Positions 1 to 64,000 of a stretch of DNA of 64,000 bases are shown here, piece by piece. The number at the start of each line of letters is the position of its first letter. Position 1 is the stretch's first letter. This DNA comes from Perkinsus olseni (taxonomy: Eukaryota). The notes beneath the pieces are model-generated. The model ran no database searches. It was not told where the DNA came from and saw only the letters and a list, made by a program, of their open reading frames with translations. The stretch spans positions 1 through 64,000 of the forward strand of contig JABANN010000110.1 in NCBI GenBank assembly GCA_013115125.1, given 5' to 3'. The position numbers and the translations under genes are program-made.

Positions 1-23
1 TCTAGAGGAGAGGTCGGGGACTA

Positions 24-45
24 ACTGTAGCCATCTTGGCTCAAG
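24..45 (+). other. Genomic relic of the Perkinsus/dinoflagellate-type spliced leader (SL)
   Basis: ACTGTAGCCATCTTGGCTCAAG matches the Perkinsus SL ACCGTAGCCATCTTGGCTCAAG at 21/22 positions. It is followed by TCATG, not a GT donor, so it is not an SL-RNA gene. Confidence 0.85.
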
Positions 46-132
46 TCATGTTGCGTTATCTATAATCTCAACAATGGGCAAGTGAAGGAAGCATCGCAAA
101 AGCCCATCGCAAAGGAGGTGAAGTTCAGAATT

Positions 133-1380
133 ATGTTCAGCAATGTCCTACCTTACCAGTATCATCTACCCGCAGAAATCTGCGCAGCTGTTGCCGCGAC
201 GTGTGGCCTTGCAGTATCATCGAAGCATCTTTGCCGAAAGTAGTGTGGCGGGGGCGGCTGAGTCTCTATCATCTTTTCCCACGATCGTTTTTGCAGCGTG
301 GTGAGCCTGTGCGAGAAGTGGAAGATCCCGAAGGACGTCGCCGGTGCCTCTTTCCTATCAATCGCAACTGCCGGCCCCGAGATCACCGTCAGCGTTGTAG
401 CATCAATGGCAGGCACTCAGCGCGGCACCGTTTTCGCTGTCTGCGTTATGCTCGGTTCCGGAGTCATTGCCTGCCTGCTCATCCCTGGCCTAATGAGTCT
501 GCGATCAACCCAACCTATCGTCCTCCAAGTCGAGCCGTTGTTTCGAGAGGTTCGTTATTACTTCGTTCTAATAGTAATACTGTCTGGCACTACTATCCTG
601 CCGAGCGTGCTCTGGCTGAGGCTTGCAGCCGCGGCCATGGTCGCCGTCTATGCGATCTATGCCCTAACGTTAACCAAGGAGGCGTCCTGTAGTGATGAGG
701 AAGATCCACTACTGTTGATTCCCGATGGTCGCCACCTGGACGATTCAGCCGGGTCGACCTGCTCAGGCTGCACTGCTGTTTCGCACGTGACTATCAGTGG
801 TTTGCCAGACTTGCCAGCAGACGATAATGGCACCGTGATGGCGGTAGCGTCATTCGTGGCTTGGCCGGTGGACGCGTCGCTGAACTCGATATCCCCGGAG
901 GATCACTCCACTCATCAATGGCTTGGCTGCTTTGTCTCAGTCGTTTGGATGAGCACTAGTGCATTCATCCTAACCCGAGTGGTCGACGGCTGGGTCACCG
1001 GTCACCCTGGCTTCGTGGCGATGTTCGTGGTCTCTCTCACAGCTGAGCTTCCAGACATATCCAATGCTCTCCGCCTGGCAAGTATGTCAGAATCTTCCAT
1101 GGCAATGAGTAATGCTTTGGGCGCGCAAGTAGCCAACATCGGTCTCGGACTCGGCCTTGTGTGGACGATACAACCACCGTTATTCCAGGGCCATCCTCTC
1201 TTTCTGCAGGCAGCTCTGGCGGCTCTTCAATGGTCTTTGCTGGCCTTCTTGGCCACGTTCGTGATTTCATGGCGTGTAAACGGAGCGCTTACTCGCGGTT
1301 CCGGTATGGCGCTGTTGATCATGTACAGTTTAGTATTCGTAGCTCTATCGGTAGTCCACTCGCTGGACGTGTCAACATGA
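133..1380 (+). CDS. Sodium/calcium exchanger (CaCA, NCKX-like) family membrane transporter
   Basis: ATG133, one 57-nt GT-AG intron (240-296) that removes an in-frame TAG, then an open frame to 1380. Alpha-1 repeat 'DVAGASFLSIATAGPEI', alpha-2 repeat 'SLTAELPD...AMSNALGAQVANIGLGLG', many hydrophobic segments. Confidence 0.85.
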
Positions 1381-1478
1381 CTATGTACTGCTGTTCGTTA
1401 CGCCAAGGTTGATTTGCAGTGCTTCAATCAGACCTGCTCGGGAGGCTCGAGCGGTGAGTTCGTTGTAGTTCGTGTCCC

Positions 1479-2464
1479 ATGTCTGTACCGTCGGAATCTC
1501 GGTCAACCCGGTCGGGACGGCGGTCGGCCCAAACGCCCGATGGGCCTTCTACCAGCCTCTCCTCGCCGGAGGGTAGCGCAGCTGTCGCCCGCGAGATCCT
1601 CACCTGGGTCCAGTGCGACAAGTGCAAGAAGTGGAGGAGAATCTCTAGCGCAGAACATCTTCCGCAGAGATGGTGAGAAAGCAGCTAGCGGCAAGCGCGC
1701 TCGAGATTTGTCCTAAGGTTCTGTTCCTTGAATCCCAACCCGAGGTATAACAGCTGCGATATCCCTGCTGAGCCCGAGTCTATGGACATGGCCTATACCC
1801 CAGACTCGGAAACCGCGCAGGGTTCTCCGAGTCCATTCACCGCTGCGAGCAGCACCCCCAAGACTGAGCCTGTCGCAGCGGCGGCAACGCCATCGAGAGT
1901 GAGATCACCGTATGTGTTGGCATAGCAGCGACCGTCTTGCTTAGGAGGCGTCGCAGAGTGGGCCTGCAGCGGCTAGGAAGATTTACACGGCCGAATACGA
2001 TCGAGCCCGAGACATGTTACGCAAGCTTTCAGACAAGCAGCTTGAGGACCTCAGTGCCAACTTCGTAGGCGAAACTGACGTGAGGAGTGTGAACAATTGT
2101 GTGTCAGGTGGATTGGCCCGAACTGCTGGAGCTTTTCCGACGAACTCCGCGAGAAGAGCCAGAAGCCGCACCTGGGTGGGCTGTACCGCCGAAGAAGCTT
2201 CCTCGAAGAGGAGAGGCGCAGGCCCGAGCGGATTCGCTCCATGCCGCAGCTCAGGTAATGGTCTATTTCCGTAGTACAAGCGAACCCAGCTATTTCAACT
2301 TTCAGAAGTATCTTCCGCCTCATGTGGCGCGTGAGTGCCCAGCACCGATATCAATGTACGATCGACAGATGCAGGCTAGGAGGATGACACGAGAGAGTGA
2401 AGCCCGACTGGAAGCTGCCAGAGATCGATGCCGACTGAGAAGTCGGGGAAAATCAATGACGTGA
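1479..2464 (+). CDS. CW-type zinc finger protein (multi-exon)
   Basis: Splicing 1673-1717 gives 'WVQCDKCKKWRRI...LPQRWFCSLNPNPRYNSCDIPAE', the zf-CW signature. Two further short GT-AG introns lead to the stop at 2464. Confidence 0.85.
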
Positions 2465-2547
2465 GCCATAATCACGGCTTCGATGTTGAGTTTGTCAATG
2501 CATATCGGATGTGGCCGGTGCGATCCTAGCAGCATTATCGGAATTCA

Positions 2548-3005
2548 ATGAGCCTCGGCACGGTTGACGCCCAGAAGGACGAGTTCCGCAAGTACTTGGA
2601 GAAGACCGGGGTCGTCAGTCAGCTCACTCGCGTTTTGGTGGGCCTCTACGAGGAACCCGATAGGTAACTCCAACACCTCATCGTAGGCTGCACGATCAGC
2701 TATCGTGAGGTCTCCGTCTCCGCTAGCAGCCAAACCGGCAGGCTCGGCTTCCCGTGTTACGTTACCTGTCATGGCTCAGACCATCTGACGGTATAGACTA
2801 CATTAAGAAGTATTTGGGCGCTCCTGCTGGGATCGACGTTGACGAGCTGAGAGCAGAAAATGAGGACCTCAAGAGGAAGAACGCCAACCTCCAGCAGCAG
2901 GTGAGGAAAGAGGCAGGCATCAAACGATACCTCTCTTTCTCATTATATCAGGTCGACGACCTTGTGGCGCAACTAGAGGCTCTGAAGGCGTCAGAGGATG
3001 AATGA
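2548..3005 (+). CDS. MYCBP: c-Myc-binding protein (MYCBP/AMY-1) homologue
   Basis: Three exons (introns 2664-2779, 2901-2951): MSLGTVDAQKDEFRKYLEKTGVVSQLTRVLVGLYEEPDRPSDGIDYIKKYLGAP...ELRAENEDLK, a typical MYCBP sequence plus coiled coil. Confidence 0.88.
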
Positions 3006-3257
3006 GTTTTGCATGGTGTGAAAGATCTGATACACTGCATCATGTTGTGTCCAGCAGTTCTGTGTTACAAGTTGTGAATCGCAAACCCTGAAGAGCGTGA
3101 CGGAATCTGCCACTCACATTTTATACAATGGTCGACATCGCAAGCGCCCTTCCCGGACTCTGCTGCAACACAATGCATCAGGATTGCGTAGACAACACTT
3201 GAACACTAAAGATATAAACTACCGACTTGAGAGCCGGGATGAAAAATTACAGCCTTC

Positions 3258-6200
3258 TTAGGCCTCTGGACGAAGCTGCTTCGCATCATACGCAGGCCAG
3301 TCCTTGACGGGGTTGAAGTAAGCGAAGAGAGGATAAATAAGGTAAAGGATGAAGAGCACCCAAGCCATAACAGATCCCCAGAATTGGGTAGTGCCCTTGT
3401 ACTTCCTCGGGATGTTATTGTTTGTCATGATAACACGGCTGAGACCACTCTTCATATGAATGAAGAAACAAATGACACCGACGAGATAGAAGCATACCCA
3501 ACCGAAACTCTCGAAGATCTTGAAGGCCATCTTGTAGAGATCCTTGAAGTGGATGATGGGGCAGCTCGTGTCGTCATTGGCGCAAGGGAACCAGTTATCA
3601 CGCATCCAGTACTGAGGGCAATTAGCCTCAGAGATAAGACGGAACTGGAGGAGATGTACAATGAGGAAGACAAGAAGAATGCCACCAGAGATAGCCATCT
3701 CCAAGTCACGGACAGACGAGTTCATAGTCTTGAACTTGAATGTACGATCAGTGGCGACAACAACATGCAACAGTCCTGCGAGCAAGAGATAAATCTCAAC
3801 AGGGAGGAACAGTGTGCTCCACGGACAAGGATGGTTTAGGAGGTAGGCATACCCTTCGAAGCTCCTGTCACTGACCAACAGGTTGATGTTACCAAGAGCA
3901 TGAATGGTGACGAAGACCATGATGAAGATGGCAGAACGCTCCAATCCAGACTTATCAGACAGGACCTTGTAATTCTTGATGCTGAAGATGGTCTTGAGAG
4001 TATCAATGACGAACATCCAGATCATGTAACAGAGAGAGATGACATAGGAGGTAACAGAAGGTCCCAATGGTCCGAACATATCAGCCTTGTTGCGATCTTC
4101 ACCCCACCACTGTTCAGTGAGAGCCTTGGACTCGAACTGATCAGCCAGAAGAGGTTGAGCCAAGTCACCACCAGCGGCAGCAGGGCCCGCAGCCTTCTCG
4201 ACAAGTGGGCCAAGAGTAGCATCAGGAGCGTACTTCTCAATGACACCAGCGGGATGAATCATGTTGAACTCCTTAGAGGCATCCTTACCCGCGAAAGTAA
4301 GAATAGCCATCTTTCCACCAGGATGCTTGGGGAGGAAGTCAGTAACATCGAGCACCTCACCATTGATAACAACCCAGCAATCATCCTCGGTCGTATGCTT
4401 CGCCACTTCCTCCATGGTGATACCATTAGCGGGAGCGGAAGCAGCAGGAGCAGCTGCAGGCGTAGAAGCAGCAGTAGTGGGAGCAGGGGCAGGCGTAGAA
4501 GCAGCAGGCGCAGGCGTAGAAGCAGCAGGCGCAGGGGTGGAAGCAGCAGGCGCAGGGGTGGAAGCAGCAGGCGCAGGGGTGGAAGCAGCAGGCGCAGGGG
4601 TGGAAGCAACAGGCGCAGGCGTGGGCTTCGAAGCGGCCGGAGCAGCCGGAGCAGGTGCAGCCTTACCCTCAACAACGGGTCCGAGAATACAGTCGGAAGC
4701 GTACTTCTCAACAACATCCGGAGGATGAATCATATTGAACTCCTTGGAAGCGTCCTTACCCGCGAAGGTCATGATGGCGAGCTTTCCACCAGGATGCTCA
4801 GGAAGGAAGTTGGTGACGTTCAACACCTGACCGTTGAGGGCAACCCAGCAATCACTCTCGGTGTTGTGCTTGGCAACCTCGTCCATAGTATACCCAGACG
4901 CAGCAGCAGGAGCCGGCGTGGATGCAGGCGCAGGAGCCGAAGCAGCCGGAGCAGGTGCAGCCTTGCCCTCGACAACGGGTCCGAGAATACAGTCGGAAGC
5001 GTACTTCTCAACAACATCCGGGGGATGAATCATGTTGAACTCCTTAGAAGCGTCCTTACCCGCGAAGGTCATGATGGCGAGCTTTCCACCAGGATGCTCA
5101 GGGAGGAAGTTAGTGACGTTCAACACCTGACCGTTGAGGGCAACCCAGCAATCACTCTCGGTGTTGTGCTTGGCAACCTCGTCCANNNNNNNNNNNNNNN
5201 NNNNNNNNNNNNNNNNNNNNNNNNNNNNNNNNNNNNNNNNNNNNNNNNNNNNNNNNNNNNNNNNNNNNNNNNNNNNNNNNNNNNNTAGTGTAACCAGACG
5301 TAGCAGGAGCAGGAGCAGCTGCAGGAGCCGAAGCTGGGGCAGCGGCAGGAGCTGAGCCGTTTCCGACCACACCGATGACAGCATCAGGACAGTACTTCTG
5401 GATGATACCAGCAGGATGGATATCGTGGAACGGCGCAGTAGCGTCCTTACCACCATAGTTAAGAATAGAGATATCTCCACCAGGGTGGTCAGGCAAGAAA
5501 CCTGTTACATCCAAGACCTCACCGTCGATGACAACCCAGCATGACTCGCGAGAGTTGTGCTTCGAGATCTCATCCATAGTGTAAGACTTGCGACCATCAG
5601 TAGAAGGGGCGGCTACACTCGGAGCGGCGGCAGCAGTAGTTGCAGGTGCAGCGACAGCGGTTGCCTTGTCAACCAGTGGACCAAGGATAGCATCAGGAGC
5701 ATATTTCTCGACAACATCCGGAGGATGAATCATGTTGAACTCCTTCGTAGCATCCTTACCAGCGAAGGTCATGATGGCGAGCTTTCCACCAGGATGCTCA
5801 GGGAGGAAGTTGGTGACATCCAAGACCTTACCGTTAACAACAACCCAGCAATCACTCTCGGTGTGGTGCTTGGCGACCTCGTCAATAGTGTACCCAGGCA
5901 CAGCGGGAGCAGCTGCAGGAGCCGAAGCTGGGGCAGCGGCAGGAGCCGAGCCGTTTCCGACCACACCGATGACAGCATCAGGACAGTACTTCTGGATGAT
6001 GCCAGCAGGATGGATATCGTGGAACGGCGCAGTAGCGTCCTTACCACCATAGTTGAGAATAGAGATATCTCCACCAGGATGATCGGGCAAGAAACCTGTT
6101 ACATCCAAGACCTCACCGTCGATAACAACCCAGCACGAATCGCGAGAGTTGTGCTTCGAGATCTCGTCCATGGTGTACGACTGACCAGCAGGAGCAGCAG

Positions 6201-7750
6201 GGGTGGCCGGAGCAGACGCCGCTACGGCAGGTGCAGCGGGAGCGGCGGAAGCAGCGGCAGCAGTAGCCTTGTCAACTACTGGACCAATCATGGCATCAGG
6301 GGCGTACTTCTCAACAACGTCCGAAGGATGAATCATGTTGAACTCCTTGCTCGCGTCCTTACCAGCGAAGGTCATGATAGCGAGCTTTCCACCAGGATGC
6401 TCAGGGAGGAAATGGGTGACATTCAACACTTCACCGTTGATGATCACCCAGCAATCATTCTCAGTATGATGCTTCGCCACTTCCTCCTTAGTGTAACCGT
6501 GTGCAGCAGGGGCAGGAGCAGCAGCAGCAGCGACCTTGGCCGGGGCAGACTTCTTGGGTGCACTAGCAGGTGCCTTAGCAAGAGCAGGCAAGGACATACT
6601 CTTCTTAAGACCGAGAAGATCCTCACAAGCATTATCAGCAGTCAGGCGACCGAAGACAACGCAATCGAGAAGAGAGTTGCCACCCAAACGGTTGTTGCCG
6701 TGGACACCTCCCATGACCTCACCAGCAGCATAAAGGCCGCGGATTGGCTTCTTCGTCTCCTTGCTGATGACGCGACCAGCGGTATCAATCTTGAGACCAC
6801 CCATACAGTAGTGCACAAGGGGAGTGACAATAGCGACGTTGTAGTGGTCGTCCATCTGGAAGTCGTAGTTCTTGAAGAACTTCTTGCCGAACTTATCGAA
6901 GGTCTTGCCGGTAGGATAAGCATCATANNNNNNNNNNNNNNNNNNNNNNNNNNNNNNNNNNNNNNNNNNNNNNNNNNNNNNNNNNNNNNNNNNNNNNNNN
7001 NNNNNNNNNNNNNNNNNNNNNNTCAGCGCCAGCGTTAACACCCATCTTGATGCCATCACCAGTGCAATGCTCACCGTTGGTAGTTGACAACTTGAGCAAG
7101 TCGGGACGATACTTGGCGAGGAGACCATCCTTAGTGAAATCAGCACCGTAACCACCGGTGGCGAGGACTACAGGACCATAAACCTTATGTGATTCACCAT
7201 CGTGAGTGGTGTACGTAACACCAATAACATCACCAGCCTTGTTGGTGATCAGCTCGGTTGCACGAGCCTTGTTGATAATCTTACACCTATCAGGCAGGGC
7301 CTTGGAGATAGCCTCGGCCATCTGCATCTCGGCGTAGGTGATGGTCATACCAGGGAAACGCTCCTTACCACGATGGGTACGCTCAACAGAGTGACCACCC
7401 ATGCGAGCAAGAAGGGAAAGATCGAGATCGAAGTTGTCCATGAGCCAGTTGACAGAGGGGCCGGAATGCTCAACCATAGTCTTGATGAGCTCAGGACTCT
7501 TGGAGCCACCCTTCATGCAATCGAACTCGAACACCTCGTTGGAGTCCTTAACGCCGAGTCTCTTTTGGGTTCTGGTGCACGAACCGTTGATACCAGAAGT
7601 GGCCTTGGAGGAGTTCCCACCGCAGAATGCTGATTTATCAATAAGCAGTACGCTTCCACCATGTTCTAAAATACTATTAGCAGCAGAGAAACCTGCAAGG
7701 CCGCCACCAACCACGATAACTTGATTGGCCGGGGTTTCCGTCGAGGACAT
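3258..7750 (-). CDS. Fusion protein: Osm1/flavocytochrome-c-type fumarate reductase + at least 7 cytochrome b5 domains + cytochrome b558 (SdhC/FrdC-like) membrane domain
   Basis: N-terminal '[10 protein letters not shown]...[13 protein letters not shown]', '[14 protein letters not shown]', 'VHYCMGG', '[31 protein letters not shown]'. Seven b5 domains with HPGG and a second heme His. C-terminal TM domain with 'TIHALGN', 'LLHVVVA', 'IVHLLQF', 'FIHMKSG'. Interrupted only by N gaps; continuity across the gaps is inferred. Confidence 0.85.
4485..4620 (-). repeat. 21-bp coding minisatellite encoding an (ASTPAPA)n linker
   Basis: Tandem units such as agcagcaggcgcaggggtgga between the last two b5 domains. 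Confidence 0.85.
5186..5285. other. Assembly gap (100 N) inside the b5 array
   Basis: Run of N between 'SGYT' and 'DEVAKH', both parts of a b5 domain start; probably a collapsed repeat. Confidence 0.95.
6928..7022. other. Assembly gap (95 N) inside the flavoprotein domain
   Basis: Run of N where the capping domain of this family (QxHPT and ExxRG motifs) should lie; the real gap is probably longer than 95 nt. Confidence 0.9.
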
Positions 7751-8880
7751 AGGTTGCAGGAGAAAAAAACTGAGCAAACGACGTAGGACTCGATCTGAAC
7801 AACCACAGCAATAGAGCGACAAGTCAATATAAGACTGACGTTCACATTTTACGTCTCAGGGTTTACATAAGCTGGCCACATATTTAGCTCGATGGAAGCT
7901 TTGACACAAGCTGTCCCCTGCAGAAGATAAGATATCACCTCCGAATCACCCCGCTGCTGTTTAGCCGCGGATCGTTCACGGCATCGTCGGCAAGCCCTAC
8001 CAAATCGACAGTCTCAATTCGCTGTGTCGTCTCCCGGTCAAGCAGTGCGGTACAAGAACCGAACCAACTTTGCGTCATCGTATTGCTGTGTATCTCCTGG
8101 ATAAATGGTGGATGTTTAAGGACTCTCGCGCGGCAGCTTCGAGATTCAAGGTAGAAGATTCACTAGAAGTGCGACAGAACTCATCGGAGGGGTTCAACAG
8201 TGAAGTCCGTTAGGCTCGTGGAATACACCCGCTACAGCGGCAGCCCCCCGGCACTACAACTTCAACACAAAACTGCGTGTCGCCGTTTCGCTGATTCACA
8301 GCGTCGGCCAGCTAAGCCATGATCCGCTCGCTAATTTCAGAGTCGTCTAGTGATCATCCATTCATGCATGGATCCAAACATCACAAGCACCAGTCACGCT
8401 ACGCTACACATGCAGCCTGCATATGCCTTCTCAAGCTTCCAGTGAGAGCTTCACGTTCGCTTCGTTTAGGTGGGTCGGAAGTGGCTCCAAGCAGAGCTCA
8501 TCAGGGAACTAAGAGCAAAGGGAGTACCGGCAGCGAGACTACTAAGGGAGAGCAACCCTGGTGGCATCCTGCTGAGAGCAGTCGGCGGTGGTGACTACTA
8601 AATCGTCATGCAACCGAGAAGGCTTGCGATGTCTCTCGACGAGGGCAAGAGCCCGCCGCTTGTGTAGCTAGTCGACCAGTGTAAAAGACTCGCCAGAAGC
8701 TCATAAGATGACGATTGTCTTAGGCCGTTAAGAGATCGCAAGAGGGTGAAAGAAGATCAAGAGACAATCTGAGGTCGGGTGTACGCAAGACATCAACTCG
8801 CAAAGATAATTGCAATATTGGAGCTTCGGTGCGGTGGAATGATCGGTGAATTGGCTAGGTGCGTCTATCTCATGGTTCAA

Positions 8881-8930
8881 CCTAAGATTCAAAAAGATAC
8901 CCCAAGATTCCAGAAGATACTCTAAGATTC
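8881..8930 (+). repeat. Five AAGAT(T/A)C motifs at exact 10-bp spacing (about 2.5 copies of a 20-bp unit)
   Basis: AAGAT starts at 8884, 8894, 8904, 8914 and 8924, alternating TC/AC endings. Confidence 0.75.
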
Positions 8931-9041
8931 CACGGAGGTTGATCCGTGCAAGATTCGAAATAGGTCAAGACGGGTGATACCTAAAAGGGCGTTCCTCGGT
9001 GCAGTCTCGAAACCTCGTAGAATTTGGGGTTCTTCCATCCA

Positions 9042-11382
9042 ATGGACTCCTCCGACTCTTCCCGAGCCCCTACCCGGGCGCCTAGGAGCAGAACAGCGGT
9101 CCCTGAATCTACCCGACCCGCTCCTCCCCGCAAGCCTCCACCAGAATTGCCGGCCCACCATAAAGAGCAACACGCTGCGAACAGGGGGTTGACATATCAG
9201 GAAGGACAGCAGGTGAGGCTTTCGCTGTTTCTTCTTGCATCTCACTCGTCAGGTACAAGCCTTCATCTGTCAAGTGCCGGAGAGCGACTATGACCCCGAT
9301 ATGGGTTGGATGATGGTGGGCAGCCGCGTCGAAGGGCAGGTCTCTCCGCGGCTAGGGATGACCGATGGCTGGGTCGACGCAACTATTGTTGCCGATTTCG
9401 ATAGGAGCAAGTCGGAAGCGGTACGCACCCTATGCACATAGGTGATTATTCTGATAGGTATCGTTCGGACTTGAGAGAGACCTGGCCGGTGGTGGAATAC
9501 TCCCACACTCTCTGGGCGGACGGCCGAGGGGCTATGTTGGACGGAAGCAAGGTCTACAACCTTCGTCAATCCATCAAGATGGAGCATATCAGACTTCCGA
9601 CGCCGGTAGGTTGCTGCTCTATCCGATCTCCGAGATACCGGGTTGGTTCGCGGCTAGAAGATCTCCGTTTACGACAGTGGTGCCCCGTGTGGCTACTCAC
9701 CCTCGGTCAGAGTGAATGGTGAGACTACTGAGAGTTGTTGGGCATGCATAGCTCTTGCGGCCGAACATTGAATTCGTCCTTCAGGAGCGCCGTCCCCCAA
9801 GCCTCAGTCTACTCATCGTTCGTTATGGAGATGGTACCCGAAGAGTTGATACCAGATTCGACATGGCTGTCACCGACGAGCTTATAACTGATCTCATGAG
9901 AGATGGTATCTACGCTACGTAATACAGAGGAGGGTCCACAACTCAAAGAGAGTCGCTAATGAACATGCTACGAGCCAGCCACAGTACAAAGCCCAACAGC
10001 TGGCAATCAGCCCACGAGCGCACCCATTCATGGGTCAGCATACTCCTGTCCCCGCGGAGTCGCCCCAGCGTCGTCGAGAAGAGAATGTGGACTTGCTCTG
10101 TAGATACGGAACCGATTACGAATGCTGGTGTGCGTTTGTTCGCCATACGTCTGACCTACCGAGAATCTCAGAGGCTTGGGCGCGAGCTGCTTTGACGAGG
10201 TCTGGATGCAGCAATCTCGCGGCGATGTACTTCCTTTGGGGAGCGGTACATGGCGACCATAAGCCCGGCTATGTGGAGTACTCTGCTCTGTTCGATCTCA
10301 TGCAGAGACTCGAGTGTGTAGGGATACCGACGCGGTGGCCTAACCCCGTATCTCTCTACCGAGTGCTTAGCAGCAAGTCCTGGCAAGCCTCTTTGGCGAC
10401 TAACACGTCACTAAGGATACCCCCGACTACGACGATACAACGAGCCGATTTCATGCAAGACCCCACGGGGACGTGCCGTAAGGCCCTTCGAGCCCTTCAA
10501 ATACAGGCCAGTGTATTATGGAACAACACGCGCTCACTCTCGGTGTACTCGGAACGAGGAGTGGTTAAAATCGGGTACTCGTGGATGGCAGAAGGGGTGA
10601 AAGCCTTCTACGGCATCACCGACTTGGAGGTGAAGACGAGGGCGCTGTGGGAATCGCTGCCTAACAACGAGTCGACGTTAATGTTGCAGCACAGAATTGA
10701 GGACATAGTTACGGAGCCCAGGGTGTTCGTCTTCAACGGGAAGGTGGAGCACATACGGTATACTGAGTACGTTAATGAGGAGACCGGGTCTGGGCGATTC
10801 AGACAGTTTCGAACCTTCAGCAGTCGGGATGCTACCTACAGGTATTTCAATGGGGATCACAAGACCCGTCTTGTGATCGAGGGCAGGATTAGGGAACTCG
10901 TGGAGCAGTGGATGCTGTGGATTAATACTGCGGTCGGCTGTACCGTACCCTGCTTCGTGAGGCTCGACTTTCTCGTCTCGAAAGCTAAGCCGGGCAGCAC
11001 TACGGCAGTCGGTGGGGTTTCGAAGAGGCAGCAAGCTTCTCGCGGGACTGAAATTACGACTGGTTGTTCCGATGGTGATGACGACGACGAAGAGGATGAT
11101 TGGTATGCTGAGGAGAGCTCAGACGATGAGCTTGGTGCTTCGGACTCTGAGCCGGTATCGCCCTCCGGCTCTTACGTTAGTGCCGACTCTGGTGATGGAG
11201 TTGTGTCTTTGGACGACGACACTGACTTTGGGTACGAGGTGTGGACAGGAGAAGTTGGCGAGATTGGCTCGTCTATGGTGGGATATCGGGATGGTCGTCA
11301 ACGTTTTTTCGAATGTATGGCCAAGTCGTGCCTGCCGGATGTTGGGAAGCCGTCGCGGCCTGCAGGACTTCCCAAGGTCTGA
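9042..11382 (+). CDS. Uncharacterised ATP-grasp-like protein (multi-exon)
   Basis: Short 5' exons from ATG9042, then a long terminal exon with 'GVVKIGYSW', 'LMLQHRI', 'EPRVFVFNGK', 'FVRLDFLV', 'VWTGEVGEIG', ordered as in ATP-grasp ligases, plus an acidic insertion. Confidence 0.6.
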
Positions 11383-11536
11383 TCACTAGACGATTCGCTG
11401 ATTTTCTGTCCTTCTGAGTTGAGAAGGTTGGCCTTGTGTTGAGCCGGGCTTCACACATATTCGCAGATTCTCGTCATAATCGTTCCAATGGTGTCACTCA
11501 GTTGCTCGATTGAAACACTTTATGTCAGACAATTGA

Positions 11537-13420
11537 ATGCTCCACTCACAGTCCGATACGGTGCGTGGAGACAAAAATGGCCCTGGCCGAATAGATGAGC
11601 TTTCTGGAAGCATCGGTGAACACGCTGTGGACAGCGGAGGTGATATGGGTGACTCGGAACATTTGATCCCGTGCGACCGCCGTTTAGCGCCCTCGGAGGT
11701 AGCAAAGCACGATAGCCGGGATGACTGTTGGATTATAGTCAACGGCCGCGTCCTGGACGTCACAGGATTCCTTGGTGACCACCCCGGTGGCGAGAAGTCG
11801 ATCCTTAATTTCGCCGGGAGGGATGCCTCACGGATGTTCAACATGATACACTCCCCCGATGTCATTGAGAAGTTCCTACCGGAAGATAAGATACTAGGCC
11901 CTGTTGCTGAAGAGGAGCCTGCCGGTAGCAAAGTTGATGAAGTGGATGTTCACAGTGAGGAGGACCATGAAAAGCGGGAAGACACGTTCGTAGTGCCGCG
12001 ATGCTGTCGGAATTCGGAGTCGGATACTACGACGAGTGTTCATCACGTCGATGAGTCTGAAGGAGGCTCTGCTGTGGACAGGGAGGACGCCGGCGAGGCC
12101 CACACGGAGCCGGCTGAATCCTGGTTGGTGTTAGGCGGGCAAGTTCACGACATGACGTCAGTGCTACCTGATCTGCTGGACGGAACGGATGAGTCCATTC
12201 TTGCCTTTGGTGGAATGCACTTGGCTGAGGGAGCATGTCCATCGAACTCGGACACTGCGGTGCAGCTAGGTGATGGCAGCACGGTGTCTCCGGTGGACTT
12301 TCTCCCAGTCGAGTCTGAAAGCGAGGAGCCTGTTCCTCAGGCTGGCCGGCGTTATATACCTATGACGGAGGTGGCCAAGCATTGTTCTGAGGACGACTGC
12401 TGGATCGTGATCAACGGCGAAGTCCTTGATGTCACGAGCTTCCTGTCGGAGCATCCAGGGGGCAAGAAGCCTATATTAAGTGTGGCTGGAGGGGACGCTT
12501 CGGAGAAGTATAATTTAGTTCACCCCAAAGAGTTCGTCGAGAAATATGTGCCCAACCTCGTCTTGGGGGATCTTTCCCACGATGGGCAAGAGGTCGCTCG
12601 GAGCTCACCTGAGGAGGCCTTGTCATTGGGGTTCTCGGAGGTCGCTCAGCGGTACCTCGTGTCTTTCTACTATCTTGTACTACTATTCGTCAAAGAGGCT
12701 TTGAGGTCCATTTTCACGGTGGAGAACTTTAAAGTATTGTCGGACCGTTCTGGGCTAACCCGGTCGGCTATCTTTCTCATGGCCTTCGTTACGATACATG
12801 CTTTGGGCAATATACACCTCTTCTTCGGCGCTGAGCACTTCAACGGATACGCGCACTTCCTCAACCACCCCGTCCCTGTGATCGACACTTTAGCACGCCC
12901 CATCGAGATCTACTTGCTGCTCGCTGGTCTTATGCATGTTATCGTTGCCGTAGACCGCACCTTCAAGTTCAAGAAAGAGCGGCTATCGTTGAAGGATATG
13001 GAAATGGGAATCACTGGCGCGATCCTCCTGGTTTTCTTGCTGGTGCACCTATTGCAGTTCCGGCTGGCCCCGGACGCGGTTTTCGCCCCGTTTGACTTTC
13101 GGTCACGGTGGTTACCTCCCTTCCACTGCTCTCCAGACAACGCAAGCTGTGAAATGGTTCGCGTCCGAGACCTCTACAAGGGAGTATTTGATTTGTTCAA
13201 AAGCCCGTTCTGGGTACTGTTCTATGCTATTGGAACCGCCGCCTGCTTTCATCACATGCGGGAGGGTCTTCACCGTATTGTTCGATCCAGCGAAGACGTC
13301 CCTTACAAGTACAATCTTACAGTACAGACCTGGGGTTCTGTCATGGCCTGGGTTGTCGGAATATTGTTCCTCTCTTTCCCTCTGTATGCGTATCTCAACA
13401 ACGAGAATAGACTTGTTTGA
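11537..13420 (+). CDS. Cytochrome b5 (2 intact + 1 degenerate) - cytochrome b558 (SdhC-like) membrane protein; paralog of the C-terminal part of 3258-7750
   Basis: Intronless 627-aa ORF; two HPGG b5 domains; TM domain '[24 protein letters not shown]...MHVIVAVDRTFKFK...VHLLQF...FHHMREG' clearly homologous to the fusion protein. Confidence 0.9.
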   Translation: MLHSQSDTVRGDKNGPGRIDELSGSIGEHAVDSGGDMGDSEHLIPCDRRLAPSEVAKHDSRDDCWIIVNGRVLDVTGFLGDHPGGEKSILNFAGRDASRMFNMIHSPDVIEKFLPEDKILGPVAEEEPAGSKVDEVDVHSEEDHEKREDTFVVPRCCRNSESDTTTSVHHVDESEGGSAVDREDAGEAHTEPAESWLVLGGQVHDMTSVLPDLLDGTDESILAFGGMHLAEGACPSNSDTAVQLGDGSTVSPVDFLPVESESEEPVPQAGRRYIPMTEVAKHCSEDDCWIVINGEVLDVTSFLSEHPGGKKPILSVAGGDASEKYNLVHPKEFVEKYVPNLVLGDLSHDGQEVARSSPEEALSLGFSEVAQRYLVSFYYLVLLFVKEALRSIFTVENFKVLSDRSGLTRSAIFLMAFVTIHALGNIHLFFGAEHFNGYAHFLNHPVPVIDTLARPIEIYLLLAGLMHVIVAVDRTFKFKKERLSLKDMEMGITGAILLVFLLVHLLQFRLAPDAVFAPFDFRSRWLPPFHCSPDNASCEMVRVRDLYKGVFDLFKSPFWVLFYAIGTAACFHHMREGLHRIVRSSEDVPYKYNLTVQTWGSVMAWVVGILFLSFPLYAYLNNENRLV

Positions 13421-13774
13421 TCTGTAGAATTAGCTACTACCGCGATTACCGTAAGATTTGTTATTATCCTGTAATAAAAGCACGATGAGTTTCCAGCCTT
13501 TCATTGTACCATTGAATAATGCTGCTGGTTTTGTACACTCGACGGGAGCGACTCGCTCGCCGGCTGAATATCTTCTGCTGTCTTTGTTGACTCTGTTGGG
13601 TTGAGTCCCCTACCCCGTGAGCAACGAACCGCGACTCACGATCTCACCAGTGGTCGCAGCGATTGACCACAATGCCTTTAATGGGATGGTGCTTGGCCAC
13701 GACCGCGGCCGATGTACTGTATAGAGCACATGTCTCCATCCCGCGTCGCTATGAGCTATGATACTCAGCGCTTC

Positions 13775-16700
13775 ATGATTAAGAAGTTGCCTTTTTTCCG
13801 CAGTTGGCTCAGTCCCGCGAGGGTGCTGGGCTTACATCACATGTCCACCGCTGCTCATTTCCCCTCTCTTGCTGCTCCTGAAGCGGCTCGATCATCATTA
13901 GTGCCTCCCAAGGAGCACCCGATGCTCTCCGTCGAGGAATGCAAGGAGAAAATCCGTCAAGTGCTGCTGGATTATCAGGCGACCTTCCGAGCGCGGAAGT
14001 CTACTTTAGAACCTGAGCAACTACCAGTGCCTGATGTACTGGGGCGAGTCCTGGCTGCCGATGTTCACGCCAAAGACCCCTTCCCCCAGTGGCCGACTTC
14101 CATCATGGACGGCTTCTTGGTATGGCCGGTCACGGAGTCGCACTCAAGCGTCAAGAGCAGAAAGTAGTACTTCGGGAGGGTCTAACGAGAAACTCAGAAA
14201 GCTGTATCGAACTGCATGCCCGTACTCGAGGCGCTCCGTGGCTTAGTGACAGCATTGATATGGGAATGGAGCAACTTCAGTACGGTCTCCCATCGACGAG
14301 GAGAGTCACAGTGTAGTGGCATCGAAATTCTCGCCATATATTCAAGAACCCTCCATCATCGGAGTATGGCGTTCGATCAGCGTTCTTGTCTTTTCAGCGG
14401 AATCCTCTATAGAGAGCTGCGAGTGGTCTCCAACGTCACAGCTGGCCACGGTCTAGCCTCTGTGAGTGAGCACGACAAGGCGGCGTATGTAACCACCGGG
14501 ACGCTGGTTGCAACCACGGATCTCGCGGTCGTTAAGATCGAGGACTGCGAAATATCCGGTGACATTGTACGGGTTCCGGTCGTCGGCGTGGTGGCCGGGC
14601 TGAACCTTCGCTCGGTTGGCTCTGATATTGAGAAGGGGGAATGCATAGCGTCAAGCGGTGCGAAACTCACGCCGGCCTTACTCGCCTTGCTCAAAGGCAT
14701 ATCTGCAGTAGTCGATGTAATGCCCGTAGTCAAGGTGGCTGTTGTCTCCAGCGGAGATGAACTCATCAATGAGGAGGCGGCCGACACCAATGGCCCCATG
14801 CTCCATGCCCTCCTAGTTGAGCGTTTTGGCACAGCCGTGGAGATTCATCGTGTGCCCCCGCTGGTGGATGACTATGATCAGACAAGGCAGGCGCTTTTGG
14901 ATCTGGCTGCCTCGACCGACATCGTTATCACTACAGGAGCAGTGAGCAAAGGCTCGAAGGACTTCATCAAGAGAGCTCTTGAGGAGGAAGGGGAGGTGCT
15001 CTTCGGTGAAGTGTGCTTGAAGCCAGGGAAGCCCACCACCTTCGCGACCGTACACGGAACTCCGTTCTTCGCGCTTCCCGGTAACCCTGCGAGTGCCTAC
15101 GTCACCTTCTTCGTGTTTGTCGAGCCGTTCTTGAAGGCCCTGTTGCACAACCACGAGATGCGTGGGCCTGAGGAGGTTCATGTGACTCTTGCGGAGGATA
15201 TGCGGCAGACAGATCCCGTGCGCCCCGAGTTTGTGAGGGCCATCGTGGCTGCCACTCTGGATGGTCGCCTGGTAGCGAGGGGTGTCACTGGTGGCTGCTA
15301 CCAACGCAGTAGTAGGCTGCTCAGCTGTGTGGGTGTGAATGCCTTAGTAAGGCTGCCTGCTGGGGCGGGGACGGTCCCGAAGGGGGCCCGAATGCCGTGT
15401 CTCTTGACCGATCGCGTAGAGCCAATCGGAGAGGGCGATGATATTATTATGGATGACGTTGAAGCCGAGGCTCTCGTTTTCCGAAGACTAGTAGCCTGGC
15501 TGCAAGAGAGAACTGATGTGCAGAATATTGACCTGATGAACCTCGCTGGATTCTGCCGTAACTGCCTATCAAAGTGGTACGCTGAGGGTCGAGGAGTCGA
15601 GCTGGATGCGGCCAAGGAGCGCGTTTATGGTAGTGCTGGGTAGCAGCCGGATAGTTTTCTCGAAGAGCTCTGCGTCATGGTCATCATGTATTGAATCCAA
15701 ATTGTTCTTTATACAATTATGAGGCTCCCTGGGAATTGGAGCCTGCTGCTACAAAGTTAACACGCAATCTAATGCAACGTGTTCCTACTTTTCACTGTAC
15801 CGTTCATCCGCCCCGGCGAACCAACTGGTCACTCGTCTAATCGCCTGCTTACTTCGTGTGAGCAGCGGCTATCTTCAGACTAGTGAAGTATCCGCAGAGC
15901 TCGCTTGTAGAGCTTCCCGGGTACATATTACTAATAATCATCCGGTTGAGCCTTACGTTCAACTTATATAATAATAGTTGAGCGCTTATTATCCGGTCGA
16001 CACGCGCTACAAAGACTTCCTGACAAGGGAAAGCTTCTGTATACTCATCGCAACCGATCGGTCGCCTCTGTAGCCGAAGTCTTGGATGGGAATGCCAACT
16101 CAGTCGCTGTTCTGCAGGTATGCCCTATAACGAGTGGAAGGCTCGCTACCAGACGCCCGCCAGTGAGGAGGCTAAGACTAGGTTCGCTGAAGTTCACACT
16201 GCCAAGGCGAGGACGGCGTGCGGGCATTCAACAGGTATCATCAGTTGGGGTTCGGACTGGTTCTTAAACCTAGCTTCGACGTTATTGTTGTTGTGCTACT
16301 CTCCATGGTCGCCCTCTGCTTTTATGGTGAACGCTCTGTGTTGTGAACTGTTGCTCTCTCTGTAGTCGTCATAACCTTCCAGCCATTCTCGAAGCGGGGC
16401 TGTGGTATCAGTTCTTCTTCTCTCAGGCCCCTCTATCCATCACCACACCTCCCCTCCTAGCGCTTCCACGGCAATCACTCTGGGTGTTGTGACGTGCAGC
16501 GACCGAGCATCTCAGGGAGTGTATAACGATGAGGCTGGACCATTGGTGGCGAGGTTATGCGGAAAACCAGACGCTTCGGTGAGAGGGCATCCTCCACCCA
16601 ATCATTCGTCGGGCTCGAAGTCGAACAACTGCTAGTCTACAATCATCTTGCATCGTGCAGCGTCCTCCAATAGATCTAGACTCGCTACCCACCCCATGCG

Positions 16701-17196
16701 GGCGATAAGATGCTGCATGGCGCTGAGCAGAACTCAATTTCAGAACGGCTTCACTCATCAGCGAGACATTCTCTCAGGTAGTCGTCGTCCCGGACGACGT
16801 ATCATCGATCCAGAAGGCTGTAGTGGACCTCCGCGATCGCCACGGGTGTAGGTTGGTCATCACCACTGGTGGTACAGGCTTCTCGAAGAGGGATGTCACG
16901 CCGGAGGCTGTACTGCCGATGTTGGAGAAGAGGGCCACGGGGATCGAGCATATGCTGCTGCGCTACGGCCAAGGTAATTTCGTGGCGCGCGACGGAGCAC
17001 ATGGTCTTCTGCAGAGCGGTCGAAGAGCGGCCTCTTCACCTACCTGTCCCGTCCAGTTGCTGGTGTGCTTGAGGGAAGCCCGGCCTGTGTTGTCGTCACT
17101 CTGCCGGGCAGCCCGCGGGCTGTGGAGGAGATTCTCGGCTGTGAACAGATCGTCAGCGTCCTGTTCGAAGCTGCGCGAATTGCATCCGAGACATGA
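13775..17196 (+). CDS. Molybdenum cofactor biosynthesis protein (CNX1/gephyrin-like): MoeA(E) - DUF1244 - MogA(G) fusion
   Basis: MoeA motifs 'LGRVLAADV...SIMDG', 'SSGDEL', 'KPGKP', 'LPGNPAS', 'QRSSRLLS'. DUF1244-like 'FRRLVAWLQERTDVQNIDLMNLAGFCRNCLSKWY...YGMPYNEWK'. MogA motifs 'TCSDRA', 'VVPDD', 'TTGGTGFSKRDVTPEA', 'LSRPVAG', 'TLPGSPRAV'. The start could be 13712-13841. Confidence 0.88.
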
Positions 17197-17466
17197 TTTT
17201 TTAACTGCGACGTTTGTGAACTACCAGTTTGTTTCCAGTCGTTCCTTGCCCATTGCGTTCGAGTGGGAGTAGCTTGAGAGTCCAAGGCTGACTGAGCAAC
17301 ACTAGAGCGGTGAGGCCGAGCATTTGCGAGTGAGACTATCATGCAGAAGGTACCCTTCCTGAGAAGTTTTGAATGAGGGACCATTTAAACGCCCTACCGG
17401 TGCGACGGACTGAAGGCGTGGAATTCTGGACGCTCTGGATTTTAGGACTGTTTCTCCTCTTCCCCG

Positions 17467-20400
17467 ATGTCCTCGTCCTCGGGCGTTGTCGAAGCCGTGG
17501 AGTCCTGGCCGGTGTATCTTGTATGGTTCATCCATCACAACTCTTACTACAATCTCCGCTTCCACGAGTTGGAGGCTCTAGCGGATCTCTGTGGGAACGT
17601 CAGCAAAGAGAGCCTGTATGCCGTGGAGGAGGATATGAAGGTAATATGCCGTCCAAGTGGTGCTGGGCACAGTACCGTACGACCCTCTGGCTGCCGCGGT
17701 ATGAGAAGAATCGATGTGGCGGGGAAATGTCGTCTCCCCATTTCCGTTACAAGCTAATCAGAACCGTGACAGAACGCTGGCGCTCTGGAGGGTGGTCCGC
17801 ACGTCTTTGCAGTGCCAGCTCGGCTTCGGGAGAGTCTCGCTATTCCCCATAGCACTACAGCGGCGCGCCAGCTGTGTTGCGTACGCCGGGCGTACTACGC
17901 CCGACCAGAGCCCCACGTGGCCTCTGATGTGTCCATTGCTCTTGTCCTGGCGATGACGCTGATGGCAATCGTACGGTATGATTGTCACCGGCGCCATCGA
18001 CATCGTCACTGGGTGTCGCACGATCGACACGGGAAAATATGAAATTCGTCTTTGGCCGGCCATTCTCTAAGTTGCAAGCCCGTATGTCTTTGCTTGTTGC
18101 CAGGCGACCCCAACTCATCCTCCGACAGCCCTTGTGGAGTCCCCCTGGGTCTACGTCAGGCTTCCAAACGATGAGGTTGCCGAGGCTATCGCGGAGAGGG
18201 CAGTGCTTGTGAAGGTGGGATGTGACACGTTTCTCCCTCCTTGCCTTAGGAATAAGGCTGCTCCTATTACCCCGTGCATCGGTGCGCCTCGTCTTTGGCT
18301 TGTGTCGGCCGTGAGAATTTTCGGGCGGGAGTCGAAATCGTGATACCAGTGCGGAATGCTCCCGGCCCTCCTCACTAACGTGATGACCGTCTCGCAATGC
18401 CGCATTCTGAAGCGACTCTGCCGGAGTGCCAGCAGTGGATGCCTGTAATCTGCCACGCATTTTCTTAGGCCATCCTATCAGTGTGGGGCACTGGGAAGAC
18501 AATCCCGGAGACCATCGAGGACGTGAATAAGCACATGCCTCGAGAGAAGCGCCGGCAGATCATCACTGATGAGCTGTCCTTCAAGTACAAGCTATTCGCG
18601 TTCGGGCGGAAATTCACCAGCCGAGAACGCCAGGAGCTGATGGACTCCTTTGGCTGCCTGTGGGATGGAGATGAGAAGGTTGATATTGAAAATGCTAAAA
18701 CTGTAGTAACGGGGGTCCGCCCTTAGACGCGACCAGGATCGATTCTTCTTCATTACGGGCTCCTGTCACGTGCACCAATCGGTGGCCGTCACCGTCCCTG
18801 ATGAACGCCTCTACGTCTCAGGTATTATGGCTCATATCAGAGTACGAGCACACATCGGGACCCGGAGGGGCCGGCAACAAGAAGGCCAGCAAGGTCAAGA
18901 GGCACTTCTGTGCTCGAGAAGTAGGCCCGGTCGGCGGCTCCTCTGTCAATGCCTTTTGTGGACACCTCGGACGTCCAAGCTCCATGAAGAGTAGCGCGTC
19001 GGATTTGTCGGGTTCGCGGAGCCGAAGGCCCTAGCAGTCCACCATCGTTGGGTGTAGAGCGCCGAAATCAGTTGACAGTGGCTCTGTTTTCTGGGGATAC
19101 GTTCTGAGCTTCGAGAAGCATACGAGTAATGAGTGGGCGCGCCCAGAGAATGCGAAGGATTCAAATTTTCGTTGGTACAATGGAAAGTTTATCTTAGGTA
19201 GCCGCGGGTCGGTACGAAGACAAGCAGGAACCCTACTTCGCCCGATATGAGCTCACCTGCAGACCCGTGCTGGGTCCAACGAGTTTGGACAATGAGCTTG
19301 CCTTCATCATGGCCAACCTAGCCAAGATAGAGAGGGGAAAGATTGTGTGAGTACTCGGCTTGCGCCCGATAGGCATCCAGACTTTCCTTTCTGAATGCCG
19401 CCACCGCAATCTGGTCATTTGTCTCGACGCATTGCCGCTCCGTGAAGTCGAGCTGTGCGGTAGGTACGACTGCTTCGTTGGTACTGGCGGGCTGGCTCTC
19501 ACTGCATCTCATTTCGGAGCCTTCGTCATGGGCTCCGATATCGATATCCGAGTCCTGAGGGTAGGTAGTCTCTCTTTTCCTTCGCCGGGTTGTCATGAAA
19601 TTTTCTTTGTGACCAGCTTTTTCTAGTCGGGCATTTATCCGCAGTGGTTGGCCCGAACGGCTCTGGTTGGAGGAGGGTCGCCTCTCCACGCCACTCATCC
19701 CGCCATGAGTCCCTATGCGTACTATCTTGTAGGGGCATCGCGTAGCGTACGCTAATGAGGGGAAGTCACCGCTGCTGGATGCAGTACCAGGAGACAGCGG
19801 CCCGAAGGACATCTCGATATTCCGCAACTTCCTCTGTTATGGCCTCGCTCGCCCGGAGATAATCCACGCTGACATGGCGGCGCCGTTCTGGCGGAAGGAT
19901 GCCAAGGCTGGTGAGTGATGACCTCTCCTCACGCTGCATGCTGCTCGTGAAGGCGGCAGCCTCGCAGGGGCCGAGCAGATCATTCTTGAATCTTAGATGG
20001 TTTTGTTGACGTCATTCTCACCGATCCTCCCTACGGCATTCGGGCGGGTACGAAGCGGGTGGGCGCCAAGACAGAACACGTGGTAGGAGCACCCCACGGG
20101 CCTGCGTTCTCTAGCGTCCGAAATCGCCCTCCAGATAGCTGACCGCACGACCTACGTACCCCAGAAGGTGCGATACGAGACGAACGAAGTGATGGATGAT
20201 CTGCTGCAGAGGGCGGTGGACATCCTTGTTGACAACGGGATGCTAGTGTGAGCTGTCGAACACTCGCGGCTGAGTAAAGAGAACGATCCGTTCTCAGGTA
20301 CCTTCTGCCGATTGAGTTGTCGCAACTGTTTACTCCTGAGGAGTTAGACGTGATGGAGAAGAGCCAGGAGATGGCTGGTGATAACCCCGCGGAGAAAACG

Positions 20401-20848
20401 AGGAAAAGAAAGAGGAAGCAGGAGGCGGCTGCTCGAGGGAAAGTTGCGGCCTCGACCAGAGTGATCTTGCGGGATGAAACTGTTATGATGTCGAGTAAGC
20501 CTGGTGGTGAAAGCTGAGAGGTGACGCCGAATCCTGGGGTTTGGTGGCAGGAGCTGGCCAGGGCCCCAAGGGGGAGGCATCGTCAGAGGCCGACGCGCAA
20601 TGTGTACAGTATCGCGACGTCTATGCTCCAGAAACCGCCCGAGATTTACCCTTCCTTACCGAGAGCAACTACTTGCGGCTCTTGCCGCCGTGCCCGAAGG
20701 AGCTTGAGGTTGTCAGTGTCAGCCTTCAGATCTTGAGTGCCGGTCTAGGAAGGTGAGATTCCCAAGCGCAGCCGATGCTCTATGCGGTTATTATTGGTCC
20801 TTGTGGTTTCTTAGGCTGGTTGTTTCGATGCGAAGACTTCCGCGTTAA
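17467..20848 (+). CDS. TRM11: tRNA (guanine-10-N2)-methyltransferase (multi-exon)
   Basis: Exons give 'LRFHELEALA', 'RPVLGPTSLDNELAFIMANLA', 'YDCFVGTGGL', 'GSDIDIRVL', 'DVILTDPPYGIRAG'. Confidence 0.9.
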
Positions 20849-21155
20849 CGGTGAAAGTTATATTACCAGCAATCCTATTCCTTCACGTTGACTGTATCGT
20901 ACTGCGGTCTTGTGTTGTATTTTGCGTGGGCGGAGATGATAAGGGAGGTGCTACACCGTACGCGAATGAGGTAGAGGGCAGTGCAGAGCATTGCGCAGCC
21001 TTGTAGGAAAGCGAAGCATCAAGAAGCATTAGCTCATCACGTAGTGTTCTGCCCTAAGTAACTGATAACGAAACTCACAGCACACCAACAGAAGAGACGC
21101 CGTTTAACGTCATGCCAGCTGGGCCGATTGTACGATGCAGGAACAACAGCTTCTA

Positions 21156-24100
21156 TCAGCCCGAGGGCGCCCATTTCCGTAACTTCTCCTGTCGGTGTCG
21201 CTCTTGTAGTGAAGCAAGTCTGTTTTCAGCGCGATGAATCTGAGCTCACTTCCTAGCCTATCCAGTCGTCGCCTCTCTTACCTGCTCCCTGAGAGAGTTT
21301 TTCGCATCCGCGAGCTCTCCGACTTCTCTGATGTCGGCAAGCACGGACTGGACGCTCACGCATTCCGATTTCACGTTCAACAGTTCTTGCGTACGATACG
21401 CGAGCGTACCTAGTCGAGGCGCTCCGTCCGAGCCAGCCATTCAAACCAGCACTGCGCAACCCCGGCAACGGTTCTCTGGCGTTCGGCGGGATGCGGCGAG
21501 TGCTCACTTGTGAGCTTAGCTAATAGTCTCTCTTTCGTGTTGATCTGCTCGGCAAGGAGAGCGTCAGCAGCCTGCTGGGCCTTCCTTTTCTCGACGAGCT
21601 TCTCTTCGATCTTCATCAGGATGAATCTTCGGGATTACAACACTCGGAGGAGTTGGCCTCATCAAAAAGTTCTATCACCCGAAAAGATAGAGACACGCCA
21701 TCAGCGTGGCGGCGACTGAGAATTTTTAACGAGGTGCCAACTGTTTGAAGTTACTGTTGATGAGAAGTAGCTCTACGTCGCTCTCCGAAGTCAATGATGA
21801 AGTCGCTCCATCGGAGTGTATATGATAGGCAGAGAGCCGATCGGAACTCAGTCAATGAGTGTGAACGGATGAGGAACGCTGGCCGGCACTGGGCGTTCTC
21901 GATTGGTCGCGGGACCCCTACTCGAGTTTGTTGGACTCGAAGCGTATCCTCGAGAGGCCTTCGACCTCCGATAGCCAGCTACGTTCGATCAGCAGGACCA
22001 TGCACTCCTCTGCGAAGGCCTATACATCACCACCAAAACAATCACGCTCTCCCCCTCGCTGCATACCTTATCCTTGGCGCATCTCTCCAGCTGGTGTGCT
22101 GCTTCGTCAGCTGCCCACGACTTCCTCATCTTCTCGTGCTCTCGGAGTAGGCGAGTCATTGCCCCATCCGAGACTTCCTTGTCGTGCAGCAGCCAACTGA
22201 TGAGTTCAATCTGCCGTAGGACGCTCCTACTCCCACCCTCCTGATACAGGCGCTCTCCTACTTGTGTGGCCTCGTTATCATGGCAGAGCGCCTCTTCGGC
22301 TTCATCAAGCCGGCCCTTGAGGATCGCCAAAGACCTCTCCGCGCCTCGTAGCAGGCGGCGGTGTTCCTGCTCTTCTTCCCTGATACAGGGGATCCGATTC
22401 TTCAACAGTCATTGTAGTGGTGGTGGTAGTTTTAACGTCCGACGCCAGAAGTTTAGTCAGACGAGATAGGATCAAGGCGGCAGAAGCGCCAGCCTTGTAC
22501 AGTGACTTTAGCTGTTTGCAGTGGTGATCGAACGATCTCGCCTATGATAAACCGTCCAACCATCGAATCATATGACTTCGAAAACGATCTCGAAGAAGTC
22601 TAGCCTCTTTCACGACGGTTCCGGACGAGAGAGGTGATCAATCGAGACTTGAGGCAGTCATACCAGGAGCTGCAGTGCGTTTCGGTTCGCTCATGCTCAA
22701 GCCTTGCCTTGACGACGTCCATGTGCTGAGGGTGAGATTTATGCGATACCATTCAGGCAAAACGGAGCGGAGCCCTAGAAGCTACTTCTCGGTCGAGGGT
22801 GATCAGATGTCGCAAGCAGTCCGCAGCCTCGAGTCGCCTGAGAATATCGAATGATGGCAGGGGGGTGGCCCGCAAGACAATCCGGTAGCGACACAAATCC
22901 TGTCTACTTTCGTTCTCGCATCGCCGATATCACTTCGTAGGCGCAGTGCAAGCGGTTGCCTTCTGCCTTTGGGAGGAACACCTTGGACTTCACGATCTCA
23001 GCAATGGCGCTACGACTCGGGTACACCACCTGGCACGGCGAACCGACCGTACACGACACAGCAGCTCTAGTTACCTCGATCGTCGAAGATGGGTCGTCAT
23101 GATCCGGGCTAGTCCCATCGTGGGTTGAGGTGTCGGGCTGAAGGGTCGGGGGCCTCAGTCGCGTACCTGCCACGTGAAGCCAACACTGCTTGTCTGATGT
23201 TTTGACACTCGAGACAGAAGGCAGCAGAGTTGATCCAATGACCTCACTCTTTGCGTCGCGCAGTAATCGCTGAAGATAACCCGTGCCCTGAGACCAAGCG
23301 CTGATTATCCGGGCAGCGCAGGCGTCGTTGAACATGAGTAGCAGTGTATCTGCCGAGTGTGTCTCGAGGGCCAGGGACGCTCTTGCCGATGAATCGGCGA
23401 GCTCGCGACCGCTTGGAAGTCAACACATAGGAAGTTACCCACCTGATGCGGAGCTCACACACATCCTCAAACCGCATGATAGAAGGGTAACCATGAGCCC
23501 CTTATCGCTTATCATTTGACGAAAGCCCAGCCTGACCGCAGTGGGCTCTATGTGAGCAGCGCCAACCATTATGTGCCGGCTAGAGACGAGGGATTGGCTA
23601 ATACTGGATGAGGCAGATTTCGGACGATAATCAACGCCAATAATGCATCATCAGCAGCATGCCCGTTTTCGCTTCGTAAACAATGTTGCAGCGTTAGTGA
23701 CACCGACTCGACGTTAGGATAGATTCAGTCAGGGGAACACAAACACGATGTCCTGGGATAACTCAATCTCGGCACCTCACCCGCGGAGTTCAATGCAGGA
23801 GGATTTCTCCTTGACAGCAGAGGCGCAGTCCTTGAGTGAGTATCTGACCAAAGATTCGCCATAGTCCAACATGAAGAGTCTCCATCAGCAGGGATTCACC
23901 TTCTGAGCTCTCCGACGCCGAGGGGCTGTTCTGCTCTCCCCGCCAGGATACTGCTTGCTTCCTCAATAATATACTCACATGCATGATCATACCAAATATT
24001 GACCAGCGAGAAAAGCTGCCAAAGGCCACACGTACTGCATAGAGGAGCCTGAAACGAAGTGCTGTCACAGGACTCCTGTGACAGGACCCGAAATGGCAAT

Positions 24101-25813
24101 ACTAGGGAAGTTTTTTCTCTTAAGGGTCCCCTGTGTGTGGAACACATCGGTAGGTCTGAGACCCCGCTAGGCCTCTCCGAGAAAAGCAATCATCAGCCAT
24201 TGCATTCAAGTTGCCGACGGGGTTGGCATGTCACCAACTAATCGCCGACGGCGGCTAACTTTGAACAAAATCGCTCACCAGGTCCGCGATGCTGACTGAA
24301 CATTCCTCTAGAACCTGAACATAGTCGTTATGATGCGCGGGGGTGACAAAAAGGGGACTATCTCCCTTACATGCTCCCCTCCTACGGTGGAGTCGCCGCA
24401 GAGAAGGGCGAGGAAGTCTCTAATTGCGGTAGGCTCGATGTCCACTTTATACCTGCGTCGGGGAGTGTGTGTTAGATTATCGGTCGGAGCACAGCAAGAG
24501 CGAGTTAGACGAGGCCGTACTGCGGAGAGGCAGATATCAAGACCATCGTGCTGAGTCAGTGAAAGGCATTCCGCATGATTCCACGGTCACAATGCCACTC
24601 CGAAGAATCGCTGCTAGCCTACCATTTTCGAAACGCGTTGATAAAGATGGGAGCAGCAACGGCGAAAGCGTCAGAGCCGAAGCTGGCTAGCCAGAATTCT
24701 CGCAAGTCTCCAGTACTGATGAGCGTCAACCTGTGCGGAATGATCAGACCGAACGTTTAACAGGTGAACATCACCCTGAGGGTTCTCCGATAGAGTCCGA
24801 GCCTGTCGTCTCGGTCGCTCCGAGCCCCAACTGAGGAGGAAACATTGTGGTCATTGTGGTTCATTCTAGGTCCTTCGGTGGTAAAGCCGATACGCCGGCC
24901 TTGCCGGCAGGAACGGTCCATGGAGGTTCAGGTATCGATGGGAAATTCACGAATCGGGAATCACCATGAGCGCGAAGAGCTAACCTCTTCATGCGGGATG
25001 CTCGTCGACTGATCCGACCCTTGCAGGCACACAGAGCGCAGTAATCGGTATGCTTCTCGAATATGAACGGCATGTCGACGAATGTTGATGAGGACAGGAG
25101 CTGAGACCGATAAGAGAGACTTGGTCAGGCGAGAGGAGGCTGGCAGGGTGAAGAGAATAAAGATGTGAGAGAAACCTCCGGGCGGTTATTATTGGCGACA
25201 ATAATAACCCTGAGAAGCAACAATTTAGCAGGATTTGGATGTCGGCAGTGGAGACGGCCTAGAGAAAAGGTCGAATGCTTACACATGTTGTCAGTCAACA
25301 GGATGCACTCTCTAGTGGGGCTCTCCGTCAAGTTATGCCGGGACATCTCCAAGAGTAAGTCAACTGCTGCACGAAGGCCGATCAGTGAGTAGTGCAACAA
25401 CTCGAGAGTAATGTGGTACCTGTGGAGGCGCAGGGTCGTGCGATTCTTCGGGCCTTCACCATAGGGTCAGATGAAGGCGTTGGCGACGGCATCGCTACTT
25501 GCTTTTCTTCTTCGGATCCTCCACGGCCTGCCGCATGAAAGCATCGGTTACAATATCCCTCTTCGAGGGATGCAAGATGTTGTTATATACATCCTCAAGA
25601 GTATACCTGTCAACTTAGCCGCACATTGGCCATCATCGGCACTCCCGAGTTGGTGCACCTTATGAAGTCTATAGGAAGCCCACATGTGGTGGAACTACTC
25701 TCGTTAAGAGATACGCTGTTTTTGAGGAGATGCTCAGCCAGCTCGGCAGAGTTACCCATGAGGTCATCGAGCACCTGAGGAGAACGCTCGAGTCCGCACT
25801 GGTCGGTGAGCAT
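21156..25813 (-). CDS. One or more hypothetical multi-exon genes with coiled-coil segments
   Basis: Exon-like pieces flanked by splice sites (e.g. 'KIEEKLVEKRKAQQAADALLAEQ', 'AERSLAILKGRLDEAEEAL', last exon 'IHRAENRLASLQERHRQEKLRKWAPSG*'). No recognisable family; gene boundaries unresolved. Confidence 0.35.
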
Positions 25814-26073
25814 TGAAGCCCCTCAACGCGGCTACGCTACGGCGAATGCTAACCGGCTATGAAACCGGAAACGATGGTAACAAAAGTGAGAGATGTCATG
25901 ACATCTTCACGCAAAGAGAGATAGACTGGATTAGAGATAACGCTTTTGCCAAGGTAGATGGATTCGCTTACTGATTTCAATACGTTCACCATATTTGCGT
26001 CAGTCTGATGTGGTGAGCTCCGCTGCCCTGAGTAAAGACGGCGGATGAATAAACCGGCCCGATGCGGGCCTGC

Positions 26074-29000
26074 TCACCCTGATGAATGCCTGGGCGGTAG
26101 ATGCAGCTTGCCGATTCTGGCTCGCTTGTCGCTACGAACATTGTCATAGTGGCAAGTACAAAAGATGCCCCGAAAGCTGCCTGGGTCAGGTTTGGTCGTG
26201 AACTCCAGTGTCCACCTACACGGTTCCCCCTCCCAGGGACAACTAGACCCGGAGGGTGTCATACCCGAATGAAGCTCATAATCCGTGTTCGGCACTGTGA
26301 ACTCCAGAACCGTAGTGAACTAGTTTCCAAGAACTTGAATAGGGGGTCGCTCATCAGCGAGGTACCCGCAGCTACCTGGGATATGGGTCGGGGGGAACCC
26401 GCCGCGATTCTTGCTTTATTGTTTTCCCGCCTTACTCAATTCGTCAATTTGTCGATCAGGAAGGAAAACTACGGAAATTCCTGTGCTGTAGACGAGGCTA
26501 GCTTTGGCATTCGGTCTGTTCGCGCCAAAGTTTGGCCTATTATCGCGATCTTCGATTCACCCTTGGGGACTTGAGCGCTCGTAGCTTCACAACGCAACAG
26601 GGCAGCGCAGAAGCGCTCATGTGAGGACCTCGACAGAACACAACTCCCCGTTAGCGGGTTCTGCTTTCCATCGCCACACGTCAGCCGTCGGCCTCGTGTT
26701 CTCATCATAGCCACCGAGGACCACGAAGGAGTCGTTACTGAGCTTGGTGAAGGCTGCGTGGTACCTGCATGACGACTTCTCTTCATCCCCACACCCACCC
26801 ACACCGTTTCGTCAGAGGTCCTTCCTGCGTTATCCGCGACCATTGGCCTCCTTCGTAGCACCAGACATCATTGAAGAGCGTCTTGGAGCCGCTTAGCTGC
26901 ACCGATACACCTCTACCCACGATCAGGGTCTCGCTCGACTTTGACGCCTTACCGAAGCCGCCGAATACCACAACCTACGCTTTATAGATCGGGACCACCT
27001 ATTGCGGAATGCAGGGCTTTCCTCAGGACATGCGTCGTGTGATTACAGCGTCAGAGTCCCATTGACCAGGGCTGTACAAGTTGATAGAACTCATGCCGTA
27101 TCTTGGGTCCCAGGGAGCTGCGGCCGAGATTTGCTCCCATGTACCTAACAGTGCGGCAGATGGTGGTAGGCGATGACGGAGAAACTGAAACGTGTCGGCA
27201 AGCTGCAAAAAGATGGGATGTTGTACCGCAGAACGGCCCCCAGCAAGGGTATTTGCACGGCATTCGATGCACTCGCCGCTCGACTTGGGCGGAGAAGCCG
27301 GTTAAACCAAAGAAGATCAAACCCGCACTCTTTATCGATTATGACCGGCTCTCCATTCACTCACAGCTTTGAGATATACCGACCCACCCTTACAGACTAC
27401 GTCTTCATCGCGCGGGACAGGCTGGTCATAGATTGTCAAAACAGGTCAGAATGGAGTGGACATGAAAGAGCGCAAAATGCCATTGCAGAGAGATAGAGAG
27501 GGAGCCCGGGCCCACTAGAGGACTCCGTGATGCCTCCTCAACCCATCAGCCCCACCTTTCCATGCTGTTGTGCAGATCTGTGGCGAAGAGGAGCCCGCTG
27601 ACCACCTCCATATATCGTTGGTAAATGCACCATCGAAGCCTCCAAAGAGTAGCACCTGAGCCAGACCAGTCACAGACCAGCGTTCGCTCGGGAAACTGGC
27701 GATCGAGCCGACGGCGATCGAAGACGAGCTACAAGCCGGAGTAGCGAGCATCAGGCGACCTCACCGAGCCATCCTTGAGTTCAACTGCCGTGGCGCCGCT
27801 CCTCGCCGAGAAAGGTGCCGCTGCGGAGACCGATACCCATTGGCCTTGGATGGAGGGTCTGCACGTCCTCTGACAGAGAGGAGCTAACAAGCGTGATGAG
27901 CGTGAGTTGGTGAGCTCGGCAGAGTATCTTTCCAACACCATGGTTCAAAACGGAGAGGTCGTACGTTGGCACTGATAACTGCATTGCACTCAACCTCAAA
28001 TTGCGCCAGGTATCTGAGGTTAACGAAGGTACGTGACGGCTACTGAGGAAGAAGCCCAGCGGCACTATAGTGGTAAAGCTAAGGGGAGACCACGCCAGTC
28101 CTGATTGGATCACCGGGCTCAGCCATAGCATGCTTAGCGGAGATTTCTCATATTCAAGACCACTGTAATATTGCAAAACCTCGAGTGACGGGAACAGAAG
28201 CGTCGTACTGATTCTCGATCTCGGCTGCATCTTCAACTGCAGGGCTTGCATGGAGGCCCAGACCGGAGGTGTTCGAATGAGGGTAAGCACAGGTGAATGG
28301 AATCCATCGCCATACGTCATTCAAACGCTCATCACCTTCGCCGCCGAATAGCATCACCGTGCCGTCTGATCAGAAGGGAAGAGCAATACAGCACGCGCTA
28401 CTAACCAGCCCTAGCGTTGATTCGACCGCATCTCCGATCTCGAGGCTGCTCACCTCTCATAGCTGTAACCGCAGCTTGGGTTCTCGCCACCCACGGGGCC
28501 TCGGCCACCAGCTGCGTCCACATCCCTGGCTGCAGTGTTATCGTATGCTTCCTTGCCCTTATCGCACCACCCGCCGAGGACGAGCTCCACGGCTCCTGAC
28601 GCAATTCATGAATGACGCCGAGGCCTGGGTATGTCAGTCATGACGACGAGTAGCTGTGGTTATCCTCTTCCTCCTCCTCCTCCCAGCTGACTCTACTTGC
28701 CAAGCCACCCAGTGCGCTGCATTGAGTCCCACGGCTTGCTGTATGGGAGCTCTGGCGGCATCGAGAGTCAGGTTCGTGAGAGCAACCCCTAACGGCTCAC
28801 GATGGACTACATCATGCCTACTGTGGTTAACTGTTACCGTTCAGCCGCAACTGCACCCGCAGCTCAGTCCAAGCGAACTCATAGCCGATATCAAACCATG
28901 TGTCATTCGTGAGCAGGCCGGGGGGCGATCGCCAAGTACCTGGCATGCTAGACGTACACCAGATAGAAGTTATCCGGGACATAGGGCTCAGGCATGACCG

Positions 29001-32000
29001 ACAAAGGGAATTCGACATCCACAGCAGGGGTTTTAGTTTGCACTGTCAAGCCTCGGACTCTAGGCGGGAACGAATAGTTCGAGCCAGCCGGAACTTTAGC
29101 CGGCCATCTCTTTGTGACGATAATAAGGATTCCTTTCGCGCCTGGATCAGAGAGCCCCTACTGGTAACGCAGCCTGATACTTTGACACTCCCATCCAGTG
29201 ATGAACGAAGCTCAACCTACACGTGGGAAATGGATGAGGGCACGACAAGGGACCCCACTAGGATTCCACTGAATGCTGCCCAGCAGTCACACTGCATCTA
29301 CGCGTAGAACGACTAACGACGTAGCAACAGATAGCATTTACTGGATACTGATAGTTTATAATTTTACATATGATATTCCATCGACAAGCACATGCCATAC
29401 TTTACAATATACGGCATGTGATACTATATCCCGTCCGCTAATCTGGAATGCATCACTAGTGTGGTTAAGCCCATGGTACGGCCTTGAGTGTCGGGGCGAA
29501 CTGACTCCCCTACAGGGGTAATAGCAGATACCAGGAGACGGCTCGTCTCACTGTGCAGTTAGGGGAGGATATCTCCAGCCGCAACAGCAACGCATCCATG
29601 CTCTCGCCCGATACCCTGAGCGAACGGTGGAGGAGTGTAGGACTCTGGAAAGGGAAAAAGACGCCCGCAACGAAGCCGCTAGGAAAATTACCGTCAAGTG
29701 AAGGAAGCCGAGAGTCGATACGAAACGATGAGAATCGTAGCATACGATCATCAATGGCCGCCGCCGGCGCCAACGATATCAGTATCCGAGTTGCCCGGAG
29801 AGACTCGCTCCTCATTCACAGATGGATCATCATTTCATAATAATAATTGGCAAGAGCCTCGTACATAATCTGAGTCTCGAGTGCTCTACAGCGTCGCCAG
29901 TCCTCATCGATCGCTAGGCGCCGTCCTACAGGGCCCAAGTCTGTTACGCCTGAGCTAGCGGCAAAGCTCGTGGTCAACGGAGATGCAGCACCCACACTCG
30001 ATGAACCCATCATCCAGGCTGCACCCTCTGGGGGACACTCCCACCAGTCGTGAGAGATGCAAGGCTATCTGAGGAGGATGAGAGTAAGGGATACGCCAGA
30101 GCCAACTAAGATTTTGATCGCGAAGCTCACAGCCAGGGAATAAATTGGTATTGAGATGCCGCAAGGGTTGATGGATACTCTGAAGGAGGGGGCGCACCGG
30201 TAGTTGGCGTCGTAGCGGCTTCCTCGTCCACATCCACACATCCTTCATCATCTCACCAGCGGACCCAGCTAGAAGCATGACCTGCATGAACCCAATCTTC
30301 AGCCTTCAGTGGAGGATAAGCTCTAGTGTCCCGAAGTGAGACATGGACCTACCCGATCATCGTCGACGCTCTCTGTATGCACCCGAACGGCACTGTGACC
30401 TAGTCGCGGCTGCCACGGTACTTCTCCCGACGGCAAAACTAGCTTCTTCCAGCTACCTCCATGGGGATCGTACGAGTCGGGCGGACCGATCTCTCGGGTA
30501 ACTACATCGGAGGAGGGAGGAGATTCGACAAACGGCATTGATCTCGCTAAGCTAGGAGAAGATACCACGTTCGAGTGTACACTCAGATTGGAACTAGCGC
30601 TGCTGCTCTGACCGCGACGCCACTAAAAATCGCACTGTGGCTGAGAGTAATCGGGAACGCTGTGTTCGGGTTCTTCAAAATTCATACGAATGCTCAGCTG
30701 TTGCGGGCTCATCCGTTAAGTGGGTTGAGTCGTCCCACTCACGCTCATCATAGGCTTGGCTGTCGTTATGGGACGGGCGCCACAACCAGTTGTCGTTGGT
30801 CCGTGAAGTTGTATCAAAACCGCCTAAGATATCCTTATCCGCGAACCACGCTCGCAGCAGCAGCCGTTGTTACCCAGTAGAAGTATCGCACCGTCACCGA
30901 GAGTGACCGCTTGTGATTGGGAGCGTGGGGTAGCGGGGAAGGCTGTAGAGATCTGAGGAAGCATCCCAACTTGATAGTAGTTGGGGTGCTGATTGAATCA
31001 AGAACTCTCTCTAGTTCTGCGCTCTTCCCACATTTCTACTAAGCTCGAGACAACCACGAGAGGACGACACCTGAACTTCTGGGATTGTCCGTCCAGAGGG
31101 CGAAGCCGTACAGGATGGGGCACTCAGTGTTCACCTGCGTCCACTGAGGCTCGCATGCATCGATGTCAGTGAGTAGAACTCCTTCGACACATCTCAATTT
31201 GATGATGCCACGATAGTTCTCATTGACTGACCCGCAGAGTCTCTCGCCTAACAACAGGAGGCGCGCTACTCCGCACTGGACTTTCCGCTCACTTGGCGGG
31301 TTCATCGATACTGTTTCTTGCCTAGTTTCGCATTCGGCAGCAAGTTACAGAAAATTTGGTATCCTTAAAATACCCGAAATAACGCATACATGTCTCTATC
31401 AAACTTTTTCACCCGGGCCTTGTGTTTTCCGCATCCCAGCAGAGCAATAAACCGCCATGGATGAGGCAGAGCTGGCGAGAGGAGACGAGTGTACCATAAA
31501 CTAGTTGTGGCGTAGCCGAGGTGTCGTCCCAAGGGCTAGAGCTGACCAACTCGAATGGAGGCGTAATAGTGCCAGTGACGGGGCCTAGGGTGATGGACGT
31601 AGTTCTGTATACACCACAGGGCTGGCCTGTCACATGAGGAGTGATACCATCCGTGCTATAGCGAACAGCGCCTGGCGCCTCACCGGTGCAGTTGACCACT
31701 GCGCTGAGGATGCCGTTCGCACAGCGTAGCATCACAAGCCCTGTCCAGCCCTCCTTGACACTCGAACACTGACGGCCTTGTGACTGGCCTGAGGATGGAT
31801 GAGCGTCGGATGTGCTCGTTCACCTGTATATTTGAGGGAGCCACCAAGACTCGGCTGAGGCTGTCGCACGCCTAGGAACTCGTGGGCAGGGGCATGCCGA
31901 GCTGAAGCTGGCCAGTGGCCACAGCTCACCATGGAGGAGCTCATTGGTCGCTGATATATAGGCTGGGACGCCACCAACGGTTACATTGACGGCAAGGGAG

Positions 32001-32092
32001 GTCGGGCAGGGCAACTCAGCACTGTGAATGGGAGGGATGGAGTGCAGGAGGAGGAGAAGGCAGAGGATCTTGAGGTTGAGAGGGCCGGTCAT
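26074..32092 (-). CDS. Large secreted/surface Kelch-like (galactose-oxidase-type) repeat protein (multi-exon)
   Basis: Signal peptide 'MTGPLNLKILCLLLLLHSIPPIHSA'. Recurrent 'APW.[P/A]R...' and 'LLFGG.......DVW.W' motifs near 30400-30230, 28490-28310, 27830-27600, 27120-26860 and 26760-26670. The 3' end is uncertain (26074-26617). Confidence 0.65.
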
Positions 32093-32235
32093 GATTAACC
32101 CCACAATGGTTCGATGGAAAGCAAGCTCTGATACGACGAAAGTGATCGGCTGAATTTCTCGCTTCAAATGCTGGTCTCGACGCTCCGGACACAGAGAGCA
32201 TCTTGTCCAAGGATTACGCTGCTTAGAGAAGTTTG

Positions 32236-32322
32236 ATGATTCTCGCGGCGGAGTCAATTTGCACATGATTCTCGCGGCGGAGTCAATTTGCACATGATTC
32301 TCGCGGCGGGGTCAATTTGCAC
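32236..32322 (+). repeat. 29-bp tandem repeat x3
   Basis: ATGATTCTCGCGGCGGAGTCAATTTGCAC at 32236, 32265 and 32294 (one mismatch in copy 3), with no spacers. Confidence 0.95.
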
Positions 32323-32568
32323 ACGACTCTCACGCAATAGCGTTCCGCGGCCCATCCTCGGCTCATTTGCGTTAGGCGGGGTCAGGGAAGAACAGACCCC
32401 TCAAACTCAGAAAACATAAGCCTTCCAATAGGTCTGGGGGCTGTTCGAGGGTAAGGGTCGGGCCTGCGGTCGCCGCCGTGGCGGCATTCATGCTGTTCTG
32501 CGTCTCGTGCTCGTTTTCATTCACACGGTACAACACGAGATGACCAGTCCAGATGGAAACGTTACACT

Positions 32569-34777
32569 CTAGTGAGACGCCTCTGCGTTACTCCGTTCCA
32601 CGAGCTTCTGCCGGTACCTGAGTATGACGAGGTCGAAGCAGCAAGTAGCACAGAGAGCCGGCCCTACAGGAACTCATCAGCCCAGATAGGTTTGTACGGA
32701 TCAGGGCCACTGGCGCCTGGCTGCCGAGCCATATTAACTCTGAAGATAAGAACAGCATACCGTGGACGACGCCACGACGGATAGATCAACAATGCTGATA
32801 GGGTAACTGGCGATGGTACATTCCTGAGATCCTAAGATATTAGTATTGGATACTTATTTTACCTCATATTAGGATTATATATATTATGCCATGATTATTC
32901 TATTAAATAAATATTTTACAATACCTTGATAAAAATTACTATCTGGTTTATTGCTAATAAATATTACAGATTACATAGAGATTAATACAATCTGCATTTC
33001 TTTGTATATCTACATTTCTAACAACGCAATGTATGCTGCGGATTCACCATACACGCAGGAACGCCTCGTAGTGTACACGATCATACGGTATTTCTCAACT
33101 CAACTTCTCGACGACATACAGATGTCTCTCAGCTCGCCGAGAGAAACCCTATGGCCAACGAAATTCTTATCCGTGCGGCGGCTGCTACCCTTCAGATTGC
33201 GAATCTTAGGTCGAAGCTGGCCTACCGCAGTGTGCGGCCGTATAACTCGCTCTCGTTCATATTGTCCACTGCATCTTTGGCATCCCCTTCCTCATAGAAC
33301 TCCACGAACGCAAACCTGAAATACGGCGCTACGGATTCAAAAAGGAATCTTATCCATCCGTGTTGCGCAAGCATGACCTGCGTACGACGGCTGAGCGGAA
33401 GACGCTATCGAATCAGAGGGGCAGCAGACTACCGAAAAGGTACAGCGCGTAAGCACGAAAAGGATGTTCGTAAAGAGGACTGCACAATGCCGAGTCCGTA
33501 GAGGACGGGGATCGGAAGGCAAAGTAAACGTAGAAACGCATCGCTGGGCTGCGCGAGCACCTAGGGCCACTCGGGTGCCAATCCGAGCGATTCGATTGAT
33601 GATTCAATGGTCCTACACGACAGCGTTGATGAGGTCAACCAACACACGAAACAAGTCCTTACTCCCGAAATACAGCGACATTAGTGCACCCCCGAGGATG
33701 TCAGAATGACGTATGAAATCTGTGACGGCGATACCGCCTTCTCGCATCCGTGTGCGATTCATGTTGTTGTAGACATGGATCTCATATCCAGACAAGTTGC
33801 CCCCCCAGAGCGGTACATGGTTTTAAGCGGAGAAGTGTCGGCGAAGAGGCACTGCATTCCCCCCTTTACTACCCTCGATGCTTGTTTGTACCCCGCTCAA
33901 CTGGCAGCTCGACCTTCTTGATCTCACCAAACGCTGAAAACAAGGCCCACAGTGGCGCCAGAGGGCGCTTCCCGCATCATTCATATGACGAACCCGATAC
34001 CTATTTACGATGAAAATTCCCTAACAGATCTCCTCTAGGGCAGCCTGGACGCTCTGGCACTGTGTTCAGCGTCAAAGTACCGAACTCAGGGCTCGCACTG
34101 GAAGGTTGCAGAAGGGCGAACACCCTCAATGGCATACGGGCAATGATGATGAAGTCGGCGTGCCGAGACATCGGCTTTTCGGAGACGGTTATGGATGGGA
34201 TTTTTTTCGATCTCGCAATGACACAGGGTGTCCCACCATAAAGGACAAACTTTGCAACCATTGCCATTAAGGGAGGTTGCGTAGGCGTTCTCGATGCTGC
34301 TGAACAAGATGGCACGGTCGGCGAAGCGAAGTTTGCGAAATAATTCCTCTCACTATATTGCTCTGTCCTCACTGAAATCGACTCATCCTTATGATCCCGT
34401 TTTCCCAAAAGCGTGGGGCTGTGGCCACAGTGAAAATGTTCAGAAATGAGCGAATCTCGCCATGCCGACGACTTAGTTGGATCAGCGACATCGAAAACCC
34501 CCTACGCAACCTCCCCTAAACCACAAACCCCAATGGATAAAAATTTCGCCCTTTCTAGTGGGACACTCTGTAGTTGAAGGCCCTTTGGGTTGATTCCGAC
34601 GGCGAAGTGATGACCACAAAGAGCCACGAAGATTCGGCCAGCGTCCTCATCACTACTACTTTGAAAAGCGGCCATGACGACAGTTTTGTCAACTTGCTCC
34701 TCCAGGCCGCCGACGTAGACCGTCCGAGCCATCTGGTCCACGGAGCTGCCACCAGGTGCCGCTGATGCGAGAGCCAT
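32569..34777 (-). CDS. PPIE/cyclophilin-33-type RRM protein lacking the PPIase domain (5 exons)
   Basis: Spliced product 'RTVYVGGLEEQVDKTVVMAAFQTFGEIKKVELPVERGTNKHRGFAFVEFYEEGDAKDAVDNMNESELYGRTLRVNMAR...KPIWADEFLYRQKL...SH*'. Confidence 0.88.
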
Positions 34778-35219
34778 GTCTAATAACAGCAGACAGCAGC
34801 TGACAGCAACAACAGAAGAGAATAGACAGAGTTTTCATGCAATTTGCACGAAACCTTCTTTGAAAATTTCAGACGATTATCTGTGGAAGCGTCTCACGAG
34901 TTTCAAGAGTTTCTCGGCAGTAAATCGAACGTGCAAATGAGGACACTCCTGAGAGCGTTATTGAAGGTCGGGGAAGATCGTTTAATAGGGATCCTGACTA
35001 TCGTGGCTCACGTTCATCGCGGGCGTGCTGATAAAGGGTGGTCGATGCGCTCTGAGTCTTACTACCGATATCTGGGTAGGGGTAAGCGTAGCAATTGCCG
35101 TAACTATCGGCTAAGCCGGCACGTGTGTTATAGAACAGAAATGTGGGTAGAAACGGTCCCTACTGGGGTTCGACCCTGCGTGTATTGACTGGAGCAGCTT
35201 CGCTTTACCACAGTAGTAC

Positions 35220-37450
35220 ATGTACGGCGGTAGCGGTAGCAGGAGCGGCTACAGCCCGCATGAGCATCTATTCTCGAGACTAGCGGGTATCTACCCCAAC
35301 CTACCCCGACTACGACAAGACATAACCAGCCTCTTGCAGACCATTCAATCACTCCGCCCCAACGTTGGTGCGTAGTACCACAACTTCCCCTTCTCCTGGC
35401 CACTCGCCCTCCTCAGGTGTATTCGGCAGCGGCCGGAATCAAGTACAGCTGTTCTACCTGTACGGCACTGTGCCGATAGTTTTCTCGGGTGCTACATACA
35501 ACATTCCAATGACTGTATACTTCGGTAAGCACCACTCACGCCGTCTTGTAACGAGGATGCCCTCCACCCTCCCTTCAGATCCTCCCTACCCGTCGGTCCC
35601 TCCTCGATGTTTTGTTTCTCCCACAGCGGGCATGTCCATTAAGCCCAGGCATCAGCATGTGGACCATAATGGTATGGTCTACCTGCCCTACCTCAATACC
35701 TGGAGCCCGTATTCAAGTACACTACCGGAGCTCGTCACAATAATAGCAAGTACTGCGGAGGGAGTTTCAAAACTTCGTGAACAACTTTGAATTCTCAAAT
35801 TTTCTCAACGACCGACCGTATGGAACTGCCACTTGGTAACTTTATTGTGCTTTCACAAAAGCAGATCGCTACCGTTTTGTCTGAGACCCGGCTCGTCGCC
35901 TTTGGGTCACCGAGAATAGCAGTCGGGTGTGACAGGCACATTCTCTGCGGATCCCCCGGTCTACAGCACAGGTCCTCCACAACAACAGCAACAGCAGCAG
36001 CAGCCACAGCCGCAGACGGTACTATCAGATTTGCATCGATTTCGTGTATGTTATGGGACCTTGATAACAGATACGCCCCGTCAACGGGCCAACGGCGACT
36101 GGAGGAATCGGTCAGCCAGCAGCATCGAAGGTAGTAGGTTCTTCTCCGTAGTGACCTTTGTCATCCTCGATTGCAGCGCCTCTGTAGTTGATACACTGTT
36201 AGCTTGTCTCGCGCAGCAGGATTGACAGGACCGCGGCTGCCGTGGCTGCCGTGGCTCAGGTTCAGCCCTCTGGAGTCGTTCAGAATTCCTCAGGAAGTGC
36301 TGTTGGTAATGACCGACGACAAAGCGCCTATGCTGCGAAGCTCCGCTTGCAGGAGGTACTATAATAGGGCGATTCGAATCCGCATCGCTCCGCCTCTGTG
36401 AAAGTGGAGAATATTCTCGAGGCCTGGAAAATTGGAATGCAATCGCTACGAGGCGAGCTTGCCATTGTGAACGATGAAATGCGCCATGGTGTGGTTGATT
36501 AGGTCGAGGATCGTACCACGGAAATGATCGAGAAGACCCGAGAGTATAACCTTGCTCGAGAGACAGCGGCCACAGCAGTGAAGGAGGTAGTATCTTGGGG
36601 GCGGCTGTGGTAGACCGCTACCCTAGTCTGTAGTCTAAGGAATTCATTATGGCGAGCTGATTAGCGTGCAACCTGCGTAGGGCGGCGGCATCTGTCGGGA
36701 ACATTGTATGGTAAAGGTGACTTCATATATCGGACAGGGGAAGTTGTGTGTGTTGCTTGCTCTCCACTGTAACCTTTCGCTCTGTTCTCACAGGCCCAAG
36801 TATGGCTAGCAGGCCCTAAGTCGACGGCTAGCACTGATTCTACCAATGCTGATGAGCAAGAGAGCAAGCTCAAGTCGGAGCTTGGAGCGCAGGTAGTAGG
36901 GGAAGCAGCTGGCAGATGACTTGCTGATTTCTATTGACAGGTGTTGGAGTTGGTGGAGGAGGATTGCTCCTTAGATGAGTGGCTGCTTGGGTTGGATGAT
37001 GCTTTGAAGTAGTAGGGATGGATGCCATCGGTCAACGGCTAGAAGCTGTGGATAATACATCGGCGAGCCTCGGCTTATCGTGGCTAAGGGCGATCCTTCG
37101 GAACGTCGTACAACCCAGTGCTTTTGGCCAGAAATGGCTTCGCCGCAATTTACTTGAAAGATCGATCATCGAGTAGCATTTCAATCTTTGCTGATCTGCG
37201 AGGACCCCTGATGGGAGGACAGTGTGGATAGTCTCACACTCGCGTCCATCGATTAGCCTGTGTTCGGTGCTTACAGTAGGGAGGAGCTATGATGGTCAGT
37301 GCCGCTGGTGATGGAGACATCAGGTCCAACTCGATCGATATCGAAGCGTATCTTCGGGAAATAAGGTCGACATCTAGGAAGCAGTTTGAGGTTCGGGCGT
37401 TGAGGCAAAAAGCCGTCACGCAGTTGCAAGCGGCTATTATATACAAGTAA
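35220..37450 (+). CDS. VPS23: ESCRT-I subunit Vps23/TSG101 (multi-exon)
   Basis: UEV domain 'LYGTVPIVFSGATYNIPM...YPSVPPRCFVSPT...HVDHNGMVYLPYLNTW...FSADPPVY', Q-rich linker, SB box 'IDIEAYLREIRSTSRKQFEVRAL'. Confidence 0.9.
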
Positions 37451-37554
37451 GTCTGGGGGGGGGCTCTCTTACATTCCGGCGGCGGTGCACCGTCGCATTC
37501 TGCGGCTTATTCGCTACACTCACCGAGTGTAAGGGTTGTGGTAATCGTAGTCCG

Positions 37555-39474
37555 ATGTCGGGTCCTGGAAGGGGCAGTCATACCGATACGCTTGGCGAGG
37601 CGGTATGGGTCCGTTGTGGATGATGTAGTTGGCGGCTGATTTTTATTGGGAGGTCAACTGTGTGCTACTACAGCGTCCGATACAGACTATAACGAGGAAA
37701 TGCGATACGGCCACTATGCGACATGTAAAAATTTGGCCACTATGCCAACAGCAACAGCTGGGGCTCTAGGCAGCGCTCAGCAGATACGGGCTCGGTGCTC
37801 CACACGTTCGATTACCGTTCTTGGACCACGTGGGATAGTGGCAATATTCATGAACGTGTCATGGCGGAAACTTGCATGTTGCTTTTTTTCGTTACCACGT
37901 GCTGTATTTCCGCTATTGCTGGAGAGCTCGAGGGGGGATCTCGTGAAAGACATAACGCTCTGGCCAATCGGACTCGCTGTACATCGATTTTTGGGTCGAG
38001 GGATGCCTGGGGCCCCAGCGGCAGCTGCTGCCACGTGGCATCATGGCCTCATCCTTGCTTGTGTTTTCTCGTTACGGTCTGAATCATCGCCACAGAGGAC
38101 TCAACACTCTAGGCAGCCCGACTTGCTACCGTACATCGTGCTTGAGCATCATTCTTGTCGAACAACGGGAGTGGGTGGAATCATCATACAGTGGTACGTG
38201 ATGACTATCCTCTGGAATTGAATTGGTTAGTGGCGGGGATACCTCGTCGGTGTAGCAAGATGGTTGTATTACCTCAGGGAAGAGCAAGAGCAACGTCAAC
38301 GCCCCTCTACCACGACAGCAGGGCCGTCGGGGCCGACCATCAATTCTTACCCTGCTCAGTCGACTGGCTATGTAATGGCGTATCCTGCGCCTCGTTGGGG
38401 CTGAGGGCCAAGGAGGTCACCTCAGCCGCTATCACCACAATCATCATCTCCATCGACGCTATATTTGCATAGTTCCCTCTCTGTAAGATTCCGGGCTGTT
38501 TGATCGCCGACTATTTTCTGATATTTTGTATTGAGCCACTCCCCTATGGAGGCAAGTTGCGTGCGAGTGATGTTGTCAATCGTGGTGGTTCTCCTGGAGG
38601 AATCTTTGCTGTGCGCAAAGATATCCTCGATAGGGTTTATCTTATGAATGATAGTACGGCTGAGCTGCCCATTGTAGTCACCCTTCATTGCGCATTCAAA
38701 CTCGGCGGCGACGGTGAGGATGAGGAAGTACCGGAGGATCGCTTTCTTGAGGCGGCCATTGGTGCGGCCTGCAAGCGCTTCCTTGGGGAGATGGGTAGTA
38801 GGGGGCCGAGCTTGGGTTAGAGAATCTCTATCGTCTGTCCTTGTTTATCGATCACGTATCCTCTATGTTGGAAATGACATGTCCACGGGGAGGGAATCGC
38901 CTCTCGCATTCGATACATATTCGCGGAAGGCAAGAGTGCTGGCTTGTACAGGTGCCAAGCGGATAGATTGGACTCTGGACGAGGTCACTGCTACGCCCGA
39001 TTCTGCAGCGGGGGACTTCACGGTACGGGTTAAAGTCAAGGAGGCTCGGCGGAGGAGGGCTAAGAGCAGATCGAATAGGTAACGATGATTGGGTACGGTT
39101 GTTGATTCGATATGTCATGCCGTAGAGCTATGAGCATCAGAGAGAGTTATGGTTAGTGATTTGGATGTTATCGTCGCGTTATTCTCACGACTATCAGACA
39201 ATATTTGTGGATCCGTCGAAAGCTAGATTGTTTGAACGCTACCTAATAAGGTGGTTCGTTAGGGATCCGGTAGCATCACCATTTTTCCTCCTTGATGAAA
39301 GATCCTTCGATGATCAGGCCGATTGCTCACCTTCAACCGCATCAAATGGTGTGGGCATCCCTCACAGCACTCCGGTCGATGGCCTCTCGACGCTGCCGAG
39401 TCTGTGTCACTAGAATTGAGGAGGGTCCGGAATCAGCTGAAGCCCCATCCTCGGGACTGATGATGATCGATTAA
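37555..39474 (+). CDS. Hypothetical multi-exon protein
   Basis: Coding-like open segments (38500-38820, 38850-39080) bounded by GT/AG sites; no family recognised. Confidence 0.4.
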
Positions 39475-39724
39475 CGTATACTGAGTTACTACTGCGACGA
39501 GCCCTTGTTGTGTTGGGTGTTCGGAAGGGATGCAGTGGAGGAAGGATTCCTCTAGTATGGTTGGGGCTCTTGAATTCTGGCGACTGTGTCCCTTTCATGA
39601 TAGGAAAAAATTTGGGATAATCGGGGACGTTGTAAGATCAGTCGCATGGAACATCAGGGCATCTTTGCTGGGTGGCTCGCAGCTCTCCAGTGGATGATCG
39701 GGCTTGGAGGTTCTCTTGGAAACC

Positions 39725-41118
39725 ATGCCCGCTTCCCCGCTTGCCCCGTACCAATCGGACTTCATTGCTCTGGCCGTTGGAGCGGGATGCTTGAAGTTCG
39801 GAGAGTTCACGCTGAAGAGCGGCCGTGTTTCCCCGTATTTCTTCAACGCGGGTAGGTGGCAGGGCTTTCCAAGATAGGCCGTGGTGACCGTCCCCTCAGT
39901 GGTGTTGATGGGACTAATTGGTATCAAGGGGAAGACCCTCCCGTGATCAGGTGGCTTCTCGACTGGAGGCCAACTGCTGAAGCTAGCTGAGGCCTACGCT
40001 GATGCTATCGTGGCGGAAGGAATCGAATTCGACGTCATTTTTGGACCGGCATACAAGGTAGCCGGCGTGCAGCGGTCCCTCGGACGGTCGCGTCGAGGGG
40101 ACGTTTCGTGAATCGTGTGGTGGTAAGTGTTGATCATGATAATATACACAAATTATTAATAACGGTCATCAAGTGATAATAAGGAATAACTGATTGCCCG
40201 TCGATCGTGAATTGGTAGAGGCAGAAGCCTAGAGCGTATATCGTGAGTGAGGTTGGACTTAAAGCGGCCAAAGGAGGTCTTGCATTGTCAGGGTATCCCG
40301 CTTTGTGCAGCAGTGGCGATGGTGTTTGCCTTGAAGCACGGCCGTCCAGGGCTGCCGTATGCTTTCAATAGAAAAGAAGTGAAGGATCACGGGGAAGGAG
40401 GAATGATAATTGGCGGACCTCTCAAAGGCAGGGTGTTGGTAGGGCCGGGGTTCGAACCGGAGACCTTCGTATTACCTTTGAAATTCAGTTGATCGATGAC
40501 GTCATTACAGCCGGGACGGCCATCCAAGAGAGCGTGCACCTGTTGAGCCAGTTCCCGGAGTGTGAGCTAGTCGGGGCCATTGTGGCGGTAGATCGTCAGG
40601 AGAGGGCTTCACCAGAATCTACAAAAAGCGCGGTACAGGTAATGATGAGGTTGAGGACTGATCTTGTCTACTGGGCACAATTCGACTCTCCTCGGGCATC
40701 ACGTCGGTGCTCGGGTGGATCGCCCGTGTGACTCACTTAGAGGTGTGTGGCATCGTAAGTACAGTATTGAGGCGATAGGAATCGGCATACTCAAGGGAGG
40801 ACGGCTGAGAAGCCTTGGGGCACCACTACGGGAAGTATGATTGCTCAATATCGATGGCGAGAGCATATTTGGGTCGCCCGGTTAAACGCTTGATGATCCA
40901 ACTTGGATCGTCTCGAAAATTACGTGGGCGCATGTAGGCCATCATTACGATGTTGTGTGCAGCTGGCGAGTGAGAAGTTCGGTATCAAGATCTACTCCAT
41001 AGTCCAGCTCAACTCGATATTGACCTACGCCAGACAGGAGGGCAACTCGGGTGAAGTCATTCCTCCGGGTATGGATGAGGCCCTGGAGAAGTATCGACAG
41101 CAATATGGGGTGCTATAG
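39725..41118 (+). CDS. URA5: Orotate phosphoribosyltransferase, monofunctional (5 exons)
   Basis: '[21 protein letters not shown]', '[14 protein letters not shown]', '[13 protein letters not shown]', '[11 protein letters not shown]', 'VDRQER'. Confidence 0.95.
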
Positions 41119-41317
41119 AATGCTTTTCAAACCATGATTCGGCATTTTCCGTTTTTATGAAGGAAGGATCATTTTTCAGCCACGACTCGCTGTCTTGTTG
41201 CTTCTAAGATGATTGGTCGGTTGGGAAGAGACTATTCAGCGTCTCTTCAAGTCGGATTGGATGACGGGTGGTATCACTTATTTTCTGGCATTTACTTTCC
41301 CTGAGGTCCAAGTTCAA

Positions 41318-41920
41318 ATGGCGGACAGTATCTCGTCTCGGGCAGTGGCAGCGGCGAAGAGCACGGCGGCAGTTCGAGGGAGTATCGACGAGAGGGAGAA
41401 TGAAGCTGTGAAGTATTGGAGTGAACGAAAGGAGAGTGAGAGGGTTGGCTGGAGCTGGGTATGCTGAGCTTCCGGGGTGATTGCCGCGCACCTGATTGCC
41501 ACTGGGAACGATAGTCGATTCGTTCGTGACCAAGTTGTCCCGCGATTGAAGCCATATGTTGCCTTCCATTCGAACGTTAATGAGCAGTATTGTGGGCGTC
41601 AGTGGGAGCTGACGTAAATTCCAACTAGCTCTTGCATTCCTCTTTGCGGACTTGGGCATCGTTTTACTGCCTTAGGGATTGAGAAGGAGATAAGTGACCT
41701 ACAACACCAAGCAGCCGAGTATAGGAAGACGCTCGAAGATATTGAGAGGAAAATCAGCGGTGGACTCGGCCAACGCGTGCTGGAGGCTCCGCGAGAGGAG
41801 GTCGACGTAGTGTTGAACCGATCAGGGAACCCGATCTGGGCTGCCCGAATAATTAGGAATGACTTTTGCCAGTCCGCATATTCTATGATTCCTTCCGAAT
41901 GTGTTCGTGTTCCGATATAG
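41318..41920 (+). CDS. Small hypothetical coiled-coil protein
   Basis: Exon from ATG41318 ending at a GTATG donor; second exon 'IEKEISDLQHQAAEYRKTLEDIERKISG'. The 3' end is uncertain. Confidence 0.35.
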
Positions 41921-41983
41921 TCTAGCTGGTTAGGATACCTGGCTTTCACCCAGGCGACCCGGGTCCGAGTCCCGGTATCGGAA
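41911..41983 (+). tRNA. tRNA-Glu(UUC)
   Basis: Acceptor stem TCCGATA/TATCGGA, anticodon arm CCTGG-CT TTC AC-CCAGG, T arm CCGGG-TCCGAGT-CCCGG, followed by TTTT. Confidence 0.92.
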
Positions 41984-42654
41984 TTTTGTTGTATCGTCAG
42001 GACTTCACTGGTGATATTGACTTGGCGAAACCGGCTATCTCACGAGACCGATTGGCGGCGCAACTACGACTGCTCGAAGTCTTCGGTTCATCGGAGGCCA
42101 CCCTCGACCAGACTGGAGTCTGCAAGCTCAGTACTGATAGGGTGCTGGACTCACCCCACGATATCACTGTTACCGTTCTTCCTAGCGCTGCGGCCATTGC
42201 CTTTTTTCAGGGTTGGTACCACGGCACCAAGCACAGATCGAATCGACGCAGAGTTGGACGATTGACGACTTCGAGTTGAAAGCATCTGTCGAAGATAATT
42301 GGAAGAAACTTGCAGCCATGCTGGGTGCCTGAATTACCATCTATGCAGGGCAAACTAGCGTTCGAGTTGGGCTTTGTGAGGATGAGTTGTGGGCTGAGTC
42401 TTTTTATAGGGCCCATTTTATCGAATAGGAGACACTGTCGGCACGAGAGAGCCTGCGGGGCCCAGGCGAAGGATCATGCGTTGATAGTGTCGCGTTGAAG
42501 GTTGCCTTCTAGCCGTTTGGCTTTGAAGCCGGCTTTTTTTCTGTATCTTCAACTCATGAATTTACCAGTCACTATAACGTCAAGGAAGAGGAAGTACATC
42601 CTTGGAGGTGAGCCGCGTATTGAATAGCGTTCTCTAACTACAGTACCATCGGTC

Positions 42655-44131
42655 ATGCTATCTCCGGCCAGCTTCCATCACTTTTCGTCGTTCTGCTTGT
42701 GATTCAGTCACGCTTCAATTCTTCATGATCTCACACAGGCATCGATTCCGGTATCGCTCTCTCATCAACTTCGGCGCTTCGGTCTGCCATTACATTTCTG
42801 TTTGACGCTTTCTCGACAACGATGCTGTTCTTTCAGCATGGGCGGCGAGTCTCTCTACAGGAGCGGTTTTGTGGATCAACGCAAAACGGAAAGCAGAGAT
42901 TAGGCATCCATACTTGGCCGAAGGTACGTCGTAACCTTCTAGAAATGCCGATACCCATACCAGTGGAACTGATCCTGGCGCCTTTTCCCGCTGCTGTCCT
43001 TAATAGGAAGTATATTCACTGGAGTGTGCTAGGACCGGACCAATAGCACCTGTCTTCGAGAAGCGCGCTGTGGGCTTGCAAGCAGGATTTTCCCGAGCAT
43101 TCATGGAGCCTCTCGAAGCTCCTTCGACTCCGCCTCATTGCACGCGACGATTCGTATTGCATTTCCGGCGACCTCGGCAGGTCGTATGAGGCCTTACAAT
43201 TGTCTCCACTCAGGCCTGGATATAGTCAAGTCTCACCCCATGGTGAAGCAATTGGTAGGGCCAGAGGTGAAGCGGTGGCGAATGCTAGGTACTGATAATC
43301 TCTCTCTGTGGAAGGGACCCCATATTCGGCCCAGCTGATACTCTCTCCAATGCTGTCCGGCATCAACACATCGATCCCCTCCTTCGCATCAGGTATCGGC
43401 ACTGTTGATCATGAGATTGGATGGGGGACCTGCACTCTGCGGCTGAAAGGCGACTACGGTGATATCTTACTCGGCTCGGCGCAGGGAAAAATAGTTGGTC
43501 TGCATGCCAGGTGCTTGTGACGTTCACCTGGCAGGGACACCAATAGGACGGATGAAACGGGAAGGGTGAGTAGGAGTCACAGCGGCATCGGGACTTGGAG
43601 TCGGTCCTGCGTAGAGACACCGAGGATGATGATGACGATCTGCAGGATATGATTGATGAGTTCGACATCCGAGGGAGTGGTTTTAGCTACTACTGGGAGA
43701 ATCCCTGGGAGATCAAATTCGGTACGTCGGTGGTAGTACGCCTTCGGCAGTGCCAGTTCGTCAACGACCGACCCGCTGGCGCACGCGACGCTAAGAATTA
43801 GTTGAGTTGAAGTTCTCTGTGATGAACCGTGATGCTAGCGGGACTTCCCTTGTCGAGTATTCGCGGCTGCGAGAGAGGTATGAGCTCCTCCGAGTTGCGC
43901 TGAGCACGTAGTAAGCCTCTGCTCGCCTGCGAGATCCTGATTGTCATCGCTCAGCGAAGCAGTATGATTCATTCCCTCAGCTGTCATCAACGCCTTTTGG
44001 CGATCGGTCCGGGCGACTAAGGCATGTGGGGTATACCTCAAGAACGCTATCACGAAGACTAAGGAGGAACTAGCCGACATGGCAGCCGAAGAAGCCGAGC
44101 CGCCCCAGCCTTGGGGCTGTGATATCGTCCT
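42655..44131 (+). CDS. Hypothetical multi-exon protein, possibly Tim21/Coa1-like mitochondrial membrane protein
   Basis: TM-like 'AWAASLSTGAVLWINAK' followed by 'HPYLAEGLDIVKSHPMVKQLVGPE'. Resemblance only; boundaries approximate. Confidence 0.3.
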
Positions 44132-46469
44132 GGTGAGATGACCACTGCACCTTGTCACCAGTGGTGTCGCGGCTCGGAAAGGGGTCCGTGTGGCTGGGGC
44201 TCAAGGAGCTTCTTACGTGTCCGTGCATCCTGCTCTCAATGTTTGGCCCGAGAGACCTACTATTCACAATCACTTTGATAACTATGGATAGTAATGAAAC
44301 TTATAGAGGAGCGTTTTCTCATATAGGAACGGATAGGGACAGAAACAAGCATAGATTCGGAATCGCCATCTTCTACTGCGTACCTCTATCTGGGAATGCG
44401 TCTGCTGGAAGTTTTCCCGCAATTTCGTACCAACCCGTAGGCTTGAGTGATGATATGGTGGGCAAACTCTAGTTCTCGAGTTAGTAACCACCGCCCCCCT
44501 CGTCCCCGATGATCGACGATTCGGTCTCAATATGAACGTTATGACTCAGATTTTCATCGTCCATGCGCGTTGGTGCCAGGTACATCCGACGAACTTGAGG
44601 GAGAAGTTATGCTCAGTGGCCGGGGACCCGATGGGTCATCCCTACTTCGAAGTTTTCCTCGGCCGTACGCGAAAAGCAAAGGATGAATATTCGTAAACAC
44701 GCCAGGGGTCTTCACTCCAGTCAGAGACCGTCAGAGACGGTTTAGGTACAAGCGTGTGAAGGTTGTCGTGGGCACGGCCTTCACACTGATGACGCTGGGG
44801 GCGATCAGAAGAATCATGCAGACGAGACGTGAGCTCTCCGTGGAGCTTCTGGGCGCAACTGGGTCTACTCTTCCTTCTCAGGATTCTGGCGCTCCTTCGG
44901 CTTCGCCCGAGCCTTCGCGATGACTCATCCGGTGACGCGTGCGCACTTTCCTGGTGACAAGCTTTCATCATCCTTGGGCCGACGAAACTTGCTCGCTTAC
45001 TTAGATATGTCTAAGGTTAGTATAAGGCATCGAAGTGGCATCTTTCGGTCAACGTACATTGATGGAGTCATCTCCCTGGGGTAAGATTCCGATGTTGAAC
45101 TGCGCCACATCCCCTCCGCTAGGGACGGCACGACTCAGCACGATGTGCATCTGTCCGGCATCCGACCCAACGCCGATGCGCCTTGGCGGATAACGTCGGC
45201 GAGGTTGGTCCCTGATAAGGCTTCTGAAACCGAGACGCTCAATAGAAGTAAGCTGAGACATCTGTGCCTCTTGACTGCATAACCTCCTGACTTCTACTGC
45301 ATACCTCTCGTGGAGGAGCTGACCTCAACGAACACTATCTTCAGTAGATGCGCCTGGAGCTCCTCCCGGAAACTTCACATTAGATCGTTTCAGAACCGCA
45401 GTTCGTGTGTGAGTATGCCTTTTTCCTGCCATGATTCTCTTCTCTCAGCTGGTCGCGGGGTGAGGATGGATACGAACTACGTGCCGCCGGGCTTTGCGAA
45501 AAGCTGAGTGTGCTCGTCACGGTCATGTTTCTGATGCTTCTAGCTGTGTTGTGTCGTCAGTTGGGGCTGAGCGTATTGAGAGCTGACAAGACCAAGTATA
45601 CTCGAGCATGAACCAGAACGGTACACGAATGAATCATCGCTCGACATCCCTGTTCGTGTACATCGATGAGCATGACGCGCGCTGTCAACAAACACGAGAC
45701 AAGTATTTCCGTGTCTCGAGCACTGTCGTAGAAGACTAATGGTCTCCTCAGTTGGTTGCCTCAGTAGACCGTGAGAAGCGAAGAATCCCGTTCAGCCTTT
45801 ATAGATGTGCTCGTATTGTACCCAAGCCGAACGACTGCCTCAGAGTGTGTGAAGGGTATTTCGTACAGTGTATCTCCTCGTGTACACTTTTGTGTGGTCA
45901 TAATGCGCGTGTATGACCACCAGGAAAGTTTGGATTTTGGCAGCCCTCTTCATTGCAATGTTGACCACATTTCCGCAAAACTCTCCAGTTGTTCATTAGA
46001 CTGCCTCTCCTGAGCGCTCCCAGGATCTCCTTGTGCGCGTTAAATTCAATACTGGAGGGCACCAGAATATCAGAAGGATTTTTCGCCTCTTGCTTCTGGT
46101 CTTGCATATCCGCCCGCCACCGACATGGGTATGCAGAAGTCCTCACGAGGCTGTGAAACACCCTTGTGGCCACTCGTTGTTGCTCACTGTGATTTCAATC
46201 GACTTTTCTCACTTTCGTCTCATTCAACTCAGTGTCTTGACCGAGTAGAGGGCGACACTCGTTAGCGCTACCGTAACGCCCCCTGTGTGAACAGAAGGAG
46301 CCAGTTTTACTAAAACCTGACAGACTCTCTGTTCTGCACTTAGCGTTTCCCGCATAATGGTTGCCCTCGTCCATACCCTTCCCTTGGCGGTAATGGCTGT
46401 GACTCCGGTCACTGCACTGCAGTCGAGTAGCAAACCCAAGCTCAGAGTGAACTTCATCGCACAGGAACC

Positions 46470-47941
46470 GAGTGGAGCTACTCTTGGCTGTTCTTCAGGT
46501 CGAAAGGAAGGTTGACAACTTGCAGGCTCAGATGGCCGAGATGGAAGAGAAAATAGAGTCGCTAACTGATAGAGTGTCGGACTTGACAAGCCCCACCCCG
46601 AAGGTCGGGCTTGAAACTGCTCCTGGAGATAATTATTCGGCACTTTATTGCCATGATGCCTGTGGTGCTGTCGTTGTTTATCGATGTTGTTTTGAAGTTG
46701 AAGTGCTCAACTTGATTGTGGTTATCTTGGTGGAGGATTCATCATGATGGCAGGCTGGCAGGGCGCAAAATAACGATCTGAGCCGCCAATGGCAGCTGAC
46801 AACATGCTGCCATTATCGAAAGATGCCCTGTGGCAGGGGCCTTCGCACACCAACACCTTTCCCTTGACAGCAGTCAATTACGCTCACTCTGCGGTATACC
46901 GGTCATGGATCCTTGAGTCAGGTTCGTGGCGAGTCCAAACTTCTCAATTAGCCACCAATGGATGCCAGGCACAGGAGCTGTAGTCCCGCTCCCACGTTGT
47001 GAAGGCTCTTCTTCATTCTGCTTTTCTCCAGTGTACACTGCCTCCGCGGATGACCCTCCATCCACAGCATGATTTCGGAATCAGTTCTTTAACTGCTTGA
47101 CGACAAGACCACGGGTGTCTTCTCCGACAGCATACTGTGACATCCATCAAACACCCCTGGGATTTGCCCAGCGCGAACGACGAAGAGTAAGGATCATCGT
47201 CGCGTAATTCGTGGGAAGGATGCTGCTTTCTAGATGGAAGATGTTGATGAAGTTGATGGATTCGCTAGGCTGAGAGCCGAAATATCCGAGCTAAGTAGTA
47301 AAGTCGAGACGAAGCTGTATGATATGCACAATACTATAACTGAGCTGAGTGCTGAAGTACATCAATTAAAGACGTTCACCCGAGGCGTACGAGCTCAACC
47401 ATCACTCTCAAAATACCCGCATGGCCATCACGTTTCAGATAGAAGTTTGGGACGAAGACTGTCGGGCTGAGCATTCAGGCACCTTCGTCCACGTTATGGA
47501 GCTTGAAACTGACGCGCAAAGGTTGATATGGCGCCAGACAGAATTACTTCAGGTGTATGCCCAACTAGATTGGTGCTGCAGATGGCTAGCTTTGGTTGCC
47601 ATTCTCTATTTAGCCGAACTAATGGCCTTGGTGTTATTGTCAGGACAGAAAATGGGAAGACGATAGAGATCCATTACGGTGACTCTGAGAAAAGTGGCAA
47701 CGTGAAGGGGCCATCAGAGGAAATCGGAAGGGTTTTTTCTGAAGTACTTCCCTTTCCTAACCTGCTCGCTAAGATCCAACCGGCGCTCGACTTCGGAATA
47801 ACCGAGGAAAAACGCTTCGACTTGGTTAACGACATCGAGTTTAGGCGACCGTCGAGGGGCTGGACCGCGTTTTACTTCGATAACAACCTCCGTAAAGCTC
47901 TGGGACTGATGAAAGAACATGGAGGTACTGTCCGGGAGTAG
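46470..47941 (+). CDS. Hypothetical lineage-specific coiled-coil protein(s)
   Basis: Exon-like 'VERKVDNLQAQMAEMEEKIESL' and 'LRAEISELSSKVETKL', and a terminal open segment 47582-47941. Confidence 0.4.
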
Positions 47942-50022
47942 TCTATCTTGATATCATGCTTGTTGTGATGGTGATGTATATCCCCGATTTGTCGTTGCGT
48001 GGTTAATTGAACGCCATTATGATTACTACGACGTAGTAACTACGCACCCCGCCTGGATGTGAAAACTTAACCTTAGTTCTCGCGGGTCTACGGCGCCGAT
48101 AGGACGCTAACCGATACCTCACGTCACAGTTCCACTGACACAGAGCAGCATACGTCGTGTAGAAGAGGTAGATGAGATGATGAAATCCCTAAAGCAACCT
48201 CTTTTGGGCGCCACTAGTGTTTTCCGTCGTTGACGAAAATGATGGTCACGACGAGGACAGGCAGCAATATCTTGATTAATTTTTTAATTTTTAATTTGAG
48301 GTTCGAGTTTTTTTAATATCTCTCCAGGATCCTGTCGCACGAATTCGAACTTTTCTAACGAACTCGAACTCTTTCTCGTGTTTTTTTAATTTTCCGAAAA
48401 CGAAGTGGTATTATTTATTTCGATCTTGAAAATTACAGTTTAAAATAAAGCGTTTCGAAATGAAGTCTCCTTATTTTAAATTTCGAAAAGAGTATTGAAA
48501 TTGAGGTCCCATCCTTTCAACTTGAGGTGAAAATGGTGTAGAGTGGGAAAATTTTCGAGCGGCCAAATTACAGTACGACTATGCGCCTTGTAATAATGTC
48601 ACTAACGGCATCAGAGCGCAAGGGCGGTCTTACTGGGGACTTCGTATCTCTTCACAAGCTCTCGTCTCTGCGATCGCTGTACCCTGGTACTGGAGATTGA
48701 GTCTAAGAGATTTGGAATAGAGTTCGTTGCCGTGGCCTAACAAATCTCAATCATGTGAGCCGCGCGTTATGGGAGTGTGCAGCAGCCGCTCGAGCTTGCG
48801 TGCAAGGCGATAGCTATGGAGAGGCTCGTTGGGCTAGTCTAGGACTACCCGTCACGGCCATATTTGCTCGTCCCACCCCTCACCCCTGTTCCCCGATAGG
48901 ACCAACGGTGCGGTGCCTCTCCTCTGGCCATGACCTCTGTTATAGAAGAAGTGTTATTGTTGTGGCAACAATGTTGTCACTATGGCGCGTGATCTTTGAG
49001 TATTGATAGATGCGTTGTTCTTACTCTCTACTTGCATAGCTGGGCTGTTACGCTATGGCAGATGATATAATAAGAGGCTTTCTCACCTCATAACAGTCGT
49101 GGTGTTCGTCCTAGTGGGGCTACATATCAACAAACTGCAACAACATCTGGTACTGGGCCACACGCCTCGTTTTCGGTGATAATCAATGTACGAGAGAAGA
49201 TGATGGCCTTGTTATGTCAGCAACCCGGGGTTATGTATTCGATCGCATCATGAATCACGATTCATGATACGATCAGCTCCCCGTGATACGTGAAAGGTGC
49301 AAGAGAATTATCAAAATCGTCACATCCATATAGCAGGATCTGTGGTCTGTGCTGGCTTACAGTATAGCAGGGCTCAGCTGAGATCGTCTTGCGCATGCGT
49401 GCATACCACCAATCCTTGATGTGAGCTGGAGATTCGACGCGGATTTCTGGAAGTGTGGGCGACGCCCACTGGGCATGAAATCGTCAAAACGGCTGGTGGT
49501 ATTTGAGTAGCTCCTCGCCGCTCCTCGAGCATTTCCCTGTCAGTGAGAGGCTCCCAGGAATTCTGGGCCAGAATCAGACATCCCAACGAGAGACTGGTTT
49601 AGCACGCATGCACAAGGAGTTATCGGTCCGCTTACAGTCGGTTCATAGTGAGAAGGTGGTACGGATTACTGGCAGCGCGCAGTGACCCGAGCATCGAGTT
49701 GCAATCTACACAGTAGTTGGTCTCCACTACTGCGCCCTTTGTGTCGAGAGACGCGGCTAGTGTACCACCGTGGACCATCACGCGCAGCAGCATGATGTAT
49801 AAGGAAAGCTTCGATTGGACTGTTGATCTCGATCGGACTAATGAGTACGAAATCATCATCAGATATCGTCATCCTCATTTTCTGTTGGATAATGATTTCT
49901 ATAACTAAATGTAGAGTGACAGAGTTCTATTTTCTACAACTCTGATGCTCCGACGATAGCTAGTTGTCACTGAGGCGGATCGCATTTGAGCCCCAAGCCT
50001 TTTGACGGTGTTGACTCGTCAC

Positions 50023-51939
50023 ATGGATGCTACGAGATACTTCGTCTCAGGAGGGGTGCTCCTTCTGCACCGTCTGGGGCCCTACACGAGGAAAGGCCTT
50101 CCCATGCTACTTTTCGGCCTCCTCGGGCTGAAGCTGAGTGTGAAGTTGAGGAAACTGCTCATTCGCCCGCCTTTCCCAGGCCCCAATGTGAGCCGGGTAT
50201 TCCGAGAGGTATCTCCCAGCCTGGATCACCGATGGTGTCGGCGGTTTCTAGGAGCCCACCTCTCGCAGTGATAGCATTTCTGTCAGTTTCTGGGCTTTAT
50301 GTGGGCAGCTTTGAAGGGCCCCGCGAAACTTCTGAAATTTGTCGAGTCGTCAGCGGATGACTACGAAGGAGTCTACTCTGTTCGGTGCTACTCTGCCGTT
50401 CCCGCGCCGTTAAGGCTACCCTTCATTCGATCTCAGGACCCCCAACGGACCACTGCTCGTTATATCCGATCCGGGCATTGGTCGGGAAGTCTTGAAACAG
50501 CGACCGGACACCTTCGCTCGGTGGGAGGTCCCCAGGTTACTCAATGAGAGTAACATGGCTAATGCCGAAGGAGACCAGTGGAGAAGGTTGAGGAAACACG
50601 GGAGCAGCTCACTGAATGAAGCTTATGTCACGTCACTGCTGCCGGTCATATGCAACGAGATGGATAAACTGGTGAGATTCTCTCGGCGGGGTTGGGAGAA
50701 ACCATACCGATCAGTAGCGATGTCTTGACTATTCCTCAACGGTTCAACTCTGCAGGTAGAAACCATCCGCCTATCAACGCACAACGGGACGGTGAAATGG
50801 GCACCTGGCGAGGATCTTCGTGAGCAGGCCCTCAGGATTGTCTCGGCTGGCGTTGTTTCCAATGAAGATATCCCAAGTTACGCTAAAGGTGGGCCAAGGT
50901 GCTCCGGTAGAACCGATTTTGTATGGTCAGAAGCATTCCTGAGCAACGATACTCAGCAGCTCGTAGTGAGACTTACCCGGGAGCTCACCGACTGTGGGAA
51001 ATCACCGGTCGCATTTCTCTATGAAGATAGATTCTTATGGATAGCCTTATTCCCGACAGTTCGACGCGTGAGTTGGGATAACTATGAACCGTCGAACTGT
51101 CATCGGCCCATCAGTTACATAGAGACTGGCGGAATTTATGTGGCATTATAGACTCGACGTTTTCCGCAAGGTCGAGGAGAGCTCACAGTGGACTTAGTCC
51201 CCGCGAGGCGGCTGATAACATCCTATTGTGATAGCTCCCCAGGGAGGTGAAAATTACCTCGCCGTTGCTTCAGGCTGTGGCTTGCTGGCAGTGAAACTGT
51301 CTCTGTCACTTTGGCATGGTTGCTTTATCTATTTTGCCTCCACCCCGAAATACAAGAACGAGCTCGAGAGGAAGCCAAAGGAGCACGTGACGATTTGCTA
51401 ACGGCATTACAGTCTGGCAAGCTGCCGTTCATCGAAGCTTGTATTCATGAAACTCTTCGGGTGGGCCTTCCTGTGCGTCCTCACTCTCATCGCACTCGCC
51501 AGATGCACCCACCCGCCCCCGCCATTCCTGTCTTCTCTGTGAAGGAAACGCGTATCGGCCGGAAGCCCATACCTGTCGGGATCAACGTCTTGGTAGTGGT
51601 GGCCCAATCCACGTTGAAAGGGGGTGTGGACTTCAGGTGAGGCCACCTTCGTTGACCCGCTGTTAGTGAGCGCTTTCCAGGCCTGATCGTTGGCTGACTC
51701 CTGATGGTATGTCTATCGACCGTGACAGAACCAGTAAGCACCTTCTCTTCGGCTATGGTCGAAGGGCATGCCCTGGCAAAGATCTTGCTCTGAAGGAGGG
51801 CATAATCCTAGTAGCCAAGCTTCTCCAGAACTTCGCTACTATACGCCTGAGTCCCGGGGCCAAAGTTGTGCCCGGTTATAGCTCATTGGTAACCTTGGCG
51901 CCCATGGGGCTTGTATTGGAGATGAGACCAGAGCAATGA
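50023..51939 (+). CDS. Cytochrome P450 (multi-exon)
   Basis: N-terminal hydrophobic anchor and 'PPFPGP', 'GDQWRRLRK', I-helix 'LAGSETVS', K-helix 'ETLR', 'FRPDRW', heme motif 'FGYGRRACPG'. Confidence 0.93.
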
Positions 51940-53237
51940 AATAAGATTTTACCGAATAGCGGTACTCTATTGAAGAGAATTTCGCAGCAAGAGCGAAGCC
52001 CAAACAATCGAGTATGAGACCTGCTTTGTCACGGGCCTACTTACTCGGGGTATTACGGTACCTGCTCTTCTACATACTCATTTTCGAAGAAGTGTGTTGA
52101 AGATTTGTCGATGTTGTCCAATGATGTTTTACACATGGCGTTGGCCCCAAGGTGGCGGAGGCTCGATCCGTCCAGACTAGGCGCTATAGTTCATTTGTGC
52201 CGGAAGGCGTATCAGGTTCTTGGGAACCGAGTTCAAATGCTTCTTCTAGATGGTCGCGTCGCGTTCTGCCGAGTGACGGGTCGATTTCACAACGATAGCC
52301 CTTCTCGCGATGATGTGCCCGTCGCGCCCTTGCCTGGGTATAGTTGTTGTTCTGCTCCGGCACGAGGAAGAGCAGAGGACAAGGGCAGGGTTTGCCCGAG
52401 AGCCGCCTGTAATAGCATTCCAGAGGGTGAAGGCTGTCGGGTTCAAAGCACACGATACAAACTGCACCCTGCAAAGGCTGCTCACTGACCGGCTTTTCAC
52501 GGCCGCGGCCGTGGCTCGGCCTCGACGTGAGTCTTTGACACAGCGCATGGAGGTCAAAGACATGGAGGCATGTAGATCCTTATTGCGCTAGCCTGAGAGG
52601 AGTTTCCTCCCCACCCGACCCTCATTCACCTTCAGCGGACAGTCCACTGTGGACTTCGATGTTTCGCGTCACCCAGCACGTTTTCACTCCCATCCGGCTG
52701 CTGGTGCTTCGCCCTACAGCCCGCCCGAGGTACATCTAGGAAGTTCACGATCCATCGATCCCAGCTGGTAGCACCAAGCAGGTCGGAGATATCAGCAAGA
52801 TAGGTCCGCAGCTGCCCCTTCCGTATGTTCAAACTGAATTAACTACCGGAGACCAGCAGAGACTACTCGTCGCTCACATGTCGTAAAGGCTCTTCGCTTG
52901 GTTTAAGCTGCTTCGGCGCTCTGCATGTATTCAACACAGAGCTGAGAACAGAGTCAGACAGATGGAATCCGACTTTTTAATCAAAACGAAGCGTTGCGGT
53001 CGCATGTGAATTCTGACATAAATGCCAAATTGAGAGGCTGAAATTCAAACAAGCCCGAGAACACGGCGGGAGCAACTGCAAACCTGTAGAGGAAGCCGGC
53101 ACGTGAACCGGGAACAGAAATTCATGGTCCGATGCAACTAAGAGTACTGCAACGCAACTCTGGTGACGATGTCGAATTGAAATTATAACATTATCATTAC
53201 TGATCTCTTCATGTGCCAACATTAACGGTGGAAGGGT

Positions 53238-56200
53238 CTATCGTCCATTGGGATTAACATCGATATTGGAAGAACTATTATCCGCTGTGATGAATCTATC
53301 AAGCTCGTTCATGGTGTCGATCACTTCGGGTGGCAATGATGATGACCGATGCCGTAAATGCTGTTCAGCGGCCAACAGCCTGTGTATGGACGCGAACTGG
53401 TCGAAACAGGAGTTACACCGTTCAAGCCGATCTTCTCGGGACAAGTCAACCTGACGACGGCTGCATCTGATCATACTTGATGTGATGCCGCACTATACCT
53501 GTCCGTTTGCTTTAGTCGTGTCCATTCCGGCGCTTCGAGTCCCAATAATCAAGCTTCCGAAGTTTCTAAGCAGCGTCCGAACTGCAGCCATCGCGGCTTG
53601 TCGCGTCTCTGGGCGACCACAGAGTAATCGAAGCTCCGGCAAGAAGGTCTTTTGGCACTGTGCCAAGGTGACCACGAAGGACTTGTCCGTGTGGAAAACA
53701 TTTTCGAGCATCCCAACCATCACGCCTGGGGAGTTCTTATCGCCACGGCAGCAGACGTCGAGCCCAGCGGAAACATCACAATCCTCCAACCATAGTCGTC
53801 CGAAGGTTTTCACTGCGCTGAGCTGTCTTCGGAGACCCTTAAGAAAGCTCGGATTCGAAAGAGTGGAGGCTCGTAGACCATTAGCATTCGCCGTCGACCT
53901 CGGGGAAGGCGATGACTTAGGAGACTTGTTACTGCCCAGATCTGATTCGTTGATTGAGGCCGACCTTTGCAGTGAGAAGTGAGGCTTCCTGAAGAGGATG
54001 CACAACTTCCAGCGGGGATCTCAGAATTCACTTCAATCGTCAGGCTCATACGAGTCCGGTCTGAGCTGGGGCTACTCTGTGGAGGAGTTGCTGTAGTTCT
54101 TCTGCAAATTCCGTGGTTGGTGCTTCTTCGCTCTGACTTTTCCTCGCTCCTCTCCGACTGTAGAGCTGCCAGCGGAGCCCGGTGGAGATGGTGTCTTGTT
54201 ACTCGGCTTTGGGCTACCTCTGAGAAGTAAGGGATTGCCCGTCATCTGGCAGGCACACCGCACCTCCGCAGCGCTGCTCTCGCGGTTTCTGCAACAATCG
54301 GCTCGACTCTCGTAATTCGCGGGGACCTAAAGAGAACTCATGCTCGACCGTGACACCTTGCCGTTAGACGCACCGCTCGGCGAGGGCGGTCTTCGGGCGA
54401 GCGGCTCTCGGCTCGGCCGACGCTGGGCTAGAATCCGGTCCTTTCGTCGGGGCCGGTGGTCTAGGTATCCGGAGACGTTCCGACGCTGGGGGAGATGCTT
54501 GCACCGGGAGTTCGTCCAGGTTTTCCAATCTCCATACTCGCACCTGCAAGGATGAAGTGCCAGATTCACCGAACGAGGTAGCCCAACCTGAGGGCCTTCG
54601 TGGGAGACAACCACTGCCCTGTTGGCAGTACTGCTGCCGCTGATTCTGATATCGGAAGCACCGCACCATTGCCCAGGGGCGGGGAGAGGGTGGACCGCCT
54701 CGCACGCGATACGACAGTACTCAGGATCCCAGGAGAAGACCTTGAGAGCGTCCTGAAGGAAGAGCTGGTCGGAGGGCTAAAATTGTAGTGAGCGGCACCT
54801 GGGAACCGTGGAGGAGCGAGGTGCCATCTGGGCGGAACTTTACGAACTTCACCGCCGAATGATCGATTTCAGATGTACCTGGAAACATCTTCGAGGAGCA
54901 AAGGTCTATCCGTGGTCTACGTAGGTCGGAAGGATACGCCGCGTGGGCTGCTCACCAGCTAAGGAGAAGGTATCGCAGTTCCACAGTTTGCAAGTTCTAT
55001 CCTCCGATCCCGATACGAGGTAGAAGTCGGCTGGGTGGAAGTCCAGGGCGGTGACCTGAGCTCATGCTAGTGCTGTACCGCACAGGCGAGAAACATGCGT
55101 TGGAACCACTTGACTCAATGCTCCCCATAGGAAGAAATATACTATTGGGACTGCAGTAATCCTTGCAGAGCCGTTCAGTGTTTGCATCGACCAGCCAGCA
55201 CCGTGTAGCGACACATTCCGCGTCACTCACAGCATCTTTGTGGGGGTCCTCCATATCCTTCAGTAACTTCCCGGCACTCAAGTCCCATAGCCTAACCGAA
55301 CCGTCGCTTCCACCCCCGACCAACCATTTCCCATGCGGCGAGAATCGAACCTGCGACCTCGGAGAGAATGCCATCCCGCGCAGGGGAGGGCCAGTCTTAC
55401 AACCCGTATCCTGCCGTCACTCGCCGCGAAATTGTGTCGAACAGCACCGAATTGGTGGCCTCGGTAGATCTGCACGCACTTCTGCTGGCGGAGGTCCCAA
55501 ATCTGAGGATAGACGGCAAGATGGATCGCATGAACGGTCGCGGCCGGATATGTGCTATGAGACACGCCGGAGACCCGGGAAAAGAGCAGCGAACGCCGCT
55601 AGAGAGCCGCACCGAGCGCATTGTCGGGGGGACCGGACTCTATACGCCTCTTCATACTAAAGAGGCGACCAAACTTTTCCCGCCCCAGTCGTCAATGGAA
55701 GATGGAATCCGGCCCGTCACGATTTTTCGTATCGCAAATTTTGCACGCATTTTATCATCAGGGCTTGTGGCTCAACGGTAGAGCATCTGACTCCAGATCA
55801 GACGGTTGTCCGTTCGAATCGGGCCAAGCTCATTTTCAAACCTCCTTCGAAGGAGGCCCAGTTCCGTCCCGAGTACTCCTACAGTATCAGCTCGGATGAA
55901 CTGCAATAACCTACGGCTACCTACGCGGTCCAGCATGATTCTCCCGAGTCATAACAAACTCAGGATTCCACAGGCCTTCTCATCACCTTAATATTTGTAT
56001 CAGCAGATGCCGTTGCGAAGAAGCTGCCATAAGGGTGGAACTCCACCGTGGTGCACTCCGTCTTGTGGCCGGGCAGAGAGGTCACCTAGAGCGACAATCG
56101 GCGGCTGACCACTTCCCTCTCAATTATGCGGGCTGAGTTGCTTTCTACGATGACTCGGCGCAGTAGCACAAAACCCGCGCATACTAATGGTTATGCGGTT

Positions 56201-56896
56201 CATCGTTGACACCTGCTCGGTGAGGGTCCCTCCAACAACCACGACTCTTCCTCAATTCGAAGCTAGAGCTGGTTGAGGGACGACCCTCAAGTTTATTCCC
56301 GAAACTGGCTCGTAGCAGCACGCTCTACTGATTGCCAATCAGTGACGACCAATCGACTACTCTGCGACTAACAGCTCCACTCGAACTTCCACCGACAACT
56401 TCTGAGCTCTCATTGAAGAGTAACCACATGTGTCTCTCTCAGCGCTCATTTCAATATCGAGAGTTAGGGCTTCGAATCCAATCCCTGCTGCCTCGCTATA
56501 GCAGCAGCTCTCTTCGAAGCCGCGTGTTCTACCACTTCCCCTCCCGTACTCTGACTGTCCCTCTACCACTCCGCGTAGCTCCACTTACCAGTTTCGAGCT
56601 CGCCACATCCCAGACTTTAATACCCCCTCCGGTACAGCCGGAAGCGATGATCTCCTCTTGTCGATCGAAGACCACGCAGGACACCGCACTGCCATGGCCT
56701 GAGACTCGAGCGGGCGAGGCCAGCGCCCTCCTCGTCGGCCCCTACCGTTGAGCGACATCAGCGCCGAGTTGCCTGTTCTCTCAATCCGCCATACATTCAC
56801 CCTTTTATCCTCTCCCCCCGTCACCAGCAGCCTTCCCGAGGCAAGGCCGAGCCGACAGCACAACACGCGGTCTGTATGTGCGGTGAAGGTCGTCAT
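53238..56896 (-). CDS. KATNB1: Katanin p80 WD40 subunit B1 (multi-exon; possible extra 5' exon to 57012)
   Basis: 'FTAHTDRV...GRLLVTGGEDKRVNVW', '[24 protein letters not shown]', 'RFSPHGKWLVGGGSDGSVRLWDL', C-terminal 'VDLSREDRLERC'. Confidence 0.9.
55761..55832 (+). tRNA. tRNA-Trp(CCA), copy 1 (antisense, within a katanin intron)
   Basis: GGGCTTG/CAAGCTC acceptor stem, TCTGA-CT CCA GA-TCAGA anticodon arm, GTTCGAATC T loop, TTTT terminator. Confidence 0.95.
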
Positions 56897-57180
56897 CTGA
56901 ATAGGTTCATCATTGACTGGCCTAGCCACTCAGGGCGCCCATCATCACAGGGATGGAATGAACAGTCATCTAGAAGTTGGAGGTAGTACCGGCGATTGGG
57001 TGCCTCCATCATACCCAATCGCGCCGACTCAAACGATGCAGCCCGTCTCTGGGCGAGCTTAGGTTCGGTCACGCGCAAATGCAAGTGCCGAAAAGAGTAA
57101 GTGATCTATTCAGGACCAGTTGTTGAATCGTGAGCCGATCGGTACGGGGTGTCGCTCAAGTTGTATCCAACACGTTAAAG

Positions 57181-57252
57181 GGGCTTGTGGCTCAACGGTA
57201 GAGCATCTGACTCCAGATCAGACGGTTGTCCGTTCGAATCGGGCCAAGCTCA
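57181..57252 (+). tRNA. tRNA-Trp(CCA), copy 2
   Basis: Identical 72-nt sequence to copy 1, followed by TTTTT. Confidence 0.95.
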
Positions 57253-58943
57253 TTTTTCCGAATTCTCAGTTCGCTCCCCCATTAGCCCCTCTTTATACAT
57301 TGAATATGCGGTTCGAACCTTCCTGTGAGCTGCTTGATTGTGATCTCCCGGAGCTGCTAGCGGACGTTGTGGCCATCATCGTTCCCGATTCAACCAAACT
57401 GCAGACATCCCCACTTTCCAACCGAGCACATATGCCCAACGACGGGGCAACCACAACCATCCTAGCACTACATGTCGCCGAGGCCGAGCATCCCTCCTTC
57501 GACTCCTAATTGACAACTACACCCAATATCTCTCGACTAACGGGTAATGATAGCAGAGTGTGATGACAGCAGTCGTAGAAGTGGCAGTAGCAGCAACAAA
57601 TAGATCCACCAAATCCTTTCCCCCCTCTGAGTCCGAGACACCGATTCCCGCTCAAAGCAATCTTGGGTAGAGGGAAAAGTACAATCGACGAACGGGGTGA
57701 GCATACGATGATGGTAGAGTAACAACCGCCTCGACCGCAGGACTCCTACTATTACATGCAAACGGTTCCGCGAACCAATATCGTTAAAAAGTTGAACCGA
57801 CTACTACTACGACCTGTGCCATCCTCCCATCATCTCGAGCTGCTGCTGCTGCTGCAGGATCAGCGGTACTGCAGTAACGTAAGGAGTAGCAGATCAGAAG
57901 GACAACCACTAACGCATATGCTGGAGGGCTTAGTAGAGGCTGGTGGATGGCTGGTCGAACGTCCGCTCTATTATCATACAGGGACGGGTGAGAGGGCGGG
58001 AGGAGACGTTTTACAGAAATGACAAATGCCAGCGTCTTCTACTTCTTCGTCCTCCAGTGGTCATCGTAATGGTGGCGGCGGCGGTGATGTCGGTATGATG
58101 TGTGTTGAAATGAGCAACAATAAGTAAGATAGATTTCACGTCTACTAATACTACTACTACTAATACCACAGAGAAAATTGACAAATGATAGCTTCTAACG
58201 AATCATCTAATTTTACACTAACCAGCCTAACCAAAATTTATCACCACTGAAATCACCACGATTAAAGCCGAGCGGATATCGATGGCCACGTGGAAATCTG
58301 ACAACGACAAATTTCCTTAGCGGAGTGAAGCAACCACTACCGACCTATCAAAATCTCCTATCAGCATGTACAAAAGGTGACCCATGGGGCAATCGTCAAA
58401 GGGATACCTGCAACGACACCATCCCGCGAAGGTTCTATCCCACCACCCCGCCATTTTACCATCCGCTCGACAGTCACCGCTCCTTCGCGAGTTACTTCAA
58501 CAGACCTTTGCTCATCTCGACTTTCTTCCATCGCACAATCAGCGACCGCTTGCGGCAGCGAGTGGACCGGACCGACTGGCCGATCATCATCGTCCCCTCC
58601 CTCGGAGTCAACATTAATCTGGTCGCCTTGGGGCAGATCCAGATCAGTGCGTGCTCTGTCTTGGGCCTGAAATGAGAACCCAATGACAACGAGGAACCCT
58701 TCCCAGGCGAACGCCTCCAGCGACCACTGAGCATGCTGTGGTCGGATTCGTCCAGACGAGCCATCTACAGGAATCTATAGCTCGATACCCTACAACTGAT
58801 TCAGCAGTGCGAGGTAGCTCGGCCCAACCAGACAGGACGACCGAGAGAGATTCCCGAGGCCAGATATGAGACAATACTCCGACCAGAGGTCGGCGAGAGC
58901 CAACGTTCTCCCAGAGTCAGCAGGCAATTATGACGACTCACTA

Positions 58944-60662
58944 TCACAAGGCGCAGGTTCGATACCTCCCCTCTCCTACCGTTCTTCCCTCCTCAGTTCG
59001 TCTCGGGGTCACATTCGGGAGGACCATCGGTCCCCCGCTAGCCGGTGACGGGGAGTAGGCCAGCGTACAGCTGACCTTGCCAGGCACCCCACCGCTCATC
59101 TTAGACCCACCACAGGCCAGCATCTTCTGCAGCAAACTCGGTCGTCTCAACTGCAGCTGTATCACACTCCTGCCCTGCTGCAGCGTCAGGCAGCCCTCCA
59201 CAGGCTTCGGGCCTCCGCTCTTGTAACTCGGGTTCAAATCAAGAACTCCTCCCGTCACCTCAACCCTCATCGGATTCGGAGCTTCCACTAGCGTGCCGAA
59301 CTTTGACTTCTGGTCTTCCAGCACAAAATAGGGTCGCTTGCCGCGACCCCCAGGGGCGAGGCGGATCACAGCGTGGCACCGGCTGACCGAGATGTCGTTG
59401 ATTCTAACATCAGCATCATGGCCTCGTCCAACCCGAATGACACCCCGAGGATTGTTGCCAAGGGACATGATATGGAGACCCTTCCGAGGCGCCTCCGTAC
59501 TCTGCTGCTGCTGCTGGCCGGATCTCCTCGAGTGATGATGGTGCTTGACTTTAGACTCGAGGATGATATACGGGGGAGCCGGCCGAGGGATCTCGTACAG
59601 ATCAATACGCTTAACACGACCGTTCTCAAGCGGCAGCTCGATAACACTGGGATAGGAGGTCTTGCAAAGCTCACAATCCAGACTTCTCCAAAAGTAGCTG
59701 TTGGCCAGGGGATGGCCGTCCCTCTCAGCGTCGGCATTGGTACCGTAGGGGTCGGGTCTCAGACACAGCCGGCCGTCCATCCACTGTCGCAGGCAGTTCA
59801 AGTGGATGAACTTCATGCTGCCTTTGCACGTGCAGGGCGCGACCAAAGGGTTCTCCTTCTCCCCAGCTTCATAACAAATCCGACAGAATCTCTCAGCAGG
59901 AGGTGGGACCTCTTCCGTGTCGTCATCATCAGCGTTCTTAAACTCAGTGCTGGCCGTAAGGGCGCTAGCTCTGTCATCACTGAAGTCACGACCACGATCT
60001 TCCTCAGACTCCCTCGTCCTCTCCTCAGCCTCTTCGGCAGTAGTTACAATTTCCTTTACTCTAATTTTGAATCTTCCTAGCTTCAACGTGTCCCCTTCTT
60101 CCAGTCGATGACCAGCTCCCTTATTATGACGTATCACCTCCCACAGCTTAGACGCCTTGTGGCCACCCTCGGTCGAGTCGCTACTGCTATCATCACCCTT
60201 CGGGGCGGCCCTTTCAACCCAATAACCACCATCCCTCTCGAACAGCCGCAGTAACCTTTTCGTCTTTAGCGAGCACCGTCCTCCATCAGGGCTCCCAGAC
60301 GAGTCCAAGGCGGCGTTGGCACCAGCCACAGTAGCAGCACTGCCGAGCGGCGAGGAGACGTCTTCTTCCTCATCCTCGTCGTCCGAGGGGAGGGCCGGCG
60401 TCATTGCGACCTCGCAGTTGGTACGGGTGACCAGGAACCCCTCGTCGCACATTTTCGCTCGGTAATTCCGTTTGTAGACGCTCTTAGCTTCATAGTCGAA
60501 GAGGCCTCGAGAGTCGTGGCTCCAAGTAAACGTCCGTGCAATCACCTCCACCGGGGTGAGGGCGTCAGAGTGATGGGACGTAGTGGAAGTCGTCTGGAGG
60601 CCGCCGCCTTGCCCCTTGGTCGAGCTACAACTACGACCACGACGAAGACGCGTTGAAGGCAT
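58944..60662 (-). CDS. FHA-like / RINGv (MARCH-type) / FHA protein, putative E3 ubiquitin ligase
   Basis: 'LEEGDTLKLGRFKIRV', 'CRICY...PLVAPCTCKGSMKFIHLNCLRQW...CELCK', 'RVGRGHDADVRINDISVSRCHA...DQKSKFGT'. Probably continues through further exons to about 58400. Confidence 0.9.
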   Translation of the reverse strand: MPSTRLRRGRSCSSTKGQGGGLQTTSTTSHHSDALTPVEVIARTFTWSHDSRGLFDYEAKSVYKRNYRAKMCDEGFLVTRTNCEVAMTPALPSDDEDEEEDVSSPLGSAATVAGANAALDSSGSPDGGRCSLKTKRLLRLFERDGGYWVERAAPKGDDSSSDSTEGGHKASKLWEVIRHNKGAGHRLEEGDTLKLGRFKIRVKEIVTTAEEAEERTRESEEDRGRDFSDDRASALTASTEFKNADDDDTEEVPPPAERFCRICYEAGEKENPLVAPCTCKGSMKFIHLNCLRQWMDGRLCLRPDPYGTNADAERDGHPLANSYFWRSLDCELCKTSYPSVIELPLENGRVKRIDLYEIPRPAPPYIILESKVKHHHHSRRSGQQQQQSTEAPRKGLHIMSLGNNPRGVIRVGRGHDADVRINDISVSRCHAVIRLAPGGRGKRPYFVLEDQKSKFGTLVEAPNPMRVEVTGGVLDLNPSYKSGGPKPVEGCLTLQQGRSVIQLQLRRPSLLQKMLACGGSKMSGGVPGKVSCTLAYSPSPASGGPMVLPNVTPRRTEEGRTVGEGRYRTCAL

Positions 60663-62801
60663 TAAAGACTGGCGGGACTCACTACAATGACAGAATGCTG
60701 ACCGCACGTGGGAAGGTAGACGAGAAATCGAAAATAGCGAAACGTGCATCACTTCGCTCCGCTAGAAAAGTTCAAAACAATAATAGCTTCGCTCCGCCTT
60801 TTCTTGTCGGCGCATTTGCATTGTGATCACCCCTCCGCCTGCTGTTTTTATGCGTAAGATTCTACCATTCGCCCTGATCAACCTAAGATACGCCTACAGT
60901 GGATCGCTGAAGGCTCAGTTCACCGTGGAGGGCGGGGGCCAAGTCTTCGTCGTTGATGCAGATGATTCAGCGGACGGGTAAGCCTTACTCATACCAACTT
61001 TTTCGTATCTTCCGATCGGCGACTGGTCCCGCCTCTTTTCTGACCGCGTTATCCTCTTCTACGTGACGCTAACTGGCGGCACGGGATTGTTCCAGTCTGT
61101 TGACTGGCGAATCGTAGGGCGTTGCACTTACTACGATTATCAACAACAAAAAATATAGAAAACTGAAATGTTATTAAGGGGTTGGTAAAATTTAAATACA
61201 ACTTATTCGCATAATAACAAGTTTTGCGAAAATTTATGTCGATAATTTCATGAGTTGTCTGATCTCAGTGACGCCCGACTGGGTCACTAATTTGCTTATC
61301 GCACTTCTCACGGGCTCAGGGCCAAGCTGTAGCCACTCGACCTGTTACAGTGTCCAGAAAACTTCGCGAAGTTTTGACGTACTTATGAACATTTCCTGTC
61401 GGCCGGAGAAAGGCATCCGCCGCTGATATTAGTATTAGTAGTACTTATAATCATTATTTCGTTAATTTTATTATGTCTTAGTCAGTACTCTATATAAACT
61501 GGTCAGCGTTTTATATTTTATCGTTATTATCGTACTACTGTAAAAATAATCTACACAGCCAATCTCGATATCGAGTGGGACGCACCGTACGAAAGTCCTC
61601 AGGGAGAAATCCCAACGACTTTCAGATAATCATTGCGGCACATGGATCATCACAATTTTTATGTACCCATTCAAAGGGGGCCACCGAAAACCGCACGTCT
61701 CACAATACGCATGGTACTCACGCTAAGAAGACACTGCCATGTTTTGGTATCCACACCTATGAGAAGTGCATTCCTGATCGCTCTGGGGTAAAATTTATAA
61801 ATTCATGTAGCAATTAATAGAATATCAATTTACTATGAAGTTTTTTGATAAATCCCCGCTGTGAGCTTTATGTGGTTAATACTTATGATCCTCATAGCGG
61901 GGTGCTGTAGATCGAGTTGGGATGGGGAGGGCCGTGAACCTTGAGAAGGACTAGCATCAGGTACAGCTGGTTCTCAGCAGCCGTGGATGGAGGTCACCTA
62001 GCGCACTGTCAACTCGTGAGGATCGATCAGTGAGTGCGATACGAATTACGCGAGGGGATAAGCGGTGGTCTGTAGGGAAGTGCTATGCCTCATGGACCCT
62101 GGTTCGATCCCTGCTCCCTCCTTTTCTCCTGTCCCCGACGGCACATCGCATGAGGAAGGCTCAGTTGGCATTGTTGTAGCGGATGGAGTCGTCACAGCGC
62201 TGGCCTTCAATGTAGTACACGGCAACTCTCTTTCATTATCGATCAATCAAAAAATCTCGCGAGAATTTGTATTCCGACCTGGGAAGGGTGGGAACGGAGA
62301 ATGCACTCTCGTCGTGTTGACCTGCTCTGATCTAGGGAATGGGTTCTCAAGCGGCAGGGGTGTGATAGGAGCTACTACCACACAGAGTGCAGTTCAAAAC
62401 GGCGCTCTGTTTTTACAACAGAGAGTCCGCGTTGTAACGTCAGCGTACAGCCCAACGTCACCGCCCTACCACCCGAGTGCGCCGCCAGCTGACTAGTAGC
62501 CACGGTACTGATGGTGGCACCGTGATGGTGGTCGTGGTAGGGCACATTCACGCCAGTTGTGGCGGCGGAGCTTGCCGGGAGGGAGGGAAGTATCTTAGTT
62601 TCGCCCCACCTTCTTTCCCAGCACTACTTTCTGTGCTCAATGAACCGGCCTTAACTGCTCCCTCTTGAAACAAGATATATCGATGCTAGTCTGACTGAGC
62701 CGGTCTTGGGCGTTGGGCTTAAAACTCTCGCACGCCCGCTCGGACGAAAAATAAGGACTTTTCCAATTTCTTTCTTACGCGAGTGGGAGTCGGTATTTCT
62801 C

Positions 62802-64000
62802 ATGGCATCCGATTTAAGCATCGGTCGCGTCGTATGCGCTGAACCCTCGGGGAGCGTTGAACTGCTTGACAACTAGCATCGCCGAAAAACGCTATTACAA
62901 GCATCACAGGGTGGAACTTCACTACTATCCTGTTGAGGGTGAGCCTTGGCAACCAAGCCGTTCAGACGTCTGCTTAGCCGTTGACCGAACAACTCACTTT
63001 CTTTGCTGTTTCTTCTATTGGGCGAAATTACCTCTCAACGACAGTCGAGTGAAGTATTCCGGAGGAGATGCCGCGGATGTCGCACGCGTGGTGCCATTTT
63101 CCGCCAACCCATATCATGCGTCGATCAACAACTTTCGTTCTGCGTCTTTTCCACCTGAGGAGAGTTGCAGCGCGAGGATCGTGTCAATCACGCGCGTCCG
63201 CCTGCGTGTATTCGCGATGATTGTGTTTTCCGACGCGGCTGTGGTGAGCATCGGTCTTCTAGGCTGTCGGAATCCTTGATCCGCTCAGACGGGTTCCACC
63301 TCTCTCGGCAAACTACTCCGGCGGTCGTGACTTTTCTCCCCAACTACCCTTGGGAAACGAGTATCACTTTCCTTGCAGGTCGCGCCTGGTACTCGGGGTT
63401 ACTGCACCGTCGGCACAATGACTGCTGAGGACTTGGCTGTGCTGAGGGATGTTGCAACCCAGGTGGACAGAGCCGAAAGAGGTCGGATGGGTGGGGATTT
63501 GTGTCACGGCGAAACATTAAACGATCCCGTACATTTGCCCAGTGTGGCGATAGGTGTAGCAGCAGCGCCATCGCTTAGAGGACGTCGTGATTTGGTCGTG
63601 ATGTGAATCGAGTTACGCATTGACAAAACCTCCTCGGTCTTCATTCACTGACATGCAAGGAATCTTCGCTGTGCGCATCGATCAGCCTGTGCATATGGAT
63701 ACGCTCCTCTCCGTATCAGATAGCATGTTGCGAGAAGGTCGTCGTTATGTAAGCTTGAAGACCGCGGAGATCCGGAATGTGGTGGCCATAGCCAGTGACG
63801 GTCCAGCCGCACATCCTCGGAAGCTGAGAAGCTCCATGGGGGTTTCTAATGTGGTGCCCCTCCCAGCACCATCATCATCTCTCACTCAACCTCACATACT
63901 CATCGGTGGAAAGACTACTATGATACCGGTAGTTAGGGAGCGCTCGCCCAGCTGATCGATTGTGTTGTCATTGCTTATAGAAGACGATGGATCGAGGAGA
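62802..64000 (+). CDS. Hypothetical multi-exon gene, probably running off the window
   Basis: ATG62802 followed by a chain of short GT-AG-bounded open segments; no family recognised. Confidence 0.3.

What the first reader, a model, noticed from the sequence alone, without database searches (positions are those of the whole stretch)
3258..7750. Single-chain 'complex II-like' enzyme: fumarate reductase flavoprotein + cytochrome b5 heme wire + bacterial-type b558 membrane anchor
Seen in sequence: one gene carries (i) an FAD-binding fumarate-reductase domain (about 6620-7750), (ii) at least seven b5 domains on Ala/Pro linkers, and (iii) a multi-pass domain (about 3258-4080) with one His in each of four successive TM helices. 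Established: '[13 protein letters not shown]' marks the soluble Osm1/flavocytochrome c3 class with non-covalent FAD rather than SdhA. The 'H-x-x-GN...H...HL-x-x-F...H-x-x-x-G' pattern is that of diheme type-B SdhC/FrdC (cytochrome b558) anchors, which normally connect to the flavoprotein through an Fe-S subunit. Inference: the b5 chain replaces SdhB/FrdB, giving a self-contained quinol (or transmembrane donor):fumarate oxidoreductase. There is no N-terminal targeting peptide, so the catalytic part is probably cytosolic. This would suit a parasite of periodically hypoxic hosts. I know of no characterised enzyme with this architecture, but cannot verify novelty.
Basis: partly seen in the sequence, partly recalled or inferred. 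Interest (0 to 1): 0.93.

Follow-up and report, generated by a model that had tools for sequence, protein, structure and literature searches.

The report
Single-chain membrane fumarate reductase, Perkinsus
A Perkinsus gene joins a yeast-type soluble fumarate reductase, seven cytochrome b5 domains and a bacterial-type two-heme membrane anchor in one protein, an uncharacterised iron-sulfur-free relative of respiratory complex II that is shared with dinoflagellates.

Summary
On the minus strand, 7750 to 3258, one open frame is broken only by two assembly gaps. It encodes an Osm1/flavocytochrome-c-class FAD domain, seven cytochrome b5 domains and a C-terminal membrane domain.

The membrane domain is a true homologue of type-B dihaem SdhC/FrdC:
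- TIGR02046 gives E 4e-13.
- A eukaryote-type profile hits only Chloroflexus SdhC in the PDB, E 8.5e-15.
- The AF2 model matches the three solved type-B anchors at Z 19.5, 14.5 and 13.6.
- All four haem-ligand histidines are invariant.

The fusion is not a misassembly. Gapless full-length relatives, including transcripts, occur in Perkinsus, Amoebophrya, Amphidinium and other dinoflagellates.

- An extra, family-specific helix (TM0) precedes the SdhC core. If it spans the membrane, the b5 chain lies at the distal-haem face, not where SdhB docks.
- The family is not parasite-specific.

The most likely function is a membrane-fed (quinol or transmembrane donor) fumarate reductase. Function, topology and location are untested. 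Four of six catalytic residues lie in gap 1. My searches found no paper describing it.

The parts
3258..7750 (-). Whole coding sequence (ATG 7748-7750, stop 3258-3260), apparently without introns, broken by two N gaps
7025..7720 (-). N-terminal part of the FAD_binding_2 (fumarate reductase) domain. The Rossmann motif starts at residue 14. '[13 protein letters not shown]' lies at 7583-7621.
   Evidence: Pfam PF00890 E 3.4e-33; TIGR01813 flavo_cyto_c E 2e-53
6928..7022 (.). Assembly gap 1 (95 N). In relatives 136 residues lie between the flanking motifs, including the equivalents of four of the six catalytic residues.
6670..6870 (-). C-terminal end of the FAD_binding_2 domain, with HYCMGG (6796-6813) and NRLGG (6679-6693), the equivalents of Osm1 H435 and R477
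   Evidence: Pfam E 2.3e-18
6274..6501 (-). Cytochrome b5 domain 1 (HPGG plus second His; net charge -5)
5956..6183 (-). Cytochrome b5 domain 2 (variant type '[14 protein letters not shown]'; net charge -7)
5671..5898 (-). Cytochrome b5 domain 3 (net charge -5)
5362..5589 (-). Cytochrome b5 domain 4 (variant type; net charge -6)
5186..5285 (.). Assembly gap 2 (100 N) at the start of b5 domain 5. It abuts a 300-bp repeat of 96% identity at 4636-5185.
4971..5183 (-). Cytochrome b5 domain 5 (its first residues are lost in gap 2)
4671..4898 (-). Cytochrome b5 domain 6
4482..4624 (-). Ala/Pro/Ser/Thr linker encoded by 6.8 copies of a 21-bp repeat
4200..4427 (-). Cytochrome b5 domain 7, the one next to the membrane domain (net charge -6)
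   Evidence: AF2 model
4089..4109 (-). Conserved 'WWGEDRN' motif just before TM0
3984..4055 (-). TM0, an extra helix present in 42 of 42 eukaryote-type sequences and in 0 of 6 bacterial SdhC. It lies outside the part that superposes on solved SdhC/FrdC.
3888..3953 (-). TM1 of the SdhC-like core. H77 (3900-3902) aligns with the distal-haem ligand His-C32 of Chloroflexus SdhC.
3729..3800 (-). TM2. H122 (3765-3767) aligns with the proximal-haem ligand His-C81.
3639..3713 (-). TM3. H159 (3654-3656) aligns with the distal-haem ligand His-C135.
3423..3506 (-). TM4. H225 (3456-3458) aligns with the proximal-haem ligand His-C188.
3315..3407 (-). TM5, the last helix of the SdhC-like core
11537..13420 (+). 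Neighbouring paralogue transcribed divergently: 627 aa with two b5 domains and the same six-helix b558-like domain, but no flavoprotein head

Best explanation
The gene encodes a membrane-anchored flavocytochrome b fumarate reductase made as a single chain. A six-helix domain sits in a membrane. It consists of a bacterial type-B SdhC/FrdC core holding two b haems, plus one extra N-terminal helix.

The proposed electron path is:
1. The membrane domain takes electrons from the membrane quinol pool, most likely ubiquinol when the pool is over-reduced, as in hypoxia.
2. The two b haems pass them to the nearest of seven flexibly tethered, acidic cytochrome b5 domains.
3. The b5 domains carry them to the FAD of an Osm1-type fumarate reductase head, which reduces fumarate to succinate.

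No iron-sulfur subunit is involved.

Shown: the domain identities, the fold, the conserved haem ligands, the reality of the fusion and its conservation across Perkinsea, Syndiniales and core dinoflagellates. Inferred: haem and FAD occupancy, the electron donor, the direction of flow, the membrane and the topology.
For: Domains:
- PF00890 and seven PF00173 stretches.
- TIGR01813 at E 2e-53 and TIGR02046 at E 4.2e-13.

Membrane domain:
- A profile of 15 eukaryote-type sequences hits only one PDB sequence, Chloroflexus SdhC 9lay_C, at E 8.5e-15.
- The AF2 model has pLDDT 84.5 and pTM 0.71.
- Its three best membrane matches among 48,161 chains are exactly the three solved type-B dihaem anchors: 9lay_C (Z 19.5, 208 aligned, rmsd 3.0), 5xmj_C (Z 14.5, 181 aligned, rmsd 3.1) and 1e7p_C (Z 13.6, 196 aligned, rmsd 3.8).
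- The four histidines are invariant columns in 36 of 36 sequences, six bacterial SdhC included, and in 15 of 15.
- They align with His-C32, C81, C135 and C188, the axial ligands of haems bD and bP (PMC12663545, section 10).

Flavoprotein:
- The full-length relative P0015 matches yeast Osm1 (5glg) at E 1.4e-93 and Shewanella Fcc3 at about 1e-65.
- The five motifs carrying the six catalytic residues named in PMC6242907 (passages) are present in 26 or 27 of the 27 Osm1-like fused proteins.

Fusion is real:
- Of the 118 further flavoprotein hits listed, 25 carry the membrane domain at the C-terminus behind one or two b5 domains.
- These include Amoebophrya and Amphidinium genome proteins and MMETSP transcripts.
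- P0013, from another P. olseni assembly, runs through gap 2.
- Contigs of a library on record as RNA cover 3264-4479, and one (4044-4287) runs from b5 domain 7 into the start of TM0.

Not part of complex II: the genuine P. marinus complex II has truncated, haem-free SDHC/SDHD (bioRxiv 10.1101/2024.05.25.595893, passages), so this protein is a separate enzyme.
Against: No biochemical evidence exists; the donor and direction are inferred.

- Ubiquinol to fumarate is uphill under standard conditions. This rests on recalled midpoint potentials, not on a call.
- A canonical proximal quinone site is built partly from SdhB residues (PMC12663545, section 11). SdhB is absent here, so a quinone site is not demonstrated.
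- TM0 looks like a true spanning helix. That would put the b5 chain at the distal-haem face and make one haem seem superfluous for a simple quinol oxidase.
- The charge pattern conflicts with a cytosolic N-terminus: the proximal-side loops are net positive, and the b5 domains are acidic.
- For this particular gene, four of six catalytic residues lie in gap 1. No near-identical protein covering that gap was found; the best is the 81% paralogue P0010.
- The TIGR02046 score of 49.4 bits is below the curated cut-off of 96.
- Pfam Sdh_cyt is not significant, E 0.089.
- Family members without a flavoprotein head exist (P0014, P0016, P0019 and the neighbour gene). The membrane-plus-b5 module therefore has a role that does not need fumarate.
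Confidence: 0.5

Rival explanations
1. Transmembrane electron conduit without quinone. With TM0 the domain has six helices and both termini on one side, like cytochrome b561, NOX or STEAP proteins. The two stacked b haems would carry electrons across the membrane from a donor in another compartment to the b5 chain and on to fumarate. The donor compartment could be the lumen, the outside, or the matrix if the head faces the intermembrane space. The donor itself could be a flavoprotein such as an Ero1-like oxidase or another redox pool. Fumarate would serve as an anaerobic sink for that compartment.
For: - TM0 is present in 42 of 42 eukaryote-type sequences and absent from 6 of 6 bacterial SdhC.
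- It is the most hydrophobic of the six helices (Eisenberg mean 0.55) with a KD peak of 1.65.
- It is modelled as a 24-residue helix with pLDDT up to 96.
- All four ligands of both haems are conserved, although a one-sided quinol oxidase would need only one haem.
- In yeast, Osm1 takes electrons from Ero1 for anaerobic disulfide formation (PMC6242907, abstract and passages).
- All five listed six-helix dihaem proteins (b561, Dcytb, STEAP4, NOX2, DUOX1) align to the model from within TM0 onwards, though at weak Z of 5.8-7.4.
Against: - No donor is known.
- The Z scores to six-helix carriers are within the noise for helical bundles (note).
- Type-B anchors are quinone enzymes in every solved case.
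Confidence: 0.27
2. Single-chain succinate dehydrogenase, the reverse direction. Succinate would be oxidised at the FAD and electrons would pass through b5 and the b haems to quinone, as the automatic database names suggest.
For: - Sources name relatives 'succinate dehydrogenase, putative' in P. marinus and 'succinate dehydrogenaase' in Amphidinium.
- Electron flow from b5 to ubiquinone would be downhill (recalled potentials).
Against: - The head belongs to the soluble Osm1/Fcc3 class: TIGR01813 at E 2e-53 against TIGR01812 at 1e-11; Osm1 at E 1.4e-93.
- By established knowledge (recalled), members of this class bind FAD non-covalently and work essentially as fumarate reductases.
- Perkinsus has a separate, complete complex II in its supercomplex.
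- The database names are automatic and untested.
Confidence: 0.1
3. The membrane domain is only an anchor. It would be a degenerate SdhC relic that tethers a b5-fed fumarate reductase to a membrane, with electrons coming from a soluble or membrane b5 reductase rather than through the membrane haems.
For: - b5 domains are normally reduced by NADH-b5 reductases (established knowledge, recalled).
- The HMM score to TIGR02046 is below the curated cut-off.
Against: - Four haem-ligand histidines are invariant across sequences that share only 22-35% identity.
- Further conserved polar residues sit at the distal side: N81, N92, E112, Y114 and Y199.
- A mere anchor would not keep these.
Confidence: 0.08
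4. Assembly or gene-model artefact: three separate genes joined by scaffolding across the two gaps.
For: - Two N gaps lie inside the gene.
- The frame changes across each gap.
- A near-perfect 300-bp repeat sits at gap 2.
Against: - The FAD-to-b5 junction (piece 5287-6927) and the b5-to-membrane junction (piece 3261-5183) both lie inside uninterrupted sequence.
- P0013 from another assembly spans gap 2.
- Gapless full-length proteins with the same order of domains come from several genera and from transcript assemblies.
Confidence: 0.02

Closest known systems
Type-B quinol:fumarate / succinate:menaquinone oxidoreductases (Wolinella succinogenes FrdABC, Desulfovibrio gigas QFR, Chloroflexus aurantiacus SdhABC, Bacillus subtilis SdhCAB)
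   Same: - The membrane part is homologous to their single dihaem anchor and superposes on it (Z 19.5, 14.5 and 13.6).
- All four axial histidines are kept.
- Fumarate/succinate chemistry takes place at a flavin of the same superfamily.
   Different: - There is no iron-sulfur subunit or domain.
- The flavoprotein is of the soluble Osm1/Fcc3 class, not SdhA/FrdA.
- Cytochrome b5 domains take the connecting role.
- Everything is in one polypeptide.
- An extra helix, TM0, precedes the anchor.
- It is a eukaryotic nuclear gene.
- The HMM score is below the family cut-off.
Shewanella flavocytochrome c3 (Fcc3) with its membrane partner CymA
   Same: - The fumarate reductase head is of the same class (E about 1e-65 for P0015).
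- A covalently attached multi-haem module feeds the FAD.
- Electrons ultimately come from a membrane quinol dehydrogenase (the CymA role is recalled).
   Different: - The haems are b5-type domains placed after the head, not a tetrahaem c domain placed before it.
- The membrane module is fused to the same chain and is of the SdhC type.
Yeast soluble fumarate reductases Osm1/Frd1
   Same: - Closest solved relative of the head (5glg, E 1.4e-93 for P0015).
- The same catalytic residues are present in relatives.
- Both serve as a eukaryotic anaerobic electron sink.
   Different: - Osm1 has no haem domain and no membrane domain, and takes electrons from free flavins or Ero1 (PMC6242907, abstract and passages).
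b5-fusion flavo- and molybdo-enzymes (flavocytochrome b2, sulfite oxidase, nitrate reductase)
   Same: - A b5 domain on a flexible hinge acts as the internal electron relay.
- The b5 domains here match flavocytochrome b2 and other b5 structures.
   Different: - Those enzymes have one b5 domain and are soluble.
- Here one to nine b5 domains occur in tandem, and the chain ends in a dihaem membrane domain.
Six-helix dihaem transmembrane electron carriers (cytochrome b561/Dcytb, NOX/DUOX, STEAP)
   Same: - Six helices, two stacked b haems on four histidines, and a cytosolic redox module on the same chain (NOX, STEAP).
- This is an analogy of layout only.
   Different: - No detectable homology; fold scores are only Z 5.8-7.4, within the noise for helical bundles.
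- The core here is clearly SdhC-derived.

Membership tests
SdhC/FrdC cytochrome b558 family (NCBIfam TIGR02046, type-B dihaem anchor) | HMM score at or above the curated cut-off | tested here: not met
   49.4 bits against a cut-off of 96, although E is 4.2e-13 over profile positions 14-207 of 212
SdhC/FrdC cytochrome b558 family (NCBIfam TIGR02046, type-B dihaem anchor) | Five-helix fold of the single-subunit anchor | tested here: met
   AF2 model residues 148-374 superpose on 9lay_C (Z 19.5, 208 of 239), 5xmj_C (Z 14.5) and 1e7p_C (Z 13.6). The next membrane match is at Z 8.0. Foldseek gives 9lay_C a TM-score of 0.69 normalised to the target.
SdhC/FrdC cytochrome b558 family (NCBIfam TIGR02046, type-B dihaem anchor) | Four axial histidine ligands for haems bP and bD on helices 1-4 of the core | tested here: met
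   H77, H122, H159 and H225 are invariant. They align with His-C32, C81, C135 and C188 of Chloroflexus SdhC.
SdhC/FrdC cytochrome b558 family (NCBIfam TIGR02046, type-B dihaem anchor) | Binds two b haems and a quinone | not testable with these tools
   Needs protein, spectra and activity assays
Classical complex II / quinol:fumarate reductase (SdhABC(D), FrdABC) | Iron-sulfur subunit with three clusters between the flavin and the anchor | tested here: not met
   No Fe-S domain appears in the Pfam scans of the three pieces of the gene. Seven b5 domains occupy that stretch. A separate SdhB partner cannot be excluded with these tools.
Classical complex II / quinol:fumarate reductase (SdhABC(D), FrdABC) | SdhA/FrdA-type flavoprotein | tested here: not met
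   TIGR01812 sdhA_frdA scores E 1e-11 against TIGR01813 flavo_cyto_c at E 2e-53. PDB SdhA chains match only the last 60-90 residues of the head of P0015.
Soluble fumarate reductase / flavocytochrome c class (TIGR01813; Osm1, Fcc3) | FAD_binding_2 domain of this subfamily | tested here: met
   PF00890 above its cut-off in both pieces. TIGR01813 is the best NCBIfam model. Its 181.7 bits is below the cut-off of 285.45, but only a 242-aa fragment was scored because of gap 1.
Soluble fumarate reductase / flavocytochrome c class (TIGR01813; Osm1, Fcc3) | Six catalytic residues (Osm1 H281, E301, R304, R326, H435, R477) | tested here: inconclusive
   In the window only the H435 and R477 equivalents are visible (HYCMGG, NRLGG). 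The other four fall in gap 1. In 27 Osm1-like fused relatives the motifs are present in 26-27 of 27. Residue list from PMC6242907 passages.
Soluble fumarate reductase / flavocytochrome c class (TIGR01813; Osm1, Fcc3) | Non-covalently bound FAD (no histidine at the SdhA attachment position) | not tested
   That '[13 protein letters not shown]' (7583-7621) marks the non-covalent class is recalled knowledge. No alignment to SdhA was made here.
Cytochrome b5 (Pfam PF00173) | Domain score above the cut-off and the two haem-ligand histidines (HPGG and a second His about 23 residues on) | tested here: met
   Seven stretches, E 3.6e-97 and 1.5e-72. Both histidines are present in 7 of 7 domains. The fold matches b5 structures at Z 10-13.
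Six-helix dihaem carriers (cytochrome b561, NOX, STEAP) | Shared fold or homology | tested here: inconclusive
   Z 7.4 (4o6y_A), 7.2 (5zlg_A), 6.0 (6hcy_C) and 5.8 (7u8g_A, 7d3e_A), below the level the tool calls meaningful for helical bundles

The most novel reading that the evidence does not exclude
An iron-sulfur-free 'complex II' that is wired the other way round. The extra helix TM0 would put the b5 chain and the fumarate reductase at the distal-haem face of a bacterial-type dihaem anchor. Fumarate reduction on one side of a membrane would then be coupled, through obligatory transmembrane electron transfer, to a quinol or protein donor on the other side.

Depending on the membrane, this would be one of two things:
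- a ubiquinol:fumarate reductase driven by the membrane potential, with the head in the intermembrane space;
- a route that lets a non-cytosolic redox pool, such as oxidative protein folding, use cytosolic fumarate as an anaerobic electron sink.

The module of b5 plus b558 anchor alone would be a general membrane-to-b5 electron port. It also occurs without a head, as in the neighbour gene, and with a different flavoprotein head in some dinoflagellates.
Probability: 0.3. Interest if true: 0.88.

Novelty: new variant of a known kind. Interest (0 to 1): 0.72.

Why it matters
Reviews of the complex II superfamily separate two groups. Membrane enzymes use a flavoprotein, an iron-sulfur subunit and an anchor. 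Soluble homologues are said not to perform the quinone half-reaction (PMC10238741, passages). This family joins a soluble-class head directly to a type-B anchor through b5 domains.

If it is active, three things follow:
- Electrons can be moved between a membrane dihaem cytochrome and a flavin without iron-sulfur clusters.
- A type-B (b558) anchor, a form found here otherwise only in bacteria, would be shown to work in eukaryotes.
- Perkinsus and dinoflagellates would have a previously unrecognised way to dispose of electrons on fumarate. This bears on survival in hypoxia in oyster and clam parasites, in bloom-forming dinoflagellates and in coral symbionts' relatives.

The family has no counterpart among the animal hosts in my searches, but that was not tested systematically.

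Tried and rejected
- **Frame error.** One search failed on a frame error of mine and was corrected.
- **No genome held.** No whole genome is held for the window. Other genes of the organism, such as rquA for rhodoquinone, could therefore not be searched.
- **Single-sequence PDB search.** phmmer of the membrane domain against PDB sequences gave 0 hits at E up to 10. Only the profiles found 9lay_C.
- **Pfam Sdh_cyt.** Reached only E 0.089, below its cut-off.
- **Complex prediction.** Complex prediction with the membrane domain, three haems and b5 domain 7 gave 'no answer' (scores 0.03 and 0.06, mark 0.34). My alignment was not used and no contacts were given. It says nothing either way about docking or the face.
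- **Third homologue search.** Aimed at a near-identical protein covering gap 1, it found none. The best is the 81% paralogue P0010 among 120 listed of 2710.
- **Model coordinates.** Not available, so TM0's crossing and the position of the b5 domain could not be read from the model.
- **Earlier findings of this scan.** Nothing by sequence or by words.
- **ESM Atlas.** The nearest clusters are bacterial Sdh_cyt clusters at a score of 0.90. This is a lead only.
- **Literature.** Searches found no paper describing a fumarate reductase-b5-SdhC fusion. The P. marinus complexome paper has 0 occurrences of six relevant terms in its main text. Its supplements, which may list these proteins, are closed. 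One search failed on a term that was too short and was repeated.
- **Read laying.** Bins without cover in runs X9 and X20 are not evidence. The libraries may contain DNA, so transcription of this locus is supported only weakly.
- **Misassembly.** Considered and rejected; see the rival explanations.

Full report
**What is in the sequence.** The finding lies on the minus strand. An ATG at 7748-7750 opens a frame that ends at the stop at 3258-3260. Two runs of N interrupt it: 6928-7022 (95 N) and 5186-5285 (100 N). These are scaffold placeholders, so the frame shifts across them. The three pieces between them (7025-7750, 5287-6927, 3261-5183) translate to 242, 547 and 641 residues without a stop.

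Pfam finds the following:
- FAD_binding_2 in the first piece (E 3.4e-33) and at the start of the second (E 2.3e-18, profile positions 341-414).
- Four Cyt-b5 stretches in the second piece (E 3.6e-97).
- Three Cyt-b5 stretches in the third piece (E 1.5e-72).

All seven b5 domains keep HPGG and the second histidine. All are acidic, with net charge -5 to -7. The last 290 residues (P0001) show six hydropathy peaks. They match NCBIfam TIGR02046, 'succinate dehydrogenase (or fumarate reductase) cytochrome b subunit, b558 family', at E 4.2e-13 and 49.4 bits. That is below the curated cut-off of 96.

**Organism and the reality of the fusion.** Proteins 98% identical to the membrane domain are named Perkinsus olseni by their source (P0012, P0013). 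A neighbouring gene is 99% identical to a P. olseni protein.

Both domain junctions lie inside uninterrupted sequence. P0013, from another assembly, runs from the end of the flavoprotein through seven b5 domains into the membrane domain. It thereby spans gap 2, where only one residue would be missing if the gap were empty. Gap 2 abuts a 300-bp repeat of 96% identity. This explains the assembly break and means the number of b5 units is a minimum.

Gapless full-length proteins with the same order of domains exist:
- P0015 (1003 aa; head, two b5 domains, membrane domain; 51% identity in the membrane domain).
- The paralogue P0010.

Of the ten long hits of the representative search that I scanned, ten have Cyt-b5 and seven also have FAD_binding_2. 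Of the 118 further flavoprotein hits, 25 carry the membrane domain at the C-terminus behind one or two b5 domains. Named sources among these and the earlier hits are:
- Perkinsus marinus, P. chesapeaki and P. olseni;
- Amoebophrya sp. A120;
- Amphidinium carterae;
- a Prorocentrum/Polarella protein;
- Yihiella yeosuensis;
- MMETSP transcript assemblies.

Contigs of a run on record as RNA (X9) cover 3264-4479 at 95% identity or more. One contig (4044-4287) reaches from b5 domain 7 into the start of TM0. A 1103-base contig of X7 (RNA only by guess) covers 3186-4287 in one piece. The tool warns that such libraries can hold DNA, so this is weak support for expression of this very locus. The transcript assemblies of relatives are the stronger evidence that the fusion is one mRNA.

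**The membrane domain.** Evidence for its identity:
- A profile built only from 15 eukaryote-type sequences finds one PDB sequence, the SdhC of Chloroflexus aurantiacus succinate dehydrogenase (9lay_C), at E 8.5e-15.
- An AF2 model of b5 domain 7 plus the membrane domain (389 aa, 36-sequence alignment) has mean pLDDT 84.5 and pTM 0.71.
- An exhaustive structural search of 48,161 chains ranks the three solved type-B dihaem anchors first among membrane proteins: 9lay_C (Z 19.5, 208 aligned, rmsd 3.0), Desulfovibrio gigas FrdC 5xmj_C (Z 14.5) and Wolinella succinogenes FrdC 1e7p_C (Z 13.6). The next, a mycobacterial SdhD, scores Z 8.0.
- The four histidines are invariant in 36 of 36 aligned sequences, six bacterial SdhC included, and in 15 of 15.
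- In the HMM alignment they fall on His-C32, C81, C135 and C188. The structure paper identifies these as the axial ligands of haem bD (C32, C135) and haem bP (C81, C188) (PMC12663545, section 10 read).

**The extra helix.** The part that superposes on bacterial anchors starts at model residue 148-154. Before it lies a 24-residue helix, TM0 (model 125-148, window 3984-4055).
- It is present in 42 of 42 eukaryote-type sequences in my alignment and absent from the six bacterial ones, which start just before TM1.
- It is the most hydrophobic of the six helices, gives its own hydropathy peak and is modelled with pLDDT up to 96.
- It is flanked by a conserved WWG..RN motif on one side and K-T-I-F plus lysines on the other.

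In the bacterial enzymes the N-terminus of the anchor lies on the cytoplasmic side, where SdhB and haem bP are (the orientation of helix 1 is established knowledge). If TM0 crosses the membrane, the b5 chain and the flavoprotein emerge on the opposite, distal-haem side. This is an inference; I had no model coordinates.

It creates a conflict that I could not resolve:
- The proximal-side loops are net positive and the distal-side segments net negative across the family.
- The b5 domains are acidic.
- None of 30 full-length relatives has any N-terminal extension before the Rossmann motif.

A cytosolic head with a spanning TM0 violates the positive-inside rule. Obeying that rule puts a head of more than 1000 residues outside the cytosol or matrix without a recognisable signal.

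The conserved polar residues other than the ligands (N81, N92, E112, Y114, Y199) lie on the distal side. That is where Chloroflexus SdhC binds its second menaquinone (section 11 of the same paper).

**The flavoprotein.** The first piece scores best with the flavocytochrome-c model TIGR01813 (E 2e-53) and far worse with the SdhA/FrdA model (E 1e-11). The full-length relative P0015 matches yeast Osm1 (5glg) at E 1.4e-93 over residues 9-477, and Shewanella Fcc3 at about 1e-65.

The Osm1 paper lists six conserved catalytic residues (PMC6242907, passages). The five motifs that carry them occur in 26 or 27 of the 27 Osm1-like fused proteins. In the window only HYCMGG and NRLGG are visible. The other four residues fall in gap 1, which in relatives corresponds to 136 residues. 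No near-identical protein covering that gap was found.

**How it most likely works.** I commit to a membrane-fed fumarate reductase. Electrons enter the dihaem domain from quinol, leave to the nearest b5 domain, hop along or are carried by the tethered b5 domains to the FAD, and reduce fumarate.
- Shown: the parts and their conservation.
- Inferred: cofactor occupancy, donor, direction, membrane and topology.

The nearest functional analogue is the Shewanella chain from CymA to Fcc3, here with b-type haems and in one polypeptide. The nearest structural relatives are the type-B QFR/SQR enzymes, from which it differs by lacking the iron-sulfur subunit and by TM0.

One or two b5 domains suffice in most relatives. 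The seven here are a local tandem expansion of two alternating domain types. They argue for tethered shuttles rather than a rigid wire.

The main rival, which I rate at about 0.27, is that the two haems serve true transmembrane electron transfer from a donor in another compartment, without quinone. Further rivals are the reverse reaction (succinate oxidation), a mere anchoring role and an artefact.

The genuine complex II of P. marinus is a separate, haem-free complex with tiny SDHC and SDHD (bioRxiv 10.1101/2024.05.25.595893, passages). This protein is therefore not its anchor.

**Novelty.** Sequences of this family are already in public databases under automatic names ('succinate dehydrogenase, putative', 'hypothetical protein', 'cytochrome b5 heme-binding domain-containing protein'). 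Six full-text searches found no paper that describes the architecture. A 2023 review of complex II classes lists only Fcc3-type and Osm1-type soluble homologues, states that these do not perform the quinone half-reaction, and never mentions cytochrome b5 (PMC10238741, passages). Subscription-only literature and closed supplements were not searched.

I class it as a new variant of a known kind: known modules in an arrangement not described, with a possibly reversed connection to the anchor.

**Also seen.**
- A second family member lies 3.8 kb away on the other strand (11537-13420). It has two b5 domains plus the membrane domain and no head.
- The paralogue P0010 carries two fumarate reductase heads in tandem.
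- Four fused proteins from dinoflagellate-type sources have a different, flavocytochrome-c-like head without any of the fumarate reductase motifs.

These suggest that b5 plus b558 anchor is a reusable electron port.

Noticed in passing
window 11537-13420 (+): A second gene of the same family: 627 aa with two Cyt-b5 domains (Pfam E 1.2e-51) plus the six-helix b558-like domain and no flavoprotein head. It is 99% identical to a P. olseni protein (P0016) and 53% identical to the membrane domain of the fumarate reductase gene. It is transcribed divergently, 3.8 kb from that gene's ATG.
   Followed up: partly
P0010 (P. olseni paralogue, 1507 aa, partial): It carries two fumarate reductase heads in tandem (HYCMGG at residues 326 and 818), followed by three b5 domains and the membrane domain. 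This could be a real duplication or an assembly artefact.
   Followed up: no
P0052, P0067, P0073, P0076 (metagenome, Yihiella and MMETSP transcripts): These have the same architecture, but the FAD_binding_2 head lacks all five fumarate reductase motifs. It scores only as a distant flavocytochrome-c or aspartate-oxidase relative, which suggests a different substrate.
   Followed up: partly
window 4636-5185 and 4482-4624: A 300-bp tandem repeat of 96% identity covers b5 domains 5 and 6 and ends exactly at gap 2. A 21-bp repeat (6.8 copies, 95% matches) encodes the 'ASTPAPA' linker. Both mark recent tandem expansion.
   Followed up: partly
window 3264: A contig of the RNA-library run X9 departs from the window sequence at 3264, just before the stop codon at 3258-3260, for 117 unlike letters. 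A contig of X7 follows the window down to 3186. This may be a strain difference or an alternative 3' end.
   Followed up: no
window 10030-11382 (+): An open frame of 450 aa with no Pfam match and an acidic, serine-rich C-terminal part lies between the two b558-family genes.
   Followed up: no
window 298-1380 (+), 14216-15643 (+), 58944-60752 (-): Other long frames in the window: a Na_Ca_ex exchanger-like protein, a MoeA/gephyrin-like molybdopterin protein with DUF1244, and a RINGv plus FHA protein.
   Followed up: no
P0054 cluster (259 aa, 16 members, contigs up to 114 kb): Stand-alone proteins that already carry TM0 plus the SdhC-like core, without any b5 domain, from unnamed environmental assemblies. 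They could show what the module looked like before fusion.
   Followed up: no

Follow-up and report, generated by a model that had tools for sequence, protein, structure and literature searches.

The window analysed here, a stretch of 64,000 nucleotides from the Perkinsus olseni genome, encodes a spliced MoeA(E)–DUF1244–MogA(G) protein from one intron-containing gene on the plus strand, as is confirmed by assembled transcript contigs. Judged by its sequence, this gene is the parasite's Mo-insertase; E precedes G, as in plants, and an accessory DUF1244 module is placed before G. The fusion is real and expressed, and it gives a known enzyme a new architecture. Fusions, co-occurrence and operons together make it very likely that DUF1244 is functionally linked to the molybdenum cofactor (Moco) pathway across protists and proteobacteria, and the domain is probably an unrecognised accessory factor of Moco synthesis.

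The gene comprises six coding exons, all on the plus strand. Exon 1 (13841–14163) carries the likely start codon, ATG 13841, and the beginning of the MoeA_N domain at 13928. After intron 1 (14164–14397), the remainder of MoeA/E occupies 14398–15391 of exon 2, with MoeA_N extending to 14695, MoCF at 14738–15136 and MoeA_C at 15209–15391. The N-terminal half of DUF1244 (15458–15629), including its CxxC (CRNC, 15554–15565), shares exon and frame with MoeA. Intron 2 (15630–16117) interrupts DUF1244 and, if retained, introduces an in-frame stop at 15641–15643. The C-terminal half of the domain lies in exon 3 (16118–16234), where it runs to about 16203; this exon also contains HTAK (16195–16206) and a Cys motif, ARTACG (16207–16224). 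Intron 3 (16235–16426) is followed by exon 4 (16427–16578), which encodes a PSIHHH linker and the start of the G domain, with TCSDRA at 16492–16509. Intron 4 (16579–16777) precedes exon 5 (16778–16973), home to the VVPDD, GGTG and RDVTPEA motifs of the G domain, and intron 5 (16974–17014) precedes exon 6 (17015–17196), which holds the LSRPVAG motif, the end of the G domain and the stop codon. All five introns are of the GT..AG type. The six-exon model has no internal stops and is letter-identical to a database protein, P. olseni FOL46_000500 (P0001). That protein measures 763 aa from ATG 13751; a start at ATG 13841 gives 733 aa and is the likelier of the two because the transcript contigs begin at about 13802–13807.

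Splicing is evident from the contigs of four public runs, of which one (X5) is RNA on record, two (X2 and X3) are guessed to be RNA and one (X19) is of a kind not recorded; the runs other than X5 are taken as RNA because their contigs are spliced. The joints of introns 2, 3 and 4 were present in all four runs, and those of introns 1 and 5 in three of the four. An X2 contig covers 15202–17201, taking in MoeA_C, DUF1244 and the G domain up to its end, and no single contig of the four runs covers the whole gene. These spliced contigs rule out an annotation artefact or read-through. A sequence-only reading of the window had placed DUF1244 between MoeA and MogA in one gene, a placement upheld by the Pfam scan, the contigs and the identity to the database protein. 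Its junctions at 15630–16117, 16579–16777 and 16974–17014 were recovered exactly, whereas the intron it gave as 16234–16426 starts at 16235, and intron 1 had escaped it. Transcripts do not simply end at the 15643 stop, the outcome that would have undone that reading: the form retaining intron 2 appears as a minor contig in X19 (depth 5.5, versus 31.2 for the spliced form).

Domain searches agree with this gene model. In the frame of exon 2, Pfam returned MoeA_N, MoCF_biosynth and MoeA_C and then positions 1–43 of the DUF1244 profile (E 7e-16; 58.6 bits, cut-off 27). Exon 3 matched profile positions 44–66 (E 8e-6) at 26.3 bits, which taken alone is slightly below the cut-off. The joined database protein matched DUF1244 (PF06844) over positions 1–66 of 67 at 97.4 bits (E 5e-28), above the cut-off of 27, so the family assignment made from the letters alone was correct.

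The single spliced frame thus carries MoeA_N, MoCF and MoeA_C followed by a C-terminal G domain, which by domain content is a plant-type (E-G) Mo-insertase. Alignment to Jatropha CNX1 revealed that DG, GDEL, KPGKP, PGNP (LPGNP) and SSRL are retained in the E domain, and SDRA, PDD, GGTG, RDVTPEA and LSR in the G domain. An AlphaFold model of the full-length protein (35 sequences; mean pLDDT 75, pTM 0.51) matches structures of Cnx1E, gephyrin E and MoeA, with Cnx1E best (E 6e-29). In this monomer model, DUF1244 is of moderate to low confidence and the linker between DUF1244 and G of low confidence. The Perkinsus E domain is more divergent than that of plant Cnx1, scoring 215 bits against the MoeA model where the plant domain scores 327. 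The Perkinsus G domain scores 107.6 bits against the E. coli-type MogA equivalog NF006932, below its cut-off of 158, which lowers only the case for a bacterial MogA because plant CNX1 also falls below (127.7). Against the proteobacterial MoaB model TIGR02667 (cut-off 222), it reaches 64.5 bits; protist G domains score 64–72 bits to this model, and higher to the MogA and MoaC/MoaB models. In characterised enzymes, the adenylation of molybdopterin (MPT) is carried out by G and the insertion of molybdate by E (PMC5817353, section 9; PMC6321594, in part), and the GGTG motif of the G domain is named in PMC3896444.

Plant Cnx1 (Arabidopsis Cnx1E structures, e.g., 6GAX and 5G2R) has the same domain order and motifs as the Perkinsus protein but, unlike it, contains neither DUF1244 nor an S-x-V-C motif between E and G; both were absent from all four plant-type E-G proteins fetched, in agreement with the earlier statement that plant CNX1 has no such insert. 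Gephyrin (G-C-E) shares both catalytic domains in an order reversed relative to Perkinsus (PMC11733289, as far as available). E. coli MogA and MoeA likewise provide both catalytic domains, but as separate proteins in a genome without DUF1244. The inserted domain itself belongs to the DUF1244/SMc04008-like family PF06844, with sequence matches to PDB 2O35 from Sinorhizobium meliloti (E 8e-18) and 3FYB from Alcanivorax borkumensis (E 2.5e-13). It differs from the stand-alone bacterial forms in being fused, split by an intron and furnished with an added Cys arm. Proteobacterial MoaB (TIGR02667) is a G-fold paralogue that co-occurs with DUF1244, but the protist G is not MoaB by score.

The architecture was sought in other protists, and DUF1244–Mo-insertase fusions were found in several groups, mostly as D-G (D, DUF1244; G, MogA/G domain; E, MoeA/E domain). 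The sample consists of 322 proteins listed by three targeted searches (the best 120 of 864, 120 of 1515 and 120 of 214), and proportions within it reflect the queries because the proteins are the top-scoring members of larger match sets. Among the matches listed, 158 of 318 DUF1244-bearing proteins had a G or E domain: 99 were D-G, 26 E-D-G, 6 E-DD-G, 5 D-E-G and 2 D-E, a further 14 had several DUF matches before G, and D-G-G, D-G-D-E and E-DD each occurred once. The three E-D proteins among these matches are Perkinsus records that end before or early in G. Named hosts include three Perkinsus species, Pyrodinium, Alexandrium, Durusdinium, Chrysotila, Prymnesium, Diplonema, Eutreptiella, Nitzschia, a Bacillariaceae diatom and Hondaea; P0248, for instance, is a D-G protein of Nitzschia inconspicua. 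The hosts represent dinoflagellates, haptophytes, diatoms, a labyrinthulid and euglenozoans, mostly with D-G proteins, so that alveolates, stramenopiles, haptophytes and Euglenozoa are all spanned and a restriction of the fusion to Perkinsus is ruled out. Among the matches listed, E-D-G with a host name was found in Perkinsus only.

The link to Moco is also evident by the co-occurrence of DUF1244 and MoeA. MoeA was present in 211 of 212 DUF1244-positive proteobacterial genomes, where about 69 exceptions are expected by chance, relatedness uncorrected. Among 251 alphaproteobacterial genomes searched, MoeA_C was found in 143/143 DUF1244-positive genomes and DUF1244 in 0/77 MoeA-negative ones (43.9 exceptions expected under independence); among 250 gammaproteobacteria scored, MoeA_C was found in 68/69 DUF1244-positive genomes (24.8 exceptions expected). 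These counts, and the Fisher values computed from them without correction, treat related genomes as independent, leave taxonomy and completeness out of the tallies and draw on many fragmented genomes; three unpublished genomes (G211, G291 and G369) are included, and no conclusion rests on these alone. Genome size was rejected as the sole cause of the association, MoeA being present in all 37 DUF1244-positive alphaproteobacterial genomes of at most 2.5 Mb. A link to xanthine-oxidase-family enzymes only was likewise ruled out: 26 of 69 DUF1244-positive gammaproteobacteria have no subunit of this family, which ties DUF1244 to the pathway as such. DUF1244 was absent from 10 of 11 MoeA-positive control genomes and from 13 of 14 control genomes overall; the E. 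coli control genome contains MoaB and MogA and lacks DUF1244. The control genome of Caulobacter vibrioides carries DUF1244, MoaB and MoeA_C and has no MogA.

Within MoeA-positive genomes, the best bacterial predictor of DUF1244 is proteobacterial MoaB. In 160 MoeA-positive gammaproteobacteria, DUF1244 was found in 66 of 109 genomes with MoaB, 2 of 51 without it and none of the 39 with MogA only; the two genomes having both MogA and DUF1244 also have MoaB. MoaB was found in 16 of 17 hand-picked, mostly small DUF1244-positive alphaproteobacterial genomes, with 6 of these 16 matches falling below the curated cut-off. Among 31 MoeA-positive alphaproteobacteria without DUF1244, 15 had MoaB and 3 had MogA. 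Since MoaB occurs without DUF1244 in these 15 genomes and in 43 of the 109 MoaB-positive gammaproteobacteria, DUF1244 is not generally required.

Gene neighbourhoods give a divided picture. The sequence-only reading had proposed them as a check, and part of the gammaproteobacteria gave support: of 30 loci picked by DUF1244 score alone, 5 have moeA, moeB/mobA/mobB or moaA adjacent (within 300 bp of the DUF1244 CxxC), in three arrangements. Such support is scarce in the 80 best-scoring, mostly alphaproteobacterial loci, only one of which has a Moco-synthesis gene within 5 kb. The clusters dominating those 80 loci are gapR (53), glycerate kinase (38), pyruvate kinase (26) and N-formylglutamate amidohydrolase, or FGase (20). 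Among 20 loci from small alphaproteobacterial genomes, two near-identical ones contain moaB and a coxG/S/L-type cluster. Individually chosen loci (L132–L139 and L081) illustrate arrangements and give no frequencies, because for most of them a nearby MoeA was the ground for choosing them. In one (L132), DUF1244 is the last gene of a tupABC-mobA-mobB-moeA-DUF1244 operon; in another (L081), the C-terminal half of moeA overlaps DUF1244, which lies directly behind it; and in four gammaproteobacterial loci (L136–L139), DUF1244 is adjacent to and co-oriented with moeB.

A different reading is that DUF1244 has no role in Moco synthesis, works with FGase or its central-metabolism neighbours and was fused to the Mo-insertase through one inherited accident in eukaryotes. 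In keeping with this, 129 bacterial FGase–DUF1244 fusions (median FGase identity 57%) are found among the matches listed, the few named hosts being alphaproteobacteria, mostly of Hyphomicrobiaceae type, and FGase, gapR and pyruvate kinase dominate the alphaproteobacterial neighbourhoods. The DUF1244 tree (106 rows, 107 columns, quick method) is poorly resolved, with four label changes, and is compatible with one eukaryotic origin. However, FGase, used as a control gene of equal prevalence, predicts DUF1244 less well than MoeA does: among genomes of similar small size, DUF1244 was found in 0 of 21 that have FGase without MoeA, versus 12 of 22 that have MoeA without FGase. Moreover, DUF1244 stayed beside Mo-insertase domains through several re-orderings, and adjacency to Moco genes arises in at least three arrangements. 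The absence of any Moco role is accordingly very improbable.

The step at which DUF1244 acts is suggested by its partners. G is its commonest fusion partner and MoaB its best bacterial predictor, and for these reasons DUF1244 appears reasonably likely to serve MPT adenylation, tethered on G in protists and, in proteobacteria without MogA, working beside MoaB as a separate protein. The Rosetta-stone link to Moco proposed in the sequence-only reading therefore stands, but the evidence favours adenylation by G/MoaB over the Mo insertion by E that it had envisaged. A role closer to E, as a molybdate chaperone or a Mo/W/sulfate filter feeding that domain, would fit the position of DUF1244 at the end of the tup operon and directly behind the moeA C-terminal half, and its conserved R, K, N and H could bind an oxyanion. 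Against this, DUF1244 tracks MoaB, and not MoeA alone, among MoeA-positive genomes, and D-G proteins are far more numerous than D-E proteins among the matches listed; such a chaperone or filter seems improbable. E. coli, which lacks DUF1244, has a MoaB described as inactive in the Discussion of PMC3896444, where a study of MoaB in bacteria without MogA is called for. The co-occurrence of DUF1244 and MoaB bears directly on that question of whether MoaB works in such bacteria.

The domain is small and strongly conserved. Perkinsus DUF1244 has the core N-x3-M-x4-FCRNC-x3-W ... YGM, whose N, M, FCRNC, W and YGM recur without change in 57/57 bacterial sequences, and the CxxC is intact in 215 of 217 matches. 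A model of the bacterial protein is all-helical (pLDDT 94), with the CxxC opening a helix, and superposes on PDB 3FYB with an rmsd of 0.7–1.0 A. In a fold search, only the two DUF1244 entries stood out (next best Z 4.0 among 48,161 chains), and the ESM Atlas returned no usable match. A review of SCOP places the family among interlocked obligate oligomers (PMC2954204, in part).

These features permit a reading in which DUF1244 is a pterin carrier or scaffold, its dimer either binding MPT, MPT-AMP or Moco in a conserved polar/aromatic pocket or forming a channelling complex by cross-linking the trimers of G with the dimers of E. Residues beyond the Cys pair (N, M, F, R, N, W, Y and G) are invariant in all 57 bacterial sequences, the interlocked oligomeric state suits a scaffold, and so do the tandem duplications (the six E-DD-G proteins among the matches listed) and the fusion of DUF1244 to both E and G. 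Other folds, moreover, are known to act as Moco carriers (available parts of PMC6321594 and PMC9370521). A carrier or scaffold nonetheless leaves unexplained the invariant CxxC and a separate Cys arm that moves with the domain, and no likeness to a known Moco carrier or chaperone (MCP, XdhC or similar) was among the listed fold matches, an absence that is not decisive. This reading is considered unlikely.

The Cys arm is the second conserved feature of the fused proteins. A linker Cys and a His at the domain end are invariant in 90/90 aligned D-G proteins, and C583, encoded in exon 3, is nearly invariant in 35 sequences. An S[DN]VC[CG]-type motif is present in 109 of 140 linkers, its Perkinsus form (ARTACG) being degenerate, and an HA.H-type element is conserved at the end of DUF1244. 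Some linker Cys is found in 139 of 140 proteins, but chance alone would give about 79%, which makes this count weak by itself; the motif and the invariant column are used instead. In proteins of D-E or D-E-G order, the Cys motif lies beside DUF1244 in 7 of 7 cases, N-terminal of it in 6, and the five D-E-G proteins have no Cys in the 50 residues before G. Since the motif moves with DUF1244 when domains are reordered, the S-x-V-C arm belongs to DUF1244 and not to G. The His-rich linker singled out in the sequence-only reading did not prove to be a general feature: an HH pair occurs in only 8 of 146 D..G proteins, 3 of them from Perkinsus, and what is conserved is the preceding Cys motif and the HA.H-type element. 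Among bacterial stand-alone DUF1244 proteins, only 2 of 57 have an extra Cys; that most lack one, and that protist G domains score away from proteobacterial MoaB, are counterpoints to the role proposed for the domain.

On account of the mobile Cys arm and the invariant CxxC we suggest, with about even odds, that DUF1244 acts through a thiol site, providing metal-based protection or priming of the MPT dithiolene at the G step. The invariant CRNC of an interlocked DUF1244 dimer, complemented in eukaryotes by the flexible S-x-V-C(C) arm and a C-terminal His, might form a site for a soft metal (Cu or Zn), through which DUF1244 could cap the air-sensitive MPT dithiolene or clear a wrong metal from it. 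G would then adenylate MPT and pass MPT-AMP to E for molybdate insertion. Copper has reportedly been seen bound to the MPT dithiolene on Cnx1G.

The same cysteines could instead serve as a thiol-redox or sulfur-relay factor, in which the mobile Cys acts together with CxxC, either to reduce MPT that has become oxidised or to supply MPT synthase (the MoeB/MoaD side) with persulfide, the product being passed to G. The predicted position of the CxxC at the opening of a helix and the four loci with an adjacent, co-oriented moeB are consistent with such a factor, as is the finding that the free cofactor, which is air-sensitive, is stabilised by thiol reagents (PMC9370521, relevant parts), a finding equally in line with protection of the dithiolene. 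Yet the eukaryotic fusions are all to G or E, with none to MoeB, MoaD or MoaE among the 322 proteins listed; the loci with moeB next to DUF1244 are all arranged alike and probably represent one clade; and the all-helical fold is unlike thioredoxin. A redox or sulfur-relay function is therefore rather doubtful.

Extending the preferred reading of a metal-based thiol site at the G step, DUF1244 may be a missing component of Moco biosynthesis, one that either renders proteobacterial MoaB active as an MPT adenylyltransferase or provides it with MPT capped by a metal, and that protists fused to G, adding a swinging Cys arm for the transfer of metal between the MPT dithiolene and DUF1244. This fuller scheme is put forward tentatively, as a possibility more likely to need revision than not.

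Papers that name the DUF1244/SMc04008 family give, in the portions available, no function and no link to Moco, and a literature search, with subscription journals mostly outside its scope, found no description of a DUF1244–Mo-insertase fusion. DUF1244 is not mentioned in the accessible text of PMC11733289, a study of Mo-insertase evolution with P. olseni in its data set, nor in that of PMC11489736, PMC6147048 and PMC13262936. After the work in E. coli, plants, fungi and animals, the route to Moco is generally regarded as solved. With the present data, a small protein family with two solved structures gains a pathway and a probable step. If the missing-component scheme is true, Moco production in much of the marine phytoplankton, and in many alpha- and gammaproteobacteria, would include a step that the models drawn from plants, animals and E. 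coli do not contain. Because the nitrate reductase of algae depends on Moco, DUF1244 may also bear on how diatoms, dinoflagellates and haptophytes use nitrate.

Upstream of the Mo-insertase gene, and likewise on the plus strand, lies a 627-aa cytochrome b5-type open reading frame (11537-13420), in which Pfam recognizes three cytochrome b5 domains and a membrane part with weak similarity to Sdh_cyt. In P. chesapeaki, two b5 domains and a MoeA part form a single protein in database model P0009, which suggests that the order of the two genes is conserved between P. chesapeaki and P. olseni; the b5-MoeA protein itself is probably a merged gene model. In the P. olseni window, the b5 frame and the Mo-insertase gene are on separate contigs, and the start of the Mo-insertase contigs coincides with a polypyrimidine-AG stretch at about 13804-13812. 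Further downstream, at 17444, contigs from two sequencing runs, X5 and X19, begin with a few bases at the 5ʹ end that do not match the genome and are similar to the Perkinsus spliced leader.

Intron 2 is retained in one low-depth contig (region 15603-16146), and database models P0004 and P0009 stop just past the same point, leaving MoeA and half of DUF1244. Another database protein, P0036, places an RRM domain N-terminal to MoeA-DUF1244-MogA and may likewise be a merged model.

Five of 57 bacterial DUF1244 proteins, among them L081, L149, L151, and P0010, end in HA-x-[IV]-SGH, like the HA.H element of eukaryotic DUF1244 fusions. In 53 of the 80 best-scoring bacterial loci, gapR, which encodes a nucleoid protein (PF10073), is found no more than 5 kb from DUF1244, usually as the next gene directly downstream and co-oriented, an association left unexplained by a molybdenum cofactor link. 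N-formylglutamate amidohydrolase, fused to DUF1244 in at least 129 alphaproteobacterial proteins among the matches listed (P0012 and 128 similar proteins), is a second Rosetta-stone partner. In Azospirillum locus L073 (3749-4981 and 5475-6683), where moeA is convergent, the gene just ahead of DUF1244 encodes a DUF2478-DUF4213-DUF364 protein, possibly a further cofactor-linked protein without assigned function.
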